From assembly GCA_964365955.1 (NCBI GenBank), contig CAYISA010000001.1, positions 18,607 through 82,606 on the forward strand: DNA of 64,000 bases, read 5' to 3'. The notes under the pieces were generated by a model that saw nothing but the letters and a program-made list of their open reading frames with translations, had not been told where the DNA came from and ran no database searches. Source of the DNA: an uncultured Candidatus Saccharibacteria bacterium (lineage in GTDB: Bacteria; Patescibacteriota; Minisyncoccia; UBA6257; GWB1-50-10). This document shows positions 1-64,000 of this stretch, piece by piece. Numbering within the stretch: the first letter of the stretch is position 1; each line of letters begins with the position of its first letter. A program made the position numbers and the translations under genes.

Positions 1-1533
1 TGAATCTAAATCGGAAATCGCGGAAAATTCCACAAGCGTCCCTTCCGCAAATCGCGCGCCGCATACCGCACCGCACTCAATGCCCGTAGGACCCGAGATA
101 ATTTTCCCGGAACCCGTTCCAGTTTTAGAAACGGAAACAGAAAACATTTTTCCCGTTGTCGAGGCGACAACGGTCGAAGTTGCAACAAAAGAATTCTCTC
201 TTCTCGGCGTCCCCATGATCCCACTCGTGCCACTCCCTACATGCGTGTGCCAACTAAAATCCGTGCCCCGCTCCATCGTGCGGTAATCGGGAGATGCATT
301 TCCGGCGGGCCACGTTTTCCCACTCCCCCCATCCGCACTTACCACGTCTACCAACCGACACGTGGAATCAAAAAGTCTTAAAATTTCGTCACTATTTTTC
401 AATCCTCCCATGTAAATAAAATCGGCTGGGATGGTCGGAACCGTTTCATCGTCCGTTCGTTCCAATAGATAGAATCCGTTTGCGGAAAGAACGGAACCCT
501 CCGGAAACACCGTGCGTAAATTTCCGCTTTTGTTCACTGCCTGCCAACCGGCTAATGCTACGGCAGTCCCGCCGGGATTTTTAAGCTCAAACCATTCGTG
601 CGATGTTTTGTCGTTTGCAGTTCCCGCCCACGCCACTTCATTGATCAAAACAGAACGCGTGGGAATCCCTGTGGCATCAGCAGGGCAAAAAGCGACGTTT
701 TCAATAAGGGCAACCGCAGGCGCGAGAGAAGAAGATGTCGATATCGCCATTCTATTCGTGCTCGTGCGCGGGGTGGCATCTGCCACAACCGTATTTTCTC
801 TTCGCGGCGTTCCTCCTTCCACACGCGACGTATGCCACATAAGCATCGTGAGATTTCTTTCCATGGTCTGCTTGGTATCGTTTTCTCCCGCCGACCATGA
901 CGGATCCGCCGCAATTGCATCTTCCACCCCACAGTCTGCGTTCAAAAGGCGGAGTGTTTGATCACTATTTCTGATCGCGCCTGAAAATTCAGCGTCCACG
1001 GACATTCCCGGAAACATTGTTCCTTTTCGCGCAAGAAGAAAAAACGCGCCGGGGAGAATGCGTGTGCCACGCGGAATTGTTAAATTCAATTTTCCGTCCT
1101 CGTCCAAAACACTCCAGCCGGAAATATCGACCGGAACACCGGAACGATTCGCAAGTTCAATCCACTCGTGCCGCGCAGACGTGCGCGTACCCATCCAAGC
1201 AATTTCGCTAAAAATAACGGAATGGTTTTTCACAATATCTCCGGCTTCTGTGTCACACGAACGGTTCTGCGGTTGCGCAGAAAATGTCGGCGCGCTATTT
1301 GTTTGCCCGACAGGTTCGGTTTCTCTAAGTGCAATTTCTTCCTGCGTGCTTTTCGGGTAAAATGTTTCCTTTGCAACACGCCCAAGTGTTGCAAACGGTT
1401 CTGCAATAGACGCAAGCAATGAGGAATCAGGATTACTTCGCGCCAAACTCCCCATGCCCATACCCGCAACAAACACTAGTCCTATCCCAAGCGCAATTAC
1501 AGCCACTTTGTATTTTACAAAAAAACCGCCCAT
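1..1533 (-). CDS. Exported/membrane-anchored protein with two lamin-tail-domain (LTD)-like modules; partial, 3' end lies beyond the left edge
   Basis: Absent from the ORF track because it has no stop in the window. My translation of the minus strand from ATG 1533-1531 reads MGGFFVKYKVAVIALGIGLVFVAG (TM helix) and stays open to position 1. Two LTD-like motifs are present: VIFSEIAWMGT..HEWIELANRSG..DISGWSV and VLINEVAWAGT..HEWFELKNPGG..LAGWQAV. The listed ORFs at 6-1472 are other-frame shadows of this gene. Confidence 0.65.
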   Translation of the reverse strand, partial: MGGFFVKYKVAVIALGIGLVFVAGMGMGSLARSNPDSSLLASIAEPFATLGRVAKETFYPKSTQEEIALRETEPVGQTNSAPTFSAQPQNRSCDTEAGDIVKNHSVIFSEIAWMGTRTSARHEWIELANRSGVPVDISGWSVLDEDGKLNLTIPRGTRILPGAFFLLARKGTMFPGMSVDAEFSGAIRNSDQTLRLLNADCGVEDAIAADPSWSAGENDTKQTMERNLTMLMWHTSRVEGGTPRRENTVVADATPRTSTNRMAISTSSSLAPAVALIENVAFCPADATGIPTRSVLINEVAWAGTANDKTSHEWFELKNPGGTAVALAGWQAVNKSGNLRTVFPEGSVLSANGFYLLERTDDETVPTIPADFIYMGGLKNSDEILRLFDSTCRLVDVVSADGGSGKTWPAGNASPDYRTMERGTDFSWHTHVGSGTSGIMGTPRRENSFVATSTVVASTTGKMFSVSVSKTGTGSGKIISGPTGIECGAVCGARFAEGTLVEFSAISDLDS

Positions 1534-1604
1534 TGTTTTAGGAATAGTGTAGCAACTAAAATATATTCGTCAAATAAAAAACTTCCTGGCAAAACAATAT
1601 CCTC

Positions 1605-3188
1605 TTACCTGCAAAGAACGTAAACAGTCGGAGCGTAACAAAAATAACGGATTGAGGTTAAAGTCTGTGCTGTGCAATCGAACAAGGGGGCGGTAGTCGC
1701 AAACCAACCTTCCGAATATCCAGTGTGCGACGCGAGAGTTTGATTAAAGACAGTCGCAAGACCCTGCTTCAAAAGTGACGGCTTCTCGGTAACCCATCCC
1801 GTGCAAGTCGATAAACCAACCGTATGCGACGTGCCGCAGGTCGCGAACGTGTCCGTATCGGCAGTAATAATATGACAACCACCTCCCACCGGGATAGTCG
1901 GATTCCAAGCTATAATAGTCGGCTTAATCGTGGCCGGGTTAAACATGCTCGAACTGTTGTATACTTTTGTTTCTAGACCGCTACAATCATAATCAAACGA
2001 TCCGTCACCGCGCTGGGTATAAAAATAACTTGTTTGTCCTGGTTTTGCGTTATAGTTTGAGTCATAACAATCCATAACGGGCTGGCGCGTATCAAGGGTA
2101 GCCCCGACAGGCGCGGCCGACATACGAACATGCCCTACCCATATTGGAGAAGAACTAGTATATCGCGCCAATAATGTGGAAGCGGGAGGATACCTATCAT
2201 TATCTATGTCGTCATAATAAACATACTTTTTCACGATGTTCCCCCCGCCGGAACTTTTAAGGATCGTGATAGCACTTCCTGCCTGTTTAGCCCCCGTTCC
2301 TCCCGCAAGGAGTGTGATGTTATTTCCCGGGGCATAAGCAAAAGTGGCGCCCCCCGATATGGTAATGGACTTGGCATTTAAATCCAGATCAAATCCATCA
2401 ATGCCATCAACATCAGAAACACTAGAAAGAAAACACGGTCCTGTTAGACTTCGTGGTGTTGTTGTTGTTGCGATCGTACAAACCGGGTCTGACCATGCAA
2501 GTTCCAAGTGATTCTTCCGCGCAAGCGCGTCTATCGCAAAAAATGTCGTGCGGTAGGTGGTTTTATGCGTATCATGCGCGACCCAGGATCCCTCATACAC
2601 ATACTGGCGCAAGGACTGCGCTTTTGCGGTTTCAAAAAGCGACGTCCGCTCCTCACTCGTATGTTTTGCCATCCATTCTTCTTTCGCCACCAACACGCCT
2701 TTTTCGTCAAAAAAGACGGGTTGGTCAAACTGATCCGTAACACTAACCGCTCCGGCAGATGCTAATACAAGCGGAACTTTATCTTTTCCTTTGTCGTGCC
2801 CCACTTCTGCATAGACTTCCGTAAGCGCGGCGGTGTCATTTATCACGATTCGCATCCTCTGCGTGTCGCCCGGATGAACATCTAAAGGATCTAACACGCC
2901 CGACACAAACTGCGGGTACACGTCCGCGCTGGTGATGGAGTCAAACTCCGCCTTTCCCTTCGGAATCCGCCAGCGTTCCCCTTTTATATTTACAAATTCA
3001 GCCAAAGCCACCGATGCGATGGGAGAAGATACTTCGCTCGTAGCAACGGGGGGGAGTACGGACATGGCAACTTCCCCGACGTTAAACTGGGCCTTAATAA
3101 GAAATAGAATCCCCAAAAATAGGCCGAGTAACAGACCTAAAAAAACGAGGTTCTTTTTGTTATCCATCATGGATTCATTATACACCAC
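1605..3188 (-). CDS. Hypothetical exported protein with N-terminal membrane anchor and Cys-rich C-terminal half
   Basis: 527-aa ORF. The N-terminus NKKNLVFLGLLLGLFLGILFLI looks like a signal anchor. No family recognised. Confidence 0.6.
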   Translation of the reverse strand: MVYNESMMDNKKNLVFLGLLLGLFLGILFLIKAQFNVGEVAMSVLPPVATSEVSSPIASVALAEFVNIKGERWRIPKGKAEFDSITSADVYPQFVSGVLDPLDVHPGDTQRMRIVINDTAALTEVYAEVGHDKGKDKVPLVLASAGAVSVTDQFDQPVFFDEKGVLVAKEEWMAKHTSEERTSLFETAKAQSLRQYVYEGSWVAHDTHKTTYRTTFFAIDALARKNHLELAWSDPVCTIATTTTPRSLTGPCFLSSVSDVDGIDGFDLDLNAKSITISGGATFAYAPGNNITLLAGGTGAKQAGSAITILKSSGGGNIVKKYVYYDDIDNDRYPPASTLLARYTSSSPIWVGHVRMSAAPVGATLDTRQPVMDCYDSNYNAKPGQTSYFYTQRGDGSFDYDCSGLETKVYNSSSMFNPATIKPTIIAWNPTIPVGGGCHIITADTDTFATCGTSHTVGLSTCTGWVTEKPSLLKQGLATVFNQTLASHTGYSEGWFATTAPLFDCTAQTLTSIRYFCYAPTVYVLCR

Positions 3189-3213
3189 GCGGATTTACGC
3201 GGTATGGAGAAAC

Positions 3214-3242
3214 TTGCATTTTAAGAATAGGCGTGATATAAT
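3214..3242 (+). promoter_or_regulatory. Sigma70-like promoter (TTGCAT-17 nt-TATAAT)
   Basis: TTGCAT at 3214-3219, a 17-nt spacer, and TATAAT at 3237-3242, about 35 nt upstream of the 3276 start. Confidence 0.4.
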
Positions 3243-3275
3243 ACAAACAGTAAACTAAACAACTGAATAATTGGA

Positions 3276-4724
3276 ATGAAAGGACTTGTTATGAAAAATC
3301 TATTGGTGGTATTGCTTATACTCTTCATCGCTGTCTCTATCGGCTTTTCCCAGTCCGTTACAAAAATCTGGGAGAAAAAACTGGAAGGGGACCCTAGTTC
3401 ACAGCCACGTGCAATTGTGGCGGACACAAATAACTGTGTCTATCTCGCGGATGAGTACTACAAAGATCAAAAATATTTGCGTATTCGCAAATTTTCACCC
3501 GCGGGTGCGAAACTCTGGGAATGGATTGACACAGCATCACCGGGCGCTAGAATCTACCCAAAATCCATTGCTTACTCCGTCAAAGATAACTCTATTATTG
3601 CCCCCACGACTACCGCGCTCAATAAATTAAGCGCGGATGGAGTACTGTTGTGGAAAATGCCTTATGCGGGAGGGGTTGCTTCCGTCTTCGGGGACACCAT
3701 CGTTACGCTTACACCAGGGAATATAAGCGGAACGGTTTCGTTTTTTGATCTGAATGGAAACTTTGTCCGAAGCTTTCAAACAGGAATGCTCACACTTGGA
3801 TTTATTGGAATTTCCTTCAGAGACAATTTCATTTGGGTCTCTGCAAATAGTCCGGACGGGATTATCTCAAACACAGCGGCGTATCTTGCTAAATTCACAA
3901 CCAGTGGAATATTGCTCTGGAGGTGGAACGCACCGGACGTAAGCATGTCATTCTCTGATGTAGATCAAGATGGGAACGCATACTTCGCACTTACACAATT
4001 TCGCATACTTCCGGAGCCCTTATGGGTGGAACTGGCGTACCGCCTTGTCGCATTGAATGCGGTAGGAGATGTTGTATGGGATCGCGAGTGGATTGAACAT
4101 CCGCGAGGGTTTGCGAATCAGTATAATTATACGCAAAGTATTGCCGTATCCAGCCATGATATTATCAACCGCCAAGTAGTTCTTTTAGGAATTACGGAGC
4201 GGAGTGATAGTTTGGCCGATGGTAACGCGCAATACTACGCGCGATGTTTCAAAGCAACAAACGGAGATTCGCTCTGGAAGTTACGCGGAGATTATGATCC
4301 TGCGTATAAAGTGTCCCAGTATGAAGCTGGCACATTCACTCCCGACGGAGATCTGGTAATCGCAGGCGATGGATTTCCTCCATCACTTGCAGTCACGTCT
4401 TACCTCCAGAAGTTCCATTCAACGACAACAGAGGTTCGTGAATTTCCAAATCTTCTTCCTATTGGGTTTTCCATTTCCCAAAACTATCCGAATCCCTTTA
4501 ACCCGACGACACACATAAGATTCGCGGTTCCGCGCGCAACACACGTGAAACTCGCGGTCTATGATATCTTGGGTCGAGAGGTAGAAATTTTGTGGGATGG
4601 AGAAAAATCTCCCGCAGTCTACGAGGCGGATTGGGACGCGACAAATTCTTCGAGCGGAATCTATTTTGCGCGGTTTACTACCCCTTCGGGAATAGAAACG
4701 CGCAAAATGATGCTACTGAAATAA
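3276..4724 (+). CDS. Secreted beta-propeller-like protein with T9SS-type C-terminal sorting domain
   Basis: Signal peptide MKNLLVVLLILFIAVSIGFS. The C-terminus NYPNPFNPTTHIRFAVP..VKLAVYDILGREV..SGIYFARF..RKMMLLK matches the Por/T9SS CTD pattern. Confidence 0.8.
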   Translation: MKGLVMKNLLVVLLILFIAVSIGFSQSVTKIWEKKLEGDPSSQPRAIVADTNNCVYLADEYYKDQKYLRIRKFSPAGAKLWEWIDTASPGARIYPKSIAYSVKDNSIIAPTTTALNKLSADGVLLWKMPYAGGVASVFGDTIVTLTPGNISGTVSFFDLNGNFVRSFQTGMLTLGFIGISFRDNFIWVSANSPDGIISNTAAYLAKFTTSGILLWRWNAPDVSMSFSDVDQDGNAYFALTQFRILPEPLWVELAYRLVALNAVGDVVWDREWIEHPRGFANQYNYTQSIAVSSHDIINRQVVLLGITERSDSLADGNAQYYARCFKATNGDSLWKLRGDYDPAYKVSQYEAGTFTPDGDLVIAGDGFPPSLAVTSYLQKFHSTTTEVREFPNLLPIGFSISQNYPNPFNPTTHIRFAVPRATHVKLAVYDILGREVEILWDGEKSPAVYEADWDATNSSSGIYFARFTTPSGIETRKMMLLK

Positions 4725-4735
4725 AGTGGAAACAC

Positions 4736-4766
4736 AAACCCCTGCGGTATGCGGGGGTTTTTATTT
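4736..4766. terminator. Bidirectional rho-independent terminator
   Basis: 10-bp stem (AAACCCCTGC / GCGGGGGTTT) with a 5-nt loop and flanking A/T runs, placed between convergent genes. Confidence 0.6.
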
Positions 4767-7700
4767 ATCGTATAAGTTTATCGAGATTAAACCCTTCCAC
4801 GTCGTCGTTGCGCCGATTCCCGAGCGTTTCCGAATCAAACCGCGGAGCGGTCAGGCGATAACTTACTTCCCCTTCGGAAGAACCGTAGATTATGACGCGC
4901 ATCGTTACCGCATCTTTTTCGTACCATACGTTGCCGTCAAACGCGGGCGTTAAAAGGACCGTCATGCCATCAAAATGATTCGCCAAGTTTGTAACTTTCG
5001 AAAAGAGCCATAAATCCGACGCCTCTTCCGCATTTTTAAAATCCACGCTCGCGCTATAACGCCCGTCTTGTTTGGCCAAGCGCGCAACGCCCGACGTTTC
5101 TTCTTTCTGGCCCGTCATTGCGGCGCCATAGGTGGCGTAACGCTTTCCGCCGATCGTGTAAACCGGGTCCCATGTTCCGACGCTGATTTTGCCGGTACCG
5201 CCACCAAATACCGCTACCAACCCGGTGGTGGTTGTGCCAACACTAAGCAGAGCGGAAGGAGTAGTGGTTCCTATGCCAACCTTCCCGGCAAAATAAGACG
5301 CTGCGGTTGCAAGAGAATAGATTGCATAATTTCCGGCACCTGCACTAGGAGATCCTATTCGAATTCCTTGGTTAGATGTGTTGCCAAACGCGGAAAAAAT
5401 ACCTCCCACATTCGTTCCGCCAGCCCCCGTCCATGTGGATTCCCCCGAAAGACCCACCGCAAGACGCCCAGCGGCTGCTCCTCCACTATGAACCGCGCGA
5501 ACAGCGTACGTTTCCGCCGTGGACGCTTGGGTTCCTTCACTAAAATATGCCATAGCGAATCCTTGTGTTGAGTTTGTGCTCCCTACGGTAAACCGATAGC
5601 TGGAGGGTGATACTCCAATGCCGACATTCGCCCCGCGCACAAAAATAGCATCGGATGCCAGGTTTTGAATCACCAATGTTCCATCCAACCCCACACGGAA
5701 TTTTGTGGAGGTGGCGGTAGCCGTTCGGGAAAGACGCAGAACTTCATCGGTCGGAGAGGTACTCAAAACTTCCAACTTGGAACTGGGAGCTGCCACACCG
5801 ATACCCATATTACCGCTCGTATCAAAAATGGCGCGCAGGGTGGAGCTTGTATAAAACGCGATAGGAACGGTGATGCCGCCGCCTCGGATCTGCAGTTGCC
5901 CGGCCTGTCCATCCATACTTCCGCTACCCCCCATGGTTAGATGAGTTTGCCCCGAGCTATCCGATCCAATTGAAACTATGCCGCCGGTTACATTGTCGTC
6001 TACCGTAAAAATCCCCGTTCCGGGATTCCCCACAACCGCCAACTTCGCGGTTCCAGGAGTTGTTGCGCCCACAGCAACATTGTAAGAAGCAGATGTCGGA
6101 TTAAGATTATTCCCTGAAAGTGACCAAAAATTGGTCCCCCCAGTAGGAGCCGTCCATGTTGCAAGACCATTTGCGTCGGATGTTAATACCTTCCCCGACC
6201 CTTGCGTACCATCTACAATTTGAATCGCGTCGCCAAAAAATGCGGAACGCACCAAACCGCCGATCGGTACGGTGGTTGTGACATAAATCCCGTAGGATGT
6301 TGCCCCCGCGTTTGTTGCACGTCCTGGAGTTATAAAAAGCCCGTAAGAAACGGGAGTGCCGCTTCCCGAAAAAATTGCTTCTCCGCCCGCTACTTTCAGC
6401 CCATAGGAGTTTAGTCCTGTCGCACTATTTGAATTTGTTACGCCCAGTACTCCAGAGGTTCCGGTAATGTTGGAACTGATGGATGATGCGCCGCTTAAAA
6501 TTGTAATAGCGCCTGAAGAAATTGTTCCGATGTTTGAAAGATTGCGGCTGGTATCCATAAACTGCGTGCCGCTCATCTGAAGCGGTCCCGTAGCATTTAC
6601 GTTTCCTCCGTTTATTTGAAGTAAAGCGGTGCCCGTTACATTAGTTGCGTTTTGCCAAAAAGTAAAATAATTCGCTATTCCGGAACCTCCGATTCCGCTC
6701 GGCCACGAGTTCCGACATACTTCCCCGATACAGACGTTTGCCGCAAACGTGGAAGTGGCGCTCACGGTTAAATCTCCGGTCACATCAAGCGCCGTTGCGG
6801 GAGCGACCGCCGAGCCAATACGAACATCAGATGCAAAACGAACATCGGCGGGATAGAAAAGCACCGTGGGACCGCTTGCGGTTCCATTCGGATAAAACTG
6901 GATTGAACCGCTCTGTGTGGCGCCTCCGCTGAAACCCATGTAGAAGCGATCGCCTGCCACATCATGTTTCTGCACCCATTGTCCCAATGTCGGACTTGAG
7001 GTCGCAATCCAAAACGCACCGGTCACCCGCGCGTTTCCCGCTACATCAAGCGGATAAGCGGGATTTGTGTTCCCGTTGCCTGCCCCTATAAAACCATTTT
7101 TTAGCGTGAGGAGATCCGCACCCGCTACATTTACAACAAACGCGCTATCCGTTCCCTCTTTAAAAACCACAGGATTTGCCGCTGTGGAACGAAAAAGTCC
7201 GAACAGTGGATCAGCCCCACCCGCAACGGAAAACGGATAGAGCGGTGTTGTGGTTCCGAGTCCAATATTACTTCCACTGACTGCAAGCGGGGACGTTCCA
7301 GAAAGCGCTGTTGCACTTGTCCAGTATGGAATATAATTTGCGGTTCCGGCACCTGTCACCGTGCCATTGCCTTTATTGTTAAACGTTGTCCAATCCGTGA
7401 AAGAAAGATAACCATTCGTCGTTCCATTTGCTTGGCTGATGGAAATATTCGGAGTGGCGCCTCCGCTACTGGTGAGCGGGAGCGAAGCGGTCACACTTGT
7501 GACGCCTACTGTATCAATATCATTCGAACACACAATCGTTCCGGTAGAACTAAGAGAAGAAATTTTTTGTGTTCCGCCGCAGGTGCCGCCCAACATATTC
7601 AGCATAAGCGTACCCGAGGTCGTAATCGGTCCTCCACTCAAACCCGAACCGCTTCCAACACTTGTCACTGACCCGGCAGGCCACGAGTTCCGACATACTT

Positions 7701-8553
7701 CCCCGATACAGACGTTTGCCGCAAACGTGGAAGTGGCGCTCACGGTTAAATCTCCGGTCACATCAAGCGCCGTTGCGGGAGCGACCGCCGAGCCAATACG
7801 AACATCAGATGCAAAACGAACATCGGCGGGATAGAAAAGCACCGTGGGACCGCTTGCGGTTCCATTCGGATAAAACTGGATTGAACCGCTCTGTGTGGCG
7901 CCTCCGCTGAAACCCATGTAGAAGCGATCGCCTGCCACATCATGTTTCTGCACCCATTGTCCCAATGTCGGACTTGAGGTCGCAATCCAAAACGCACCGG
8001 TCACCCGCGCGTTTCCCGCTACATCAAGCGGATAAGCGGGAGCAACTGTGCCAATGCCGACATTATCCCGCACATAAGCACTTCCATAAACTGAAAATGG
8101 CTGTGGCAAACCCGTTTTAGAAGACGTCGCGACACCAAGCGACGCGGGAAATGCAAAATTGCCTCCACCTTGCAAAGATCCGAATACACCGGAGCTGACA
8201 TTATCGGCAGAAAGCGCGCCGGAGAACGCACCTAAAAATGAGTTTGCTTGTACGTTCCCGTTCACTTGTAATGCCTGCGCGGGAGCCACGGTACCAATGC
8301 CAACATTTCCATTCGGGAAGAAAAGAATATGCTGGTTGGATCCTCCGGAAGTTTGGAACAGGAGCTGGGATTGAGAAGAATACACCGTGCTCGTCCCAAT
8401 CTGTAACGCGCGCGTAGACGATGCAAAAAGAATTCCGCAGTTGCCAGTAGGCGGATTCCCACATGGGCCTTGGAACGTTTGTGCGTCTGCAACACCCACA
8501 AATAGTGCGATGGCGGCGATAGAAAAAAGAATGAGGGTTGGAAATTTATTCAT
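4765..8553 (-). CDS. Large secreted surface protein (1262 aa) with tail-fibre-like NVGIGT..P..L.V.G repeats
   Basis: Signal peptide MNKFPTLILFSIAAIALFVGVADA. Gly/Ser/Thr-rich, with the motif GIGT(V/T)xPxxxLxVxG recurring at least 7 times. Contains an exact 121-aa internal duplication. Confidence 0.85.
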   Translation of the reverse strand: MNKFPTLILFSIAAIALFVGVADAQTFQGPCGNPPTGNCGILFASSTRALQIGTSTVYSSQSQLLFQTSGGSNQHILFFPNGNVGIGTVAPAQALQVNGNVQANSFLGAFSGALSADNVSSGVFGSLQGGGNFAFPASLGVATSSKTGLPQPFSVYGSAYVRDNVGIGTVAPAYPLDVAGNARVTGAFWIATSSPTLGQWVQKHDVAGDRFYMGFSGGATQSGSIQFYPNGTASGPTVLFYPADVRFASDVRIGSAVAPATALDVTGDLTVSATSTFAANVCIGEVCRNSWPAGSVTSVGSGSGLSGGPITTSGTLMLNMLGGTCGGTQKISSLSSTGTIVCSNDIDTVGVTSVTASLPLTSSGGATPNISISQANGTTNGYLSFTDWTTFNNKGNGTVTGAGTANYIPYWTSATALSGTSPLAVSGSNIGLGTTTPLYPFSVAGGADPLFGLFRSTAANPVVFKEGTDSAFVVNVAGADLLTLKNGFIGAGNGNTNPAYPLDVAGNARVTGAFWIATSSPTLGQWVQKHDVAGDRFYMGFSGGATQSGSIQFYPNGTASGPTVLFYPADVRFASDVRIGSAVAPATALDVTGDLTVSATSTFAANVCIGEVCRNSWPSGIGGSGIANYFTFWQNATNVTGTALLQINGGNVNATGPLQMSGTQFMDTSRNLSNIGTISSGAITILSGASSISSNITGTSGVLGVTNSNSATGLNSYGLKVAGGEAIFSGSGTPVSYGLFITPGRATNAGATSYGIYVTTTVPIGGLVRSAFFGDAIQIVDGTQGSGKVLTSDANGLATWTAPTGGTNFWSLSGNNLNPTSASYNVAVGATTPGTAKLAVVGNPGTGIFTVDDNVTGGIVSIGSDSSGQTHLTMGGSGSMDGQAGQLQIRGGGITVPIAFYTSSTLRAIFDTSGNMGIGVAAPSSKLEVLSTSPTDEVLRLSRTATATSTKFRVGLDGTLVIQNLASDAIFVRGANVGIGVSPSSYRFTVGSTNSTQGFAMAYFSEGTQASTAETYAVRAVHSGGAAAGRLAVGLSGESTWTGAGGTNVGGIFSAFGNTSNQGIRIGSPSAGAGNYAIYSLATAASYFAGKVGIGTTTPSALLSVGTTTTGLVAVFGGGTGKISVGTWDPVYTIGGKRYATYGAAMTGQKEETSGVARLAKQDGRYSASVDFKNAEEASDLWLFSKVTNLANHFDGMTVLLTPAFDGNVWYEKDAVTMRVIIYGSSEGEVSYRLTAPRFDSETLGNRRNDDVEGFNLDKLIR
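6701..7063. repeat. Intragenic direct repeat, copy 1 (363 bp)
   Basis: Identical by my reading to 7679-8041 (offset 978 bp). Shadow ORFs 6780-7019 and 7758-7997 translate identically. Confidence 0.9.
7679..8041. repeat. Intragenic direct repeat, copy 2 (363 bp)
   Basis: See copy 1. Identity breaks at 6700/7678 and at 7064/8042. Confidence 0.9.
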
Positions 8554-8556
8554 GAT

Positions 8557-9066
8557 TTATGGCAACGCAACAAAAACTCCTTTTAATTGTTTCCCTGTGG
8601 GACAAAAATCGCGACACATAAAATCCGCTGTCCCCGTAAAATCAACCGTAAAACCGATAGGCTTTGTTTCGCCGGCACGCGCCGATTGATAGAGGCCAAG
8701 ATACGGCGCCGTGAAATCAAAGTCGCCACCCACCGCCGTCATGCGAATTTGCACTAAATCCCCTTTTTTTGCGGTAAGTGTTGCGGGCGCATATCCTGCG
8801 GCACTCACCGTTAAATCAAACATCTTGAGTTTTCGATCCGAATTCAGAGTAGCCGGAACTTCTACAGCCGCTTTTGAGGGTGATGCACCGAATGGAATTT
8901 CTGGTTTGAAATATTTTGGAGGCACTATGGAAACGGGCACGGGGTTAACATCGGGCACGGAAGGTACCGGCGACCTAACCATAGATTTTTGCGCGGTTAA
9001 AAACCAAATTCCCGCGACCACAATAATAACGGCGACTATTATAAGAACGATTTCTTTTTTTGACAT
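8557..9066 (-). CDS. Membrane-anchored cupredoxin-like domain protein (putative)
   Basis: TM anchor IVLIIVAVIIVVAGIWFL, then the pattern F.LTVSA.GY.P..LTAKKGDLV.I.MTA..GDFDF....G....F.C..FC, typical of single cupredoxin-fold proteins. Start moved to the internal ATG at 9066. Confidence 0.45.
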   Translation of the reverse strand: MSKKEIVLIIVAVIIVVAGIWFLTAQKSMVRSPVPSVPDVNPVPVSIVPPKYFKPEIPFGASPSKAAVEVPATLNSDRKLKMFDLTVSAAGYAPATLTAKKGDLVQIRMTAVGGDFDFTAPYLGLYQSARAGETKPIGFTVDFTGTADFMCRDFCPTGKQLKGVFVALP

Positions 9067-9115
9067 GCGGCGATTTTTATCATTATAGCACAGGCGGAGC
9101 ATCTTAATTCCGCGG

Positions 9116-10117
9116 GTGGTATATAATAAATGTATGAAGTGGTTTCGCGTCCTATTTTGGATTTTTGTTGCCGTTGCGGTGCTACTGGCTCTTTTCCTTG
9201 CGTTTTATAAACCATCCGAAACCGCCCGTGCCGCCGGCACGAATATCAGCGCTTTTGATAGCGAACGTTTTGCATGGAACGACATGATTGGCTGGATCGA
9301 TTTTTACGGAACCAATGCCGTGATGGTGGGGACAAGTTCCATTACGGGTTACGCGAGTTCCGCGGCGGGAATTGTCGCGCTCGACTGTTCAACCGCGCCA
9401 GGCGGCTGTGGTGCGTGGAATTATGGCGTCTGCAACGGACGCGACTTAGCCCACCAAACCAATGGAACATGCACTACGGGAAGCGACGCGGGGAGCGGGT
9501 GGCTCTCCGGATACGCCTGGAACGATCTTGCGGGCTGGATTAGTTTTAGTTGCGCGAACCGTGGTGGATATCCTTGCACGGGTGAACAAGTGCGGATTCT
9601 CCCCGATGGGACCTTTGATGGATGGGCGTGGAGCGATTCGGTTGGCTGGATCAGTTTTAACTGCGCGAACACGGCGCAAGGATGCACCTCTCCCGGGCAC
9701 GACTATAAAGTAAAAAGCACATGGACCGCCTCGAATGCAGTCGGATATTTGGAATCTTCTGTATTTGACACGCAGATCCAAGGCGGCGCCATACTGAATA
9801 GTATCCTCTGGAAAGAAGGGGCACCGTCCGTGGGCACGTGCGTAAGTTTCCAAACCGCGGGATCGAATAACCCCGCAGGACCGTGGAACTTTTCGGGTCC
9901 CAGCGGAGACAGCAACGCGTACTATGGCGCCTCGTGCGATGCGGCAAGTGGAATTGCCGGAGGAACCGGGTGCGCCCCCAAAAACACATCCATCTGTGTG
10001 AATCCCCTCTATACGCAGAACTACAGATATGTAAAATATAAGGTAAGGCTCCAAAGCGATACCGCGCAGACAACTACGCCCGTCATTACCGATATCATTT
10101 TGAACTGGAGCCGCTAA
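9116..10117 (+). CDS. Secreted protein with three W-x-D-x-x-G-W-I-x-F repeats and a C-terminal domain shared with the 1855-aa protein
   Basis: N-terminal TM/signal FRVLFWIFVAVAVLLALFLAF. Repeats are WNDMIGWIDFYG, WNDLAGWISFSC and WSDSVGWISFNC. The C-terminus reads RYVKYKVRLQSDTAQTTTPVITDIILNWSR. Confidence 0.75.
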   Translation: MVYNKCMKWFRVLFWIFVAVAVLLALFLAFYKPSETARAAGTNISAFDSERFAWNDMIGWIDFYGTNAVMVGTSSITGYASSAAGIVALDCSTAPGGCGAWNYGVCNGRDLAHQTNGTCTTGSDAGSGWLSGYAWNDLAGWISFSCANRGGYPCTGEQVRILPDGTFDGWAWSDSVGWISFNCANTAQGCTSPGHDYKVKSTWTASNAVGYLESSVFDTQIQGGAILNSILWKEGAPSVGTCVSFQTAGSNNPAGPWNFSGPSGDSNAYYGASCDAASGIAGGTGCAPKNTSICVNPLYTQNYRYVKYKVRLQSDTAQTTTPVITDIILNWSR

Positions 10118-10121
10118 CACC

Positions 10122-11033
10122 ATGGCAATCCGCGAAACACAGATCGACAACAAACTGACGTGGGTGCATCTTACGTACCCGTCCCAAGAAGATTTTTCGA
10201 AACTGAAGTCTTATATCAACGCGCACCCGATCGTCTTGGACGAACTCCTCTCCGCGTCCGATCGCACACGGGTGGACACATACCCCGAGTATATTTTCAT
10301 GGTGTATCATTTCCCGATCTACGACACAAAAGAACTTTCATCGCGCCGTGCGGAAATAGACATCATCGCCTCTAAAGAAACGCTGATCACGGTTTCTTAT
10401 GAAGAGCTGGAGCCAATCCAACAATTTGAGCGGGACCTCGAAACGCGCCTCAAAAAGAAAGAGATCTCCTCTGCGGCTCATCTTCTGTACCATCTGTTAA
10501 GCGGCGTAAACGATTATTCCGTCCGCCAGCTAAAACACGTCGAAAAAAAGGTGAATTATGTAGGGGAAAAATTATTTAAACGCCAAGATCGCAAACTGCT
10601 CGAGGAAATTTCTTACATCAAGCGCGATCTACTGGAATTCTCGATTGTCGCGGTGCCACAACGGTCTACGCTTGAATCCTTGCTCCAAGTAGCGAGTGAT
10701 TTTTGGGGGCCGAGATTCCGTCCGTATTTTTTGGATCTGGTCGGAGATTTTTCCAAGATCCACTACCTTCTTGAAAATCTGAAGACGACCATTGAGTCCT
10801 ACAGCGAGACGGTATCCCAGATTTTCGGATTTAAAACGTCCGAAATTATCCGCCGCTTTTCCATTTTGGGATTCCTTACGTTCCCCCTAATCCTCTATGC
10901 CACCATCGCCCTCCAGCCGAAAGTTGAGGCGGGGATCATCAACACCGCGAACGATTTTTGGATTCAATTCGGCGTTATCGCGGTTATCATCGTGACCGCC
11001 GCTTTCTTCTTTCGAAAAAAGGGGTGGCTCTAA
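10122..11033 (+). CDS. CorA-family divalent cation transporter-like protein with a degenerate GMN motif
   Basis: CorA-like N-terminus (WVHLTYPSQEDF..HPIVLDELL..DRTRVDTYPEYIFMVYHFP), two C-terminal TM helices and an FRKKGWL tail. The position of YGMNF reads ATIALQPK. Confidence 0.6.
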   Translation: MAIRETQIDNKLTWVHLTYPSQEDFSKLKSYINAHPIVLDELLSASDRTRVDTYPEYIFMVYHFPIYDTKELSSRRAEIDIIASKETLITVSYEELEPIQQFERDLETRLKKKEISSAAHLLYHLLSGVNDYSVRQLKHVEKKVNYVGEKLFKRQDRKLLEEISYIKRDLLEFSIVAVPQRSTLESLLQVASDFWGPRFRPYFLDLVGDFSKIHYLLENLKTTIESYSETVSQIFGFKTSEIIRRFSILGFLTFPLILYATIALQPKVEAGIINTANDFWIQFGVIAVIIVTAAFFFRKKGWL

Positions 11034-11036
11034 TCT

Positions 11037-12431
11037 ATGCGGATCTATAACACGCTTTCGGGAGAAAAGGACGAACTTGAGCGGCCGAAAGGTGCGCTCA
11101 AGCTTTTTGTCTGCGGTCCTACCGTCTATGACTATATCCACCTAGGGAACGCGCTCACCTATGTTTCCTTTGATCTTTTTGCTCGCTATCTGAAATCCCA
11201 GGGATTCAGGGTTTTTTTTCTCGAAAACATAACCGATATCGATGATAAAATAATCCAAAAAGCCGAAGAAGAAAAGAAAACTCCAAGTGCAATCGCCGAT
11301 TTTTACCGTAGAGAATTTCTAAAAGACGTGAAAGCGTTGGGCATCGACACCGTGACTCGTTATGCGTCTGCAACGGATTTTATTCCGGAAATCGTAAAAC
11401 AAGTAAACGTTCTTTTAAAAAAGGGTTTTTCCTATAAAATCGAAGGCGACGGATACTATTTCGATATCTCGAAATTCTCTGACTACGGAAAACTTTCCAA
11501 GCGAACGGTTGCCCAAGCGGAGGATGGAGTTTCGCGCATTGACGAGAGTGTTCGAAAAAAAAATAAGGGTGATTTTTGCGTCTGGAAATTTTATTCTGAA
11601 GATCCCGCGGAACCGTATTGGGAAACAGAGATCGGGCGTGGCCGGCCGGGCTGGCACATTGAAGACACTGCAATCACCGAGAAATTCTTCGGCCCCCAAT
11701 ATGACATCCACGGCGGCGGAATTGATCTAAAGTTTCCGCATCATGAGGCGGAAATCGCCCAGCAGGAAGCTGCTTCGGGGAAAATTCCTTTTGTAAAGAT
11801 CTGGATGCATGGGGGGCTTCTAAACGTGGAGGGGAAAAAAATGTCAAAAAGTCTAGGCAATTTTATAACCGCTCGGGATTTTCTGAAAAAATATCCTCCG
11901 CAGCTTTTCCGCTGGATGGTTTTGAACCACCACTACCGGTCGCCACTGAACTACACGCTGGAGCTGGTTGAACAGGCAAAACAAAACATTGAAACCATAA
12001 AAACATTTTTGGAAAAACTGGTCTTTGTAGAAAAAAAATCCCGCGCTTCTAAAATCTCGGAAGTCGCGAAACTCACAAAAAAAGCGCAGACGGAAATAGA
12101 CGGCGCGCTGGACGACGACTTCAATACTCCGGTAGCGATTGCGGCATTTTTTGAATTTATGGGAGAAATCGAGAAGCGCATTTGGAATCTTTCCTCTTCC
12201 GACGCCAAACTAGCGGTTTCTTTTTCCTTACAAAACTTCGAGAATCTTGGATTTTCTTTCTCCGGCTCAAAAATTCCCCTCAAAATACGTCTTCTTACAC
12301 AGAAACGCGAGTTATCAAGAGCCCGTAAACAGTTTGTTCAATCTGATGACTTGAGAAAAGAAATCCATCGTTTAGGATACATTCTAGAAGACACGCCCTA
12401 CGGACCTTTCGTGCGGAAAGAAATAAAATAA
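11037..12431 (+). CDS. cysS: Cysteinyl-tRNA synthetase
   Basis: Class I HIGH-type motif (HLGNALTY), KMSKSLGNF, and overall CysRS-like sequence. Confidence 0.92.
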
Positions 12432-12454
12432 ACGGCGCGCGCTTCCTGGAATCT

Positions 12455-13813
12455 ATGCCGAAATTATCACTTAAAGTCCCTCCTCATGATTTGGAGGCAG
12501 AGCGTTCCGTGTTGGGCGCTTTGATGCTCGACAAAAACGCCGTCGTCCGCGTGGCGGATATTCTGCATCCCACGGATTTTTATCATCCCCAGCATCAGAT
12601 TATCTACGAAGCAATTTTGGATCTTTTCGAGCGCAGTGAACCCATCGATGTACTAACGGTCACACAAAAACTGAAGGGGGGTAAGAAACTAAAAGAGATC
12701 GGCGGCGGAGATTATTTGGCAGAAATTATTTCCAGCGTTCCGACGTCTGCACACGTGGAACATTATGCGACGATTGTGAAAGAAAAGCGCGTACGCCGAG
12801 AATTATTGCACGCAGCGTCCGAAATTAACGAAGACGCTTTTGACGCGGACGACTTCGAAGAATTGTTGGACGGAGTAGAACATAAAATTTTCACTATTTC
12901 CCAACGCTCGCGCCCGCAACGGTTCACCGCCATCAAACAAGAACTCGGCGCCGCCTATGAGCGCTTCGAAAAACTCCACCACGGAGAAAAAAATGTCTTG
13001 CGCGGCGTTCCCACCTATTTTACAAAACTCGACCAGATGCTCTCGGGTCTGCAACACTCCGATATGATCATCGTGGGCGCGCGCCCCTCGGTAGGAAAAA
13101 CTTCGCTGGTTCTTGATATCGCCCGCGAAGTGGGACTCCACGGAAAAACAGTCGGGTTTTTTTCGCTCGAAATGTCCAAAGATCAGGTGGTGGATCGTTT
13201 GATCGCCGGACAAGCCCAAGTGTCCCTGTGGCGCATGCGTTCCGGACAGCTCCGTGATGAGTTGGAATTCCAGCTAGTACAGCAAGCACTGGACCAGCTT
13301 TCGAAGGCCTCAATTTTCATCGACGATACGCCCTCTATGAACATCCTTCAGATCCGTTCCATGGCGCGGCGCCTTCAAATGGAACACGGACTTGATCTCT
13401 TGATTATCGACTATCTGCAGCTCATCCAACCGCGAACCTCAAGCGACAACGTGGTTCAGCAAATCACGGAAATATCGCGCGGCATCAAAACGATTGCCCG
13501 TGAGCTTGCCGTGCCGGTTTTGATTGTGTCCCAGCTCTCGCGCGAAATGGAACGCCGCGAAGTAAAAATACCAAAGCTTTCCGACCTGCGGGATAGCGGA
13601 TCGTTGGAACAAGATGCGGATGTAGTAATCTTCATCGCGCGCAAAGATAACCCGGAAGGGCTCCCTGAAAACAATATTATGAACATTATCATCGCGAAAC
13701 ACCGCAACGGTCCCGTGGGATCCATTGAACTCCGTTTTGACAGCGATAAAACCAGTTTCAAAAATATCGACACCCTGCACTCGGCTCCCGAAGCAGAAAT
13801 CGGAATGTCATGA
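12455..13813 (+). CDS. dnaB: Replicative DNA helicase DnaB
   Basis: N-terminus PHDLEAERSVLGALMLD and Walker A GARPSVGKTSLVLDIA. 452 aa, no intein. Confidence 0.92.
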   Translation: MPKLSLKVPPHDLEAERSVLGALMLDKNAVVRVADILHPTDFYHPQHQIIYEAILDLFERSEPIDVLTVTQKLKGGKKLKEIGGGDYLAEIISSVPTSAHVEHYATIVKEKRVRRELLHAASEINEDAFDADDFEELLDGVEHKIFTISQRSRPQRFTAIKQELGAAYERFEKLHHGEKNVLRGVPTYFTKLDQMLSGLQHSDMIIVGARPSVGKTSLVLDIAREVGLHGKTVGFFSLEMSKDQVVDRLIAGQAQVSLWRMRSGQLRDELEFQLVQQALDQLSKASIFIDDTPSMNILQIRSMARRLQMEHGLDLLIIDYLQLIQPRTSSDNVVQQITEISRGIKTIARELAVPVLIVSQLSREMERREVKIPKLSDLRDSGSLEQDADVVIFIARKDNPEGLPENNIMNIIIAKHRNGPVGSIELRFDSDKTSFKNIDTLHSAPEAEIGMS

Positions 13814-14409
13814 CACCGGACCCCATCAAAAAATTTATTGAAGTATTTTCCCGCCTGCCCGCGATCGGACCCCGGCTTGCAACCCGCCTTGCGTTCCATC
13901 TGACAACACTTGATCGCCAGGAACTCCACGCACTCGCGGTTGCTGTGAATAATCTGAAGGGTCTCACGCGGTGTGAGCGCTGTTTTTTTCTGAAAAGCGG
14001 AACGCAGAAACCATGTTCGTTTTGCGCCGACACGACGCGCGACGCAATGCTTATCGCCATCGTGGAAAAAGATACGGATATACTCGCACTTGAAACTACC
14101 GGCCGCTTTAAGGGTCAGTATTTGGTACTCGGAGAGCTTCCGGAACGAGGCGTGCTTGAGAGTTCCCATAAACTCCGTTTGCGGGCGCTGAAAGATCGAA
14201 TTCAAAAAGAATTAAAGGGGAAGGCAAAAGAAATCATTGTGGCGGTAAATCCGACAACCTTTGGTGATTTTGTCGTAGACACCGTCGGCCAGGAATTTAA
14301 AACTCTTGCGGAGCGTGTAACCAGACTCGGACGTGGTATCCCCACGGGTGGAGAAATCGAATTTGCAGACGAAGAAACTCTGCGATCCGCATTAGAACGA
14401 AGAAACTAA
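13810..14409 (+). CDS. recR: Recombination protein RecR
   Basis: Helix-hairpin-helix N-terminus, C4 zinc finger CERCFF..CSFC, and a Toprim segment. 4-nt overlap with dnaB. Confidence 0.9.
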   Translation: MTPDPIKKFIEVFSRLPAIGPRLATRLAFHLTTLDRQELHALAVAVNNLKGLTRCERCFFLKSGTQKPCSFCADTTRDAMLIAIVEKDTDILALETTGRFKGQYLVLGELPERGVLESSHKLRLRALKDRIQKELKGKAKEIIVAVNPTTFGDFVVDTVGQEFKTLAERVTRLGRGIPTGGEIEFADEETLRSALERRN

Positions 14410-14430
14410 GTGATTGACACTAGAAAATAA

Positions 14431-14459
14431 AATAAGCGACTCCTTGGGGGTCGCTTATT
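14431..14459. terminator. Bidirectional terminator hairpin
   Basis: AATAAGCGAC / GTCGCTTATT stem between convergent recR and rplU. Confidence 0.55.
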
Positions 14460-14781
14460 AAATTTTTGTAATCTCAACTTCGGAAAAATCCTGGCGGTGG
14501 GTATTGAATTTGCGATAGCGGGTTTTGGGGTGATAGCGAAACACGATTTTTTTGGGCGTGCGTGCATTTTTCAAAATCTTTGCTTCAACTTTTGCACCTG
14601 CAACATATGGCGTTCCCACGGTCACTTTTTCCCCGTCCGCAACCAACAGCACCTTATCGAAAACAACGGAAGAGCCCTCCGCTACCGGGAGTCTCTCTGC
14701 TAAAATCCGTTCCACCGGAAGTTTGGTTCCTTTTGAAACCTTATATTGTTTTCCGCCCGTCTCAATAACTGCAAATTGCAT
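14458..14781 (-). CDS. rplU: 50S ribosomal protein L21
   Basis: MQFAVIETGGKQYKV..VTVGTPYV..HRQDFSEVEITKI. Start moved to the internal ATG at 14781; the listed 142-aa ORF carries a non-homologous N-terminal extension. Confidence 0.9.
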   Translation of the reverse strand: MQFAVIETGGKQYKVSKGTKLPVERILAERLPVAEGSSVVFDKVLLVADGEKVTVGTPYVAGAKVEAKILKNARTPKKIVFRYHPKTRYRKFNTHRQDFSEVEITKI

Positions 14782-14896
14782 AACAAAATAGAGTGTATCA
14801 GGGAAAATCTTTTTTGCAAGCCAAACAAAAACCGCCCCTTTGCCCTTCGCCAACCGGCGAAAAAGAGGAGCGGTTTTTTGCTTCAAATCTAAAAGT

Positions 14897-15580
14897 TTAG
14901 TGTTGTTCCATTCTGTCTTTCATGCGACCGATAAGCGTGCCGGCGTAATCCTTGCCGCCCAAACCAAACGCAATACCGCCCGCAATCGCGAACATCGCGA
15001 CAAACCCCGTCACTAAGGACTGGATAATCGCCACCGCAACGCCGAGCTGCGTAAGCATCGCAAGGAAACCAAAGACCACCACTGACCACCACGTGACCGA
15101 TCCCAAGAAATGCGCTCCGTGAAACTTTGTGCTTTTAACCGACGCCTGAACCAGGCGCTTCAAAAAGTTCGCGAATACGAATGCCGCGAGCATAATGAGC
15201 ACCGCTACAATCACATTCGGGATATAGATAAGCACTTCTTTAAGGAATGTTGAAAGCGAGTAGAACCCTAAAATGTCCGTCGCCGCAAGAAGGAAGACTA
15301 CCACCAGAAACCAATAAACAATTCTTCCAAAAAACTTGCCGCTGTTCAGATTCAGGCCCGCGCGATCAAAATATTCCTTTAGCCCTAAACTCATAAGCCC
15401 CTTGTCGAGTTTGATCAACGTGATCACTTTCTCTACAAGCGTCGCAAGCCCGCTCGCTACGATAAGACCCACAATAAGGACAATGAGCGCCCCAATAATG
15501 TTCCCGAGCGTCATAAAAAACCCTGTCCAGAGATTCTGGAGTGATGAAACCACTACCTGTGTCCAATCTTGAATAAGCAT
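14897..15580 (-). CDS. Multi-pass membrane protein with conserved-TM-helix repeats (MscS-associated type)
   Basis: Repeated hydrophobic segments such as GNIIGALIVLIVGLIVASG, resembling the conserved TM helix repeat found at MscS-like N-termini. Confidence 0.45.
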   Translation of the reverse strand: MLIQDWTQVVVSSLQNLWTGFFMTLGNIIGALIVLIVGLIVASGLATLVEKVITLIKLDKGLMSLGLKEYFDRAGLNLNSGKFFGRIVYWFLVVVFLLAATDILGFYSLSTFLKEVLIYIPNVIVAVLIMLAAFVFANFLKRLVQASVKSTKFHGAHFLGSVTWWSVVVFGFLAMLTQLGVAVAIIQSLVTGFVAMFAIAGGIAFGLGGKDYAGTLIGRMKDRMEQH

Positions 15581-15619
15581 GTTGAAATGATAAGCTGATT
15601 GAATTCTCGACCTTTTTAG

Positions 15620-16084
15620 GTGATTCCATTATACCACACGCTTTTCATGAAACCAAAAAACAACCTCCCTCTGTACACCAGCACCTTTGTTTTGCTGTTT
15701 TTGCACTTTGGTGGAGTCATTTTTCACTGGTATAACACTTTTTATTCCTTTGATAAAATTGTCCACGTGGCCGGTGGATTCTGGATAGCTCAAATTATCC
15801 TTTTATTGTCCACAAAACACCAAACCGTTGCCTTCCCGAAAGATAAATTTATGAGGGCGTGTATCCTACTTATCAGTATGGCGGTGCTGGTGGGAGTTTT
15901 TTGGGAATTTTTTGAAGTCTTCGTTGGTAAAATAAGCATACTCCGGTACGGTACGGGCATAGAAAATCACCTCGCGCCCACCGATACCGCTTTTGATCTT
16001 TTTTTTGATTTTCTAGGGGCCACGCTTGCCGCCATCATCTTTCTTCCAAAAAAGAACGGCTCAACTAGTTCGTCTGGAGAATAA
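15620..16084 (+). CDS. Hypothetical integral membrane protein
   Basis: 154-aa ORF with about 4 predicted TM helices. No family recognised. Confidence 0.45.
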   Translation: MIPLYHTLFMKPKNNLPLYTSTFVLLFLHFGGVIFHWYNTFYSFDKIVHVAGGFWIAQIILLLSTKHQTVAFPKDKFMRACILLISMAVLVGVFWEFFEVFVGKISILRYGTGIENHLAPTDTAFDLFFDFLGATLAAIIFLPKKNGSTSSSGE

Positions 16085-16694
16085 TCGCGCCTGTGGACGA
16101 GGTGTAATCAATACTCGAGGAGGTAGCGAATGTGCTGGTCGTACCCGTTACCACCTGTTCCCCCACTGGACCGGTGGACCAATCCGTCTGTGTATACACA
16201 TTGTTCAGAAAACGGGAAAGATAGATCGTCTGCGAAGACGAGTCCGAGGTCCCTTCAAGATCCGTCCAACTCACCGTGATAATTGCTTTAAGTGTTGAGG
16301 GATCATAATATCCGCCGCTTGTCACAATATCTCCCGTTGAAGTTGAGCGATAAATGGGGCTAAGAGAAAACGAATGGGTGTAGGTGATGTTATTTAAAGG
16401 TGTTGTCGCGGTTCCCGCCGAACCATACACAATCCACTTCCCCGCGCTCGTTGTCGTAAAATACGCCGTGCTTGTCGCAAGGCCGCTAATATTATGCCAA
16501 TCCTCGCGCGCGATAGCGCGGAGCGCTTCAAGTTCTTCTTTCGCCAAAAATGCTCCCGCCCCTGCAGCACGCGTCTGGGGTACCGCCCGCAAAGATATCG
16601 AGGAAATGGAAGCTACGGATAGGCTGACGAGCACTAAAATAAGTGATGCGATAAGGATTTCCACAAGCACTTGACCGTTTTTTTTGTTTCCCAT
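16065..16694 (-). CDS. Type IV minor pilin-like protein
   Basis: Prepilin-type N-terminus KKNGQVLVEILIASLILVLVSLSV (G then Q, with E at +5). Confidence 0.6.
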   Translation of the reverse strand: MGNKKNGQVLVEILIASLILVLVSLSVASISSISLRAVPQTRAAGAGAFLAKEELEALRAIAREDWHNISGLATSTAYFTTTSAGKWIVYGSAGTATTPLNNITYTHSFSLSPIYRSTSTGDIVTSGGYYDPSTLKAIITVSWTDLEGTSDSSSQTIYLSRFLNNVYTQTDWSTGPVGEQVVTGTTSTFATSSSIDYTSSTGAIILQTN

Positions 16695-16815
16695 ACCCTT
16701 TTCAATCTATACTACCACACATAGAATTATCCACACATTCCTTTTCTATTCTCAAAGAATGGAGCTATACTAAATGCATCATTACAAGGTCGATTTAACT
16801 TTTCCTTTATTGATC

Positions 16816-17439
16816 ATGTTAAAAACACAAGAAAAGAGGGGGTTTACGCTTATTGAGCTGATTATTTCCATCGCGATTTTGGCAATTTTAGTCGCGGTTC
16901 TGGTAGTCGCAATCAACCCCGCTGAACAGCTGGCACGCTCCCGAGACGCAAAACGCGTTGCAGACCTTGATGCATTGAAATCTGCTTTAAACTTGTATCT
17001 TGCGACCGCCACGACAACCGTAAACTTGGATGGACAGGGAACCGCGAATACGCTCTGTTCCGGTGGAGGCGGGGCCGACACTATTTTCTTTAATAGCACA
17101 GCCGGAGCGACAACCAGCGGTGCATATGACGTGGGTCATACGTGGGTTGCGAAATCAGCAAGCTCGGGCCAGGCTATCGGAGCGTCGGGCTGGTTACCGG
17201 CACGTTTTGATTGGACGCCCGGAGGTTCTCCGATCTCCAACCTTCCGCTTGATCCAACAACTCCGGGAGGAGATTCCACCTATTTCTATTCCTATGCGTG
17301 TGAATCAACCAACAAACAATTTAAGTTGACCGCAAGACTCGAAAGCACTTATTTTGCGAGCGATCTGAACCTTGATGGAAATGACGGCGGAGCAACCTCC
17401 TCACTTTACGAAGTGGGAAGCAATCTTACGACGCTCTAA
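16816..17439 (+). CDS. Type IV pilin
   Basis: MLKTQEKRGFTLIELIISIAILAILVAVLV, a class III signal with FTLIEL. Start moved to the internal ATG at 16816. Confidence 0.8.
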   Translation: MLKTQEKRGFTLIELIISIAILAILVAVLVVAINPAEQLARSRDAKRVADLDALKSALNLYLATATTTVNLDGQGTANTLCSGGGGADTIFFNSTAGATTSGAYDVGHTWVAKSASSGQAIGASGWLPARFDWTPGGSPISNLPLDPTTPGGDSTYFYSYACESTNKQFKLTARLESTYFASDLNLDGNDGGATSSLYEVGSNLTTL

Positions 17440-17519
17440 CCATTTGGACGGCGTGTTTGTTCTGAAAAACCCCCACCTGTGGGGGTTTTTGTTTTCGTAA
17501 AATGCTAAAATAAACACAT

Positions 17520-19229
17520 ATGGCAATCACGCTCGGAAAGATAACAGATCTACTTGTAAAAGAGGGGGTGGTAAAAAAGGAAGAGGTTGCGACATTAGAA
17601 GAAGAAGCGAAACAGTTGGGCGCGACATTTTCGCGGTACTTAATCTCGCAGGGACGGCTTACCGAAAAACGGCTGAATGAAATCATCAGTACGTTTTTGA
17701 ATGTCCCTATTTTTGACATTAAGGAGCGAGCACTGAAGCCGGAATTTGTGGAACTGCTTCCGGAAGCGATCGCGCGCCAGCGTCAACTGCTTATTGTAGA
17801 CGCCGATCAGAAGAAAAAAACGTACTCGGTCGCGATGACGGACCCCACGGACATCGACACTCTTACCTTTCTTGCAGAATACCTGAACGGAACGATTGAC
17901 CCTTACCTCATTTCGTCCGAGGATCTGCGATTCGGGTTTCGTATTTACAAAAAAAAGTCCTCCGCCGAATTCCAAAAAATCATCAATGAGCGCATCAAAG
18001 AGCTCCGCACAACACTGAAGCGCGGTGCGGAAGGGAACATCCTCGAAAATGTTCCGCTGGTTCAACTTTTTGACGCGGTCATGGATTATGCGGCTATTTT
18101 GGATGCCTCGGATATTTATTTTCAGCCCGAAGAAGAACTCTTAAGAATCCGCTTCCGTGTGGATGGACTCTTGCGGGATATTTTTATAACGGATAAGGCG
18201 ATTAACGACGGAATTATTGCGCGCGCCAAGACACTTTCGGCACTGCGTATTGACGAACACGTGAAACCCCAGGACGGACGCTTCCGGTTCCGAACGAGCG
18301 ATACCGATCTGGATATCCGCGTTGCCATCATGCCGACATTTTTTGGCGAGAAACTGACACTCCGCCTTTTGGCGGGATCGCAATCGTTCCTCACCTTTGA
18401 AGAATTGGGTGTGAGCGATGTGATGGCTCAAAAACTCTATCAGACCGTCAAGCGCCCCTACGGAATGCTCTTGAGCGCCGGTCCTACCGGCTCCGGAAAG
18501 ACGACAACTATTTACAGTATTCTGACTCTTCTGAACCGACCCGAGGTTCATATCGCAACCATCGAAGATCCTATTGAATACATGATTCCGAACGTAAGCC
18601 AAACACAGGTGAATGTACAGGCAAATATTACGTTTGCGTCCGGGCTCCGCGCGCTCCTACGCCACAGTCCCGACGTTATTTTGATCGGTGAAACGCGCGA
18701 CGCGGAAACGGCCTCTATTTCAATTAATGCGGCGCTGACCGGCCATCTTTTGATTTCGAGCATCCACACCAATAATGCCCCGAGCGCGGTGGTGCGACTC
18801 CTGGACCTTGGCATTCCGTCTTTCCTTATAGCATCTACTTTGAACGCGGTGGTGGCACAACGCCTGGGAAGAAAAATCTGCCAGAACTGCATTGAGTCGT
18901 ATCCCACGCCTCCCAGCATCGCGAAACAGATACAAGAAGAGTTTGCGCGAGCGGGTAAAAAGAATCCGCCTCCCAAAAAACTCTACCGCGGAAAAGGATG
19001 CACAATCTGCGATAACACGGGGTACAAGGGTCGCACTGGTATTTTCGAAATTTTGGTCGTGAGCGAGAAAATTCGCGACATCATCGCAGGAACCCATTTC
19101 ACGCTCGACTCGCTTTCGGAAATGGCACGCGCGGAAGGAATGACCACGATGTTTGAAGACGGACTCGAAAAAGTGGAGCGCGGCGTTACCACTATTGAAG
19201 AACTATTCCGCATCATGAGCGCGGAATAA
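17520..19229 (+). CDS. pilB: Type IV pilus assembly ATPase PilB/GspE family
   Basis: Walker A GPTGSGKTT, Asp box, His box, and a C-terminal CxxC..CxxC tetracysteine motif. Confidence 0.9.
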   Translation: MAITLGKITDLLVKEGVVKKEEVATLEEEAKQLGATFSRYLISQGRLTEKRLNEIISTFLNVPIFDIKERALKPEFVELLPEAIARQRQLLIVDADQKKKTYSVAMTDPTDIDTLTFLAEYLNGTIDPYLISSEDLRFGFRIYKKKSSAEFQKIINERIKELRTTLKRGAEGNILENVPLVQLFDAVMDYAAILDASDIYFQPEEELLRIRFRVDGLLRDIFITDKAINDGIIARAKTLSALRIDEHVKPQDGRFRFRTSDTDLDIRVAIMPTFFGEKLTLRLLAGSQSFLTFEELGVSDVMAQKLYQTVKRPYGMLLSAGPTGSGKTTTIYSILTLLNRPEVHIATIEDPIEYMIPNVSQTQVNVQANITFASGLRALLRHSPDVILIGETRDAETASISINAALTGHLLISSIHTNNAPSAVVRLLDLGIPSFLIASTLNAVVAQRLGRKICQNCIESYPTPPSIAKQIQEEFARAGKKNPPPKKLYRGKGCTICDNTGYKGRTGIFEILVVSEKIRDIIAGTHFTLDSLSEMARAEGMTTMFEDGLEKVERGVTTIEELFRIMSAE

Positions 19230-19235
19230 TAACTC

Positions 19236-20459
19236 ATGGCACGCTTTTCTTACGTCGCTCAAAATTCTGAAAATGAAATTAGCAAGGGAGTGATTGAGGC
19301 TCCCACGCACAGTGAAGCTGTACGTGTTTTGGTACGCAAGGGCCTTTCCCCTATTAAACTGGAGGTGTTTAAGGACGCGGGTGAAAAAAATAAAACGCTC
19401 CCCATTACTATTTCATTCCGGAAAAATCTGACGCTCTTTGACCAAATCAATATCCTGCGCCACCTAGGAACAATCCTGAACACCGGCACTGATCTTCTCT
19501 CGGGTCTCGATATCATCGCGAAAGACGCTATCAACCCATTGGTACAGAAAATACTTTACGATGTAAAAGAGCGCGTGGGACGCGGTGAGCGTTTTTCTGA
19601 CGCGATCGAAAAATGGAAGAGCCAGTTCAGCCCCATTTTTGTAAGTCTTGTACGCGCCGGAGAATCATCTGGAACGCTTCCAAAAACGCTGATTAGCTAC
19701 GCGCAAGAACTCCGAAAAGACTATTCGTTTTTCAGAAAACTTCGGAGCGCGGTAACTTATCCGGTTATTCTGGTGGTCGCGGTTGTTGCAATGATTCTTA
19801 TTCTTATCTCTATTGTTGTGCCGCGTTTAAAACAGCTTTTTTCCACTACGCGCGCCGCACCTCCCTTTTATACGAAATTTTTTATCGCTGTATCGGATTT
19901 TTGGCTCGCTCATCTATGGACGATCCTGGGAATTTTGGCAATTTGCGCGGTCGCGTTGATGATTGCGTTTCGTAAAAAAACGCTTCGTGAGAAATTAATG
20001 GAAATTCTTTGGTATTTCCCGGTCCTAAAAAAAATAAACAGGAATCTTATTCTTTCCCGATTCACTAAAACGATTGCGAACCTGATTGATGCGGGATTTT
20101 CTCTAAAAGAAGCTCTCCACACAACCGAAGAAGTAGTGGGACCGAAACACAGAAAAGCGCTCAAAGAAATTGCGGAAGCAAAACTAGCAAAAGGTGTGGA
20201 ATTTTCTGAGGCACTAAAATCCTACGAAGATCTTTTTCCGCGTATTTTAGTGAGCGTGATAGCAACCGGCGAAAAAAGTGGACAGCTTTCTTCCGTGCTT
20301 CTCCAGATGGGCGAGTTCTATGAGGAAGAAGTTTTGTATTCATTAGAACTCTTCTTGACGCTCATTGAACCATTGCTTCTTGTCTTTGTGGGTCTGGTTG
20401 TGGGGCTAATGGCTGCATCTATTATTTCTCCGATTTACAGCTTAATCGGCCACTTCTAA
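19236..20459 (+). CDS. pilC: Type IV pilus platform protein PilC/GspF family
   Basis: 407 aa with duplicated GspF-type domains and 3 TM helices. Confidence 0.88.
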   Translation: MARFSYVAQNSENEISKGVIEAPTHSEAVRVLVRKGLSPIKLEVFKDAGEKNKTLPITISFRKNLTLFDQINILRHLGTILNTGTDLLSGLDIIAKDAINPLVQKILYDVKERVGRGERFSDAIEKWKSQFSPIFVSLVRAGESSGTLPKTLISYAQELRKDYSFFRKLRSAVTYPVILVVAVVAMILILISIVVPRLKQLFSTTRAAPPFYTKFFIAVSDFWLAHLWTILGILAICAVALMIAFRKKTLREKLMEILWYFPVLKKINRNLILSRFTKTIANLIDAGFSLKEALHTTEEVVGPKHRKALKEIAEAKLAKGVEFSEALKSYEDLFPRILVSVIATGEKSGQLSSVLLQMGEFYEEEVLYSLELFLTLIEPLLLVFVGLVVGLMAASIISPIYSLIGHF

Positions 20460-20461
20460 CG

Positions 20462-20932
20462 TTACTCCACTGAAACTTTCCCTTCTGCCGAGACGGAAAC
20501 GGTTTTTGTTTTAGAGGCATCCGTGGCAAGTTTAAACTGCACCGATGTGCCGGTTGCAATCGTTCCGCTCAATTTTGTAAATAGGATCTCCGTGCTGCTC
20601 CCCTGCGAGAGCGTCGCGTAACGCACCAACGTTCCAAGATTAAAAACGGTGCTTGATGCACTTACATAAGTGGATCCTGGGAAAATCGCATAAAAAGGTG
20701 TTGTAGTGGCATTCTCAAAATGAACACCCCAAGCCAAACCGTCGACGCCAGCAAAGGCGCGACCGCGTGCTTCTCGCACTCTGGTTGCCACTCCCTGCGC
20801 TTCCGACTCAAGAGAACCGATTTCCTGATTTTTGAACATCAGAAGAGCAGCACTCCCCGCAATGCCGAGAAACAGCACAACAATAATAAGCTCGATGAGC
20901 GAAAAACCCGCTTTCTGATTGCGCGTGTGCAT
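20462..20932 (-). CDS. Type IV pilin-like protein
   Basis: MHTRNQKAGFSLIELIIVVLFLGIAGSAALLMF. Start moved to the internal ATG at 20932, 2 nt after the upstream stop. Confidence 0.75.
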   Translation of the reverse strand: MHTRNQKAGFSLIELIIVVLFLGIAGSAALLMFKNQEIGSLESEAQGVATRVREARGRAFAGVDGLAWGVHFENATTTPFYAIFPGSTYVSASSTVFNLGTLVRYATLSQGSSTEILFTKLSGTIATGTSVQFKLATDASKTKTVSVSAEGKVSVE

Positions 20933-20933
20933 A

Positions 20934-21137
20934 TTAATCCTGAACTTTTTCAATTTGGAAGGCGGGGAGCTGATGTGCGGGCGCTTTCGGCACCCGAAAC
21001 GCCATGAGTCCCTCCCGCACGACAAACTGCACAAGGAACGCCGCACATACCACAAGAATAATCACGTACACAAGTGCCGCGGCTCCTAAATAAGATTCGA
21101 AATTTTTTGATTTATAAAAACGTTGCAACATAACCAT
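20934..21137 (-). CDS. Small single-pass membrane protein in the pilus operon
   Basis: ATG at 21137 overlaps the upstream TAA (TAATG). TM helix GAAALVYVIILVVCAAFLVQFVV. Tightly packed between pilO-like and pilin genes. Confidence 0.45.
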   Translation of the reverse strand: MVMLQRFYKSKNFESYLGAAALVYVIILVVCAAFLVQFVVREGLMAFRVPKAPAHQLPAFQIEKVQD

Positions 21138-21724
21138 TATTCTCCCCGCGTAAAGATAGTACCTGAAAATGCCATCCGAAAATTTCCTCCCGATGGGGCA
21201 AACGACCATTGCCGAATCTGGATCGTGGTCTCCAATCCTTCCACCGCAATAAGAAAATTACTAAGCGCAGTGATGTTTCCTTCCGCTTTGGCGGAAAATT
21301 CGAATCCCCCACCTCCGGGGACAACCCCCGGGAGTTCAACACCCAGAGAAATTTCAAGCGGAAACCCGTACTGGAGCGCCAACGCCCGCACTAAAGGAAA
21401 AATCTTCGTGGGCACGTCAATGGAAAGAGGGAGGGATTTTTCGAGCTCGCCGCGCAGAGCGTTCGCAATCGGACGTTTTTTATTCAACTCCGCAATCTCG
21501 TCGAATTGTTCTAAAACGCGGGCGAATTCACCTTTCGCATTATCCGCCTGTGCCACTTCTTTTTTGATCAGCAAAGAAAGCACAACAAGCGCGACCGCAG
21601 AGAGCGTCAGAATCATTCCGAAGATCACCAGCGTAAATCCAACGCCTTGTCCGAATTTTTGTGTTCCTGGCTGTTCCGGCTTCGGTATGGTTTCTGTTTT
21701 TTTTATATTTTTTTCGTTTTCCAT
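21137..21724 (-). CDS. PilO-like pilus assembly protein
   Basis: Short cytoplasmic N-terminus, one TM (GFTLVIFGMILTLSAVALVVLSLLI), a coiled-coil and a C-terminal domain. Position follows the pilM/N fusion. Confidence 0.55.
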   Translation of the reverse strand: MENEKNIKKTETIPKPEQPGTQKFGQGVGFTLVIFGMILTLSAVALVVLSLLIKKEVAQADNAKGEFARVLEQFDEIAELNKKRPIANALRGELEKSLPLSIDVPTKIFPLVRALALQYGFPLEISLGVELPGVVPGGGGFEFSAKAEGNITALSNFLIAVEGLETTIQIRQWSFAPSGGNFRMAFSGTIFTRGE

Positions 21725-21730
21725 AGGCGA

Positions 21731-23206
21731 TTAAAGGCGTAATAATGCATTAAGAGTAAGGTTTTTTTCGGGTGCCAAGTCTGTGAGCGGGATAGAGACC
21801 TCCGTGACAATCTTTTGTGATTCCATGCGCCGCTTGAACTCCAAGATAGAATCGCGCGAAGCGGCGGTAAACACGCCTGCGATACCCTCATTCGCGGAAG
21901 AAAGACTGGTTATTCCCACTCCCGTTTCGGCGGCAATCTTAGCAATCGCTCCGATCCGCTTCCCCGCGACGGTCTGAAGATTTTTTGCTGCTCGAAACGC
22001 ATCCACTAGCGCGTTAAATTTTTGCGCCTCATCGATCACTGGTTGGGACTGTGGAACCAATCGTTCAAAAATAGCACTTTGATTTCGAATATCGCGATTT
22101 AATGTGGCATTTTGATATTTTAAAAACGCAAACATGCCCGCAAATGCCAGCAAAAAGGAAAATGTATAGACAAAGAGAATTTTTATCCAGAGATTCAGCG
22201 TACGCAGAGAAAGGTTTTCCTGATATCGCCCTCCGAACTCCGACGGAATGAGATTAATCGAAATGTCCGCCGCCGCATAAGGCCGGAATGCGGCGCCATG
22301 GGCGATTAAAAGACGAGGATCGGAATACGCGGGCCGCGAATCCGGAAGAAACGGTTGTGTCGGAATACCGGTAATGGTACGAATAGAAGAGATAACACCC
22401 TCGCGGTTCACGCGGTCAAAAACAAAAATGCGCTCGATAGAAAATTTCAGGTTCGACTCAACAAAACTGGTGAGCTGGCGAATTTTTCCTTCCAACACTT
22501 TAGTGGCTTCTTCTTCGCCCGCGACCGGATGCAAAAAATGTGCCACAACCACACCCTTAAAAAACACAGCGAACTCGATTCCGTCTTCGTCAATTAAGGC
22601 GAAAATAAACGATGGCACACTTGCCTGATCCACAAACTTCGCAAGACTCAAAATGTGGAACTCTATTGCCCCCACTCTCCATCGCTCACCGGAAGTAATC
22701 TGTAGGTAATTCCGGATGGTTTTCTTGTTCACCGCTACGATAAAAACAATATGTTCCTCTTTCTCCGGAATATAAGTTGATGTCCAATCGATATGGGCGT
22801 CTTCGATCGGCCACGGAAGAGAAGCTTCGGCTTTTAGCATGACGGCATTTTTAAGTTCTTCCGCATCCATTTCCGGGAACACTACCGTTTCGGTGTACAT
22901 CTTGTGGGAAGGAATCGAAAGAACGAATACCGGCTCCACGGTAAATTTAAAATGTCGGGCGGGAACGGTTCCTAAGAGCGCTTTAATACCCGTCCGTACC
23001 GGAACAGGGTCCGAAATTTCTCCGTGCTCGATGGATGCCTCCGGGACGTCGTAGATACCCGAAGAGAGGACGGAAATTTTATCGCCGTGCCGAAGCGTTG
23101 CAACACCCGCAATGTGCTTGTCCTGAATATCCAACCCCACCAACACAAATTTGGGAAACACCAACCGTGAAATTTTTCTTAGTATTTTTTCAAGCGCTTC
23201 TTTCAT
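21731..23206 (-). CDS. pilM: PilM-PilN fusion-type pilus assembly protein
   Basis: N-terminal actin-like ATPase fold (LVGLDIQDKHIAG..), then a TM (ILFVYTFSFLLAFAGMFAFL) plus a PilN-like periplasmic part. Confidence 0.7.
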   Translation of the reverse strand: MKEALEKILRKISRLVFPKFVLVGLDIQDKHIAGVATLRHGDKISVLSSGIYDVPEASIEHGEISDPVPVRTGIKALLGTVPARHFKFTVEPVFVLSIPSHKMYTETVVFPEMDAEELKNAVMLKAEASLPWPIEDAHIDWTSTYIPEKEEHIVFIVAVNKKTIRNYLQITSGERWRVGAIEFHILSLAKFVDQASVPSFIFALIDEDGIEFAVFFKGVVVAHFLHPVAGEEEATKVLEGKIRQLTSFVESNLKFSIERIFVFDRVNREGVISSIRTITGIPTQPFLPDSRPAYSDPRLLIAHGAAFRPYAAADISINLIPSEFGGRYQENLSLRTLNLWIKILFVYTFSFLLAFAGMFAFLKYQNATLNRDIRNQSAIFERLVPQSQPVIDEAQKFNALVDAFRAAKNLQTVAGKRIGAIAKIAAETGVGITSLSSANEGIAGVFTAASRDSILEFKRRMESQKIVTEVSIPLTDLAPEKNLTLNALLRL

Positions 23207-23208
23207 GT

Positions 23209-23601
23209 CTACTGGTTGTTTTTTGAAATAGTTGTGATGACCCCATTGCTATCGATTGTTATGGACGCACGCAACGAACGTTTAATCGTCCCCAAGGGTT
23301 TCGCTACGGTAGAGGTTGCCACCACAACAACCGGGTTTCCCTGCGTTACCGAGATATCGGTCGTGGAACCGTCCGACTCTGTAAGCGTATAACTTCCAGC
23401 GTAATCTTTATTACGCGCGAGCTTCAGTGTTGCGTCTTGTATACCCGTTTCCGCAAGCGCCTGTGCTACTTCTGCCGTTCGTTCTGAAAATCCTGTAAAT
23501 ACCGAGGTGCCGCTTTGGATGCCCATTAAGATGCTTACGCTCAAAAGAAAAAGCGTGATAACAAGAACGGTGGCAAGCGATACGATGCCGCGATTCTTCA
23601 T
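23209..23601 (-). CDS. Putative minor pilin / PilX-like protein
   Basis: 130 aa with hydrophobic N-terminus MKNRGIVSLATVLVITLFLLSV. 4-nt overlap with the upstream pseudopilin gene. Confidence 0.5.
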   Translation of the reverse strand: MKNRGIVSLATVLVITLFLLSVSILMGIQSGTSVFTGFSERTAEVAQALAETGIQDATLKLARNKDYAGSYTLTESDGSTTDISVTQGNPVVVVATSTVAKPLGTIKRSLRASITIDSNGVITTISKNNQ

Positions 23602-24095
23602 AGGGAAAGCGCTGCTGTCTCCAATGTGTAGAGCGATTTTGTATCAGCGGCGCTCCCTTCATTATACCCTCCCGTGATGCGGATTTGAACGGATGAGGTC
23701 GCAGTTCCTTGGGAACTGGTGTTGTTAAGTTTTGTAAAAGAAAGTGCGGTTACATAAATTGTGGAAGGAGTGACGGCGACAGCTGTACCGGTCCCTTCCT
23801 GCATCATCAGAGCTCCGCTTGCAAGCGAAAACACCGTGGGATTTTTGGTACTGTCGGACATCTTAAGATTCAGCGTCGTCGAGGCACCGTTGATATCCGT
23901 CGCCGTATAAACCTTATCAACCATCTGTTGTAATGCCTGCTGCACTCCGCTTTGCGCTTCCGTTAACCGATTGGTGGTGTCTTTGGTGCGAAGCGCAAAA
24001 TCGAACACGGTGGCGCCGAGGGTCGCGACAATCGCAAAGATGACGATATAAATCATCATTTCAATCAGCGTAAATCCCGATCGCTTATTTTGCAT
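23598..24095 (-). CDS. Prepilin-type N-terminal cleavage/methylation domain protein (minor pilin)
   Basis: MQNKRSGFTLIEMMIYIVIFAIVATLGATVF. Confidence 0.75.
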   Translation of the reverse strand: MQNKRSGFTLIEMMIYIVIFAIVATLGATVFDFALRTKDTTNRLTEAQSGVQQALQQMVDKVYTATDINGASTTLNLKMSDSTKNPTVFSLASGALMMQEGTGTAVAVTPSTIYVTALSFTKLNNTSSQGTATSSVQIRITGGYNEGSAADTKSLYTLETAALSL

Positions 24096-27000
24096 AATTT
24101 AAAATAATATCCGTGACCGTGGGTGTTGTGGAACTGCTTGTGGTCTCTAAAAACACCTTGTACCGAATATACCGCTTGTTCTGCTGACACACTGCTTTTA
24201 GTTCCACCGCGGTGTTGGGTTCGCTGGTGCCGGTCGGCGGATAATAGGAATTCGAATCGCAGGCGACGGATGGGTTATTCGAACCTGATCCATTCCATGC
24301 GGTATAGGTCCACGGACTCGATGTGGTATCCGACCCCGCAAACTGGAATTTTACCGTTGTGTTGGTTGGGCGCGTCCCCTGCCAGGTAATGGAGTTCGGC
24401 GCCGTGCCGCTTGCCACCGCCGTATCGTAAATAACGGAGGTGAGTGATGAAGAAGTGGCGTACCCCTGCGAAACCGTTAATGTCGTCACGCTTGCCGCGG
24501 TGCTGGTGGGACCATTTCCGTAACTATTCACTCCCATCACTTTATACCAGTAGGTTGTGCTTTGGGTAAGCCCCGTATCGGTGGAAGATGTAATCGTGGT
24601 CGAGGCCACTAGAACATAGATTCCTCCGGAGCTTGTTGAACGGAAAAGATTGTACGAAGTCGTGCTGGATGCCGCGGTCCAGTTTACCACCACGGAAACG
24701 CCCGTTACATACGGAAATGTTGGCGTTCCCGGAGTTCCCGGAAGCGGCCAGATCCAACAACTATTCCCTCCGCTATCCAAAGAATCATCTGTCACGGAGA
24801 TACTTCCGCTTCCGCACGCGTCTGAATCTTTAACGTCCGTCGACGAAACAATTTTGGCGCCCGCAACCGTTAACAACCACGGTGATCCCGCAGAAGAACT
24901 CCTTACCCCAACCCGCGATGTGGTCGCCTGTCCGTTCCAATTTAAGCTATTAAAAGTGTACGTACTACCCGCGTTGAAACGCACGGTGGTAGATGCGGTC
25001 ACAATCGTGGATGTCGCAACGGTCGTTGCGTCAGCCGTCAAGCGGATTGCCGGAGCCGCAAGTGTTCCGGAATTGTTCGAAAATGCAAGATGATTGAACG
25101 CGGAAGTTCCTACCTCCATCGGTCCCATGCTCCCTGTAAGCGTTTGTGCGGACGTTCCGTTGAATGTCACCTGCCCGCTATTGTGCGTAAAGGTGCCATT
25201 ATTCGTGTAATTACCTCCTATTGAAATAGTCCTGACAGCGTTCGCCTTGAATGTGGAACTTGTGGCGATAAGCATCGCGCCCGTCACACTGATCGTTGTA
25301 TTATTCGGACTTGCGTCTACTACTCCCGTATGCGTTCCGTCTCCTGCCGTAAGTTGCCCCCCGACAATAAAAGTACCAGCCGCAAATTGATGCGCGGAAG
25401 TACTGCTCGGCATAACATCTAGATTGTAATAGGTAGCGACGGTAATCGTTGTGACAGCAGCGCCGTTATATTTTACCTTTCCTGTACCTGCGGAAAACGC
25501 CAAACTCACGGGCGATTCGTTGATCACAAAAGGTGTGCCGCTTGAAGCAAAGGTAATAGTGTAGCTCGATCCAGCAAGCGTATTAGTGCCGTTTGAAGAA
25601 TCATTGATAGTGAGAATGTTGTTGACCGTCGTGTCGCCGGAAAATGTATATGTGGTCGTGGCGGTCGACGTTCCGACCTGTAAATTGTAGTAGGGGTTTG
25701 CTGTAACCATCGTGCTTGTCGTTTGGCCTGCATATACAACCGTGCTCGTGCCCGCTTGGAACGTGATTGTGTCCGATACAACCATCGGCGTCCCCGTACC
25801 AGAAAATTGTATTGTGCGGCCGCGTGCGTAAATATCGGCGCTCGGATTCATCGTCCATACTTTTTTCACGACAAGATTTCCAGTCCCGCCGCTTCCAAGA
25901 TATAACCTACTCCCTGCTTCATGATTGCCTCCGCAACTGGCACACGTGGTAGTTAAATTATTGAACGTCCAATCATTCGAGCCGCTTGTGGTGCCGAGTG
26001 TTCCACCCGTGGTATAAAACGTTACCGTGTGATCTACATTGGTTAAATTCACCGTACCACAGGTAGCTCCACAGGTGATAGAACTGGTTGTGGCATTCCC
26101 TATTAATTGAATATTCGCGCTTCCGTTTGAATTATCCAGCGTCCCATTCGCGACCAGAAGCGAATCAATCACTGCGGTCGAAGTTGCAAAGCTCCATCCG
26201 CCCCCCGACCCGTTGAACACCACGGTTGGAAGACTTACTTGAAAGCCCGCCGCAAGCGCTCCCGCGTTGATCATGTGCCCTGTTGAGGTGGCACCAAACG
26301 TCACGGTGCCGGTGCTCGCGCCTCCCTGTCCGTTGTTCAAATAATCGCTATTGAACGCAAAGGTTCCTCCTCCCGCAAAGGTAGCGGTTCCGGTTGCCAC
26401 TGTAAAAAGATTATTGACGGTGGAAGGACTTTGAAGCGCGAATACTTCGCTTGCATTATTCAGCGTCAGTTTATAATAGGTGGTTGAAGCCACTAATGTA
26501 TTCCCCACAGTATAATTTCCGGTAAATTGTACGGTGGAGGTCACAGCATTAAAAGTTCCGGAGAGTAAAAATGGCGTGGCTACATTCCCGACATTCGAGA
26601 GCGTCCATGTCTTTCCGCCCGCCGAAAACGTATGCCCCGCAGAAACAGTAAGCACACCGCTCACTGTCATCGCGCCCGCGCCTGTTGATGTGGTCGTCTG
26701 CGAGGAACCGTTTACGGTAAGGCTGGAAAAAGTCCAGTTGGTTGCACCACCTAAACTTCCGGCGCCGCTGATCGTTGCTGTCCCCCCCGTAAGTGTGACA
26801 GTTCCTGCACCGGTGATATCGCCTCCATTCACGGTAAAATTTGAGGTCCCCGCAAGCGTTCCGGCCGTCACGGTAACATCATTTGAAACCGTTGCGGCAC
26901 CTCCCAGCGTGTACGTTGCGGTACCGTTGGTGTCCAAATTCCAATAGGTTGCGGCAGTGATCGTTGTTGCGGAAGATCCACGATAACTGAACGTAGAACT

Positions 27001-29652
27001 TCCGGGAGTTGACGTCGCTCCGGTCGGGGCAATCACAAACGGCGTTCCTGACCCCAATAAATAAATTGATCCCGTTCCGCCATTTAACGTATTGGTGCCG
27101 GTCGTGGAGCTTGCAACGGTTATCGTGTTTTGGATGGTAGAATATCCGCCGGTTCCAACTCGCAACGTATAGGTAGTACTTCCGGTAGATGTTCCTACAA
27201 AAAGATCCCAATAGGTTGCGGCACCGATATTCGTACTGGTAGTGATTCCGATGTAGCGGACGGTGCTGCTTGCCGCATTAAAGACTCCGGGGTTTGGAAT
27301 CTCTCCACCCGGATATCCCTGGACCACGAAGGGAGACCCCGTGCCGGTTACGGTAATCGTCTTCGTAGAAGTCGCACTTAACGTTGCGCTTCCGCCGCCT
27401 CCGCTTGTCATGGTGATACTCGTCGCTACGATATCGCTATTCAATTGAACCGTATAGGGAGTGGATCCGTTTGTATTAATACTGATAATCCCTAAATCTT
27501 GGAGCGCCGGATTGCTGTCTTGTAATGTTTTGGTACCGCCTGGACTTAAGGTGATCGTCCCGGTTCCTTTTGTGTAGGTGAGTTGGTTGGTTCCACAAAC
27601 ACTCGTACAATCTCCGACGATAAAATTCCCCTTCACCGTGATGCTCGGATTATACGATGATGCGTCTACAGTTGCCGCGGCATCACGAAATAATCTAAAA
27701 TCACCGTTCACTGTAATTGTCTGGCCCGTTGTTGTAGCTAAATAATAAATATTTGTACTCTGGGGTTTTAAAGACAAATTAAAATAACTTGTCGCGGGGA
27801 TATCCGTAGAACCATTTCCGCTAAAAGCAACGGTGCCTGTTGTTGATGGAAGAGCCCCATAGCTTGTGATCTGAAGGGGCGTACTAATAATTCTTCCAAT
27901 CCCCGAAATCGTAAGTGTATAAGGCCCGGGTGAAAATGTATCAGTCGCACTTGAACCGGAGTTCCCAATTGTGACTCGATTTGTAACCGTTGTATCGCCT
28001 CCCAAGGTATATGTAACCGCTGAAGCATCTGCGCTTACACCAACTTGGAGGCCGTAATAAGCATCCGAAACAGCGATTGTGGTGGCGGTTGTCGCTGTAT
28101 AACTGACAGTCCCTGTTCCTCCACTTAGTGTTCCCTTGCTTGTAATTACAAAAGGCGTCCCCGAACTCGAAAGTGTAAGCGTGGCAATACTTAAGGCAAG
28201 CGTATCGGAGTTTCCCGAACCGGCATTCCCAACCGTCACGACACCTGCGGCAGTTGCGTTCCCGCCTAACGTAAAAGTGACCGCCGACGAGTCAGCTGTC
28301 GTCCCAACTCCAAAATTATAGTACGCGACCGCGGCAAGCGTGACAGAAGACGTGGCGGTGTAGTTAATCGTACTGGTACCGATTGTGAACGTGCCCGAAA
28401 CACAAAATGGTATCACGGTGTTCAATGCGCCCGTGCACGTGGCGGATGTCCCCGGGCGATTGAGTGTTATAGTATTCCCGTCGGGGGTAAACGTTCCAAT
28501 GACATACAGGGCACCCACGTTCACCGCTCCGCCGGGTTGGAATGTTTTCCCAGAAGCCACAATCACTTTCGCGGATGTTGCATTCAACACCCCTCCTGAA
28601 ACCGTAAAGGGAATATCCGTATCACTCACACTGTCATACGTTCCGACATTCGCATTAGTGATAGGTCCGGAGTCCTCATGCCGCAAAATCACGCGCCCCC
28701 TATAGACATCAATTCCGCTTAAATTCGTTCCTGAATAACGCGTTACGGTCGCGCCCACCCGCGTGGCACTTCCGTTGTCCATATAGACAGTGATCACGGT
28801 GCTTGTCGAGGGCTGTGTCATAGTAACGGTGTAGGTTCCTGGTGCTCCCGCGCTTGTAGAAGACGCCACACTCCCCCCTACTACCACTTTAACCGTGGAA
28901 GATGTCGCTGTAACCCCTTCGTCTTGATAAATCGTACCCGCAATTGTGATCGAAATCGCCGGTGGCGTGTAGGTAATTGTTGCATACACTTTAGAGAGTT
29001 GGACGTAAATTGAGTTCGAGTAAGAGCCACCGTCTCCATCATCGCAGGTTCCGTCGTCCGGGATCGTAAGCCCCACCTCAAGCGTTGAGGTGGTTCCTTT
29101 TACATAACTAATGGAGTGCGACTGGGTACTTGATGTAAATGTATCCGTCATCGTGATCGCGCTTCCGAAATCTGTCGAGGCGCCGTCCAAAACCCGGACG
29201 GATTTTGCAGTCGGATAAACGCTAATGGTCGGAGCGCTTCCCCCCGCACAAACGGAGTACTCATCAATTGCCGCATTTGCCGAAAACGTAATATCGATCG
29301 CGGTAATTGTGGAACCGACCGGAATATTGGTCCAGTCCGTTGTTGATGTAGAGAGTTTAAATGTCTGCCGCGTATTAATGATCTTACTAAAAACCGTAGT
29401 CGTATCATTGTTGTCGTTCACTTTTATATAGCAAACATTCGCGCTGCAATCCTTCAGTGGGAGTATCTGGTATGCCCACGATGCCGAGTCGTTGGTACCA
29501 TCCGCTACAGGATGGATCGCACCCGTTGTTGTTCCGTGCGCAATATACGGAATACCGCCCAAAAAAAGAAAAATGGCGGCGACAAAAAAAAATGTTCTCC
29601 GCGTTGAAGTTGCAAGCATTTTAAAGATTATAGCACACTTTTTATCCTTCAT
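24085..29652 (-). CDS. Giant secreted Thr/Ser/Gly-rich repeat protein (1855 aa) with FN3-like domain; putative pilus-associated adhesin
   Basis: Signal peptide ..RRTFFFVAAIFLFLGGIPYIAHG. At least 8 repeat units of roughly 90-120 aa, each carrying Y(Y/W)NL and TYTLGG motifs. FN3-like segment PGTPTFPYVTGVSVVVNWTAASSTTSYNLFRS..YWYKVMGVNSYG. First gene of the minor-pilin operon, overlapping the next gene by 11 nt. Confidence 0.85.
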   Translation of the reverse strand: MKDKKCAIIFKMLATSTRRTFFFVAAIFLFLGGIPYIAHGTTTGAIHPVADGTNDSASWAYQILPLKDCSANVCYIKVNDNNDTTTVFSKIINTRQTFKLSTSTTDWTNIPVGSTITAIDITFSANAAIDEYSVCAGGSAPTISVYPTAKSVRVLDGASTDFGSAITMTDTFTSSTQSHSISYVKGTTSTLEVGLTIPDDGTCDDGDGGSYSNSIYVQLSKVYATITYTPPAISITIAGTIYQDEGVTATSSTVKVVVGGSVASSTSAGAPGTYTVTMTQPSTSTVITVYMDNGSATRVGATVTRYSGTNLSGIDVYRGRVILRHEDSGPITNANVGTYDSVSDTDIPFTVSGGVLNATSAKVIVASGKTFQPGGAVNVGALYVIGTFTPDGNTITLNRPGTSATCTGALNTVIPFCVSGTFTIGTSTINYTATSSVTLAAVAYYNFGVGTTADSSAVTFTLGGNATAAGVVTVGNAGSGNSDTLALSIATLTLSSSGTPFVITSKGTLSGGTGTVSYTATTATTIAVSDAYYGLQVGVSADASAVTYTLGGDTTVTNRVTIGNSGSSATDTFSPGPYTLTISGIGRIISTPLQITSYGALPSTTGTVAFSGNGSTDIPATSYFNLSLKPQSTNIYYLATTTGQTITVNGDFRLFRDAAATVDASSYNPSITVKGNFIVGDCTSVCGTNQLTYTKGTGTITLSPGGTKTLQDSNPALQDLGIISINTNGSTPYTVQLNSDIVATSITMTSGGGGSATLSATSTKTITVTGTGSPFVVQGYPGGEIPNPGVFNAASSTVRYIGITTSTNIGAATYWDLFVGTSTGSTTYTLRVGTGGYSTIQNTITVASSTTGTNTLNGGTGSIYLLGSGTPFVIAPTGATSTPGSSTFSYRGSSATTITAATYWNLDTNGTATYTLGGAATVSNDVTVTAGTLAGTSNFTVNGGDITGAGTVTLTGGTATISGAGSLGGATNWTFSSLTVNGSSQTTTSTGAGAMTVSGVLTVSAGHTFSAGGKTWTLSNVGNVATPFLLSGTFNAVTSTVQFTGNYTVGNTLVASTTYYKLTLNNASEVFALQSPSTVNNLFTVATGTATFAGGGTFAFNSDYLNNGQGGASTGTVTFGATSTGHMINAGALAAGFQVSLPTVVFNGSGGGWSFATSTAVIDSLLVANGTLDNSNGSANIQLIGNATTSSITCGATCGTVNLTNVDHTVTFYTTGGTLGTTSGSNDWTFNNLTTTCASCGGNHEAGSRLYLGSGGTGNLVVKKVWTMNPSADIYARGRTIQFSGTGTPMVVSDTITFQAGTSTVVYAGQTTSTMVTANPYYNLQVGTSTATTTYTFSGDTTVNNILTINDSSNGTNTLAGSSYTITFASSGTPFVINESPVSLAFSAGTGKVKYNGAAVTTITVATYYNLDVMPSSTSAHQFAAGTFIVGGQLTAGDGTHTGVVDASPNNTTISVTGAMLIATSSTFKANAVRTISIGGNYTNNGTFTHNSGQVTFNGTSAQTLTGSMGPMEVGTSAFNHLAFSNNSGTLAAPAIRLTADATTVATSTIVTASTTVRFNAGSTYTFNSLNWNGQATTSRVGVRSSSAGSPWLLTVAGAKIVSSTDVKDSDACGSGSISVTDDSLDSGGNSCWIWPLPGTPGTPTFPYVTGVSVVVNWTAASSTTSYNLFRSTSSGGIYVLVASTTITSSTDTGLTQSTTYWYKVMGVNSYGNGPTSTAASVTTLTVSQGYATSSSLTSVIYDTAVASGTAPNSITWQGTRPTNTTVKFQFAGSDTTSSPWTYTAWNGSGSNNPSVACDSNSYYPPTGTSEPNTAVELKAVCQQNKRYIRYKVFLETTSSSTTPTVTDIILNYAK

Positions 29653-29664
29653 TTTTAATGATTT

Positions 29665-29693
29665 TTGACATTTTGCCAGTGATAGTGGATAAT
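29665..29693 (+). promoter_or_regulatory. Sigma70-like promoter (TTGACA-17 nt-GATAAT)
   Basis: TTGACA at 29665-29670, a 17-nt spacer, and GATAAT at 29688-29693, about 64 nt upstream of the 29757 start. Confidence 0.4.
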
Positions 29694-29756
29694 CTCATCA
29701 GCTAATTTCAAACTAAATAACTGATGTACCACTAATTAAAGAAAGGGGCGTTTAAT

Positions 29757-32516
29757 ATGAAACGCTTTGTTGTTTTTCTTGCTGGTTTGTTTTTCCTTAC
29801 ATCCCTTGTCGCAACCGGCCAATCGTTTGTTCCGACGCAAGGACCGTACGGAAAAGATGTGTTTTCGATTGCTCGCGGAACTGGCGGCCGCATATTTGCA
29901 GGAGCGGAAGATAATCTGTACCGTTTCCGCGATACCGCATGGGCCAATGTTCTTGTTTACAATGACCTCCCGGTTATCTCCAACACCAAACCGATGGCAA
30001 GTTTGAACGGAGAAGTTATTGTTTATGCAAGTTCTCGGTTCATGTCGTATCGAACTTTATATGTGTCAAAAGATGGCGGTGCCACATGGAATACAGAATT
30101 CGCGAGCGGATTCCCGGACGGTCCCCCCCCTTTGACGTGCCTTGCGTTTAACATAGAAGGGCAACTATTTACAGGGACACTAAGACGAGCATTTGCCGAT
30201 ACTGCCGTTGGTGGCGGCATCTGGCGATCACTTGATACTGCGAAGACATGGGAACGAGTCCGTGATACTACAAGCGGTCTAGGGCTTGATACTATTTCCG
30301 TCTATTCACTTACGGTTCGTGGAAACACGATCTTTGTGGGTGCGCAAAGCGGGATCTTTCTCTCAACCGATGCCGGCGCTACCTGGACGCATCATTTTTC
30401 TGATGTGTTTCCGGGGCATATTTATTCCGTTGCGATTGATAGTTCCGGGGACCTCTTCTTGAGCACGGATTATAATTACGGCAACGGAGAAGATATCTAC
30501 CGTTCCACCGACAACGGGACAACCTGGACGGGAATGGGACTAGGCGCTCACACGACCGTGCTTGCCGTGCATCCAAATGGCACTGTTTTTGGCGGTTCGC
30601 GTGAAAACCTCGGCGTTCTTCGATCCACAAACAATGGCATCACATGGGACGCCTCAAATCCGGCTATCGGGAACACCGCCGCAGGTGTACCAAAAATTGC
30701 ATCCATCGAATTCGGCGAGGACGGCAGTGTCTATGTAGGCGCTTTGCTCGATGGAGTATTCCGCTCAACGGATAATGGAACGACATGGAAACAGATAGGA
30801 ATTCCGGCGCAAACCTCTATGGTGGCGATTCCGGACACAGTTGCTCCGCCTCCTCTGATAAGCAAGCTTTTTACGGAATCGGTCTATCTTGATTCCGTTC
30901 CAAGCGCACTTCTTGCAGTCGCAAAAGGGTATCCCTATCAATCTGTCGATGGTGTTCGCTGGGAACGGTTTGAACTTCCTGGTTTCTCTGGATTTGTACA
31001 AACCGCAATCGTTTCACCAGGAAATTCATTTATGGCAACTCTTGGTGGAGGCATTTTCCGGTCACTGGATGGCGGATACACATGGGAACGATTAATATCT
31101 TTCCCAGCGCCAACTCAAAGAATTTATGCCATGGCAATGAGTCATGGGAATAAATTATTTGCAAGCGGTGATTTTGCTGAAGGATTGTATCGTTCTAGTG
31201 ATTTTGGAAATACGTGGGAACAGGTTTATCCATTAGTTGGATTAATTACTTCACTTGCTACGTCCCCACTCAATGATTCTTTAATCTTCGCTGGGGCGGA
31301 TGGAGTTCATCGAAGTACCGATGGTGGAACTTCGTGGGAACTGACTGGCCTTTCGGGCATCGGAATCACATCGCTCTCGGTTGACGCGGGTGGCATGGTC
31401 TACGCCGGAAATCAGGATGGCATCTATCGCTCAACCAACAACGGTACTACCTGGGAACCCCCAAGTGCGGAGTCGAGAGCACTGCGCGGAGTTCAAGGTG
31501 TAGGACCGACGAACGTGCTCTCGATTGCAAGCAAACACGTAAGTGTCTTTGCGGGAACCGAAACGTCGGGACTATATCTTTCCACGGATCAGGGAACTGG
31601 ATGGGAACCGATTAATGCGGGGCTCACCAGTTCCAAAATCCCTTCCGTTACGATCACGCGACGCGGTTATGTTTTTGCCGCAACTGACAAAGGCGTTTTC
31701 CGTTCTCTGTCACCGATTGCGGTAGCAGAGTACACATACGCGCTAACGGACGGATGGAATATGGTTTCACTTCCCGTGCGTCCAGACGATTCCCGGAAGA
31801 CATCGGTCTTCCCGTCGGCACAGTCCAAAGCGTTTGCCTATGACGGCGGTTATAACACCGAAGACGTTATGCAACGTGGCTCCGGCTATTGGGTAAAACA
31901 TCCAAGCGCAGGCATTGCTATATTAGGCACTCCGGTGGAACGTGAAACGGTGAGCGTAAGACAGGGCTGGAACATGATCGGCTCAATTACATCGCCTGTT
32001 CCCGTTGCAACCATCGGAAGCATCCCCGGTGGACTCGTCGTCTCGAATTTCTATGGGTGGAAGGGTGTCTCTCAAGTCTACGACACAGCAGACACCATCG
32101 GCCCCGGAAAAGCGTACTGGGTTAGAGCGTCGGCAAACGGCAAGTTGATACTTGCAAAAACGCCAGCAGCACAACCCTTCGCAATCGTGATTGTGCCCAC
32201 AGACGAAGCTCCGCCGCCACCTCCGGGATATAACGGAAAAGATATTCCAAAGAGCTTCATGCTTTATGGAAACTATCCAAATCCTTGGAACCCAACAACG
32301 GTGATCAAATTTGATCTCCCAGAAAATGCATCCGTGACTTTAAAAGTCTGGAATGTGTTGGGACAGGAAGTTCTGAAGGTGATGGACCATGTTCCGTATG
32401 AAGCGGGTCGCTATGAAATCACACTTCATTCCGACGAGCTGCCGAGTGGCATCTATTTCTACACGCTTCAGGCGGGAAATCATCTTGCAACCAAAAAGAT
32501 GATCCTTCTGAAGTAA
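29757..32516 (+). CDS. BNR/Asp-box repeat beta-propeller protein with T9SS-type C-terminal sorting domain
   Basis: Signal peptide MKRFVVFLAGLFFLTSLVATG. At least 10 S-x-D-x-G-x-T-W boxes (SKDGGATW, STDAGATW, STDNGTTW, STDGGTSW, STNNGTTW, STDQGTGW and others). C-terminus NYPNPWNPTTVIKFDLP..VTLKVWNVLGQEV..SGIYFYTLQAG..KKMILLK. Confidence 0.85.
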   Translation: MKRFVVFLAGLFFLTSLVATGQSFVPTQGPYGKDVFSIARGTGGRIFAGAEDNLYRFRDTAWANVLVYNDLPVISNTKPMASLNGEVIVYASSRFMSYRTLYVSKDGGATWNTEFASGFPDGPPPLTCLAFNIEGQLFTGTLRRAFADTAVGGGIWRSLDTAKTWERVRDTTSGLGLDTISVYSLTVRGNTIFVGAQSGIFLSTDAGATWTHHFSDVFPGHIYSVAIDSSGDLFLSTDYNYGNGEDIYRSTDNGTTWTGMGLGAHTTVLAVHPNGTVFGGSRENLGVLRSTNNGITWDASNPAIGNTAAGVPKIASIEFGEDGSVYVGALLDGVFRSTDNGTTWKQIGIPAQTSMVAIPDTVAPPPLISKLFTESVYLDSVPSALLAVAKGYPYQSVDGVRWERFELPGFSGFVQTAIVSPGNSFMATLGGGIFRSLDGGYTWERLISFPAPTQRIYAMAMSHGNKLFASGDFAEGLYRSSDFGNTWEQVYPLVGLITSLATSPLNDSLIFAGADGVHRSTDGGTSWELTGLSGIGITSLSVDAGGMVYAGNQDGIYRSTNNGTTWEPPSAESRALRGVQGVGPTNVLSIASKHVSVFAGTETSGLYLSTDQGTGWEPINAGLTSSKIPSVTITRRGYVFAATDKGVFRSLSPIAVAEYTYALTDGWNMVSLPVRPDDSRKTSVFPSAQSKAFAYDGGYNTEDVMQRGSGYWVKHPSAGIAILGTPVERETVSVRQGWNMIGSITSPVPVATIGSIPGGLVVSNFYGWKGVSQVYDTADTIGPGKAYWVRASANGKLILAKTPAAQPFAIVIVPTDEAPPPPPGYNGKDIPKSFMLYGNYPNPWNPTTVIKFDLPENASVTLKVWNVLGQEVLKVMDHVPYEAGRYEITLHSDELPSGIYFYTLQAGNHLATKKMILLK

Positions 32517-32528
32517 GTGTTCGGATTC

Positions 32529-32562
32529 AAAACCCCCGCGCTTTTTGCGGGGGTTTTTATTT
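32529..32562. terminator. Bidirectional rho-independent terminator
   Basis: AAAACCCCCGC / GCGGGGGTTTT stem with flanking A and T runs. It closes both the + strand gene and the minus-strand tRNA cluster. Confidence 0.6.
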
Positions 32563-32563
32563 T

Positions 32564-32591
32564 TGGTGGACCCATGGAGAATCGAGCTCCA
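32564..32591 (-). other. Orphan tRNA 3' half (T-arm, acceptor 3' strand, ACCA) resembling the 3' end of the upstream tRNA-Ala
   Basis: The minus strand reads TGGAG-CTCGATT-CTCCA-TGGGTCC-A-CCA. tRNA-Ala ends GCGAG-TTCGATT-CTCGC-TAGGTCC-A. No matching 5' half was found. Confidence 0.5.
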
Positions 32592-32622
32592 GCCTCGGCA
32601 ACTTGCCCGCCCACCATTCTTG

Positions 32623-32693
32623 TGGACCTAGCGAGAATCGAACTCGCGTCTCCACAATGCGAATGTGGCGTCTTGCCACTGGACCATAGGCCC
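32623..32693 (-). tRNA. tRNA-Ala (anticodon CGC)
   Basis: Manual cloverleaf: acceptor GGGCCTA/TAGGTCC with G3:U70, anticodon loop TTCGCAT, T-arm GCGAG-TTCGATT-CTCGC, discriminator A. No encoded CCA. Confidence 0.8.
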
Positions 32694-32781
32694 GATAAAC
32701 AAGCTTATGGTGGGCGGGTAAAAATGCCGCGTAATACCACTTTACTATGGGCCCCAAAATCAATTTTCAAAATGTCTGAAT

Positions 32782-32901
32782 TGGTCGGGCTGCTGGGAAT
32801 CTTTCTCCCCCGTCACTATCGCTCCTCTTCCGAAACCCGCCACACCCGCTTTCTTCGTGCCCCGCACGCGCGGCCGTCGGCTTCGATTTCCATCTCCCAA
32901 A
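32782..32901 (-). ncRNA. tRNA-linked conserved structured element, copy E3 (unassigned family)
   Basis: Collinear conserved blocks shared with 42300-42411 and 43964-44071: TGG(G)AAWTYGAAG, a GC hairpin, GGTTTCGRAG(A)GGAG and GACGGGGGAGAAA. Ends in GATTCCCAGCAGCCCGACCA, a 1-mismatch copy of the tRNA-Pro 3' strand plus CCA. Confidence 0.5.
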
Positions 32902-32955
32902 CAAAAGTATACCTTCTAATGGAATTTATTTGCAAACAACAAGCGCTTAAACCGG

Positions 32956-33026
32956 TCGGGCTGCCGGGAATCGAACCCGGTCTACACGCACCCGAAGCGT
33001 GCGTACTACCGGCATACTCCAGCCCG
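32956..33026 (-). tRNA. tRNA-Pro (anticodon CGG)
   Basis: Acceptor CGGGCTG/CAGCCCG, D-stem GTAT/GTAC, anticodon stem CACGC/GCGTG with loop TTCGGGT (G37), T-arm CCGGG-TTCGATT-CCCGG. Position 8 is G. No encoded CCA. Confidence 0.75.
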
Positions 33027-33072
33027 AAACGTTCTTCACTATACCCGAAGTCATTCTACTCGTAAAGAGAAT

Positions 33073-34563
33073 TTACTGCACGTGGTGCTTTGCCTTCATT
33101 TTTTCTTCAATACCGGTTTCAAATTCTTCTTTCGTCCCGCGCGCTTTTTTTGATAAGTCGTGAAGCCTGCTTTCGGTCATCTCCCCCAGTTCCTTCGATC
33201 GCGTACTCAAATATGCCTCCGCATTCCGTTCGGGATCTTCCAAAACCTCTTCGAGTAAAATCGAGAGGATCTGACCGATTTTCGGTCCCGCGGGAATTTT
33301 CAAAAGTTCCATCAATCCATCCCCCTTCAGTCTTAACATCTTCGGATGAATCGGATCGCGACGCACCTTATCGATCATGAACTGCAGGTGGCGCAGTTTA
33401 TATGGAAATGCCTTAGGAACACCCGAACCGATCCGGTCCGCTTCGCGCACCTTCAGCAAATCATCCACATTTTCCATTCCCACGCGGCTTAAAAATCGTC
33501 GCACGCCGGTTTCCGTAACTTCACCCACGTTGTAATAAAAAAGATGACAGCGTACCAAATGTGCAACGCGTTCAATAATGTCCTTCGAAAATCGTAGACG
33601 ATCTAGAATTTTCAGAGTCATTTTTGCCCCCACAACTTCATGATTATAAAATGTGGAATCATGGCCATCCCCTGCCTTTGTGCGCGGTTTTCCCACGTCA
33701 TGTAAAAGCGAAGCGAGACGCACTTCCAGCGAATACCCCTTTTCAACCGCGTAATTCAGCGCCCGCACATTGTGATCAAAAACGGTAAAGATGTGATGTT
33801 TGTTTTGCCCGCACCCAATTCCTTCGCGAAGTTCGGGAATGATGAATTTCAGAAGCCCTGTATCTTCTAGCATCACAATTCCGTCCGCCGCGCGATCCGT
33901 CATCAATAGTTTTGTTAATTCATCGCGGATACGTTCTTGCGAAATAAGTCCCAGCGCGCCGGAACGCTCCCGGATCGCTTTATAAGTTTCCGGCTCAACC
34001 ACAAACCCCAGATCTGACGAAAATCGCACTGCCCGCAAAAGACGCAGAGCGTCTTCCTCAAAGCGCCGGTGCGGTTCACCCACCGCGCGGATAATTTTAT
34101 TTCCGATATCCGCGACCCCTCCATACGGATCGATGAGTGCAGAGGCGTCTTTTTGAAACGAGAGCGCCAGCGCGTTCACGGTAAAATCGCGGCGCGCCAG
34201 ATCGTCTTCTACGGTTGCGGCAAATTTTACTTCGTCGGGGTGTCGCTTGTCCGAATAGGTTCCTTCAATCCGATACGTCGTGACTTCTACTACTTTCAGT
34301 CGCGGATCCTCGGATTCGGTTTTTACACCCACCGTTCCGAAGATATTTTCATAGACGCTCTCCGGAAAGAGTTTTTGAATCTCATCGGGCTTTGCGTTCG
34401 TCGTGATATCCCAGTCCTTCGGTTCCCGTTTCAGAATAAGATCACGAACACACCCGCCAACCAAAAACGCCTCAAACCCCGCCTGGATAAGCGTCTCGGC
34501 AACATGAACAACCCCTTTGGGAATGGATCCATACGTCATAGGTTGTTTTAATTGTAATTTCAT
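33073..34563 (-). CDS. cca: CCA-adding tRNA nucleotidyltransferase (PolyA-pol family with HD domain)
   Basis: N-terminus LVGGCVRDLIL..KDWDITT, a head domain, and an HD motif LLHDVGK. Confidence 0.85.
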   Translation of the reverse strand: MKLQLKQPMTYGSIPKGVVHVAETLIQAGFEAFLVGGCVRDLILKREPKDWDITTNAKPDEIQKLFPESVYENIFGTVGVKTESEDPRLKVVEVTTYRIEGTYSDKRHPDEVKFAATVEDDLARRDFTVNALALSFQKDASALIDPYGGVADIGNKIIRAVGEPHRRFEEDALRLLRAVRFSSDLGFVVEPETYKAIRERSGALGLISQERIRDELTKLLMTDRAADGIVMLEDTGLLKFIIPELREGIGCGQNKHHIFTVFDHNVRALNYAVEKGYSLEVRLASLLHDVGKPRTKAGDGHDSTFYNHEVVGAKMTLKILDRLRFSKDIIERVAHLVRCHLFYYNVGEVTETGVRRFLSRVGMENVDDLLKVREADRIGSGVPKAFPYKLRHLQFMIDKVRRDPIHPKMLRLKGDGLMELLKIPAGPKIGQILSILLEEVLEDPERNAEAYLSTRSKELGEMTESRLHDLSKKARGTKEEFETGIEEKMKAKHHVQ

Positions 34564-34633
34564 TTGACACGATTTTCAACGCGATGTAGACTTTTTCTAG
34601 TACTTTAATCAACTAGAAAAGGGGTATTTTACT

Positions 34634-35017
34634 ATGGCATTTCCCTCTAAAGAGACGGGCGCGTTGCTCACGAAAATCATCGAGTTCCAAGAAACGACCC
34701 TGCCCCAAAGCGAAAAACTTGCGGAAGACCTGGGGTCTTTGCTCCAAGAAATTTTGAAAAGCGCTGATGAATCTAACAAACAGATGGAAAATCTGGAAAA
34801 AGTAAACGGGGACTTAGAGAAAAAAGTCCAAGAATTACAAAATACATTGGTGGATCCGAAAGAGATCCAGAACGAAGCGATTCAGATCATTCTGCGGCGC
34901 ATTCTCGATAGCGAACCTGACGCAACACTGCGCCCGAAACTTGAGCGACTGATTGAAATCACACTGCACGAACGTATCTACCTCACTCCCGACCAGATCG
35001 CGCTCAAGATTTCTTAA
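34634..35017 (+). CDS. Hypothetical coiled-coil protein
   Basis: 127-aa ORF rich in E/K/L heptads, followed by a terminator. Confidence 0.45.
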   Translation: MAFPSKETGALLTKIIEFQETTLPQSEKLAEDLGSLLQEILKSADESNKQMENLEKVNGDLEKKVQELQNTLVDPKEIQNEAIQIILRRILDSEPDATLRPKLERLIEITLHERIYLTPDQIALKIS

Positions 35018-35025
35018 GCTCATAT

Positions 35026-35056
35026 GCCGTCTTTATAAAAGGCGGCTTTTTATTTT
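35026..35056 (+). terminator. Rho-independent terminator
   Basis: GCCGTC / GGCGGC stem followed by TTTTTATTTT. Confidence 0.5.
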
Positions 35057-35083
35057 GAAATGTCTGCGGTACACTAAAATTAT

Positions 35084-35158
35084 GCCCCTGTGGTGAAAAG
35101 GATATCACGACTGGCTTCGAACCAGTTGTTGGGGGTTCGAATCCCTCCGGGGGCACCA
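35084..35158 (+). tRNA. tRNA-Arg (anticodon TCG), CCA encoded
   Basis: Acceptor GCCCCTG/CGGGGGC, D-arm GTGA-AAAGGATA-TCAC, anticodon arm ACTGG-CTTCGAA-CCAGT, T-arm GGGGG-TTCGAAT-CCCTC, then ACCA. Confidence 0.8.
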
Positions 35159-35165
35159 CGACATT

Positions 35166-35489
35166 ATGCAGTGGATTTTACCTCTTTTAATTCTTATCAT
35201 CTTTGAAGCCATCGCGGATGTACTGGCGAAAGAATGGTCGCTACACGGTCTTTGGATCCGCGCAACGGGCGCCCTTCTTGCTTATCTTTTAGCAAACACT
35301 TTCTGGCTCTTTGCGCTCAAGAACGGATCCGGGCTCGGACGAGGCGTGATCATTTTTTCCGTAGTTTCTGCGATTCTTGCGGTCTTCATCGGTTTCGTAT
35401 TTTATAAGGAAAATCTTACCACGCTTCAGATTGTCGGCGTTCTCGTCGGCATCATCTCTATTGTGCTTATTTTTTGGGACTCATCGTAG
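35166..35489 (+). CDS. Small four-helix membrane transporter (SMR/EamA-like)
   Basis: 107 aa with four TM helices and a membrane-embedded Glu in helix 1 (LILIIFEAIADVLAK). Confidence 0.5.
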   Translation: MQWILPLLILIIFEAIADVLAKEWSLHGLWIRATGALLAYLLANTFWLFALKNGSGLGRGVIIFSVVSAILAVFIGFVFYKENLTTLQIVGVLVGIISIVLIFWDSS

Positions 35490-35538
35490 GTTCTTCCCAA
35501 AAATTCGGAAGTGCGGTATATATGTATAGATCAACGTA

Positions 35539-35611
35539 CCGCCTGTAGCTCAATTGGCAGAGCAGCTCCCTCTTAAGGAGACGGTTGAAGGTTCAAGTCC
35601 TTCCAGGCGGA
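35539..35611 (+). tRNA. tRNA-Lys (anticodon CTT)
   Basis: Acceptor CCGCCTG/CAGGCGG, TAGCTCAATTGGCAGAGC D-arm, anticodon loop CTCTTAA, T-arm GAAGG-TTCAAGT-CCTTC. No encoded CCA. Confidence 0.8.
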
Positions 35612-35640
35612 CAAAAAAATAGCGCCGTGACGGGCGCTAT
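35612..35640 (-). terminator. Rho-independent terminator for the minus-strand small ORF
   Basis: ATAGCGCC / GGCGCTAT stem followed on the minus strand by T7. Confidence 0.5.
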
Positions 35641-35825
35641 AAGCGTAGATTCGGAAAGAAATGAAGCTACCCACCAAACTAAGATTTTTTTGACTTCAAC
35701 AGTTTCTGTTCCATCTTTTGAAGCTCGGCAAGCTGACGTTTTTTCTTGGGCGTAAGAATCACTCCTTTGATGGGGCTGATAAGAATCCCGTCAAAAAATT
35801 CAGTCAGTTTTTGAAGCACTTCGCC

Positions 35826-36041
35826 CTAGAAATCGAGTCTTTTTTTCTGCGATTGAATTCTTTTTTCGATTTTTGATGCCTTTAATTTATTTCCCCGAAC
35901 TCCCACGATATGACATGACTTCCCGCACTTAGCACAAGAAAAGTTAAAAGTGCAGATCTCTTTGCTACCAGGAAAATCAGGTATGCCATGCGTTTTTACC
36001 TTAGCATGACAACATTTCGATCTGTAATTCTGCTCGAACAT
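35826..36041 (-). CDS. Small C4 zinc-ribbon protein (71 aa), followed by an in-frame TAG and 48 further sense codons
   Basis: CC..C..C pattern (SKCCHAK...FSCAKCGKSCH). After TAG 35828-35826 the frame stays open (GEVLQKLTEFFDGIL..KKKRQLAELQKMEQKLLKSKKS) to TAG 35681-35679, just before the terminator. Confidence 0.4.
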   Translation of the reverse strand: MFEQNYRSKCCHAKVKTHGIPDFPGSKEICTFNFSCAKCGKSCHIVGVRGNKLKASKIEKRIQSQKKRLDF

Positions 36042-36146
36042 TTCATCTTCTCCATTTTTTTGAAAAGGCTAACTCCAGTATCACTCTTTTGCGGGTCATG
36101 TCAAACGGTCGAAAAATACCGAAAAATCTGGTATACTGGTGCGCGC

Positions 36147-38336
36147 ATGAAGGGAAATCACGAACTCTTGACGCCTCTTTCGGAAATCCATGGAATCGGC
36201 GCGCGGTTTCTTGAGAAACTCGCACGCTTGCATATCTATACCGTGAAAGATCTTCTGTGGCACTTCCCCACCCGCTACGAAGATTTCAGAACAATTTATA
36301 AAATTGCGGATCTTATTCCAAATCAGGAGGCAACCATTCAAGGAGTTGTGGAAAAGATAAAAAGCCGGCATACCTGGCGCCGGAATCTATTCCTAATGGA
36401 AGCGGACATTTCGGATGATACTGGCACCATCCGCGCCCTATGGTTTAACCAACCCTATATCCAAAATGTTCTTCAGCCGGGAAAACAGGCTAATTTTTCC
36501 GGGAAAGTGGTTCTTTCGCGAAAAGAGAGTGATCTGTATCTTTCAAACCCAACCTATGAAGTGTTGCGCTCCGGACATTCCTCTTTCGACGAAACAGGAG
36601 CACCCATTGAGACACCCACGGAAACACGTCACACCGCGCGCATTGTGCCAATCTACCCCGAAACACGCGGGTTCACTTCCAAAGGACTACGGTACCTTAT
36701 CAAACCGATTTTAGATAATCTTCCTGAGATTCCCGAAACCATTCCGGAAGAAGTACTTAAAGGAGAAAACTTTCCAACTGTCTCGAACGCTCTCCAAAAT
36801 GTCCATTTCCCCGAAACTCTCGAGGATGCGATTGCCGCAAAACGCCGCTTTGCGTTTGAAGATCTTTTTCTTTTGCAGCTGTGGAGTGTCCGCGAGCGGC
36901 TAAAATTCGCTAAAGAACGTGCGCCGCAAATTCATGTCGATATTGCCGTTATTAAAAACTATATCGCCGCGCTTCCGTTTGCACTGACCAAGTCCCAAAA
37001 AAAAACGTTGTGGGAAATTATGCAGGATTTAGGGCGCCCCCACCCCATGAACCGGCTTCTCCAGGGCGATGTGGGATCCGGAAAAACCATCGTAGCGGCG
37101 ATCGCGGCGCTTGAAACTGCCCACACGGAGTACCAGACGGCGTTTATGGCGCCTACCGAACTCTTGGCTCGCCAGCACTATAAAACGTTTCAGAAATTTT
37201 TCCGCGATTTTGACGGCGGCATCGCACTCCTGACCTCCAGCGAAGCTAAGATGCAGTACGGTCATCAACTGGAGAGCGAGATGCGGAAAGCGGCGCTACT
37301 TGACCATATCGAACAGAATAAAATTAAAATTGTGATTGGAACTCACGCGTTGATTCAAAAAACAGTCACATTTCCGAAACTTGGGTTGGTAGTGGTAGAC
37401 GAACAGCACCGCTTCGGAGTCCGCCAACGGGATGTGCTTTTAAAGCATAACCTCGGGAACAAAAAAGAACATCCTCCCATCCCGCATTTTCTTAGTATGA
37501 GCGCGACGCCGATCCCCCGAACACTCAACCTTACGCTTTTCGGCGATCTGGATCTTTCGCTGATTACGGAACTTCCAAAAGACCGGAAGCCGATTCTTAC
37601 CAAAGTGGTTCCTCCCAAAGACCGAACCAAAGCATATGCGTTTATCCGCAGTGAGATCAAAAAGAGCCGGCAGGTATTCGTCATCTGTCCCAGAATTGAA
37701 GTAGCCGCAGAGAATCCGTCCGCTTTCGGGAACGTAAATCCATTGCAAGAAATAAGAGCCGTGAAAGAAGAGTATAAGAAATTATCAGAAAAGATATTCC
37801 CCGATCTCCGCGTCGCCATGCTCCACGGTAGAATGAGACCGAAAGAAAAAGAGAAAACAATGCGGGAATTTTCCGAAGGGAAAAAAGATATCTTGGTTGC
37901 GACGTCAGTCATTGAAGTCGGCATCGATATTCCAAATGCCACCATCATGATAATCGAGGGCTCCGAACGATTCGGCCTAGCACAACTGTATCAGTTCCGC
38001 GGGCGCGTGGGACGGGGAGAACATCAGTCCTACTGCCTGCTTTTTACCGATGCATCGGGCACCCAAATAAAAGCGCGCCTCAAGGCGATCGTGGAGGCAA
38101 AAAACGGATTCGAGCTTGCGGAATATGACCTGAAAATGCGCGGACCCGGCGAGTTTTTGGGAGAGTCGCAAACCGGGATGCCGGACTTGGCAATGAAAGC
38201 CATACAGAATCCCGATCTGGTACAACATGCCCGCGAAGCCGCTACCAAACTTCTTGCAAAAGACCCGAACTTGAAAATATATCCGCTGCTTGCCGAACGC
38301 CTTGCAGAGTTTCAAAAAAATATGCACGGGGAATGA
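36147..38336 (+). CDS. recG: ATP-dependent DNA helicase RecG
   Basis: Wedge domain, then helicase motifs: GDVGSGKT, DEQHRFG, SATPIPRT and the TRG motif QLYQFRGRVGRG. Start moved to ATG 36147 (MKGNHELLTPL), preceded by TATACT. Confidence 0.9.
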   Translation: MKGNHELLTPLSEIHGIGARFLEKLARLHIYTVKDLLWHFPTRYEDFRTIYKIADLIPNQEATIQGVVEKIKSRHTWRRNLFLMEADISDDTGTIRALWFNQPYIQNVLQPGKQANFSGKVVLSRKESDLYLSNPTYEVLRSGHSSFDETGAPIETPTETRHTARIVPIYPETRGFTSKGLRYLIKPILDNLPEIPETIPEEVLKGENFPTVSNALQNVHFPETLEDAIAAKRRFAFEDLFLLQLWSVRERLKFAKERAPQIHVDIAVIKNYIAALPFALTKSQKKTLWEIMQDLGRPHPMNRLLQGDVGSGKTIVAAIAALETAHTEYQTAFMAPTELLARQHYKTFQKFFRDFDGGIALLTSSEAKMQYGHQLESEMRKAALLDHIEQNKIKIVIGTHALIQKTVTFPKLGLVVVDEQHRFGVRQRDVLLKHNLGNKKEHPPIPHFLSMSATPIPRTLNLTLFGDLDLSLITELPKDRKPILTKVVPPKDRTKAYAFIRSEIKKSRQVFVICPRIEVAAENPSAFGNVNPLQEIRAVKEEYKKLSEKIFPDLRVAMLHGRMRPKEKEKTMREFSEGKKDILVATSVIEVGIDIPNATIMIIEGSERFGLAQLYQFRGRVGRGEHQSYCLLFTDASGTQIKARLKAIVEAKNGFELAEYDLKMRGPGEFLGESQTGMPDLAMKAIQNPDLVQHAREAATKLLAKDPNLKIYPLLAERLAEFQKNMHGE

Positions 38337-38408
38337 AGCGGTTTGCGTGCGAAAAACATATTGATATATAATCCGATTAGCACATTCCAAGAACTATAAG
38401 GAGTTTTT

Positions 38409-39089
38409 GTGAAATATCTTGTTTGGATGTCGATATTTTTTGTATTTTCCCCTTCGGTTGCTTCTGCACAGTCACCTACAATCATCGCAAAAAGCTTCTA
38501 CGCAATCGAGATTAATTATTCCGATCCCGTCTCATGGTTCGGGGGATCGGTTCTGGGATTTGCACCTAAACAAGCGCTCTATCATGAAACATGGAAACCG
38601 GGTAAAGCGCCGGGTTATGCCTTTCGAGTGGAGTTGATTGCGGACGGAAAAGAACGATGGTTCCTGGTAGATCAGGATTCCTCCGTTCAATCTTTTGTCC
38701 ACCTGCCACGCGCCGACCTGAAAAATCTTGGAAAAGACGCGATATTGCTGGTGGGGCAAATCCTTCACTTTCTGAACTGTACAGACGCCTGCTCTACAAC
38801 ACTTCAGGGGATCCTCCATATCGATACATCGGAAATTGTTTCAAAATTCCGCGATCGTAAACCATTCGAAATTCCCGATTCCGAAAAAATTCAACTCCGC
38901 GGGACGCACTCACGATTTGTGACTGTAACCACGCGAAACGTAAACACTAGAGATCCCTATATCGCGGGAGATATCTTGATTGAGCGCGTGAATGGTTACA
39001 CTATCTACCCATATGTTTCGGTTTATCTTTTTGACCAAAAAATATGGATAACACTCTACCTAAGAAAATTTTTGGTAGAATATCAGTAA
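38409..39089 (+). CDS. Hypothetical secreted protein
   Basis: GTG start and signal peptide MKYLVWMSIFFVFSPSVASA. No family recognised. Confidence 0.5.
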   Translation: MKYLVWMSIFFVFSPSVASAQSPTIIAKSFYAIEINYSDPVSWFGGSVLGFAPKQALYHETWKPGKAPGYAFRVELIADGKERWFLVDQDSSVQSFVHLPRADLKNLGKDAILLVGQILHFLNCTDACSTTLQGILHIDTSEIVSKFRDRKPFEIPDSEKIQLRGTHSRFVTVTTRNVNTRDPYIAGDILIERVNGYTIYPYVSVYLFDQKIWITLYLRKFLVEYQ

Positions 39090-39120
39090 AACCCCCCGAA
39101 TAATCCGAGGGGTTTTTATT
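39088..39120. terminator. Bidirectional terminator hairpin
   Basis: AAAACCCCCCG...CGAGGGGTTTTT between convergent genes. Confidence 0.5.
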
Positions 39121-39131
39121 TCTTTTTCGAT

Positions 39132-41138
39132 TTATCGGAACTCTACCTTGAACTCCGTTTTTAATAGTTTCTTTATTTTTTCTATTTGTTTATCCACTTC
39201 TTCTGCAGTCAACGTCCGATTGTCTTGTTGGAACACGATTCGGAACGTAAGACTTTCTTTATCCGTCCATTTGGGATCGCTGTACTCATCCACAAGATCC
39301 ACGTCGCGGATCATGCGCATATTGGCAAGCTGGATCGCCTGCATCACGTCTCCTACCGAATACATAGTGTTTAGAAGGATAGAAATATCGCGCATCACCG
39401 CCGGATAACGGGAAGGCGGCAGATACTCCATTTCCTCGGCTACCGCTTCTTTCAATACATCGAGTTGGATTTCCACGATCGCCGTATGCCAGCCTTTCGC
39501 CGTTGTCAAAGCAGTCCCCATAACACCGATTTCTTTTGCACCCAAACGAAGTGTGACAACAGAAGATTTGTCCATCCAGTATTTTCCGACATGGGCCGGC
39601 TTTCCTTTCTTGTCGAAAAGAACGGAGTCGGTAATGCCCGTACTTTTCAAAAAACTTTGAAGAACGCCTTTTAAGTTGAAAAATGATTCCTTGCCTTTGG
39701 TTGCAAACACCATGCCCAGCATCCATTGCTCCACAATACCTTTTGTATTTCGCAAAAAGGTCTTCCCAACCTCGAAAATAGTCACCGTATCCCCAAACTT
39801 TGCATTCGATTCGGCACTTGCAAGCAGATTTGGCGCGAGTGCAGGGCGAAGATAATAAAATTCTTTACTGATCGGATTTTCCAAAGACACTAAAATCGCT
39901 TTTTCCACCATTATCTCGGCCTCTTTCGCAATAAAGGAATTGCCGTATATCTCGTTCAAACCCAATTCCGAAAGAATTTTTCGCGTTTTTTCTTTAAGAA
40001 CAATAGTTTCATCTTGTGCTGCCGCGCCCAAATGAATACGGGGCGGAACGGATTTTAAATTCCCCAATCCGTAAAGCCGCACCACTTCTTCTGCTATGTC
40101 TTCGTGGGTTTCAATGTCAGTTCGATAAAGTGGAACTTTCCACACATCCTTCCCTTTGTTTATAAATCCAAGACGCCGTAGATATCCTGCCGCCACCTCA
40201 TTAGAAAGAGAGGTCCCGATAAATGCGTTGAATTTAAGAATATCGAACCTAAGCTCGTGCTTGGGGGCCGGTTTCTTTTGCGAATCATATACTTCAAGAA
40301 TCTTTGCGCCTGTGATTTCTTGGATCACGTAAGCGGCACGCGAAAGTCCTAATTCTGCAAGGTTTTCGCTTAACCGATGTGAAAACCTCTGTGACGCATC
40401 AGTTACCAACTTCAACATTTTTGACGTTCTATAAATACTCACGGGATCAAATGTGGCGGACTCAATAACAATGCGCTTTGTGGCTGCAGTCACCTCCGGG
40501 CCATGTCCCCCTTTGATTCCAGCAATTGCGATCGAATGCTTGGCATCCGCAATCACCACCGTCTCGGGCGCAAGATCATATTTCACCCCATCAATCGTAA
40601 TTATGGATTCTCCCTTCTTCTTCGCGCGCCGCACAATAATTTTTGCGCCCTCTAATTTATCCGCATCAAACGCATGAAGCGGCTGGCCCATCTCGAGCAT
40701 TACATAATTCATTGCATCAACGATGTTATTAATGGGACGAAGCCCGCACTCTTTGAGTGTTTCCTGCATCCACCGCGGAGATGATTTTACAGTGACCTCA
40801 TCCATCACACACGCGGTGTATCGAGTACAAAGTTGTGGCTCATCTATATTTATGTTCAATTGTGGTTTACAATTTCTAGAGGGTTTTGCAAAATCCACAA
40901 CCGGCAATTTCTTCATTCCGCCCCAGTCGACAATCCAGTCAAAAATCACCGCGACTTCTTTGGCAATGCCCCAATGTGATGAGGCATCGGCATATCGATT
41001 CGGGGGAAGATTCACCTCGAATGTGTTCCCGGAAGCATCTTCCGCTTCAAACGCGTGTAAGGACAGCGCCTCGACGACCTGCGCTTTGGATTTCAGCTTG
41101 GGAACGAATTGTTTCACAAGGGAGTACGAAAATTTCAT
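39132..41138 (-). CDS. pheT: Phenylalanyl-tRNA synthetase beta subunit (short form, 668 aa)
   Basis: B3/4, B5 and FDX-ACB-like regions are recognisable. Lies immediately downstream of pheS. Confidence 0.88.
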   Translation of the reverse strand: MKFSYSLVKQFVPKLKSKAQVVEALSLHAFEAEDASGNTFEVNLPPNRYADASSHWGIAKEVAVIFDWIVDWGGMKKLPVVDFAKPSRNCKPQLNINIDEPQLCTRYTACVMDEVTVKSSPRWMQETLKECGLRPINNIVDAMNYVMLEMGQPLHAFDADKLEGAKIIVRRAKKKGESIITIDGVKYDLAPETVVIADAKHSIAIAGIKGGHGPEVTAATKRIVIESATFDPVSIYRTSKMLKLVTDASQRFSHRLSENLAELGLSRAAYVIQEITGAKILEVYDSQKKPAPKHELRFDILKFNAFIGTSLSNEVAAGYLRRLGFINKGKDVWKVPLYRTDIETHEDIAEEVVRLYGLGNLKSVPPRIHLGAAAQDETIVLKEKTRKILSELGLNEIYGNSFIAKEAEIMVEKAILVSLENPISKEFYYLRPALAPNLLASAESNAKFGDTVTIFEVGKTFLRNTKGIVEQWMLGMVFATKGKESFFNLKGVLQSFLKSTGITDSVLFDKKGKPAHVGKYWMDKSSVVTLRLGAKEIGVMGTALTTAKGWHTAIVEIQLDVLKEAVAEEMEYLPPSRYPAVMRDISILLNTMYSVGDVMQAIQLANMRMIRDVDLVDEYSDPKWTDKESLTFRIVFQQDNRTLTAEEVDKQIEKIKKLLKTEFKVEFR

Positions 41139-41141
41139 AAA

Positions 41142-42140
41142 TCAGAATTGTTCGATAAACCTTATGTCACCCGAATAAAACAGCCGAATGTCGGGGATGT
41201 TATATTTGATCATCGCGAGTCGATCGAGCCCCATACCGAACGCGAACCCTTGCACTCCACCGGCTGACGAATCGGGGTTATAACGCACCGCATCAAAAAC
41301 ATTTCGATGTACCATCCCCGCGCCCATGACTTCCAGCCATTTTCCACCTTTCAACCGAATATCAACTTCCAATCCCGGCTCGACGAAGGGAAAATAACTT
41401 GGTCGGAAACGAAAATCGATTTGAGTACGGAAAAACTTTTTGAAAAATTCCTCGATAATGAATTTAAAATTGGCGAGCGTCACATCCGGTCCCACCATCA
41501 GCCCTTCGACCTGATAAAAATTGAACGCGTGGGAAGCATCGGTTGCTTCATAACGGAATACCCGTCCCGGAACAATAATCTGAAACGGGGGGTTGTGCGC
41601 CTGCATATAACGAATCTGCATGGGCGACGTGTGCGTGCGTAACAACAAACTTTCCTCGCCGCGTTTTTCCTTTTTTATCCAGAACGTATCCCACAGGTCC
41701 CGCGCGGGATGATCGCCCGGAATATTCAGCGCATCAAAATTATAGAATTCCGATTCGATTTCCGGTCCTTCCACAACGGAAAAGTTCATCGAGGAAAAAA
41801 TGCGACGCACTTCGGCGTCCACCAGCGTAAGAGGATGGAGATGCCCCCGGGAAATTCGCTTCCCCGGTTTTGTGACGTCGATTCTTTTTTTACTTTTTAT
41901 CTCCGAAAGATGCGTAAGCGCAACAGCGATTTTCTTTTCCAGTTCTTGACGCAGGGCATTTGCGCGCGGACCCAATTTCCGCCGCCCTTCCACCGGAAGG
42001 CCCTTGAGAGATTTGAGTATTTCCGTAAGTTCTCCTTTGCGGCCGATGTATTTTATGCGCGCAAGTTCGAGCGCCACCGCGTCCCGTGCTTTTTCTATAT
42101 CGCCCCAGGCACGTTTTTTAATATCCTCAAGCGGTTCCAT
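41142..42140 (-). CDS. pheS: Phenylalanyl-tRNA synthetase alpha subunit
   Basis: Class II motifs: HPARDLWDTFW, FRPSYFPFVEPG and GFAFGMGLDRLAM. Confidence 0.92.
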   Translation of the reverse strand: MEPLEDIKKRAWGDIEKARDAVALELARIKYIGRKGELTEILKSLKGLPVEGRRKLGPRANALRQELEKKIAVALTHLSEIKSKKRIDVTKPGKRISRGHLHPLTLVDAEVRRIFSSMNFSVVEGPEIESEFYNFDALNIPGDHPARDLWDTFWIKKEKRGEESLLLRTHTSPMQIRYMQAHNPPFQIIVPGRVFRYEATDASHAFNFYQVEGLMVGPDVTLANFKFIIEEFFKKFFRTQIDFRFRPSYFPFVEPGLEVDIRLKGGKWLEVMGAGMVHRNVFDAVRYNPDSSAGGVQGFAFGMGLDRLAMIKYNIPDIRLFYSGDIRFIEQF

Positions 42141-42188
42141 GGTTTATATATCTATTATATCCGAATTTTCTCCGAGAGAAAAACGGAT

Positions 42189-42216
42189 TTGAATTTCAAG
42201 GTATTCTTAGTATATG
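42189..42216 (+). promoter_or_regulatory. Possible promoter for the tRNA pair (TTGAAT-16 nt-TATATG)
   Basis: The -10 element ends 8 nt before the first tRNA nucleotide. Confidence 0.3.
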
Positions 42217-42223
42217 ATGGTTC

Positions 42224-42295
42224 TGCGGGGAAGAGTAACGGTTGCTCGTCAGGCTCATAACCTGAAGGTAGTGGGTTCAATTCCCACCCCCGCAA
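42224..42295 (+). tRNA. tRNA-Met (anticodon CAT), initiator-like
   Basis: Closely parallels E. coli tRNA-fMet as I recall it (xGCGGGG...GCTCGTCxGGCTCATAACCxGAAGGT...CCCCCGCAA). A11:U24 is present. It has U1:A72 and A8, and only two G:C pairs at 29-31/39-41. Confidence 0.7.
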
Positions 42296-42299
42296 CACA

Positions 42300-42411
42300 G
42301 GTGGGAATTGAAGTCGACCCGAGCGCTTGCGGGGCAAGAAAAAGTGAGGGCGACGGGTTTCGAAGGAGTCCCGCCGAAGCGGACGGGGGAGAAAAATTCC
42401 CACCCCCGCGA
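42300..42411 (+). ncRNA. tRNA-linked conserved structured element, copy E1 (unassigned family)
   Basis: The 5' arm GGTGGGAATT pairs with the 3' arm AATTCCCACC (10 bp). The core carries the conserved blocks shared with E2 and E3. It ends in CCCAC-CCCCGCG-A, a 1-mismatch copy of the upstream tRNA 3' strand. A 34-nt repeat at 42279-42312 and 42395-42428 flanks the core. Confidence 0.5.
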
Positions 42412-42433
42412 CACAGGTGGGAATTGAAATATT

Positions 42434-42506
42434 GCCGGCGTAGCTCAGTGGTTAGAGCGAGCGCTTCATAAGCGTTAGGTCGGAGGTTCGATCCCTCCCG
42501 TCGGCA
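42434..42506 (+). tRNA. tRNA with anticodon CAT (elongator Met or Ile2; not distinguishable by eye)
   Basis: Acceptor GCCGGCG/CGTCGGC, TAGCTCAGTGGTTAGAGC, anticodon loop TTCATAA, T-arm GGAGG-TTCGATC-CCTCC. No CCA. Confidence 0.8.
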
Positions 42507-42510
42507 CTAA

Positions 42511-42540
42511 AAGCCCCGCCAATTGGCGGGGTTTGGGTTT
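42511..42540. terminator. Rho-independent terminator
   Basis: GCCCCGCC-AATT-GGCGGGGT followed by a T-rich tail. Confidence 0.55.
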
Positions 42541-42740
42541 CACATATAGATAACATCACCGCAGGAAATAACGCGTCCTTTTTTTGATCCCGATACAACA
42601 CGCCAAATCGGACACCGTGACGGGCAGTTATCGCGTCCAATCATTTCTACTTCATACTTACCTTCATTTCGGACAAAAATCTTTATGGCCTCTCCTATGA
42701 CAAATTTGGAAGTGTCCACCCTACATTGCCTCTGTCCCAT
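42540..42740 (-). CDS. Hypothetical small protein (66 aa)
   Basis: ORF only. No recognisable family. Ends at the shared terminator. Confidence 0.3.
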   Translation of the reverse strand: MGQRQCRVDTSKFVIGEAIKIFVRNEGKYEVEMIGRDNCPSRCPIWRVVSGSKKGRVISCGDVIYM

Positions 42741-42838
42741 GAATCTCTCCTTTCTTAATAATGAATTGATGCTGTAGCTAAGTATCCTCTATTCGTGTTT
42801 TTCGGTCAAGAACCTGTCGCGTTTACCGCGCTTTTGAT

Positions 42839-43297
42839 ATGCTTATTCCCATGACTACGGAACAAAAGAAAAAAATCGTATCCGTTGCTCGCGCGCTTGT
42901 CGGTAAGTCATACGTGTACGGCGCCGCGCCGGAAAATGTTCCAAACGCATTCGATTGCTCATCGTTTACGCAATATGTTTTCGGGCAGATAGGAATCCAA
43001 CTTCCACGCAGTGCTATCCTGCAAGCCGCCGACCCTAACGGAAAAGAAGTCGAAATTTTTCCGGACTTCCAGAATCTTGAAATCGGCGATCTACTTTTCA
43101 TGCGTAGCGACCGCGGACATTACCACGACCAGTTATTCAACGGAAAAACAATGGATATCGGACATGTCGTTCTTTATCTGGGGGGCGGAGCAATCATCCA
43201 TTCACAAAGCAAAAAAGGTGGGGTCGTCGAAGAACCCTTGAAAGAGTTCGCGCTGCAGCCGCACTATTCGGTTGTTTATATCAAGCGTTTTGAATGA
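42839..43297 (+). CDS. NlpC/P60 (C40) family cysteine peptidase, no signal peptide
   Basis: Catalytic Cys context AFDCSSFTQYVF and His context GHVVLYLGGGAIIHS. Confidence 0.85.
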   Translation: MLIPMTTEQKKKIVSVARALVGKSYVYGAAPENVPNAFDCSSFTQYVFGQIGIQLPRSAILQAADPNGKEVEIFPDFQNLEIGDLLFMRSDRGHYHDQLFNGKTMDIGHVVLYLGGGAIIHSQSKKGGVVEEPLKEFALQPHYSVVYIKRFE

Positions 43298-43815
43298 CCT
43301 ACTCGATTCCCGCTTACTCCCAACACCTGGATATTAAAGACAAAAAGTGGCGCCGCCGCTCCTGCGGAGTTGTCGCTTTCAAAATGGTACTGGATTTCTG
43401 GGAAAAACAAACATCCCCAACATTCCCAGAACTCTTGAAAAACGGACAGAAGATGAAAGCATACATTCGGGGCGTCGGGTGGAGCCATGCTGGTATTGCC
43501 AAACTTGCAAAAAAATACGGTTTTGCAGGAAAAAATTTTGATTGGTTCCTGAAAAAATCCGAATGGGCGTTCAAAAAAACCCGAATTTTTCTAAAAACCG
43601 GCCCCGTGATTGTATCGATCCATAAAGATCTGAATCCAAAGAAATCGGGGCATCTGGTGGTGGTTACTCGTATCACCGCGAGCCGCGTTTACTACCTGGA
43701 TCCCGACGCTTACGCGCGCGACAACATACGGCGCGTGGCTTCAAAAAAACGTTTTCTCGCGGGATGGAAGCGGCGCATGATCATTGTCCGCCCCCGCGGG
43801 TTGCATAGAAAATAA
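43294..43815 (+). CDS. Peptidase C39-like (papain-fold) protein, no signal peptide
   Basis: RSCGVVAFKMVLDFW (Cys) and GHLVVVTRI..YYLDP (His/Asp). ATGA overlap with the upstream gene. Confidence 0.65.
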   Translation: MTYSIPAYSQHLDIKDKKWRRRSCGVVAFKMVLDFWEKQTSPTFPELLKNGQKMKAYIRGVGWSHAGIAKLAKKYGFAGKNFDWFLKKSEWAFKKTRIFLKTGPVIVSIHKDLNPKKSGHLVVVTRITASRVYYLDPDAYARDNIRRVASKKRFLAGWKRRMIIVRPRGLHRK

Positions 43816-43841
43816 GGAATTGTTAAAGTGTAGTTGCTGTT

Positions 43842-43917
43842 GCGGGCGTGGTGTAGCCTGGTTTAACACGCCTCCCTGTCACGGAGGAGACCGTGGGTTC
43901 AAATCCCATCGCCCGCG
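43842..43917 (+). tRNA. tRNA-Asp (anticodon GTC)
   Basis: Acceptor GCGGGCG/CGCCCGC, discriminator G, anticodon arm CCTCC-CTGTCAC-GGAGG, T-arm GTGGG-TTCAAAT-CCCAT. No CCA. Confidence 0.85.
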
Positions 43918-43930
43918 CACGTGAAAAGAA
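43911..43930 (+). repeat. Direct repeat, left copy (tRNA-Asp acceptor 3' end plus trailer): GCCCGCGCACGTGAAAAGAA
   Basis: 19 of 20 nt identical to 47967-47986. Confidence 0.85.
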
Positions 43931-43959
43931 GTTACCCCTTGTGGGTAATTTCTTTTTAT
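43924..43959 (+). terminator. Terminator-like hairpin after tRNA-Asp
   Basis: 14-bp stem (AAAAGAAGTTACCC / GGGTAATTTCTTTT) with a 5-nt loop and a T-rich 3' side. Confidence 0.5.
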
Positions 43960-43963
43960 CCAC

Positions 43964-44071
43964 AATGGGATTTGAAGGGAACTCGCGCGCTCGCGAGCGA
44001 GATAAAACGCGAGTCCCTGGTTTCGGAGGAGGCGCAAATGCGGCGGGGGAGAAAAAATCCCATCGCCTGCG
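43964..44071 (+). ncRNA. tRNA-linked conserved structured element, copy E2 (unassigned family)
   Basis: The 5' arm ATGGGATTT pairs with the 3' arm AAATCCCAT. Contains hairpin CTCGCG-CGCT-CGCGAG and the blocks GGTTTCGGAGGAG and CGGGGGAGAAAAAA. Ends in CCCAT-CGCCTGC-G, a 1-mismatch copy of the tRNA-Asp 3' strand. Ends 9 nt before the RT stop codon. Confidence 0.5.
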
Positions 44072-44079
44072 CTGACAAA

Positions 44080-45144
44080 TTAGAAAATTACTTCTTTAAG
44101 TTTGTGCGTATCCCCGTGCTGCAATAACCCACGATAGGAGTTGATCGTCTCACGGCGCGGATATCCTTTCAGATTTCGCACTATCCTCCGTTTCGTGATG
44201 GTGCGAATCTGCCGATGATGCGGGAAATGAATCCATCCGAGAAAATCGACCCCGGAGGCATAAGACTCAATGGAAACTTTCTTCTCGTGTAACGAGAGGC
44301 GAAGGTGATCATGGAGGAATGCCCGAATCTTGAGTAATAACACCACGAGATAATCCTTGTTATCCGATAGGATCAGAAAATCATCGGCATAGCGAATATA
44401 ATATTTCCCCTTCAATTCCTGTTTTATAAACATATCAAATTCATGCATATAAATGTTTGCGAGGAGCTGGGATGTGAGATTCCCCAAGGGAAGTCCAAGG
44501 CCAGACCGCACCATATGAAAGCTTGAAATGACTTGTCCTAAGAGCCAAAGAATATCTCGATCTCCTATATTTCGTTCAATGATACGGGTCAAAATTTTTT
44601 GATCCACGCTTGCAAAGAATCTCTTAATATCACACTTTAGGACGTAGCAGGTGCGCGTATTATTCTTTGATACTTTGCGGGCAAATGAGTCGAAGCGTTC
44701 CAGAGCCTTATGAATCCCCTTGTCTTCTCGGCAGGCACAGGAATCGTAGATGAATCGCTCTTCAAAATAAGGATAGAGAGCCCGATAAAGTACGTGATGG
44801 AGAAAGCGGTCCCGCACAGAAGCCTTATGAATAGTCCGTCGTTTCGGGTCCGAGACGTGGAATTCGGAATAGGGTCCATGAACATATGTTTTGTAAAGAA
44901 GGTCTCGGTGAAGCGACACAAGATTGTCTGAGAGGCATGCCTCGAATCCCGCCACATCCTTTTTGTGTCGTTTACCGCAGAGAAACCGTTCCCACGTTGC
45001 AAGGAGATTTTCTATGGTTATGATATCTTGGTAAGTATGAATAATCGTAGTAATAGTGCTGTACCCCCCCGCACAAGGGAAACTCCGCTTGTACTTTTGA
45101 AGGTAAAAGAAACATACCGAACGTGGCATACCCACCTCGCGCAT
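44080..45144 (-). CDS. Diversity-generating retroelement reverse transcriptase
   Basis: RT motifs are present, including the DGR-typical LPLGNLTSQLLANIYM (xGxxxSQ) and YIRYADDFLIL. The N-terminus IENLLATWERFLCGKRHKKDV parallels Bordetella Brt WENLLDAYRK. Alternative start at ATG 45129. Confidence 0.9.
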   Translation of the reverse strand: MREVGMPRSVCFFYLQKYKRSFPCAGGYSTITTIIHTYQDIITIENLLATWERFLCGKRHKKDVAGFEACLSDNLVSLHRDLLYKTYVHGPYSEFHVSDPKRRTIHKASVRDRFLHHVLYRALYPYFEERFIYDSCACREDKGIHKALERFDSFARKVSKNNTRTCYVLKCDIKRFFASVDQKILTRIIERNIGDRDILWLLGQVISSFHMVRSGLGLPLGNLTSQLLANIYMHEFDMFIKQELKGKYYIRYADDFLILSDNKDYLVVLLLKIRAFLHDHLRLSLHEKKVSIESYASGVDFLGWIHFPHHRQIRTITKRRIVRNLKGYPRRETINSYRGLLQHGDTHKLKEVIF

Positions 45145-45435
45145 ATTTCTCGCATTGATCGGAATACGATAGGAATTCGTATTGACGAGACGTTCCTTTC
45201 TCTCTTGGAGCTTACGTTCCGAGCGTGTTTTGCGGCGGATAAATTTGAGAAGCTATCCATGGTGTCAAATGCTATTGCGAAATCTGACATCCTCAAATTC
45301 TTCCTGCAACTTGCATGGGAGGGAAAGACACTGGATCACGCGCTCTACGGAAAACTGCTTCTCGATTTAGATGAAATCGGCCGGATGCTCGGAGGGTGGA
45401 AACGAACCTTGTCTAGCAAAACTCCCGCGAAATAG
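45037..45435 (+). CDS. avd: Avd-like four-helix-bundle accessory protein
   Basis: ETYRTWHTHLAHISRIDRNTIGIRIDETFLSLLELTFRA...LDEIGRMLGGWKRTL matches the four-helix-bundle / S23-IVS family used as the DGR accessory variability determinant. Start uncertain (ATG 45037 or TTG 45097; the listed ORF starts at 44965). Confidence 0.75.
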   Translation: MNNRSNSAVPPRTRETPLVLLKVKETYRTWHTHLAHISRIDRNTIGIRIDETFLSLLELTFRACFAADKFEKLSMVSNAIAKSDILKFFLQLAWEGKTLDHALYGKLLLDLDEIGRMLGGWKRTLSSKTPAK

Positions 45436-45455
45436 CGGGAGAAATCATATGCGTA

Positions 45456-45574
45456 GCAGAAACAGAGCACGCAGTTGTCAGAATTCCAGTCATTCTCGAA
45501 GTTGCCGAGGTTGAACTTGTAGTCACCGTCCGAGTTGCGGTTCACGTTCGGCACCCTGTGGTTACCGTCGGCGT
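45456..45574 (-). repeat. DGR template repeat (TR)
   Basis: 119 bp homologous to both VRs. In coding sense it encodes DGNHRVPNVNRNSDGDYKFNLGNFENDWNSDNCVLCFC, with nine Asn (AAC/AAT) codons. Every internal difference from the VRs is at a TR adenine (T on the + strand). Confidence 0.9.
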
Positions 45575-45904
45575 GTCGTCATGGTATATACGACGCATCA
45601 TCCAGTCCACCGGAGAGAACGCCTGTCCTCCCCTGCATTTCATTCGGAGTCTTTGAATACTCCCGAATGCATCGTACCGACGGATATGATTTTTTCATGA
45701 GGGATGGCGCGCGCGCATAAGGCGTACCCGATGCGTTCCTGGCCTATTTTCGCTCACGGGAATTCGATGACATGAAGCCGTAACCGCATGTTCGAATCCA
45801 ATTCCGTCGTTAGTATATATAAAAACCCCCTCGTTTGCACGAGAGGGTCGAATCTAAGGAACTAATCGGACAAGAACTTATCCAATCGTCCGAGTGTCTG
45901 AGTA

Positions 45905-46573
45905 CTACTCACCGTCGCAGAAACAGAGCACGCAGTAGTCAGAACCCCAGTCACGCTCGAAGTCGCCGAGGCTGAACTCGCAGTCACCGACCGAGTAGCG
46001 GAACACGCGCGGCACCCTGTGGTCACCGCCGGCGTCAACCCAGAGAGCGTTCTTCTCGTCGAAGGAGACGTAGAATTTTCCTTTCGGAAGTTCATCTTTC
46101 TTCTCCTGATAGACGAGGGAGGCACCCTGAGCACCGACGAGAATCGCGTTCTGAGACCGCAAAAGGTTCATGTGATCTTCGGAGGTCACGCTACCCTTCT
46201 TGATTCCGAAGACTTTGACCTTGTAGGTCTTCCCGGGAACCAGTTGGGTGGTCGCCTTGGCGAAGTGTGAGTCCGTGATGTCGGTGTTGTAATAGTAGAA
46301 GCCCTTGCGGTACTTCTGTTCGAAGGTCGCAAGCTGGGTTCCATGGACATAGTCCTTGGGAACCGTAAGCGCGAACTCTTTGAGGTGCTCGTAGCGCGGA
46401 TCGATGAGGTTGGCCCCGTCAAACTTTCCCTCAATCGCATTTTGAAGATGCAGTTTGAGGAGATGCGGATTGAAGGGGTACCCACTCGGTTGGCGGAGTT
46501 GACGGGCGATTTTAAAAATCTGCCCGGTAATCGACTCGTATAAGTCGCCTGCGACAATCGGTTTCGTTGCCAT
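45905..46573 (-). CDS. DGR variable protein 1 (target gene, VR at the C-terminus)
   Basis: Start set to ATG 46573, preceded by AAGGA. The C-terminus ..GGDHRVPRVFRYSVGDCEFSLGDFERDWGSDYCVLCFCDGE carries VR1. Paralog of 46832-47683. Confidence 0.85.
   Translation of the reverse strand: MATKPIVAGDLYESITGQIFKIARQLRQPSGYPFNPHLLKLHLQNAIEGKFDGANLIDPRYEHLKEFALTVPKDYVHGTQLATFEQKYRKGFYYYNTDITDSHFAKATTQLVPGKTYKVKVFGIKKGSVTSEDHMNLLRSQNAILVGAQGASLVYQEKKDELPKGKFYVSFDEKNALWVDAGGDHRVPRVFRYSVGDCEFSLGDFERDWGSDYCVLCFCDGE
45917..46035 (-). repeat. DGR variable repeat VR1
   Basis: Offset of +461 from the TR. 17 mismatches, all at TR + strand T (coding-strand A). Confidence 0.9.
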
Positions 46574-46831
46574 GACGATATTCCTTTCTGTTAATGAACG
46601 CTTGGAGACTGCCAAGTCAGGTGTAAGGGTATCTTACGGTCTAAAGAGTAGTATAGTAATTATATATTGTCAAGCATAAAGATTCGAATCAACGGGCCTA
46701 TCCCCTACCAAAACCCCTACAAATGGAGGGTAAATCGATGTATAAAAAATGCCTCTCGTTTGCACGAGAGGCATGAATCTAAGGGTCGAAAAACCCTAAG
46801 GGCATACATAATGGACGTAAGCGCCAAAGAA

Positions 46832-47683
46832 TTATTCGCCGTCGCAGAAACAGAGCACGCAGTCGGCAGAATTCCAGCCACCCTCGAAGTAGCCGAGGTT
46901 GAACTCGTAGTCACCGACCGAGAGGCGGTACACGTGCGGCACCCTGTGGTCACCGTCGGGGTCTTTCCAGAGCGCTTCCTTCTTATCAAAGGAGAGGGTC
47001 CACTTGCCGACCGGAAACTCGTCTTTCTTGAGTTGCCAGGCAAGCGAGAGACCATGGGCTCCGACAAAGATCGCTTTCTCGCGGGCATACACTCCCATCA
47101 ATTCCTCCGAGGTGGATCGAGAACCGATGTTCACGATCTTGACCTTGTAAGTTTTGCCGGGGACAAGCTTCTGCGTCGCGTTCCGGAAATTCTTGTCGGT
47201 CACGTCATCGTTGAAGGAGTAGAAATCTCTGAGCTTCAACGAGTCGAGCTGTCTCTCGTGCCGATAGTTCTTCGGAACCGTGAGAGAGAAGGTCTTCAAG
47301 ACCATGAATCTCTGGAGGAGAAGCTGCTTTCGCGCTTTCTCCTGCCAGTCCTTCGGACCGTTCTTCACAATATACTCGAGATCATCCGTCTGAAATGCGC
47401 CGGAGGCAAACATCTTGCCCCAATGCGCGTCGAAATTCTGAAGCTTCTTTGCGATCTCTTCGGGAACCTTGTGGAGATTCCAGAAATCCCGGACTTCGTG
47501 CTCGCGGCCTTTGCCGTCCAGTTCGAAGAATAGATCGATGGCACCATGACCCAAGACATCGTTATCACGACACTCCGTGAATTTCTTTTTCCCCTCTTCG
47601 GAGAAAACCTCTTTGTCGGTGAGATAGAAAAGCACGGAGGTACCATTCTTCTCTACCTTTTTCCATGATATGAAATCGCACAT
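46832..47683 (-). CDS. DGR variable protein 2 (target gene, VR at the C-terminus)
   Basis: Start set to ATG 47683, preceded by AGGAAGGAG. The C-terminus ..DGDHRVPHVYRLSVGDYEFNLGYFEGGWNSADCVLCFCDGE carries VR2. Confidence 0.85.
   Translation of the reverse strand: MCDFISWKKVEKNGTSVLFYLTDKEVFSEEGKKKFTECRDNDVLGHGAIDLFFELDGKGREHEVRDFWNLHKVPEEIAKKLQNFDAHWGKMFASGAFQTDDLEYIVKNGPKDWQEKARKQLLLQRFMVLKTFSLTVPKNYRHERQLDSLKLRDFYSFNDDVTDKNFRNATQKLVPGKTYKVKIVNIGSRSTSEELMGVYAREKAIFVGAHGLSLAWQLKKDEFPVGKWTLSFDKKEALWKDPDGDHRVPHVYRLSVGDYEFNLGYFEGGWNSADCVLCFCDGE
46844..46962 (-). repeat. DGR variable repeat VR2
   Basis: Offset of +1388 from the TR. 13 mismatches at TR + strand T, plus one C/G difference at the distal edge (45572 vs 46960). 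Confidence 0.9.
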
Positions 47684-47966
47684 ATGTGACTCCTTCCTAG
47701 GAATTGTGAGGGAAACAGTGTATTTAGTTCGTAAGGTTTCTGACACCAGGTTAGCATATTGTTTCTATTTTGTCAAATCTATGTAGCAAAAGCATATAGA
47801 ACAGAGGTATTTAGCTGCTCTAGTATTCCTTACTATCTCTGTAAAATCTTTGGAAATAACGGAAAATGTGGTAGGAATAATCAAGTTAATACAATCGCTC
47901 GTAGGTCTGGAATATAAATTGATGTATCATTTCTCCTCTCAAATGCGGTTTTAACATCGTCCACTA

Positions 47967-47986
47967 GCCCGCGCAAGTGAAAAGAA
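47967..47986 (+). repeat. Direct repeat, right copy: GCCCGCGCAAGTGAAAAGAA
   Basis: 19 of 20 nt identical to 43911-43930. Preceded by TCCACTA, a degenerate match to the tRNA-Asp T-stem 3' strand TCCCATC. Confidence 0.85.
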
Positions 47987-47989
47987 ATA

Positions 47990-48016
47990 AAAATCCCCGC
48001 GTAAAACGCGGAGATT
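47990..48016 (-). terminator. Rho-independent terminator of the gatCA operon
   Basis: AATCCCCGCG-TAAAA-CGCGGAGATT hairpin, followed on the minus strand by a T-rich run. Confidence 0.55.
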
Positions 48017-48185
48017 ATTTCCGTTTGGGACAGTTTTTCTTATGGATTTTTTCGAATTCAAAACGGATATGTTTATTGCAGTAAACACAGTAGGAACAGG
48101 GACAGCTATGCTTGGCGCCTCCTAAATGACACCGGCATCTGCATTCTTCAGAGGAATGCGGAGGTATCACCTTCATTCTTTTCAT
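48015..48185 (-). CDS. Small Cys/His-rich putative zinc-binding protein (56 aa)
   Basis: Below the ORF-track size cutoff. My translation is MKRMKVIPPHSSEECRCRCHLGGAKHSCPCSYCVYCNKHIRFEFEKIHKKNCPKRK. AGGA lies 9 nt upstream of the ATG. Sits between gatA and the terminator. Confidence 0.4.
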   Translation of the reverse strand: MKRMKVIPPHSSEECRCRCHLGGAKHSCPCSYCVYCNKHIRFEFEKIHKKNCPKRK

Positions 48186-48248
48186 GCGGTTTTTCCTGTC
48201 TGAAATTTTGAATAACGCTATCTAGATAATAGCACGTCAGAGAAAAAT

Positions 48249-49670
48249 TTACCGATTCTTTTCGTAATACATTCCCAAGCTTAAAATATCCGCCTCGTGA
48301 AAATGCTTTCCGATCAGTTGAAATCCTACGGGCAATTTCTTGTCTTCTATTTTGTAGTCGCGTACGGGAATCGAAATCGCGGGAACGCCTGCAAGGTTAG
48401 CGGGGATCGTAAAAACATCGGAAAGATACATTGCCATAGGATCATCTATTTTTTCGCCGATTTTAAATGCGGTCGTGGGGGTTGTGGGAGCAAATAAAAT
48501 GTCCACCTCCTTAAACGCTCTATCAAAATCTTCCTTAATCAGGTGGCGCACTTTTTGTGCCTTAGCATAATACGCATCATAATACCCCGATGAAAGAACA
48601 AACGTCCCCAGTAAAATCCTGCGCCGAGCCTCCGTGCCGAATCCAAGCCCTCGATTTTTGAAATAAAGATCGCGGAGCGATGGAGAAGATTCCGGCGTCT
48701 CTTTGATGCGCGCGTAACGAATTCCATCAAATCGCGCTAGATTGGCGCTCACCTCCGCCGGCATAATAATGTAATAGACCGAAAGCGCGTATTTGGTGTT
48801 CGGCAAACTTATTTCTTTCATTTTGAATCCCTTGCGCTCAAATACCTTGCGAGCTACTTCAATCTCTTTTTCCACGCGGCTTTCCAAACCGCCTGTAAAA
48901 TATTCTTTCGGAATTCCGATCGTGAGTTGTTTGGGATCTTTTTTCTCTATGTCAGAAAGTGAAAAATCGAAATCCACGCTGGTGGAATCGTACTCATCTT
49001 TCCCGCGTATTGCGTCAAAAAGAATCGCGGCGTCTTCCACGGTTTTGGTGAAAGGACCGATCTGGTCAAGACTGGACGCCATTGCGATAAGCCCAAAACG
49101 TGAAACGGCACCATAGGTAGGTTTGAGTCCTACTACGCCGCAAAAGGCGGCCGGCTGGCGAATGGACCCGCCCGTATCGGAGCCGAAAGCCCCGAGTGCC
49201 ATACCAGCCGCGACAGCTACCGCCGAACCTCCGGAAGAACCACCGGGCGTGCGTTTCAAATCGTACGGATTTTTTGTTACCTGAAATGCCGAGTTTTCGG
49301 TAGAGGACCCCATTGCGAATTCATCCAAATTGGTTTTCCCCAAAATCACCGCGCCCGCATGATTCAATTTCTGTACCACAGTTGCGTCATAACTCGCTTC
49401 ATAAGACTCTAAAATCTTGGAGGCCGCTGTTGTGCGCATTCCCAAAAAAAGCATGTTGTCTTTGATCGCGAGCGGCACTCCTGCGAGCGTGCCCGATGGA
49501 GCTTCCGCCTTCTTCGGCGTCTCACTTTCAAAAACAGTTAGATACGCTTGTAAATCCACATCTTTTGTCCGGATGGCATTCAAAAACTCTTCGGTAATTT
49601 CTTGTGCCGAGAATGTTTTTGCTTTCAATCCTTCCAGGAAACTTTTGATCGTGAGGGTAGAAATATCCAT
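48249..49670 (-). CDS. gatA: Glutamyl-tRNA(Gln)/aspartyl-tRNA(Asn) amidotransferase subunit A
   Basis: Amidase signature GGSSGGSAVAVAAGM. Lies downstream of gatC. Confidence 0.92.
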   Translation of the reverse strand: MDISTLTIKSFLEGLKAKTFSAQEITEEFLNAIRTKDVDLQAYLTVFESETPKKAEAPSGTLAGVPLAIKDNMLFLGMRTTAASKILESYEASYDATVVQKLNHAGAVILGKTNLDEFAMGSSTENSAFQVTKNPYDLKRTPGGSSGGSAVAVAAGMALGAFGSDTGGSIRQPAAFCGVVGLKPTYGAVSRFGLIAMASSLDQIGPFTKTVEDAAILFDAIRGKDEYDSTSVDFDFSLSDIEKKDPKQLTIGIPKEYFTGGLESRVEKEIEVARKVFERKGFKMKEISLPNTKYALSVYYIIMPAEVSANLARFDGIRYARIKETPESSPSLRDLYFKNRGLGFGTEARRRILLGTFVLSSGYYDAYYAKAQKVRHLIKEDFDRAFKEVDILFAPTTPTTAFKIGEKIDDPMAMYLSDVFTIPANLAGVPAISIPVRDYKIEDKKLPVGFQLIGKHFHEADILSLGMYYEKNR

Positions 49671-49675
49671 ACGCG

Positions 49676-49957
49676 CTATTCGAAAACCGGAGGCGTTTTT
49701 AGGAAACCTTCCGCCCGCTCGGAAAAATCTTCAGTTGCCTTTTCGCCTTCGATTTGTTCGCCATTATCGGCACGAAATACATTCTCATTCAATGTGCCGC
49801 CCACCATTGGCTCAATGCCGGCTGTATCGACTTCCTTCAATTCTTCAAAATGCTCCAAAATTTTCTCGAGGTCGCCGCGCAAGCGCCCTTCTTCCTCTTT
49901 AGAAAGTTCGATGCGCGCCAACTCTGCCAAATTATGGATCTCTTTTTCTGAAATCAT
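49676..49957 (-). CDS. gatC: Amidotransferase subunit C
   Basis: 93 aa; ISEKEIHNLAELARIELSKEE..FEELKEVDT pattern. Confidence 0.85.
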   Translation of the reverse strand: MISEKEIHNLAELARIELSKEEEGRLRGDLEKILEHFEELKEVDTAGIEPMVGGTLNENVFRADNGEQIEGEKATEDFSERAEGFLKTPPVFE

Positions 49958-50583
49958 GGCTTTGCATCAAGTAGCGGACCGCTGACACTCGGAGGTAATA
50001 AATCTATCTTCTTAAGAAAATTACTTTGGATTTCTTCGGGAGTTAGACCGGGAGGGAAATCCAGTTCTTGTAACGCCTCTTCGGGTTTTCTGCCTTGATA
50101 ATCAATAAGTTCGCGATACTTTCTCAACCGCGAAAACGCGTATTCCATTGCCGCAACATCAATGCGATTCAAGAGTTTTCTTGTGACATTCCCCCTTTTC
50201 AGCTCTTCCTTGGTAAACTGCGGAGCCTCAATGTCCAAGCGCGCGTTTAAATTGCCCCCCAACATAAGATTTAGTGTAGAAAAAACATTCGCTAACTGAT
50301 GTTGATCGGATATTTGAGGAGCGTGATCGGTATCTTCTTCTTTTTTAATTTCCAACTTCTCCTTTTTCTCTAATAAATAATCGAGCGTTGTGCTCGCATA
50401 GTTCAAGGAGTAGGTTTTTGCCCTAAGGAGCTGCTCTCCGAATATTTGTCGCTTCTCTGGGTCAGAAATCTCATCCCGCAATAGAGAAAGGTTATCAAAA
50501 AGACTTCCATCCATTGGAATAATCCTCGGCTCATCTTTTTTCGCTTCCGGTGAAAATCCCGCGTCCTGCATTTCTTTCGACAT
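49954..50583 (-). CDS. Hypothetical protein
   Basis: 209-aa ORF with a 4-nt overlap with gatC. No family recognised. Confidence 0.5.
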   Translation of the reverse strand: MSKEMQDAGFSPEAKKDEPRIIPMDGSLFDNLSLLRDEISDPEKRQIFGEQLLRAKTYSLNYASTTLDYLLEKKEKLEIKKEEDTDHAPQISDQHQLANVFSTLNLMLGGNLNARLDIEAPQFTKEELKRGNVTRKLLNRIDVAAMEYAFSRLRKYRELIDYQGRKPEEALQELDFPPGLTPEEIQSNFLKKIDLLPPSVSGPLLDAKP

Positions 50584-50604
50584 CCCTAATACAATAGAGC
50601 CGTG

Positions 50605-52653
50605 CTATTCTTTCGTCAACCTGAGCAGCGCCAGAAAATCTTTTTCGCTAAGGATGCGCACGCCGAGCGTTTTTGCCTTCTCGTATTTTGAACCCGGATC
50701 GGTGCCCGCAATCACAAAATCCGTTTTGCGGGAAACGCTTTCCGACAGTCTTCCTCCCTCTGCTTGGATTTTTTCTTTTGCCAGCTCCCGTGACATGGAC
50801 GCAAGCGATCCCGTAAGAACGAAGGTTCTTTCCGACCACTTCCCCTCCGACGCGAGTCGCGCATCTTCCTTGAACACAACGCCAACTTTTTCCAACCGCT
50901 CAAGAAACTTCTGATTTTTCTTATCCAAAAACCACGCCTGAATACTTTCCGCTACTTTCGGTCCAATATCTTTTACGTTCTCCAGCCGGCCTAGAGAAAG
51001 CGCGGAATACGTTTTTTGCAATTCTTTGATTGACTGCGCGGAAAATTCTTTTGCAAGCAAACGCGCGGTTTCTTCTCCAACATGAAGAATCCCTAAACTG
51101 AAAAGGAAACGTGAGAGCGTAATTTTTTTATGCTTTGTAATCTCTTCAACGATATTTTTTGCGGATTTTTCTCCAAAACGCTCCAACATCATAATGTCTC
51201 CTTCTTTGAGAACGAAAATGTCCGCGGCATCGACAATCAAGCCCTCGTCCAGAAACCGATCCACGATATTCGGACCCAAGCCATCTATATTAAAGACAGA
51301 ACGCCCCACAAAATGATAGAGGTGTTCGCGAAATCGCGCCCCGCAATGCGAATTCGAACAATGATACAGCACGCCCTCGCGTACCACAGGCGAGCCGTCA
51401 ACCGGGCATTTGTCCGGCATCCGGAACTTCTTTTCTTTTCCCGTCCGCAGTTCCGGGAGCACCCGCATCACTTGGGGAATGACGTCTCCCGCCCGGCTCA
51501 CAATCACCGTGTCTCCCACTCGTACATCCAATCTCTCAATCTCATCGGCGTTATGCAAAGTCGCGTGCGTAATCGTGACGCCCCCCACTTCCACGGGCTG
51601 GAGTACTGCCACCGGAGTCAACACACCCGTTCGCCCCACCTGCACTTTAATTTCTTCTACCATGGTCGTCGCTTCTTTCGGCGAAAATTTATACGCGGCC
51701 GCGGCGCGTGGCGCTTTCCCGATAACTCCTCCGCGCCTGAAAATTTCGTTGTCGTTTATAATCACGACCGTACCGTCAATCTCGTATGGCAATGAATCCC
51801 TCTTTTTTCCCCATAGATTGCGAAAAGAAAACACATCTTTCAATGTTCCAACTTTCCTATTATGGGGATTTATCGCGAACCCCCACGAAGCAAGAACTTT
51901 GTGATACTCTTCGTGCGTTTTCACGGAAAAGGAAAGGGGGCTCACAATGTCATATTGGAAAGAACTCATCCGACGCGACGCGGCTACGCCTGGATCCAGC
52001 TGTCGAATAGACCCCGCAACAAGATTTCTGGGGTTCGCATACGGCTTTAGATCTTTTTTGAGTTGTTCGCGGTTAATCCACTCGAATTCTTTTGTCGTGA
52101 TATAAATTTCCCCACGCACAACAAGATGTTCGGGAATAGGATAGTTCCCCAGCGCCTCCAATTGGTGGGGTAATGTGCTGACTGTATGTACATTTTGTGT
52201 TACATCTTCTCCGATCCGTCCATCGCCGCGCGTGGACGCTTGCACCAACATGCCTTTTTCGTAAATACATTCAATGGCGAGTCCATCAATTTTAAGTTCG
52301 CAATAATAGCCGTTTTTCTCTATTGCACCCGCGGAAACGTCAAGGTAATTTAGAAGCCGCTCGCGCCATTTCTGCATTTCAGTTTCCGAAAATGCATCAT
52401 TTAACGACAACATCGGCGCTTCATGAGAAACTTTTTTGAACGCGTCGAGCGGTTTGCCGCCCACGGTCTGGGTGGGGGATCCAAATTCCGCGAACTCCGG
52501 ATAATTTCGCTCCAGTTCAAGAAGCTCATTTTTTAGGGCATCAAGCGCAGAATCCGAAATCTCCGGCGCGTCAAACACATGATAGAGCGTCCGATGATAT
52601 TCAATCAATTTCCGCAGTTTTTGAATGCGTTCTTTGGCTGTTTTCTTATCCAT
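50605..52653 (-). CDS. ligA: NAD-dependent DNA ligase
   Basis: Adenylation motif ELKIDGLAIE, OB fold, Zn finger CPVDGSPVV..CSNSHC, HhH repeats and a BRCT domain. Confidence 0.93.
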   Translation of the reverse strand: MDKKTAKERIQKLRKLIEYHRTLYHVFDAPEISDSALDALKNELLELERNYPEFAEFGSPTQTVGGKPLDAFKKVSHEAPMLSLNDAFSETEMQKWRERLLNYLDVSAGAIEKNGYYCELKIDGLAIECIYEKGMLVQASTRGDGRIGEDVTQNVHTVSTLPHQLEALGNYPIPEHLVVRGEIYITTKEFEWINREQLKKDLKPYANPRNLVAGSIRQLDPGVAASRRMSSFQYDIVSPLSFSVKTHEEYHKVLASWGFAINPHNRKVGTLKDVFSFRNLWGKKRDSLPYEIDGTVVIINDNEIFRRGGVIGKAPRAAAAYKFSPKEATTMVEEIKVQVGRTGVLTPVAVLQPVEVGGVTITHATLHNADEIERLDVRVGDTVIVSRAGDVIPQVMRVLPELRTGKEKKFRMPDKCPVDGSPVVREGVLYHCSNSHCGARFREHLYHFVGRSVFNIDGLGPNIVDRFLDEGLIVDAADIFVLKEGDIMMLERFGEKSAKNIVEEITKHKKITLSRFLFSLGILHVGEETARLLAKEFSAQSIKELQKTYSALSLGRLENVKDIGPKVAESIQAWFLDKKNQKFLERLEKVGVVFKEDARLASEGKWSERTFVLTGSLASMSRELAKEKIQAEGGRLSESVSRKTDFVIAGTDPGSKYEKAKTLGVRILSEKDFLALLRLTKE

Positions 52654-52659
52654 AACGTT

Positions 52660-53079
52660 TTATAGTTGGAGGGGAAGAATGGTTTCCACCGAACGTATGG
52701 CGTTCGTAGAATCCGCTTCCGCGCTGATACGCGCTTCTTTTTTTCCTGTTACAGGATTATCGGAAACCTCTGCCACTTTTACGAACAAGTGTATTCCCGG
52801 ATCATCAAATGTGGTAGACGCATACGAACTACAATTAGGCTGCGAAGTGGGATTACTGACAAGAAAATCTTTTTGCTGAATTACACAGTAGCTTTCTGAC
52901 TCGAGTCCCGCGTCCGCTGCAAAAAGCGCCTTCGCGGAATTTGCCGCGTCGTTTGTCTGGCGAATCTGATACTTCATCAGAAGCCCCGCGATCGCCGTGG
53001 CACTTAACAAAATCCCCCCGAGCATCATAACGCTCATGAGTAAAATCTGTCCGGACTTTTTATTGGTGTTATACGTCAT
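52660..53079 (-). CDS. Putative minor pilin (PilX-like)
   Basis: Hydrophobic N-terminus KKSGQILLMSVMMLGGILLSATAIAGLLM. Last gene of the minor-pilin block. Confidence 0.5.
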   Translation of the reverse strand: MTYNTNKKSGQILLMSVMMLGGILLSATAIAGLLMKYQIRQTNDAANSAKALFAADAGLESESYCVIQQKDFLVSNPTSQPNCSSYASTTFDDPGIHLFVKVAEVSDNPVTGKKEARISAEADSTNAIRSVETILPLQL

Positions 53080-53082
53080 GAA

Positions 53083-53679
53083 TTAGTTCGAACCCGCCTC
53101 TGCCTCGAATGGCAGAAAACGCGCGCTCACGGTCGTCTGAATATTTTCAACCATAGTCGGGGAAGTGATATTTATGGGTGAAACCGTCATGCGAATCGTA
53201 ACTCGCCACGGTAATTCAAATGCAGGCGCTCTTTGGTCTTGCATGGAAAAATCGAAATGTTGCACATTAACATTCGGCGCCGTAATGGCTTTGAACTCCC
53301 CGCCTCCTTCTTTTCTCTCAATGCTTGTACTTGCGATATTGTATCGATACGCCACCGTCACAAGCTCGTTTCCCCGCATGCGTTGGAACTCAATATTATC
53401 GTCACCTATCGCAGGGAAACGAGTGGTACAGGTTGGGTGAGGTAACGCATTAGGATCAACGGTATGGCAAAAATTCCGTCCTGCCCGAATCTCCCGGGCA
53501 ATCTGCTCTAGTACCAAACTCATATTGTTGTTCACGGCAATCATAGCCGCTACCGAACGCTGGGTTCTAATACTCTGCATAAACCCACCCGTCACAAGTC
53601 CCAAAACTGCCACAAAAACAGAAAGTGCCACAAGCAATTCCACGATTGTAAATCCATTTTTTTTGTTACGGTATTTCAT
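53083..53679 (-). CDS. Minor pilin (PilW-like)
   Basis: MKYRNKKNGFTIVELLVALSVFVAVLGLVTGGF. Start moved to ATG 53679. Confidence 0.65.
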   Translation of the reverse strand: MKYRNKKNGFTIVELLVALSVFVAVLGLVTGGFMQSIRTQRSVAAMIAVNNNMSLVLEQIAREIRAGRNFCHTVDPNALPHPTCTTRFPAIGDDNIEFQRMRGNELVTVAYRYNIASTSIERKEGGGEFKAITAPNVNVQHFDFSMQDQRAPAFELPWRVTIRMTVSPINITSPTMVENIQTTVSARFLPFEAEAGSN

Positions 53680-53687
53680 ATTAAAAT

Positions 53688-54281
53688 TTATCTCCAATCA
53701 TAGGCGTAATCTTCCATAGTAATCTCTCGCGGTCCGCTTTGTGAATTCCAAAACACCTTGGAATTAAACTTTATTCTTTTAGTGGGTTCTCCAGAAACAA
53801 AAATGGTGGTAATGACACGTTTAAAAGGAGTTGGCGTGCCTCCCGCCGCATAGCTGTATGTTTTACTAGCGGGGTCAAAAAGAATGGGGGTACTATCCGC
53901 AGGAGTAAGCAAAGTTTTTATTTTTTCGGAGTCAACCGAAGCAACACACGTGCTTCCATCGGAAGCGAAAGAGGTGCCGACACTGCGACACGTAAAATCT
54001 CTTAGCGACGTGTCATACTGCATCTGATAATCATTCCTTCCTTCCGAAAATAAACCATTCCATGGTGTGTGAGGATCAGTCCCATTCGTATAATTTTCAT
54101 CCACCAGACCGCGTACAATCTCAATTCCCTCGCTTGCCAAAAACGTTGCGATAAAACGCTCGCTTACTTCCCTGCTTTTTGCCATCGAGTTGGTTAAAAG
54201 CGCCAGAACGCCAAGAATGCCCACCACTCCAACAACGGAGGCAACCATCGCCTCTACCATAATCTGTCCGTTTCTTTTCAT
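53688..54281 (-). CDS. Minor pilin (PilV-like)
   Basis: MKRNGQIMVEAMVASVVGVVGILGVLAL. Start moved to ATG 54281. Confidence 0.6.
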   Translation of the reverse strand: MKRNGQIMVEAMVASVVGVVGILGVLALLTNSMAKSREVSERFIATFLASEGIEIVRGLVDENYTNGTDPHTPWNGLFSEGRNDYQMQYDTSLRDFTCRSVGTSFASDGSTCVASVDSEKIKTLLTPADSTPILFDPASKTYSYAAGGTPTPFKRVITTIFVSGEPTKRIKFNSKVFWNSQSGPREITMEDYAYDWR

Positions 54282-54285
54282 AAAA

Positions 54286-54888
54286 TTATTCAGTAATTTG
54301 ACCGCTTTCCGTGATACCAATCTTCGAAATAAGCGTTCCCTGCTTCAGCGAAAGCTGGATCTCAAGCGGAAACAGAAACGCCGTGCCAACACTATCGGTT
54401 GACGTAGGAATAGGGTCCGGAGGAATAAACAGAACATCGAATTCATTTGGAGAAGAGGTATCGCCATCTTTTAACGAAAATTGGATTCGCGGGTCCGGGA
54501 CATAACTGCCGTCATCCGGAAACGCGATATCTTCGGCCGAATCGTAATAACGGTTCCCTTGATACACGCCCCGTACCTTACATAGGCCGTTCAAACCCGC
54601 CACATCGCCGAATAAAAGTGCTTGTTGACTTGCCGCATCAAAGTGAACCCCGAACGCGCATACCTCGCGCTCCGAAACCGCATTGGTCGCGGAAAAACGC
54701 TGGAGGGTCATGGATTTTGCGCGGTAGAGAAGCCCGCTTACGATCGCGCTGTCATGAATCATGGCAAGTTGATCGCGTGCTACGCTTTGCGACGTGACTA
54801 AAATTCCGGAAAGAATTATGAGAACCGCAAGCACCACCCCGATTTCCACAAGCGTCATACCGCGTCGTCGCGCGTTCATATCCTCCAT
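54286..54888 (-). CDS. Minor pilin (FimT/GspH-like)
   Basis: ARRRGMTLVEIGVVLAVLIILSGILV. Confidence 0.6.
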   Translation of the reverse strand: MEDMNARRRGMTLVEIGVVLAVLIILSGILVTSQSVARDQLAMIHDSAIVSGLLYRAKSMTLQRFSATNAVSEREVCAFGVHFDAASQQALLFGDVAGLNGLCKVRGVYQGNRYYDSAEDIAFPDDGSYVPDPRIQFSLKDGDTSSPNEFDVLFIPPDPIPTSTDSVGTAFLFPLEIQLSLKQGTLISKIGITESGQITE

Positions 54889-54918
54889 ATACGTTATTAT
54901 ACTAAAAAATCGGGGTGA

Positions 54919-55833
54919 TTACCCTCCAAAGACGGAGAAATAGAATTGGACGATGGGAACGCCCCCAAAAACAGTAAGGGCGCTACCCGCCACAAAAAAC
55001 GGCGCAAATGGTAGCATGTCTTTCATGGTCTTTTTTTTCTGTACCATGCAATAGAGTCCCACTAAGCCCCCCACCATAAACGAAAGGGCGATCACCACCG
55101 TAATATCCGGCCATCCGAAAAGAATTCCTGCCGCGAGTGCCAATTTTACGTCTCCGAACCCCATCGCGCGTCCGCTACTAAAAGCATAAAGCGCGTAAAA
55201 AAGCAGGCCCGCGATGCCTGCGGCAAGCAGACGATTTACCATCACATTCAAAACTTGCGGGAAAAGCATCGCGTAATGCCCTAAGAATGAATGGCTGAAG
55301 GCAAAAAGAAAGTCAGTGTGAGTGCCAACAAGAAAAGCAATGAGCACCCCCAGAATCCCCAAACCCCAGGAAAGCTCGTTCGGGATGATGTAGTGTTTCA
55401 AATCAACCGCCGCCATCACAAGCCAGATTAAAAAAACCAACACCCACGATACAACAAGACCGTAATACCAAAGCGGTGACGCGCCACCCAAAAATACCGC
55501 GTTCGGAATTTTCCAAAACCCGTTCAGAAAAAACGGGACAAACGCAAAAATACATCCCGTGAGGATCTCGACGAGCGGATACTGAAATGAAATCCGCGCT
55601 TTACAGCCACGGCACCGGGCGCCCTGCACAATAAAACTAAAAACAGGGATGAGTTCGAGGGGGCCGAGCGTTCTCCCGCAGGCGGGACAGTGTGACCGAC
55701 CTCTAAGTTTTTGAAAAGAAAAAAGCGATCCGTTTTTAGGATCGTTGGGATCGTATCGTACTATAAGCACATTGATAAAACTTCCAAAAAACAAACCCAG
55801 TCCTAAAAGCAGTATCCACCCCCACTCCGTCAT
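54919..55833 (-). CDS. pilD: Prepilin peptidase (A24 family)
   Basis: N-terminal Cys pairs CPACG..CRGC, multiple TM helices and the active-site context GFGDVKL. Start moved to ATG 55833 to avoid overlap with the pilin gene. Confidence 0.85.
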   Translation of the reverse strand: MTEWGWILLLGLGLFFGSFINVLIVRYDPNDPKNGSLFSFQKLRGRSHCPACGRTLGPLELIPVFSFIVQGARCRGCKARISFQYPLVEILTGCIFAFVPFFLNGFWKIPNAVFLGGASPLWYYGLVVSWVLVFLIWLVMAAVDLKHYIIPNELSWGLGILGVLIAFLVGTHTDFLFAFSHSFLGHYAMLFPQVLNVMVNRLLAAGIAGLLFYALYAFSSGRAMGFGDVKLALAAGILFGWPDITVVIALSFMVGGLVGLYCMVQKKKTMKDMLPFAPFFVAGSALTVFGGVPIVQFYFSVFGG

Positions 55834-55841
55834 AGATTTGA

Positions 55842-56327
55842 TTAACGCCCGAACTGGCTCCCTAACGCGACACAGTAGGCATTCTGATCCGCACACGTAC
55901 ACGAAGGAATGGAATCCCGAACGCCGTCCGGGACATTACGTGGACTTGCGTTATAAGACGCGGCATTTGTAGGCATAAAACTCGGCGTTTCCGTACCGCG
56001 GTTATTTTCAAGGCAGATCCCTACCACGTATCCCTCGGGTGGCGCGGGAATATACGCATACTCGCCGCCCTGCGGATCGGTGGGAAGCCCCGGAATCACA
56101 CGCGCGACACCGGTTCCGTAAAATTGGTTCGCTGTAGGATACCGATTGGATGAGGAGTGATAGGCCTCAAGTCCATTCTGGATCTGCCGGATATCGGCGA
56201 TTCTACGGGCATCCCGTGCTCGGCTACGCGCAGGACCAATTCCCACAAGCACAACCGAAGAAAGGAGGCCGATAATCGCGACCACCACAAGCATCTCAAT
56301 TAATGTAAACCCACTGTTTTTTTTCAT
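55842..56327 (-). CDS. Type IV pilin
   Basis: MKKNSGFTLIEMLVVVAIIGLLSSVVLVGI..ARDARRIADIRQIQNGLEAY. Confidence 0.85.
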   Translation of the reverse strand: MKKNSGFTLIEMLVVVAIIGLLSSVVLVGIGPARSRARDARRIADIRQIQNGLEAYHSSSNRYPTANQFYGTGVARVIPGLPTDPQGGEYAYIPAPPEGYVVGICLENNRGTETPSFMPTNAASYNASPRNVPDGVRDSIPSCTCADQNAYCVALGSQFGR

Positions 56328-56397
56328 AATTATATAACCGTCTTACAAATCCTGACCGGAGAAGAAAAAATCTCCGGTCGGGACTTTTAAAAAACAA

Positions 56398-56802
56398 TTA
56401 CTGACCTGCCGCCGCACAAATTTCCTGCCCAACGGTACACGATAACGCCGTAGGACACAGTCCAGTGCCTGCTGTAAAAGCCGTTGTTTCTCCGCAAGCG
56501 CCGAGTTTGTACCCCGTATTTACCCCATTCGCATCTGTAAGTACTTCATAAACATAAGCATCTCCCGAAGGACCTTGCATGGTAACCCCTGCGATTGCCG
56601 ACGAATCCGTTGGATACCCAGCCGGATTGATATACGCCGCCTCCAAACCGTTTTGGATCTGCTTTATATCGGCAGCTCTTTTTGCGTCTCGAGAACGTTC
56701 ACGCGCGCCGCCAAGCCCCAACACGACAACGGATGCCAAAAGACCGATAATGGCGACCACAATCAACATTTCGATAAGCGTAAACCCTTTATTTTGTTTC
56801 AT
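56398..56802 (-). CDS. Type IV pilin (likely major pilin, paralog of 55842-56327)
   Basis: MKQNKGFTLIEMLIVVAIIGLLASVVVLGL..SRDAKRAADIKQIQNGLEAAY. Confidence 0.85.
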   Translation of the reverse strand: MKQNKGFTLIEMLIVVAIIGLLASVVVLGLGGARERSRDAKRAADIKQIQNGLEAAYINPAGYPTDSSAIAGVTMQGPSGDAYVYEVLTDANGVNTGYKLGACGETTAFTAGTGLCPTALSCTVGQEICAAAGQ

Positions 56803-56907
56803 TTGTTCTTATATAACCTGAAAGCGACCTTTTTGAATAGCGGTTTCATTATACACTATTGCGGCCCCCTGATACACGATATTGTCCACATGCTTTGCAT
56901 CATATCA

Positions 56908-58113
56908 CTAAAATCCTTTTGTCAGGTTGTATAAGGGGAGTAAAATAGAGGCAAAAAGACCCCCTACCATGACGCCGATAACTACAAGCAAAATAGGCTG
57001 AATCAGCTCCACCAAACTTCCGACCAAATCTTCCACCTCCCGCGTATAAAAAGAGCTGATCTTTGAAAGCAACTGTTCCAGACGCCCGGTGGTCTCTCCT
57101 ACGGAGATAAGCTGGGATACAAGCGGGGGAAAATAAGGGGAATCTTTGAGTGCCTGCGAAAGTAAAATACCTTTTCGCACGTTTTCCGCCGCCGTGTGAA
57201 GCACTTCCTGATAGATCGAGCTTCCGATGGTGTGGGACGAAATTTCAACCGCTTGCGGGATGGTAAGACCGCCCTGGATCAGCACTTTTGATGACTCGGC
57301 GAAGCGCGCGATATACAGTTTCTGAAACATTTTTCCGAAAATCGGCAACCGCAGGATAATTTCGTCTTTCACCGCTTTTCCTTCCTCGGTTTGGACGTAA
57401 TTGATTGCGACCATCAGAAAGCCGATAAAAATGATTAAGAGCGCCCACCACCAATTCCCGAAAAATGTCCCCGTCGCAAGCAACACTTTTGTGATAAACG
57501 GCAACTCAACTTTTGATTCCGCGAAAATGGGCATCATCTGCGGCAAGACCATGGTGAGCATGACGATCACCACCGCGACAAAAAGCAAAATCACGAAAAT
57601 CGGATAGATGAGCGCGTTCCGCACTTTTCCGAGCAATCGCGCCTGGCTTTCCAGATAATCTGCCAAAAAATCGAGCACCTCGCCCAAGCGTCCTGTGACC
57701 TCCGCGGACTTTACCATGTTCACATAAAACTCGGAAAATACGCTCGGATGCCGCCCCAGCGCCTGCGAAAGCGAAAAACCGGATTGGATGTCGCGGCTTA
57801 ATTCCGCGATGACCTGTTTTAGCGTGGGACGCGTCGTCTGCTGGTATAGGTTCCGTAATGTATCCCCCAACGGAACCTGGGACGCGAGAAGTGTCGCAAA
57901 TTGCCGCGTAAAAATCATCAAATCCGCCGTGCGGACACGTTCAAAAAAACTGGAAATGTTCTCCCACCAATTCGCGCTCTTGATCGCTTCGACGCTCAAG
58001 ATAAAAAGCCCGTGGCTCAACAAAATGTTCGCCGCCGCATCGCGGCTGGTGGCTTCTACATTACCGATTTGGAGCTCCCCCTCTTTTGTGCGTGCTTTAT
58101 AATTGAACTTCAT
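56908..58113 (-). CDS. pilC: Type IV pilus platform protein PilC/GspF family
   Basis: 401 aa with duplicated GspF domains. Confidence 0.88.
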   Translation of the reverse strand: MKFNYKARTKEGELQIGNVEATSRDAAANILLSHGLFILSVEAIKSANWWENISSFFERVRTADLMIFTRQFATLLASQVPLGDTLRNLYQQTTRPTLKQVIAELSRDIQSGFSLSQALGRHPSVFSEFYVNMVKSAEVTGRLGEVLDFLADYLESQARLLGKVRNALIYPIFVILLFVAVVIVMLTMVLPQMMPIFAESKVELPFITKVLLATGTFFGNWWWALLIIFIGFLMVAINYVQTEEGKAVKDEIILRLPIFGKMFQKLYIARFAESSKVLIQGGLTIPQAVEISSHTIGSSIYQEVLHTAAENVRKGILLSQALKDSPYFPPLVSQLISVGETTGRLEQLLSKISSFYTREVEDLVGSLVELIQPILLVVIGVMVGGLFASILLPLYNLTKGF

Positions 58114-58126
58114 TGGTGATGTGGTT

Positions 58127-59200
58127 TTAACTGCGCTCGAGCAAAATGCGCAGTTCCGCAGGGTTTAGTGAGAATCCTTCAGCCTGTTCCAACGACACTT
58201 CTTTATTGCGCACCAAGTTCACCAGCGAACGGTTCAGCGAGATCATGCCTTCTTGCACGCTGGTCTCGATCACAAGATCGATCTGGTAAATTTTCCGCTC
58301 ACGAATAAGATTCCGCACCGCGGAATTCGAAAGCATGATTTCCATTGCCGGCACGCGTCCGCCGCCCACCCGCGGCACCAGCCGTTCCGACACGATGGCC
58401 ACGAGCGTCGATGCGAGCTGAGACACCACCTGCCCCTGTTGTTCCGGCGGAAAACTGTCGATAATGCGGTCAATCGTCTGGGAAGCCGAATTGGTGTGGA
58501 GCGTGGAGAATACCAAATGTCCGGTCTCCGCCGCCGTCATGGACGTTGCGATCGTTTCGGGATCGCGCATTTCACCGATCATGATCACATCCGGGTCCTG
58601 TCGCAATACCGCGCGAAGCGCCTCGTGAAACGAGATGGCGTCTTGCCCCACTTCGCGTTGGGAGATAATACACCGGTCCTGTGAAAAAATATACTCGATG
58701 GGGTCTTCGACGGTAATGATGTGTTCTGTATATTTATGATTCACCTCGTCCAAAACCGCCGCAAGCGTAGTGGATTTTCCGTGTCCGGCCGGGCCCACCA
58801 CCAGAATGAAACCTTGGTTCAGTTTTGCAAAATCATGCAGGATGGGCGGCAATCCCAACTCTTCGATGGTCCGAATGCGCGCGGGAATAAGCCGCAGTGC
58901 GGCCGCCATGAATCCGCGCTGATAAAATACGTTCACGCGAAATCGCGCTTTGTCTTCGTAGTTATACGAAAAGTCCACCTGCTTCAAAGCCCCAAAGCGG
59001 CTTTTCTGTTCTTCGTTTAAAAGAGCCATCACTAACCCCTCCGCGTCTTCTTTTGTTAGAATTGGTTCTTTCGCAAGCGGGATCAAAACACTGTCCACGC
59101 GAATCGTGGGGCGGCGTCCCACTGCGATATGAAGGTCCGACGCATTCTGGCGCGCTGTAGTAAGGAGAAGTTCATTCAGCTTTTCCTTGAAATTCATCAT
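58127..59200 (-). CDS. pilT: Twitching-motility (retraction) ATPase PilT
   Basis: 357 aa; ASDLHI, Walker A GPAGHGKST, and an AIRNLIRE-like SAVRNLIRERK motif. Confidence 0.88.
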   Translation of the reverse strand: MMNFKEKLNELLLTTARQNASDLHIAVGRRPTIRVDSVLIPLAKEPILTKEDAEGLVMALLNEEQKSRFGALKQVDFSYNYEDKARFRVNVFYQRGFMAAALRLIPARIRTIEELGLPPILHDFAKLNQGFILVVGPAGHGKSTTLAAVLDEVNHKYTEHIITVEDPIEYIFSQDRCIISQREVGQDAISFHEALRAVLRQDPDVIMIGEMRDPETIATSMTAAETGHLVFSTLHTNSASQTIDRIIDSFPPEQQGQVVSQLASTLVAIVSERLVPRVGGGRVPAMEIMLSNSAVRNLIRERKIYQIDLVIETSVQEGMISLNRSLVNLVRNKEVSLEQAEGFSLNPAELRILLERS

Positions 59201-59234
59201 GCGTAGTTAATTGTAGCGAATTTTCCTTAGTCCG

Positions 59235-60980
59235 TCACGCTTCTCCACGAAACGTTTCGGTAGTTTCGGTTATAACCTCTTCAATCAATACTTTTCCTTC
59301 AAGCGCTTTCAATATGCCATCCTGCCGGAGAGATATAAATCCCTGCCGATGAGCCTCATCAAGAATCGTTCCTTCGGTGAACCCTTTCGTAATCGCGTCA
59401 CCTAATTCTCGCGTCATCCGGAACATTTCGAATAGTGCGAGACGCCCCACGCTTCCCTTTCCTTTACAGATTTTGCACGTCGGTTTCGGCTCCGCTTTAT
59501 AGATTGTGTACGGCGATCGATACGACACTATTTTTTGCACATCCGCAGGAAGCGCATGAAGCGCCGCGTCAATGCTTTTAGAAATTTCTTGGGATGCCGG
59601 ACGCGGAACTTTGCATTCGGGACAAAGGTGGAGCACTAGCCGCTGGGAAAGCATGAGATTCAAGGCGGATGAAAGCAAAAAAGGTTCCACCTTCAAGTCC
59701 ACAAGGCGCGGGACAACTCCGATCGCATTATTTGTGTGGATCGTTGAAAGCACGATGTGGCCGGTCAGAGCGGCGTTCACCGCAAGATCCGCCGTTTCCG
59801 AATCGCGGACCTCACCCACCATAATCACATCCGGATCTTGACGCAAAATCTGCCGCAGTCCGGAGGCAAAGGTGTAACCGATTTCCGGCCGCACCTGCGA
59901 CTGATTCACGCCGTCCATAAAATACTCAACCGGATCTTCGAGCGTCACCACATTATATGCGTCGCTGTTGAACCGCTGAAGAATTGCGTAAAGTGTTGTG
60001 GATTTTCCAGAGCCGGTGGGACCGCTGATCAAAACCATCCCATACGGCCGCGTAACGGCTTCTGTGACAATCGCGGAATGCCACGCACTAAGTCCAAGTT
60101 GATCGAGCCCCTTCAAACCCGTCGCGCTGTCCAAAACACGGATCGCGGTTTTTTCTCCCGAAGGAGTGGGAAATGTCGCCACGCGGTAATCAACATCTCT
60201 ACCAAAAATAAACGTGCGGAATCGTCCGTCTTGCGGAATGCGGGATTCGTCGAGTTTCATGCGCGCCAAAACCTTCACGCGCGACAAAACCGGCTGGGAA
60301 AGCGACGGCGGGAGCGAAGATATTTCCTTCAGTTTCCCGTCTACGCGGAATCGTATTCGCAGACGATTTTTCTGCGGCTCGATATGAATGTCCGATGCGT
60401 TCGATTCAACGGCCTCGCGGAGCGTCGATGCCACAATCTTGATGATCGGCGCGTCGTCGCGTGATCCTCCGCTTTCCAATTCCACCTGCTCGTCTTCCTC
60501 CACAACTTTTCCGATCTCCCGCACCGCCGCCTGCAATTCGGATTCAAATGGAGCGTATTTTCGAAGAACGGCATTTAAATCGGAGAAGGTGATCAAATAG
60601 ATCCCCAAGCTCACTCCTTCTTTTTTTGCAATAAACTTAAGCGCCTCCTGCGCGCGCAAATCATCGGGATGAAACATTCCCACCACGAGAAGTTTTTTCT
60701 GTTTTTCAATCGGAACCACACGATAGGTCACGGCCGTTTCCTGCGGAATAATTTTTAAAAGCTCCTCCCCGATGGATTCGGGATTAACTTTTTTGTACGG
60801 AATTCCAAGCAACTCGCTTTTTACACCCGCCACCACGCTTTCCTCCACGGTTTTCCGTTCATAGAGAATTTCTTCCGCCGAACGATTTACAAACGCTCCG
60901 TCTCGGAGCGCTCGATCGGCAACATCCTCCCCCACCAGCTGCCTTTTTACCAATTCTTTGATGAGTTCCTGATCGGTCAT
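59235..60980 (-). CDS. pilB: Type IV pilus assembly ATPase PilB
   Basis: 581 aa with a GSPII N-terminal domain, Walker A GPTGSGKST and a C-terminal tetracysteine CPEC..CKIC. Confidence 0.9.
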   Translation of the reverse strand: MTDQELIKELVKRQLVGEDVADRALRDGAFVNRSAEEILYERKTVEESVVAGVKSELLGIPYKKVNPESIGEELLKIIPQETAVTYRVVPIEKQKKLLVVGMFHPDDLRAQEALKFIAKKEGVSLGIYLITFSDLNAVLRKYAPFESELQAAVREIGKVVEEDEQVELESGGSRDDAPIIKIVASTLREAVESNASDIHIEPQKNRLRIRFRVDGKLKEISSLPPSLSQPVLSRVKVLARMKLDESRIPQDGRFRTFIFGRDVDYRVATFPTPSGEKTAIRVLDSATGLKGLDQLGLSAWHSAIVTEAVTRPYGMVLISGPTGSGKSTTLYAILQRFNSDAYNVVTLEDPVEYFMDGVNQSQVRPEIGYTFASGLRQILRQDPDVIMVGEVRDSETADLAVNAALTGHIVLSTIHTNNAIGVVPRLVDLKVEPFLLSSALNLMLSQRLVLHLCPECKVPRPASQEISKSIDAALHALPADVQKIVSYRSPYTIYKAEPKPTCKICKGKGSVGRLALFEMFRMTRELGDAITKGFTEGTILDEAHRQGFISLRQDGILKALEGKVLIEEVITETTETFRGEA

Positions 60981-60989
60981 GCGAAAAAA

Positions 60990-61304
60990 TTATGGCTTGA
61001 AGGGATTGCTTTTCCCGGTCGCCGGCAACACAAGCGCGGAAGCAAAATTTTGGAGCAGGGCAAACACCTTCGCTTCTCGTTCCTGGGACGTGGGATCAAG
61101 AACCGAGGTGGGATCGAAATTTTTTGTTGAGCTCGAGATGGTCGAAATTTCTTTGAAGGTTCCGGGGAGTACGACTTCGATTTTTTCCGGCTGTTTGAAA
61201 AAGAGATAATATCCGCCGCCAAAAACACCGACGATGACCACGGCAAAGGTCAGGATAGTGATCCAATTTACTGGTTTTTTCTCTTCTTCTACAAGGATTG
61301 CCAT
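60990..61304 (-). CDS. Small single-pass membrane protein in the pilus operon
   Basis: 104 aa with TM helix WITILTFAVVIVGVFGGGYYLFF. Confidence 0.45.
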   Translation of the reverse strand: MAILVEEEKKPVNWITILTFAVVIVGVFGGGYYLFFKQPEKIEVVLPGTFKEISTISSSTKNFDPTSVLDPTSQEREAKVFALLQNFASALVLPATGKSNPFKP

Positions 61305-61313
61305 ATTTTTAAT

Positions 61314-61898
61314 TTATTGCACGGGGTTTTGATAAAACATATCGATGGACAAATCGAGTGCGTCTCCTACGCCTGCTTCCTTGCCTATCCCGGGTGTGAA
61401 CTTGAACGTTCGTACGTTCGCTACACGGATATTCTTTTCCACGAGCTCAAGAAATTTTTTAAGATTTTCATAGACGCCGCGCGCGGACACCGTAACGTTC
61501 ACGGCCCCCATTGGTTTCACAATGGTAATTTTTGCTTTCGAAGCGGAAAGAAAGGGGGGGGTGATTTTAAATCCCAAGGACGTAACGGTGGCATTCGTCG
61601 TTTTGGCAACCGCATTAATCTGTCGTAAGGCTCCGATCGTATCCGAACCTGCGGGCATCGCGAGGGAAACCGAAGCTTGTAGCTGGGGAAGATTACGAAA
61701 CTGCGCGATCAATTTTTGGACTTCGTCCACCGCCTGTTTCTGAACGTTAAAAAGGGATTGCTTCGATGCGATCTCTCCTCGCTCTTTTGAGATATTTTTT
61801 GCCTCGGGAACGATTAAATTAAAATAGATGATCGCCACGCCGATAAAAAGGGCAACCGAGAGCCCGATACTTAAAATTCTTTTTGTGGAAATTCTCAT
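61314..61898 (-). CDS. PilO-like pilus assembly protein
   Basis: N-terminal TM, a coiled-coil and a C-terminal domain. Position follows the pilN-like gene. Confidence 0.55.
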   Translation of the reverse strand: MRISTKRILSIGLSVALFIGVAIIYFNLIVPEAKNISKERGEIASKQSLFNVQKQAVDEVQKLIAQFRNLPQLQASVSLAMPAGSDTIGALRQINAVAKTTNATVTSLGFKITPPFLSASKAKITIVKPMGAVNVTVSARGVYENLKKFLELVEKNIRVANVRTFKFTPGIGKEAGVGDALDLSIDMFYQNPVQ

Positions 61899-61903
61899 GA
61901 AAA

Positions 61904-62479
61904 TTAAAATGCCGGCTTGGTAAGGAAGTCATCCTTGAACGTAATTTTGATGGTGAACACCGTGTTGCCGCTTGCGAGCGATACCTTATCGAGTGCGATC
62001 ACAGCAACCTCGGGCTGACGCTCAAAAACCGTAACTTGTCCGGCGACCGCATCAAACTCGGGAGTCGTTCCATCAAGCGTCAATGTCTGCGAGTCCCCCT
62101 CCATACTCGCGTTTGTATAGGCAACGGAAGGAACGGTATTTTTTTCGAGAAAAGAAAAGATATTATAAGAGAAAAGGTGATCGCCAAGCGCTTTTTTTAA
62201 ATTGACGATCTGCGAATAAAAACTCACAAATTTTTCTTTGTCTTCGCTGGTAACTTGTTTTGCCAACTGATCAATCGAGGCATCCACCCGTTTTCTTTCG
62301 CCCGCCAAATACGACGTGTACCCGAACTTCAGTCCGACAAAAACAAAGATAGAAAATAGAAAAAGAAACGCCGCCGAAATAAGCAACCGCCACGGCCACC
62401 CCACGGGCAGTTTCTCGGTTAAAAATTCCTCCGAAAATTGTGAAGTTCTAGCTACTGGCTGAACTCCCGTTTGATCCAT
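61904..62479 (-). CDS. PilN-like pilus assembly protein
   Basis: Single TM (LLISAAFLFLFSIFVFVGL) followed by a periplasmic domain. Overlaps the pilM 3' end. Confidence 0.55.
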   Translation of the reverse strand: MDQTGVQPVARTSQFSEEFLTEKLPVGWPWRLLISAAFLFLFSIFVFVGLKFGYTSYLAGERKRVDASIDQLAKQVTSEDKEKFVSFYSQIVNLKKALGDHLFSYNIFSFLEKNTVPSVAYTNASMEGDSQTLTLDGTTPEFDAVAGQVTVFERQPEVAVIALDKVSLASGNTVFTIKITFKDDFLTKPAF

Positions 62480-63572
62480 AAAATAGTTTCATCGCAAGAC
62501 CCGTGGAGAGCGCGAACGTATTGCTCAATTCCTTCATGAGTGGCTCCATCCCCTGGGGGTACTGTATCTTTGAAAACGGCCGAAGCCCTCCTACCATAAT
62601 CCCCATCTGTTCTTCGACGTGTTCCCGGATGCCCGGAAGATTTGCCCCCCCGCCCGTAAGCAACACTTTTTCGATCGTGCGTCCCGTCGCTTGCTCAAAA
62701 ATTCCCCGCACGCGGCTTGCTTCCTGTATTATAACATCTAAAAAGGGCGCAAGCGATGTTGATAATTCGGTTTCTCCTCCAAATCCTTCAAGCCCGCGTC
62801 GTTTTTTAAGCTCCTCCGCGCGCCACGGGCTGATCTCCAAACTGCGCGCGAGCGCTTGCGTGAGCGATGCTCCTCCGTAATCCGACTGCCCTACTTGCTT
62901 AACATGGCGTCCTTCAATTACGGCAAACTGGGTGGATTCCGCACCTAGGTCAATAAGTAGCGCCGGCGCGTTTTCGCCCTCATAGAGCGTCCGCACTAAT
63001 GCGTAGCTTTCAATCTCCACGGCGGCCAGATGCACACCCGCGCCTCTAAAAATGGCTTTGTAAGTTTCGATCAAATCATTCGGAACCGCGGTGAGTAGAA
63101 TATGCTGAAAAGGCTGGCCCTGTGCATTCGTAAAATCTTCCATCTTCACCCAATCGAGTGTCGTCGTGTTCAGCGCAACCGGAATATACTGCCGGGCCTG
63201 AAACAATACCGCATTCTGCGTCTCTTTGAGCGGCATAGCAGGCAGTTCGATAGGAACGATAAAAACCCGAAAGAGCGGAACGGAAGCCACGGCACGATCC
63301 GTCTGCACCTTCATTTCCCGCAGGAGTGTTTTTAGAAGAGCGGAAGTCCGTTTTACATCAAGACGTAGCGATGTGGTCTGTACCGCCTCATTCGGCCGAT
63401 CCAAATAATCCTTCTTCTCAAGGATTCCGTAATTCGTGAGCGCGACACCGTCCGCAAGACGCTCCAACTCCACGGCCTTAAGCGCCACCGTGCCGATATC
63501 CACCCCAAGCGCTCGTTTCACTTTAAGAAATTGGGTGACATCCGTAAAAAAATCTTTAATGCCAAAATTCAT
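62448..63572 (-). CDS. pilM: Type IV pilus assembly ATPase-fold protein PilM
   Basis: Actin-like fold: LGVDIGTVALKAVELE, LIDLGAESTQFAV, LLTGGGANLPG. Confidence 0.85.
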   Translation of the reverse strand: MNFGIKDFFTDVTQFLKVKRALGVDIGTVALKAVELERLADGVALTNYGILEKKDYLDRPNEAVQTTSLRLDVKRTSALLKTLLREMKVQTDRAVASVPLFRVFIVPIELPAMPLKETQNAVLFQARQYIPVALNTTTLDWVKMEDFTNAQGQPFQHILLTAVPNDLIETYKAIFRGAGVHLAAVEIESYALVRTLYEGENAPALLIDLGAESTQFAVIEGRHVKQVGQSDYGGASLTQALARSLEISPWRAEELKKRRGLEGFGGETELSTSLAPFLDVIIQEASRVRGIFEQATGRTIEKVLLTGGGANLPGIREHVEEQMGIMVGGLRPFSKIQYPQGMEPLMKELSNTFALSTGLAMKLFYGSNGSSASS

Positions 63573-63610
63573 TTCCTATTCATTGTAACACAGATTTGCG
63601 GGATCCTTTT

Positions 63611-64000
63611 ATGTTTTCTAAAATAGCAGTTATGAAGCTTCGCAATATTATTTTTTCGCTCGGGACACTGCTCTTCCCTATGCGGTGCCCGGGCTGTAAC
63701 ACCGTCATGCCGGGATCCGATCCGTCCACGCGCCTCTGCGAAACCTGCCAAAATTCCATCGCACTTTTAAGCGGAGTGTACTGCTCTGTCTGCGGGAGAC
63801 GCCTATCCGAAACAGTTCGCCACCCGCACTCCAACCATATTCTTTTCCCCGCAACGGATTTTAAAACCACCGCCATACGAAATTGCATCCATGCACTAAA
63901 ATACCGCCGTGAACGCCTGGTAGCACGCATCTGTGCAGAACTTCTTTTTTTGTATCTCAAAAAAATAGAGCGCTCATATGATCTTTCTTTCGGAAAATGG
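63611..64000 (+). CDS. comF: ComF-family phosphoribosyltransferase-like competence protein (partial, runs off the right edge)
   Basis: Not in the ORF track because it has no stop. My translation is MFSKIAVMKLRNIIFSLGTLLFPMRCPGCN..LCETCQNSI..YCSVCGRRL...AIRNCIHALKYRRERLVA, showing the double zinc-ribbon N-terminus typical of ComF. Confidence 0.6.
   Translation, partial: MFSKIAVMKLRNIIFSLGTLLFPMRCPGCNTVMPGSDPSTRLCETCQNSIALLSGVYCSVCGRRLSETVRHPHSNHILFPATDFKTTAIRNCIHALKYRRERLVARICAELLFLYLKKIERSYDLSFGKW

Follow-up and report, generated by a model that had tools for sequence, protein, structure and literature searches.

A reverse-strand avd gene in a diversity-generating retroelement of a Patescibacteria genome, and a probable structured RNA 5′ of its template repeat

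The window analysed here, a stretch of 64,000 nucleotides of DNA, carries a diversity-generating retroelement (DGR) whose reverse transcriptase (RT), template repeat (TR) and two variable repeats (VR1 and VR2) all lie on the minus strand, with the gene of the accessory protein Avd on the plus strand between TR and RT. The first-pass annotation took this layout for a departure from the norm, and supposed that the RNA between TR and RT, antisense to avd, stands where the priming spacer is found in the Bordetella system. The locus raises the question of whether this avd is genuine, whether its orientation is unusual, and on which side of the TR the RNA elements that serve it lie.

The features of the cassette, which runs in the order two targets with their VRs, TR, avd (reverse strand) and RT, are collected in Table 1. 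The locus is very probably an ordinary DGR of a Patescibacteria (CPR) genome, with the architecture known as B3. Both VRs are found at the 3′ ends of target ORFs, and 30 of the 33 TR/VR mismatches in the window fall at TR adenines; 13 and 17 TR adenines are changed in VR1 and VR2, respectively, and both remain in frame. The repeat adjacent to avd is also the TR in 56 related loci, where 999 of 1033 mismatches are at TR adenines. The RT has both YxDD and the [LI]GxxxSQ motif, whose value as a diagnostic of DGR-type RTs is taken from the literature. In the window these motifs read YADD and LGNLTSQ, and they are invariant in alignment A2, including residues Y252, A253, D254 and D255 of the first and G221, N222, L223, S225 and Q226 of the second.

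Table 1. Features of the DGR cassette and its surroundings, in positions of the window
Feature	Position	Strand	Remarks
DGR reverse transcriptase ORF	44080..45144	-	RVT_1 E=2.5e-23
Sigma-70-like match TTGCAA-16-TATGAT	44997..45024	+	Ends 12 nt before avd ATG; suggestive only
avd (Avd, four-helix bundle, 132 aa)	45037..45435	+	ATG 45037
avd/RT coding overlap	45037..45129	both	93 nt in NCBI models; 108 nt if RT starts at 45144
C7 tract CCCCCCCGC	45064..45070	+	In disordered N-terminal extension of Avd; G-run on other strand, upstream of usual RT start
Terminator-like hairpin CTCCCGC-tatttc-GCGGGAG + UUUU	45418..45441	-	Starts 15 nt after TR
Long-range duplex, 3′ strand AUAUGAUUU	45442..45450	-	Abuts hairpin; 6 nt past end of TR/VR homology
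Template repeat (TR)	45456..45574 (45574->45456)	-	TR/VR repeat comparison
Structured RNA, 3′ domain	45585..45695	-	12-bp closing helix and two hairpins
Long-range duplex, 5′ strand AAAUCAUAU	45692->45684	-	First bases of 3′ domain
Structured RNA, 5′ domain	45696..45758	-	21 predicted pairs; compensatory changes in most
Target gene 1	45905..46615	-	VR1 46035->45913; terminator-like hairpin 45824-45849
Target gene 2	46832..47746	-	VR2 46962->46840; terminator-like hairpin 46749-46774

The plus-strand ORF is a true Avd gene. Its product scores below the curated cut-offs of the family models, with E=8e-8 against Pfam bAvd (33 bits, cut-off 40) and E=1.6e-12 against NCBIfam DivGenRetAVD (47.6 bits, cut-off 80; 100 of the 104 profile positions covered, a full-length match), and searching the PDB by sequence with a profile of the Avd alignment brought no match at E<=0.01, so that the link to Avd structures comes through the fold search. 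The AF2 model is a four-helix bundle (pLDDT 86.9) that Foldseek aligned with Bordetella Avd 4dwl at a TM score of 0.82 and an rmsd of 2.2 Å; the fold also matches 8ubb. The conservation of the ORF as a protein, on which the first-pass annotation had made its case depend, is borne out by 417 homologues, all of them with PF22296. Neither a second Avd, on the minus strand or elsewhere, nor any other domain was found in the remaining ORFs of 44600-45720. As had been claimed, and as both the ORFs and the NCBI annotation confirm, avd lies on the strand opposite TR and RT and diverges head-to-head from RT.

In architecture B3, TR-(avd)-RT, it is avd that takes the reverse strand; this layout makes up 90% of a published set of CPR DGRs (Wu et al. 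2018, NAR, PMC5758913). The window has this core with avd reversed and lacks other accessory genes; the label "Patescibacteria group bacterium" on both of its proteins places it in a CPR host. TR, avd and RT follow one another in the same order and on the same strands as in B3, the targets lie upstream on the TR strand, accessory genes other than avd are absent from both, and we see no difference in layout. For the CPR lineage B3 is the norm, and the idea of an atypical arrangement has to be given up: the reverse-strand avd is already published and already in the NCBI annotation (MEK7465176.1, Avd, 132 aa; MEK7465177.1, RT, 349 aa), it is not new, and, being standard for CPR DGRs, it is unimportant in itself. 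Wu et al. 2018 (PMC5758913) do not mention secondary structure, a spacer or a hairpin, and the interlocked starts, the hairpin at the avd stop codon, the RNA 5′ of TR and the junction repeat that we treat below are not described in that paper.

In the relatives the starts of the two genes are interlocked: the RT begins with M-F-x-H, and on the opposite strand the His codon (CAT) reads as the ATG of avd, with an overlap of usually 12-24 nt (ATG-N6-CAT). The avd ATG of the window is likewise the antisense of an RT His codon, the CAT of His36. At this junction a simple-sequence tract was flagged in 81 of the 89 related loci with an avd match, and in 76 of them it is the junction repeat proper; the other five tracts, T6/A7 runs that lie 60-75 nt away from the core, are probably a different element. 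The motif is poly-C of 6-15 nt, (CT)n of 17-35 nt, (CA)n or (GCCA)9, and its counterpart in the window is a C7 tract that is short and interrupted. The upstream avd ATG is in frame in about one third of the repeat-bearing loci, versus 8/8 of the loci without a repeat. Between two loci of 99.3% identity, G10 versus G9 is the sole indel in 2.4 kb, although homopolymer sequencing error is possible. The same caution applies to one population with C7 seven times and C10 once, and to another with G9 seven times and G10 once. The consensus tract is invariant across samples in two populations. In a further population 7/9 contigs end within the tract; assemblies break at the repeat, and the contigs of relatives often end near the region.

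The scrambling of the avd frame by the repeat suggests phase variation. Simple-sequence contingency loci are known from Neisseria, Haemophilus and Campylobacter (e.g. PMC5084427, PMC4965091), and the junction resembles them in the place of its homopolymer or short repeat, within 5′ coding sequence or between genes that diverge, in a reading frame that varies among strains, and in a motif that has been replaced over evolution. It differs from them in the stability of the consensus tract in two populations, and in the shortness and interruption of the C7 tract of the window. That the repeat acts as a switch is a tentative proposal, which we hold to be possible rather than likely. The probability is somewhat higher, only a little short of even, that the repeat involves no mutational switch and is just coding, as a proline-rich linker, or part of the ribosome-binding site of RT. 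Poly-C is read as in-frame PPP in many homologues, the invariance across samples agrees with such a role, and in a more distant subclade the RT ATG has poly-G or (GA)n 8-12 nt ahead of it on the RT strand, the spacing typical of a Shine-Dalgarno sequence. The diversity of the motifs speaks against it, as do the length differences between near-identical loci and the loss of frame in about two of every three repeat-bearing loci; moreover, (TG)n and (TGGC)n are unlike Shine-Dalgarno sequences.

The same junction holds what sets this genome apart. Candidate RT starts are ATG 45144 and ATG 45129, the latter used in the NCBI model (349 aa) and preceded at 5 nt by the Shine-Dalgarno-like GAGGTG. In 16/16 aligned relatives the RT starts at the position of 45048-45046, which in the window reads ACG, and the overlap of 93-108 nt arises because the ORF, lacking this usual ATG, continues to ATG 45129 or 45144. 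The 32-aa N-terminal extension of RT that results is found in the window only (alignment A2). RT homologues are mostly 324-330 aa long, and the frame of the extension is broken by stop codons in the relatives, including the closest one (L038), whose RT start is likewise shifted upstream. An apparent conservation of extension residues 3-33 in tblastn (4 loci) was rejected, given that the alignments cross stops and mirror the conservation of Avd on the opposite strand. For avd, GTG 44965 and TTG 45097 are alternative in-frame starts of the ORF that ends at 45435. Gene callers are inconsistent at such loci: their RT models range from 324 to 396 aa, and they start avd at internal GTG or TTG codons. 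An overlap of 33-108 nt had been claimed whichever starts are used; the arithmetic is correct for canonical starts, and "whichever" extends to ATG, GTG and TTG only. The long overlap itself is present, but is peculiar to this genome rather than a property of the arrangement.

The change from ATG to ACG could also mean that the cassette is decaying, with an RT silenced or crippled by the loss of its start and a long overlap that is a functionless open frame. The replaced start codon, an extension that is unconserved even in the closest relative, and a C tract that is short and interrupted would all be expected of such a locus. We nevertheless regard decay as unlikely: the RT ORF is intact and has all of the invariant catalytic residues, ATG 45129 lies in frame behind its Shine-Dalgarno-like sequence, the start has also moved upstream in the closest relative, and the VRs, for all their changed adenines, are still in frame.

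On the other side of avd, immediately 5′ of TR on the minus strand, related loci share a covarying RNA structure of about 175 nt (45758->45585), made up of a 5′ and a 3′ domain. RNAalifold predicted 47 pairs, and compensatory changes are seen in 34 of these; in alignment A5 97.7% of the cells are paired, versus 83% after shuffling and 34-51% when the structure is slid along the alignment. Covariance model R1 gave one match per locus, always just 5′ of TR, in 65 of the 72 loci with enough sequence; compensatory changes occur in 24 of the 26 pairs of alignment A6, which was fitted to the model, so that its pair counts are inflated. Exact regular expressions, which had been tried for the 5′ RNA, proved too strict (13/84 loci), and the covariance model was used instead. 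Folded by itself, the window RNA is no more stable than shuffles (z = -0.56), an uninformative result, and the case for the structure is entirely comparative. Taken together, a structured RNA 5′ of TR is very likely real. It is apparently undescribed: Rfam release 15, including the RT-1 to RT-19 motifs, gave only chance-level matches at E<=10 for 45380-45900, and in a scan of 43700-47900 only a tRNA-Asp reached the gathering score.

The first bases of the 3′ domain can pair with a strand just past the TR, forming a covarying duplex that joins the 5′ and 3′ sides of TR as in the Bordetella-type RNA. Scored against its own partner the 5′ strand reaches 6.64, versus 5.10 +/- 0.18 for permuted partners, and 0/2000 permutations attain this value; the duplex is only 4-6 bp long in about half of the loci. 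The 5′ strand, which is followed by an invariant GUCGGU, lies about 110 nt upstream of TR and is not adjacent to it. There is about an even chance that the structured RNA acts in cis as a scaffold or primer of the DGR RNA.

Downstream of TR, the avd stop codon (45433-45435) falls, in antisense, within the loop of the hairpin at 45418..45441. A hairpin followed by a U-run is present after TR in 77/83 loci, compared with 13% of random windows and 2/83 on the avd-sense strand, and the sequences of its stem differ between loci. At the third-codon positions of avd, entropy is close to its maximum throughout, with the exception of the last ~6 codons, and constraint on synonymous sites is confined to the hairpin region; constraint at the RNA level in antisense avd, as tested by synonymous entropy, was not found beyond ~20 nt or these codons. 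Handa et al. predict an Avd-binding stem-loop just 3′ of TRs (PMC6182149; bioRxiv 10.1101/2023.10.23.563531). The hairpin, which looks like a terminator, could instead be that stem-loop.

These observations bear on the supposition that TR and RT are transcribed as one unit, in which the ~310 nt antisense to avd would be a functional spacer or an antisense regulator of avd. The geometry fits, and so does the stem-loop directly after TR, given that Handa et al. expect an Avd-binding element of this kind to start the spacer. In the relatives, besides, no promoter or Shine-Dalgarno sequence of its own stands out for RT: neither a Shine-Dalgarno nor a sigma-70 promoter was clear in them, and the search for -35/-10 elements after the G-run met frequent TA-rich hexamers at variable distance from the ATG, with no consistent -35. 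On the other hand, the U-run after the stem-loop is the signature of an intrinsic terminator, the codons of avd carry no extra constraint before the last ~6, and the covarying domains lie 5′ of TR. We consider a single unit of this kind quite unlikely. The "TR-RT transcription unit" of the first-pass annotation was an assumption, with a terminator-like element between its two parts, and a Bordetella-like priming spacer of about 140 nt in antisense avd is not supported, in view of the unconstrained synonymous sites, the U-run and the position of the structured RNA.

A local assembly inversion or chimera over 44900-45460, a region near which contigs of relatives often break and assemblers struggle, has next to no probability, as nothing was found in its support, avd and RT are on opposite strands in 89/89 independent loci (same strand, 0), the interlocked starts and the avd-stop hairpin are incompatible with an inversion, and the NCBI record has the same order. 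The loci of this orientation come from many assemblies, among them MAGs of Paceibacterota, Nomurabacteria, Zambryskibacteria and Minisyncoccia, with RT identities down to ~37-41%. By this comparison of synteny a large clade has inherited the antisense-avd arrangement from its ancestor, and assembly error is excluded.

From the comparative evidence we propose that the TR is carried by a self-contained minus-strand RNA of roughly 340-380 nt, which would run from about 45790 or 45758 to 45418 and comprise, in order, the two-domain leader, the TR, the 9-nt strand that would pair with the leader, and the hairpin with its U-run across the avd stop codon, so that the end of the RNA would be a terminator built into that codon. 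The cis-acting elements would lie mostly 5′ of TR, and antisense avd would be no functional spacer. RT may be expressed by read-through of the hairpin, or from a start region of its own within the 5′ end of avd. The domain for protein binding and priming would be 5′ of TR, making the RNA retron-like, or circularly permuted with respect to the Bordetella DGR RNA, and the closing duplex would end 1 nt from the predicted cDNA start. At the interlocked starts, a hypermutable repeat would turn the translation of Avd on and off, and perhaps the expression of RT as well, making the hypermutation machinery phase-variable in its turn. That both functional claims hold together, a retron-like or permuted template RNA with its 5′ domain and a phase-variable repeat, seems improbable on present sequence comparisons.

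The RNA of retrons offers a parallel. In msr-msd RNA the template has a structured RNA on its 5′ side, and a 5′ segment forms a duplex with a segment just 3′ of the template, which sets a conserved nucleotide beside the expected cDNA start site. The RNA of the window has the same topology; the likeness in priming is limited to this topology and the invariant GUCGGU. There is no relation in sequence or Rfam family between the two RNAs, and the RT of the window belongs to the DGR clade and is Avd-dependent.

With the DGR of Bordetella phage BPP-1 (PMC6182149; bioRxiv 10.1101/2023.10.23.563531) the window shares the Avd fold, a DGR-type RT, adenine-specific transfer from TR to VR, a stem-loop just 3′ of TR and a duplex across TR. 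In BPP-1, however, avd is co-oriented and its 3′ end is part of the RNA, whereas here avd is antisense. The BPP-1 RNA has a 140-nt spacer 3′ of TR, with the priming adenosine and an RT-binding stem-loop; the window, in contrast, has a 3′ flank of only ~40 nt that ends in a U-run, and a large conserved structure 5′ of TR.

If the B3 class keeps its RNA elements 5′ of the template, the ribonucleoprotein can tolerate a permuted RNA, and B3, if this is true, would be a second and very abundant model for testing which RNA features are essential. To our knowledge, the mechanism of DGRs is known from one phage, in which recruitment of RT-Avd and priming of cDNA synthesis depend on RNA elements 3′ of the template. 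A repeat that disrupts the reading frame of avd would be a first indication of targeted hypermutation that is switched stochastically. Covariance model R1 could serve to locate TRs.

A minor observation concerns the sigma-70-like match upstream of avd. The promoter scan gave one such site in the region versus four expected by chance, and the match is noteworthy for its position only. Its -10-like hexamer is the antisense of conserved Ile-Ile codons of RT, the first of which is ATC in 72/88 sequences, compared with 28% elsewhere.

Our results indicate that the window carries a complete diversity-generating retroelement (DGR), in which two paralogous target genes, the template repeat (TR) and the reverse transcriptase (RT) gene all lie on the minus strand. 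The TR/VR mismatches fall at TR adenines in 30 of 33 cases in the window alignment, and the RT retains both its catalytic residues and LGNLTSQ, which do not vary among the relatives. The first-pass annotation had read the plus-strand ORF between TR and RT as a reversed gene for the accessory protein Avd, which proved true. This ORF matches Pfam bAvd (E=8e-8) and NCBIfam DivGenRetAVD (E=1.6e-12, 100/104 positions), both with scores under the curated cut-off, and PF22296 is present in every one of its 417 homologues. The predicted fold is a four-helix bundle (AF2 model, pLDDT 86.9). Superposition of this model on 4dwl, the Avd of the Bordetella phage, gives a TM of 0.82 and an rmsd of 2.2 A, and the model also superposes on the Avd of the DGR ribonucleoprotein 8ubb. 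No second Avd-like ORF, on the minus strand or elsewhere, was found among the other ORFs of the region. NCBI lists both avd (MEK7465176.1, four helix bundle protein, 132 aa) and the RT (MEK7465177.1, reverse transcriptase, 349 aa) under the source label 'Patescibacteria group bacterium', so that the head-to-head pair is already annotated. Target proteins 1 and 2 matched no Pfam or NCBIfam family. Near-identical terminator-like hairpins lie about 55 nt past the stop codons of both target genes, within a 250-nt duplication of 77% identity. For one of these hairpins, Rfam suhB/mmgR scores below threshold (34.5 vs 41 bits), a match that probably reflects just the hairpin.

Coordinates of the DGR cassette and its surroundings in the window
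Feature	Position	Strand	Remark
NlpC/P60 and C39-like peptidase genes	42839-43815	+	
tRNA-Asp gene	43842-43918		
Flanking direct repeats	43901-43930, 44035-44072, 47940-47986	+	imperfect
Whole cassette	44080-47746		
RT ORF	44080-45144	-	RVT_1 E=2.5e-23
Sigma-70-like site	44997-45024	+	TTGCAA-16-TATGAT
TATGAT	45019-45024	+	
avd ATG	45037	+	antisense of RT His36
Family-typical RT start position	45048-45046	-	ACG
Junction tract	45064-45070	+	C7, interrupted, in frame
Next in-frame RT starts	45129, 45144	-	ATG, ATG
End of avd ORF	45435	+	
Hairpin + U-run	45441->45418	-	CTCCCGC-uauuuc-GCGGGAG-UUUU
Duplex, 3' strand	45450->45442	-	AUAUGAUUU, 9 nt abutting the hairpin
TR	45574->45456	-	119-123 nt
Two-domain structured RNA	45758->45585	-	directly 5' of TR
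3' domain	45695->45585	-	12-bp closing helix and two hairpins
Duplex, 5' strand	45692->45684	-	A-rich AAAUCAUAU, start of the 3' domain
5' domain	45758->45696	-	21 further predicted pairs
Target-gene hairpins	45816-45859, 46741-46784		
Target gene 1	45905-46615	-	3' end is VR1, 45913-46035
Target gene 2	46832-47746	-	3' end is VR2, 46840-46962

Using the RT, we collected 117 related loci, 37 from genomes and 80 from metagenomes, with RT identity as low as about 37-41%. Of 118 sources, the window counted, 89 have a recognisable avd homologue, and in all 89 it lies directly upstream of the RT gene on the opposite strand, never on the same one. On the RT strand, the sequence adjoining the avd stop is a demonstrable TR in 56 loci, where 999 of 1033 mismatches to the partner repeat occur at TR adenines; TR and partner repeat are co-stranded in 56 of 58 pairs. 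A local inversion is excluded by the identical layout in 89/89 loci and by the TR beside the avd stop in 56. The geometry described in the first-pass annotation is sound, but it is not unusual. In the classification of DGR cassettes by Wu et al. 2018 (PMC5758913), B3 is defined as TR-(avd)-RT, with parentheses denoting the reverse strand; the arrangement found here is this published architecture and hence not new. The features that deserve the attention of specialists are the RNA and the junction repeat, rather than the known B3 layout.

The long overlap proposed for avd and RT holds for this locus and not as a general trait. The RT N-terminus of close relatives reads M-F-x-H-x-Y-x-D-I-I, and its His codon, CAT, is in antisense the ATG that opens the avd frame, so that the two start codons interlock as ATG-N6-CAT and the reading frames overlap by 12 nt. 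In relatives whose RT start sits a few codons upstream, they do so by 18-24 nt. In the window the avd ATG is kept, and ACG occupies the family-typical RT start position, where 16 of 16 aligned relatives have a start codon. Of the next two in-frame ATGs, NCBI picked that at 45129, which follows an SD-like GAGGTG at a distance of 5 nt. The resulting N-terminal extension of 27-32 residues is not conserved as protein; its 32-residue form is missing from all 16 aligned relatives, its frame is broken by stop codons in relatives, and RT homologues are mostly 324-330 aa long. The broken frame is also seen in the closest relative, L038 (RT 73% identical), whose RT start has shifted to another ATG upstream. 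RT residues 3-33 seemed conserved in tblastn, but this was rejected as the shadow of the Avd N-terminus on the opposite strand. Judged from the sequence, the 93-108-nt overlap is a real open frame, yet peculiar to this genome; the RT may start at 45129 or else, near 45048, at a non-canonical codon.

The Bordetella phage has a spacer of 140 nt 3' of its TR, to which Avd and RT bind and which contains the priming adenosine; it pairs with 20 nt of avd located 5' of the TR (Handa et al., PMC6182149; bioRxiv 10.1101/2023.10.23.563531). The idea that antisense avd takes the place of the spacer here is unsupported. We aligned 74 distinct avd genes by codon and assessed RNA-level constraint as third-position entropy among synonymous codons. 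This entropy is near its maximum gene-wide, with about 1.9 bits for four-fold sites and about 0.9-1.0 for two-fold ones. A drop to 0.3-0.6 is confined to the last ~6 codons (CAA AAA AAA ACT CCC), the antisense of GGGAGUUUU, and no RNA-level conservation is apparent in this alignment within avd past a hairpin with a U-run. This hairpin begins 15 nt past the TR on the TR strand and holds the antisense of the avd stop codon in its loop. It occurs at the equivalent place in 77 of 83 loci, against a background of 13% of random 103-nt windows, and on the avd-sense strand in 2 of 83; its stem sequences vary widely among loci. The element looks like an intrinsic terminator. It may additionally be an Avd-binding stem-loop, such as has been predicted 3' of many TRs (Handa et al., PMC6182149; bioRxiv 10.1101/2023.10.23.563531).

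Conservation among relatives is strong over the ~200 nt 5' of the TR. RNAalifold predicts 47 pairs, of which 34 show compensatory double changes; the covariation term is -12.1 kcal/mol. In the MAFFT RNA alignment A5, 97.7% of cells in the 3' domain pair, vs 83% when shuffled and 34-51% when partners are slid, and compensatory changes are found at 18 of 26 pairs. The corresponding count is 24/26 in a 57-sequence alignment, which was fitted to R1, the covariance model of this domain, and is hence generous. R1 matches in 76 of the 124 sources searched, once per locus and once in the 64-kb window, invariably directly 5' of the TR and on its strand. Among the 72 loci with at least 400 nt past the avd stop, 65 have a match. 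Neither domain matched any family of Rfam 15, the RT-associated motifs of Weinberg et al. included, and no published description of this RNA was found in the literature searched.

In the window, a long-range duplex of 9 bp encloses the 3' domain together with the TR, and the terminator-like hairpin is stacked against it. In other lineages the pairing is retained through changes on both strands (AAAUCAAAU/AUUUGAUUU, AAAUGAAGA/UCUUCAUUU, AAAUACGG/CCGUGUUU and AAAAGAAAA/UUUUCUUUU). Complementarity to a locus's own partner averages 6.64, a value attained in 0 of 2000 permutations, vs 5.10 +/- 0.18 for permuted partners; the contiguous duplex is only 4-6 bp in about half of the loci. Beyond the components and their order, the conserved structures and the unconstrained antisense avd, all of which are observed, we infer that the TR would be transcribed within a discrete RNA, composed of structured leader, TR, closing strand and hairpin/U-run, that would serve as the DGR RNA. 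The closing duplex would place the invariant leader GUCGGU beside the nucleotides just 3' of the TR/VR homology, the expected start of DGR cDNA synthesis. This topology is reminiscent of retrons, and would be a permutation of the Bordetella RNA, where the corresponding elements follow the TR.

Avd and RT would be produced from divergent genes with interlocking starts, and RT transcription may rely on read-through or on a promoter of its own. The sole sigma-70-like site of the region ends 12 nt before the avd ATG, and the conserved Ile-Ile codons of the RT, read in antisense, supply its TATGAT. The leading Ile codon is ATC in 72 of 88 genes vs 28% ATC elsewhere in those genes, which hints at a candidate avd promoter with a -10 element embedded in the RT gene; this bias could instead stem from a constraint imposed by the GATATC palindrome.

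A simple-sequence repeat separates the avd ATG from the conserved Avd core, PLVLVRAKE; the AF2 model is disordered in this segment. Of 89 loci scanned, 81 have a flagged tract: 63 have poly-C (6-15 nt), 10 have (CT)n (17-35 nt), 2 have (CA)n and 1 has (GCCA)9, the other 5 having T6/A7 runs located 60-75 nt from the core, probably a different element. An upstream start is in frame in 28 of the 81 loci, 28 have an internal GTG/TTG only and 25 have no canonical Avd-frame start, whereas all 8 loci without the repeat have the upstream start in frame. An out-of-frame ATG reads into the repeat in 25/25 loci without a canonical start. It is possible, if rather doubtful, that the repeat is a phase-variable switch of Avd. 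Two loci 99.3% identical over 2438 nt differ by a sole indel, G10 vs G9 in the tract. Within one population, seven contigs read C7 and one reads C10; in another, seven read G9 and one reads G10. These differences may instead be homopolymer sequencing errors. In a third population, the tract interior is the contig end in 7 of 9 contigs from independent assemblies, and contigs are broken in or near the poly-G tract just upstream of the RT start in L141-L147 (P0155 population), L002, L004, L013 and L014. The repeat-less relative (P0230 population) has an unbroken assembly, with contigs up to 315 kb. Such breaks point to either tract heterogeneity or sequencing failure. The repeat may also not be a switch at all, given that the consensus tract is invariant in two populations, that the internal start of many loci may make the frame irrelevant, and that in some lineages the tract is purine-rich and sits at Shine-Dalgarno distance from the RT ATG. 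In the literature searched, we found no paper that connects homopolymers, or phase variation of the element itself, with DGRs or avd. In several out-of-frame loci (L118-L125, L126-L128), the short ORF of the upstream ATG stops at or soon after the internal GTG that opens the Avd core (e.g. ...cgt taG TGC). Since the short ORF ends there, termination-reinitiation coupling could allow Avd translation even with the repeat 'off'.

Imperfect direct repeats (CAAATGCGG...TCCCATCGCCYGCGC) flank the whole cassette and are similar to the neighbouring tRNA-Asp gene at its 3' end. They look as if an element had integrated at the tRNA and duplicated the att site; no integrase lies between them. Genes for NlpC/P60 and C39-like peptidases are located just past the tRNA-Asp gene, beside the cassette.
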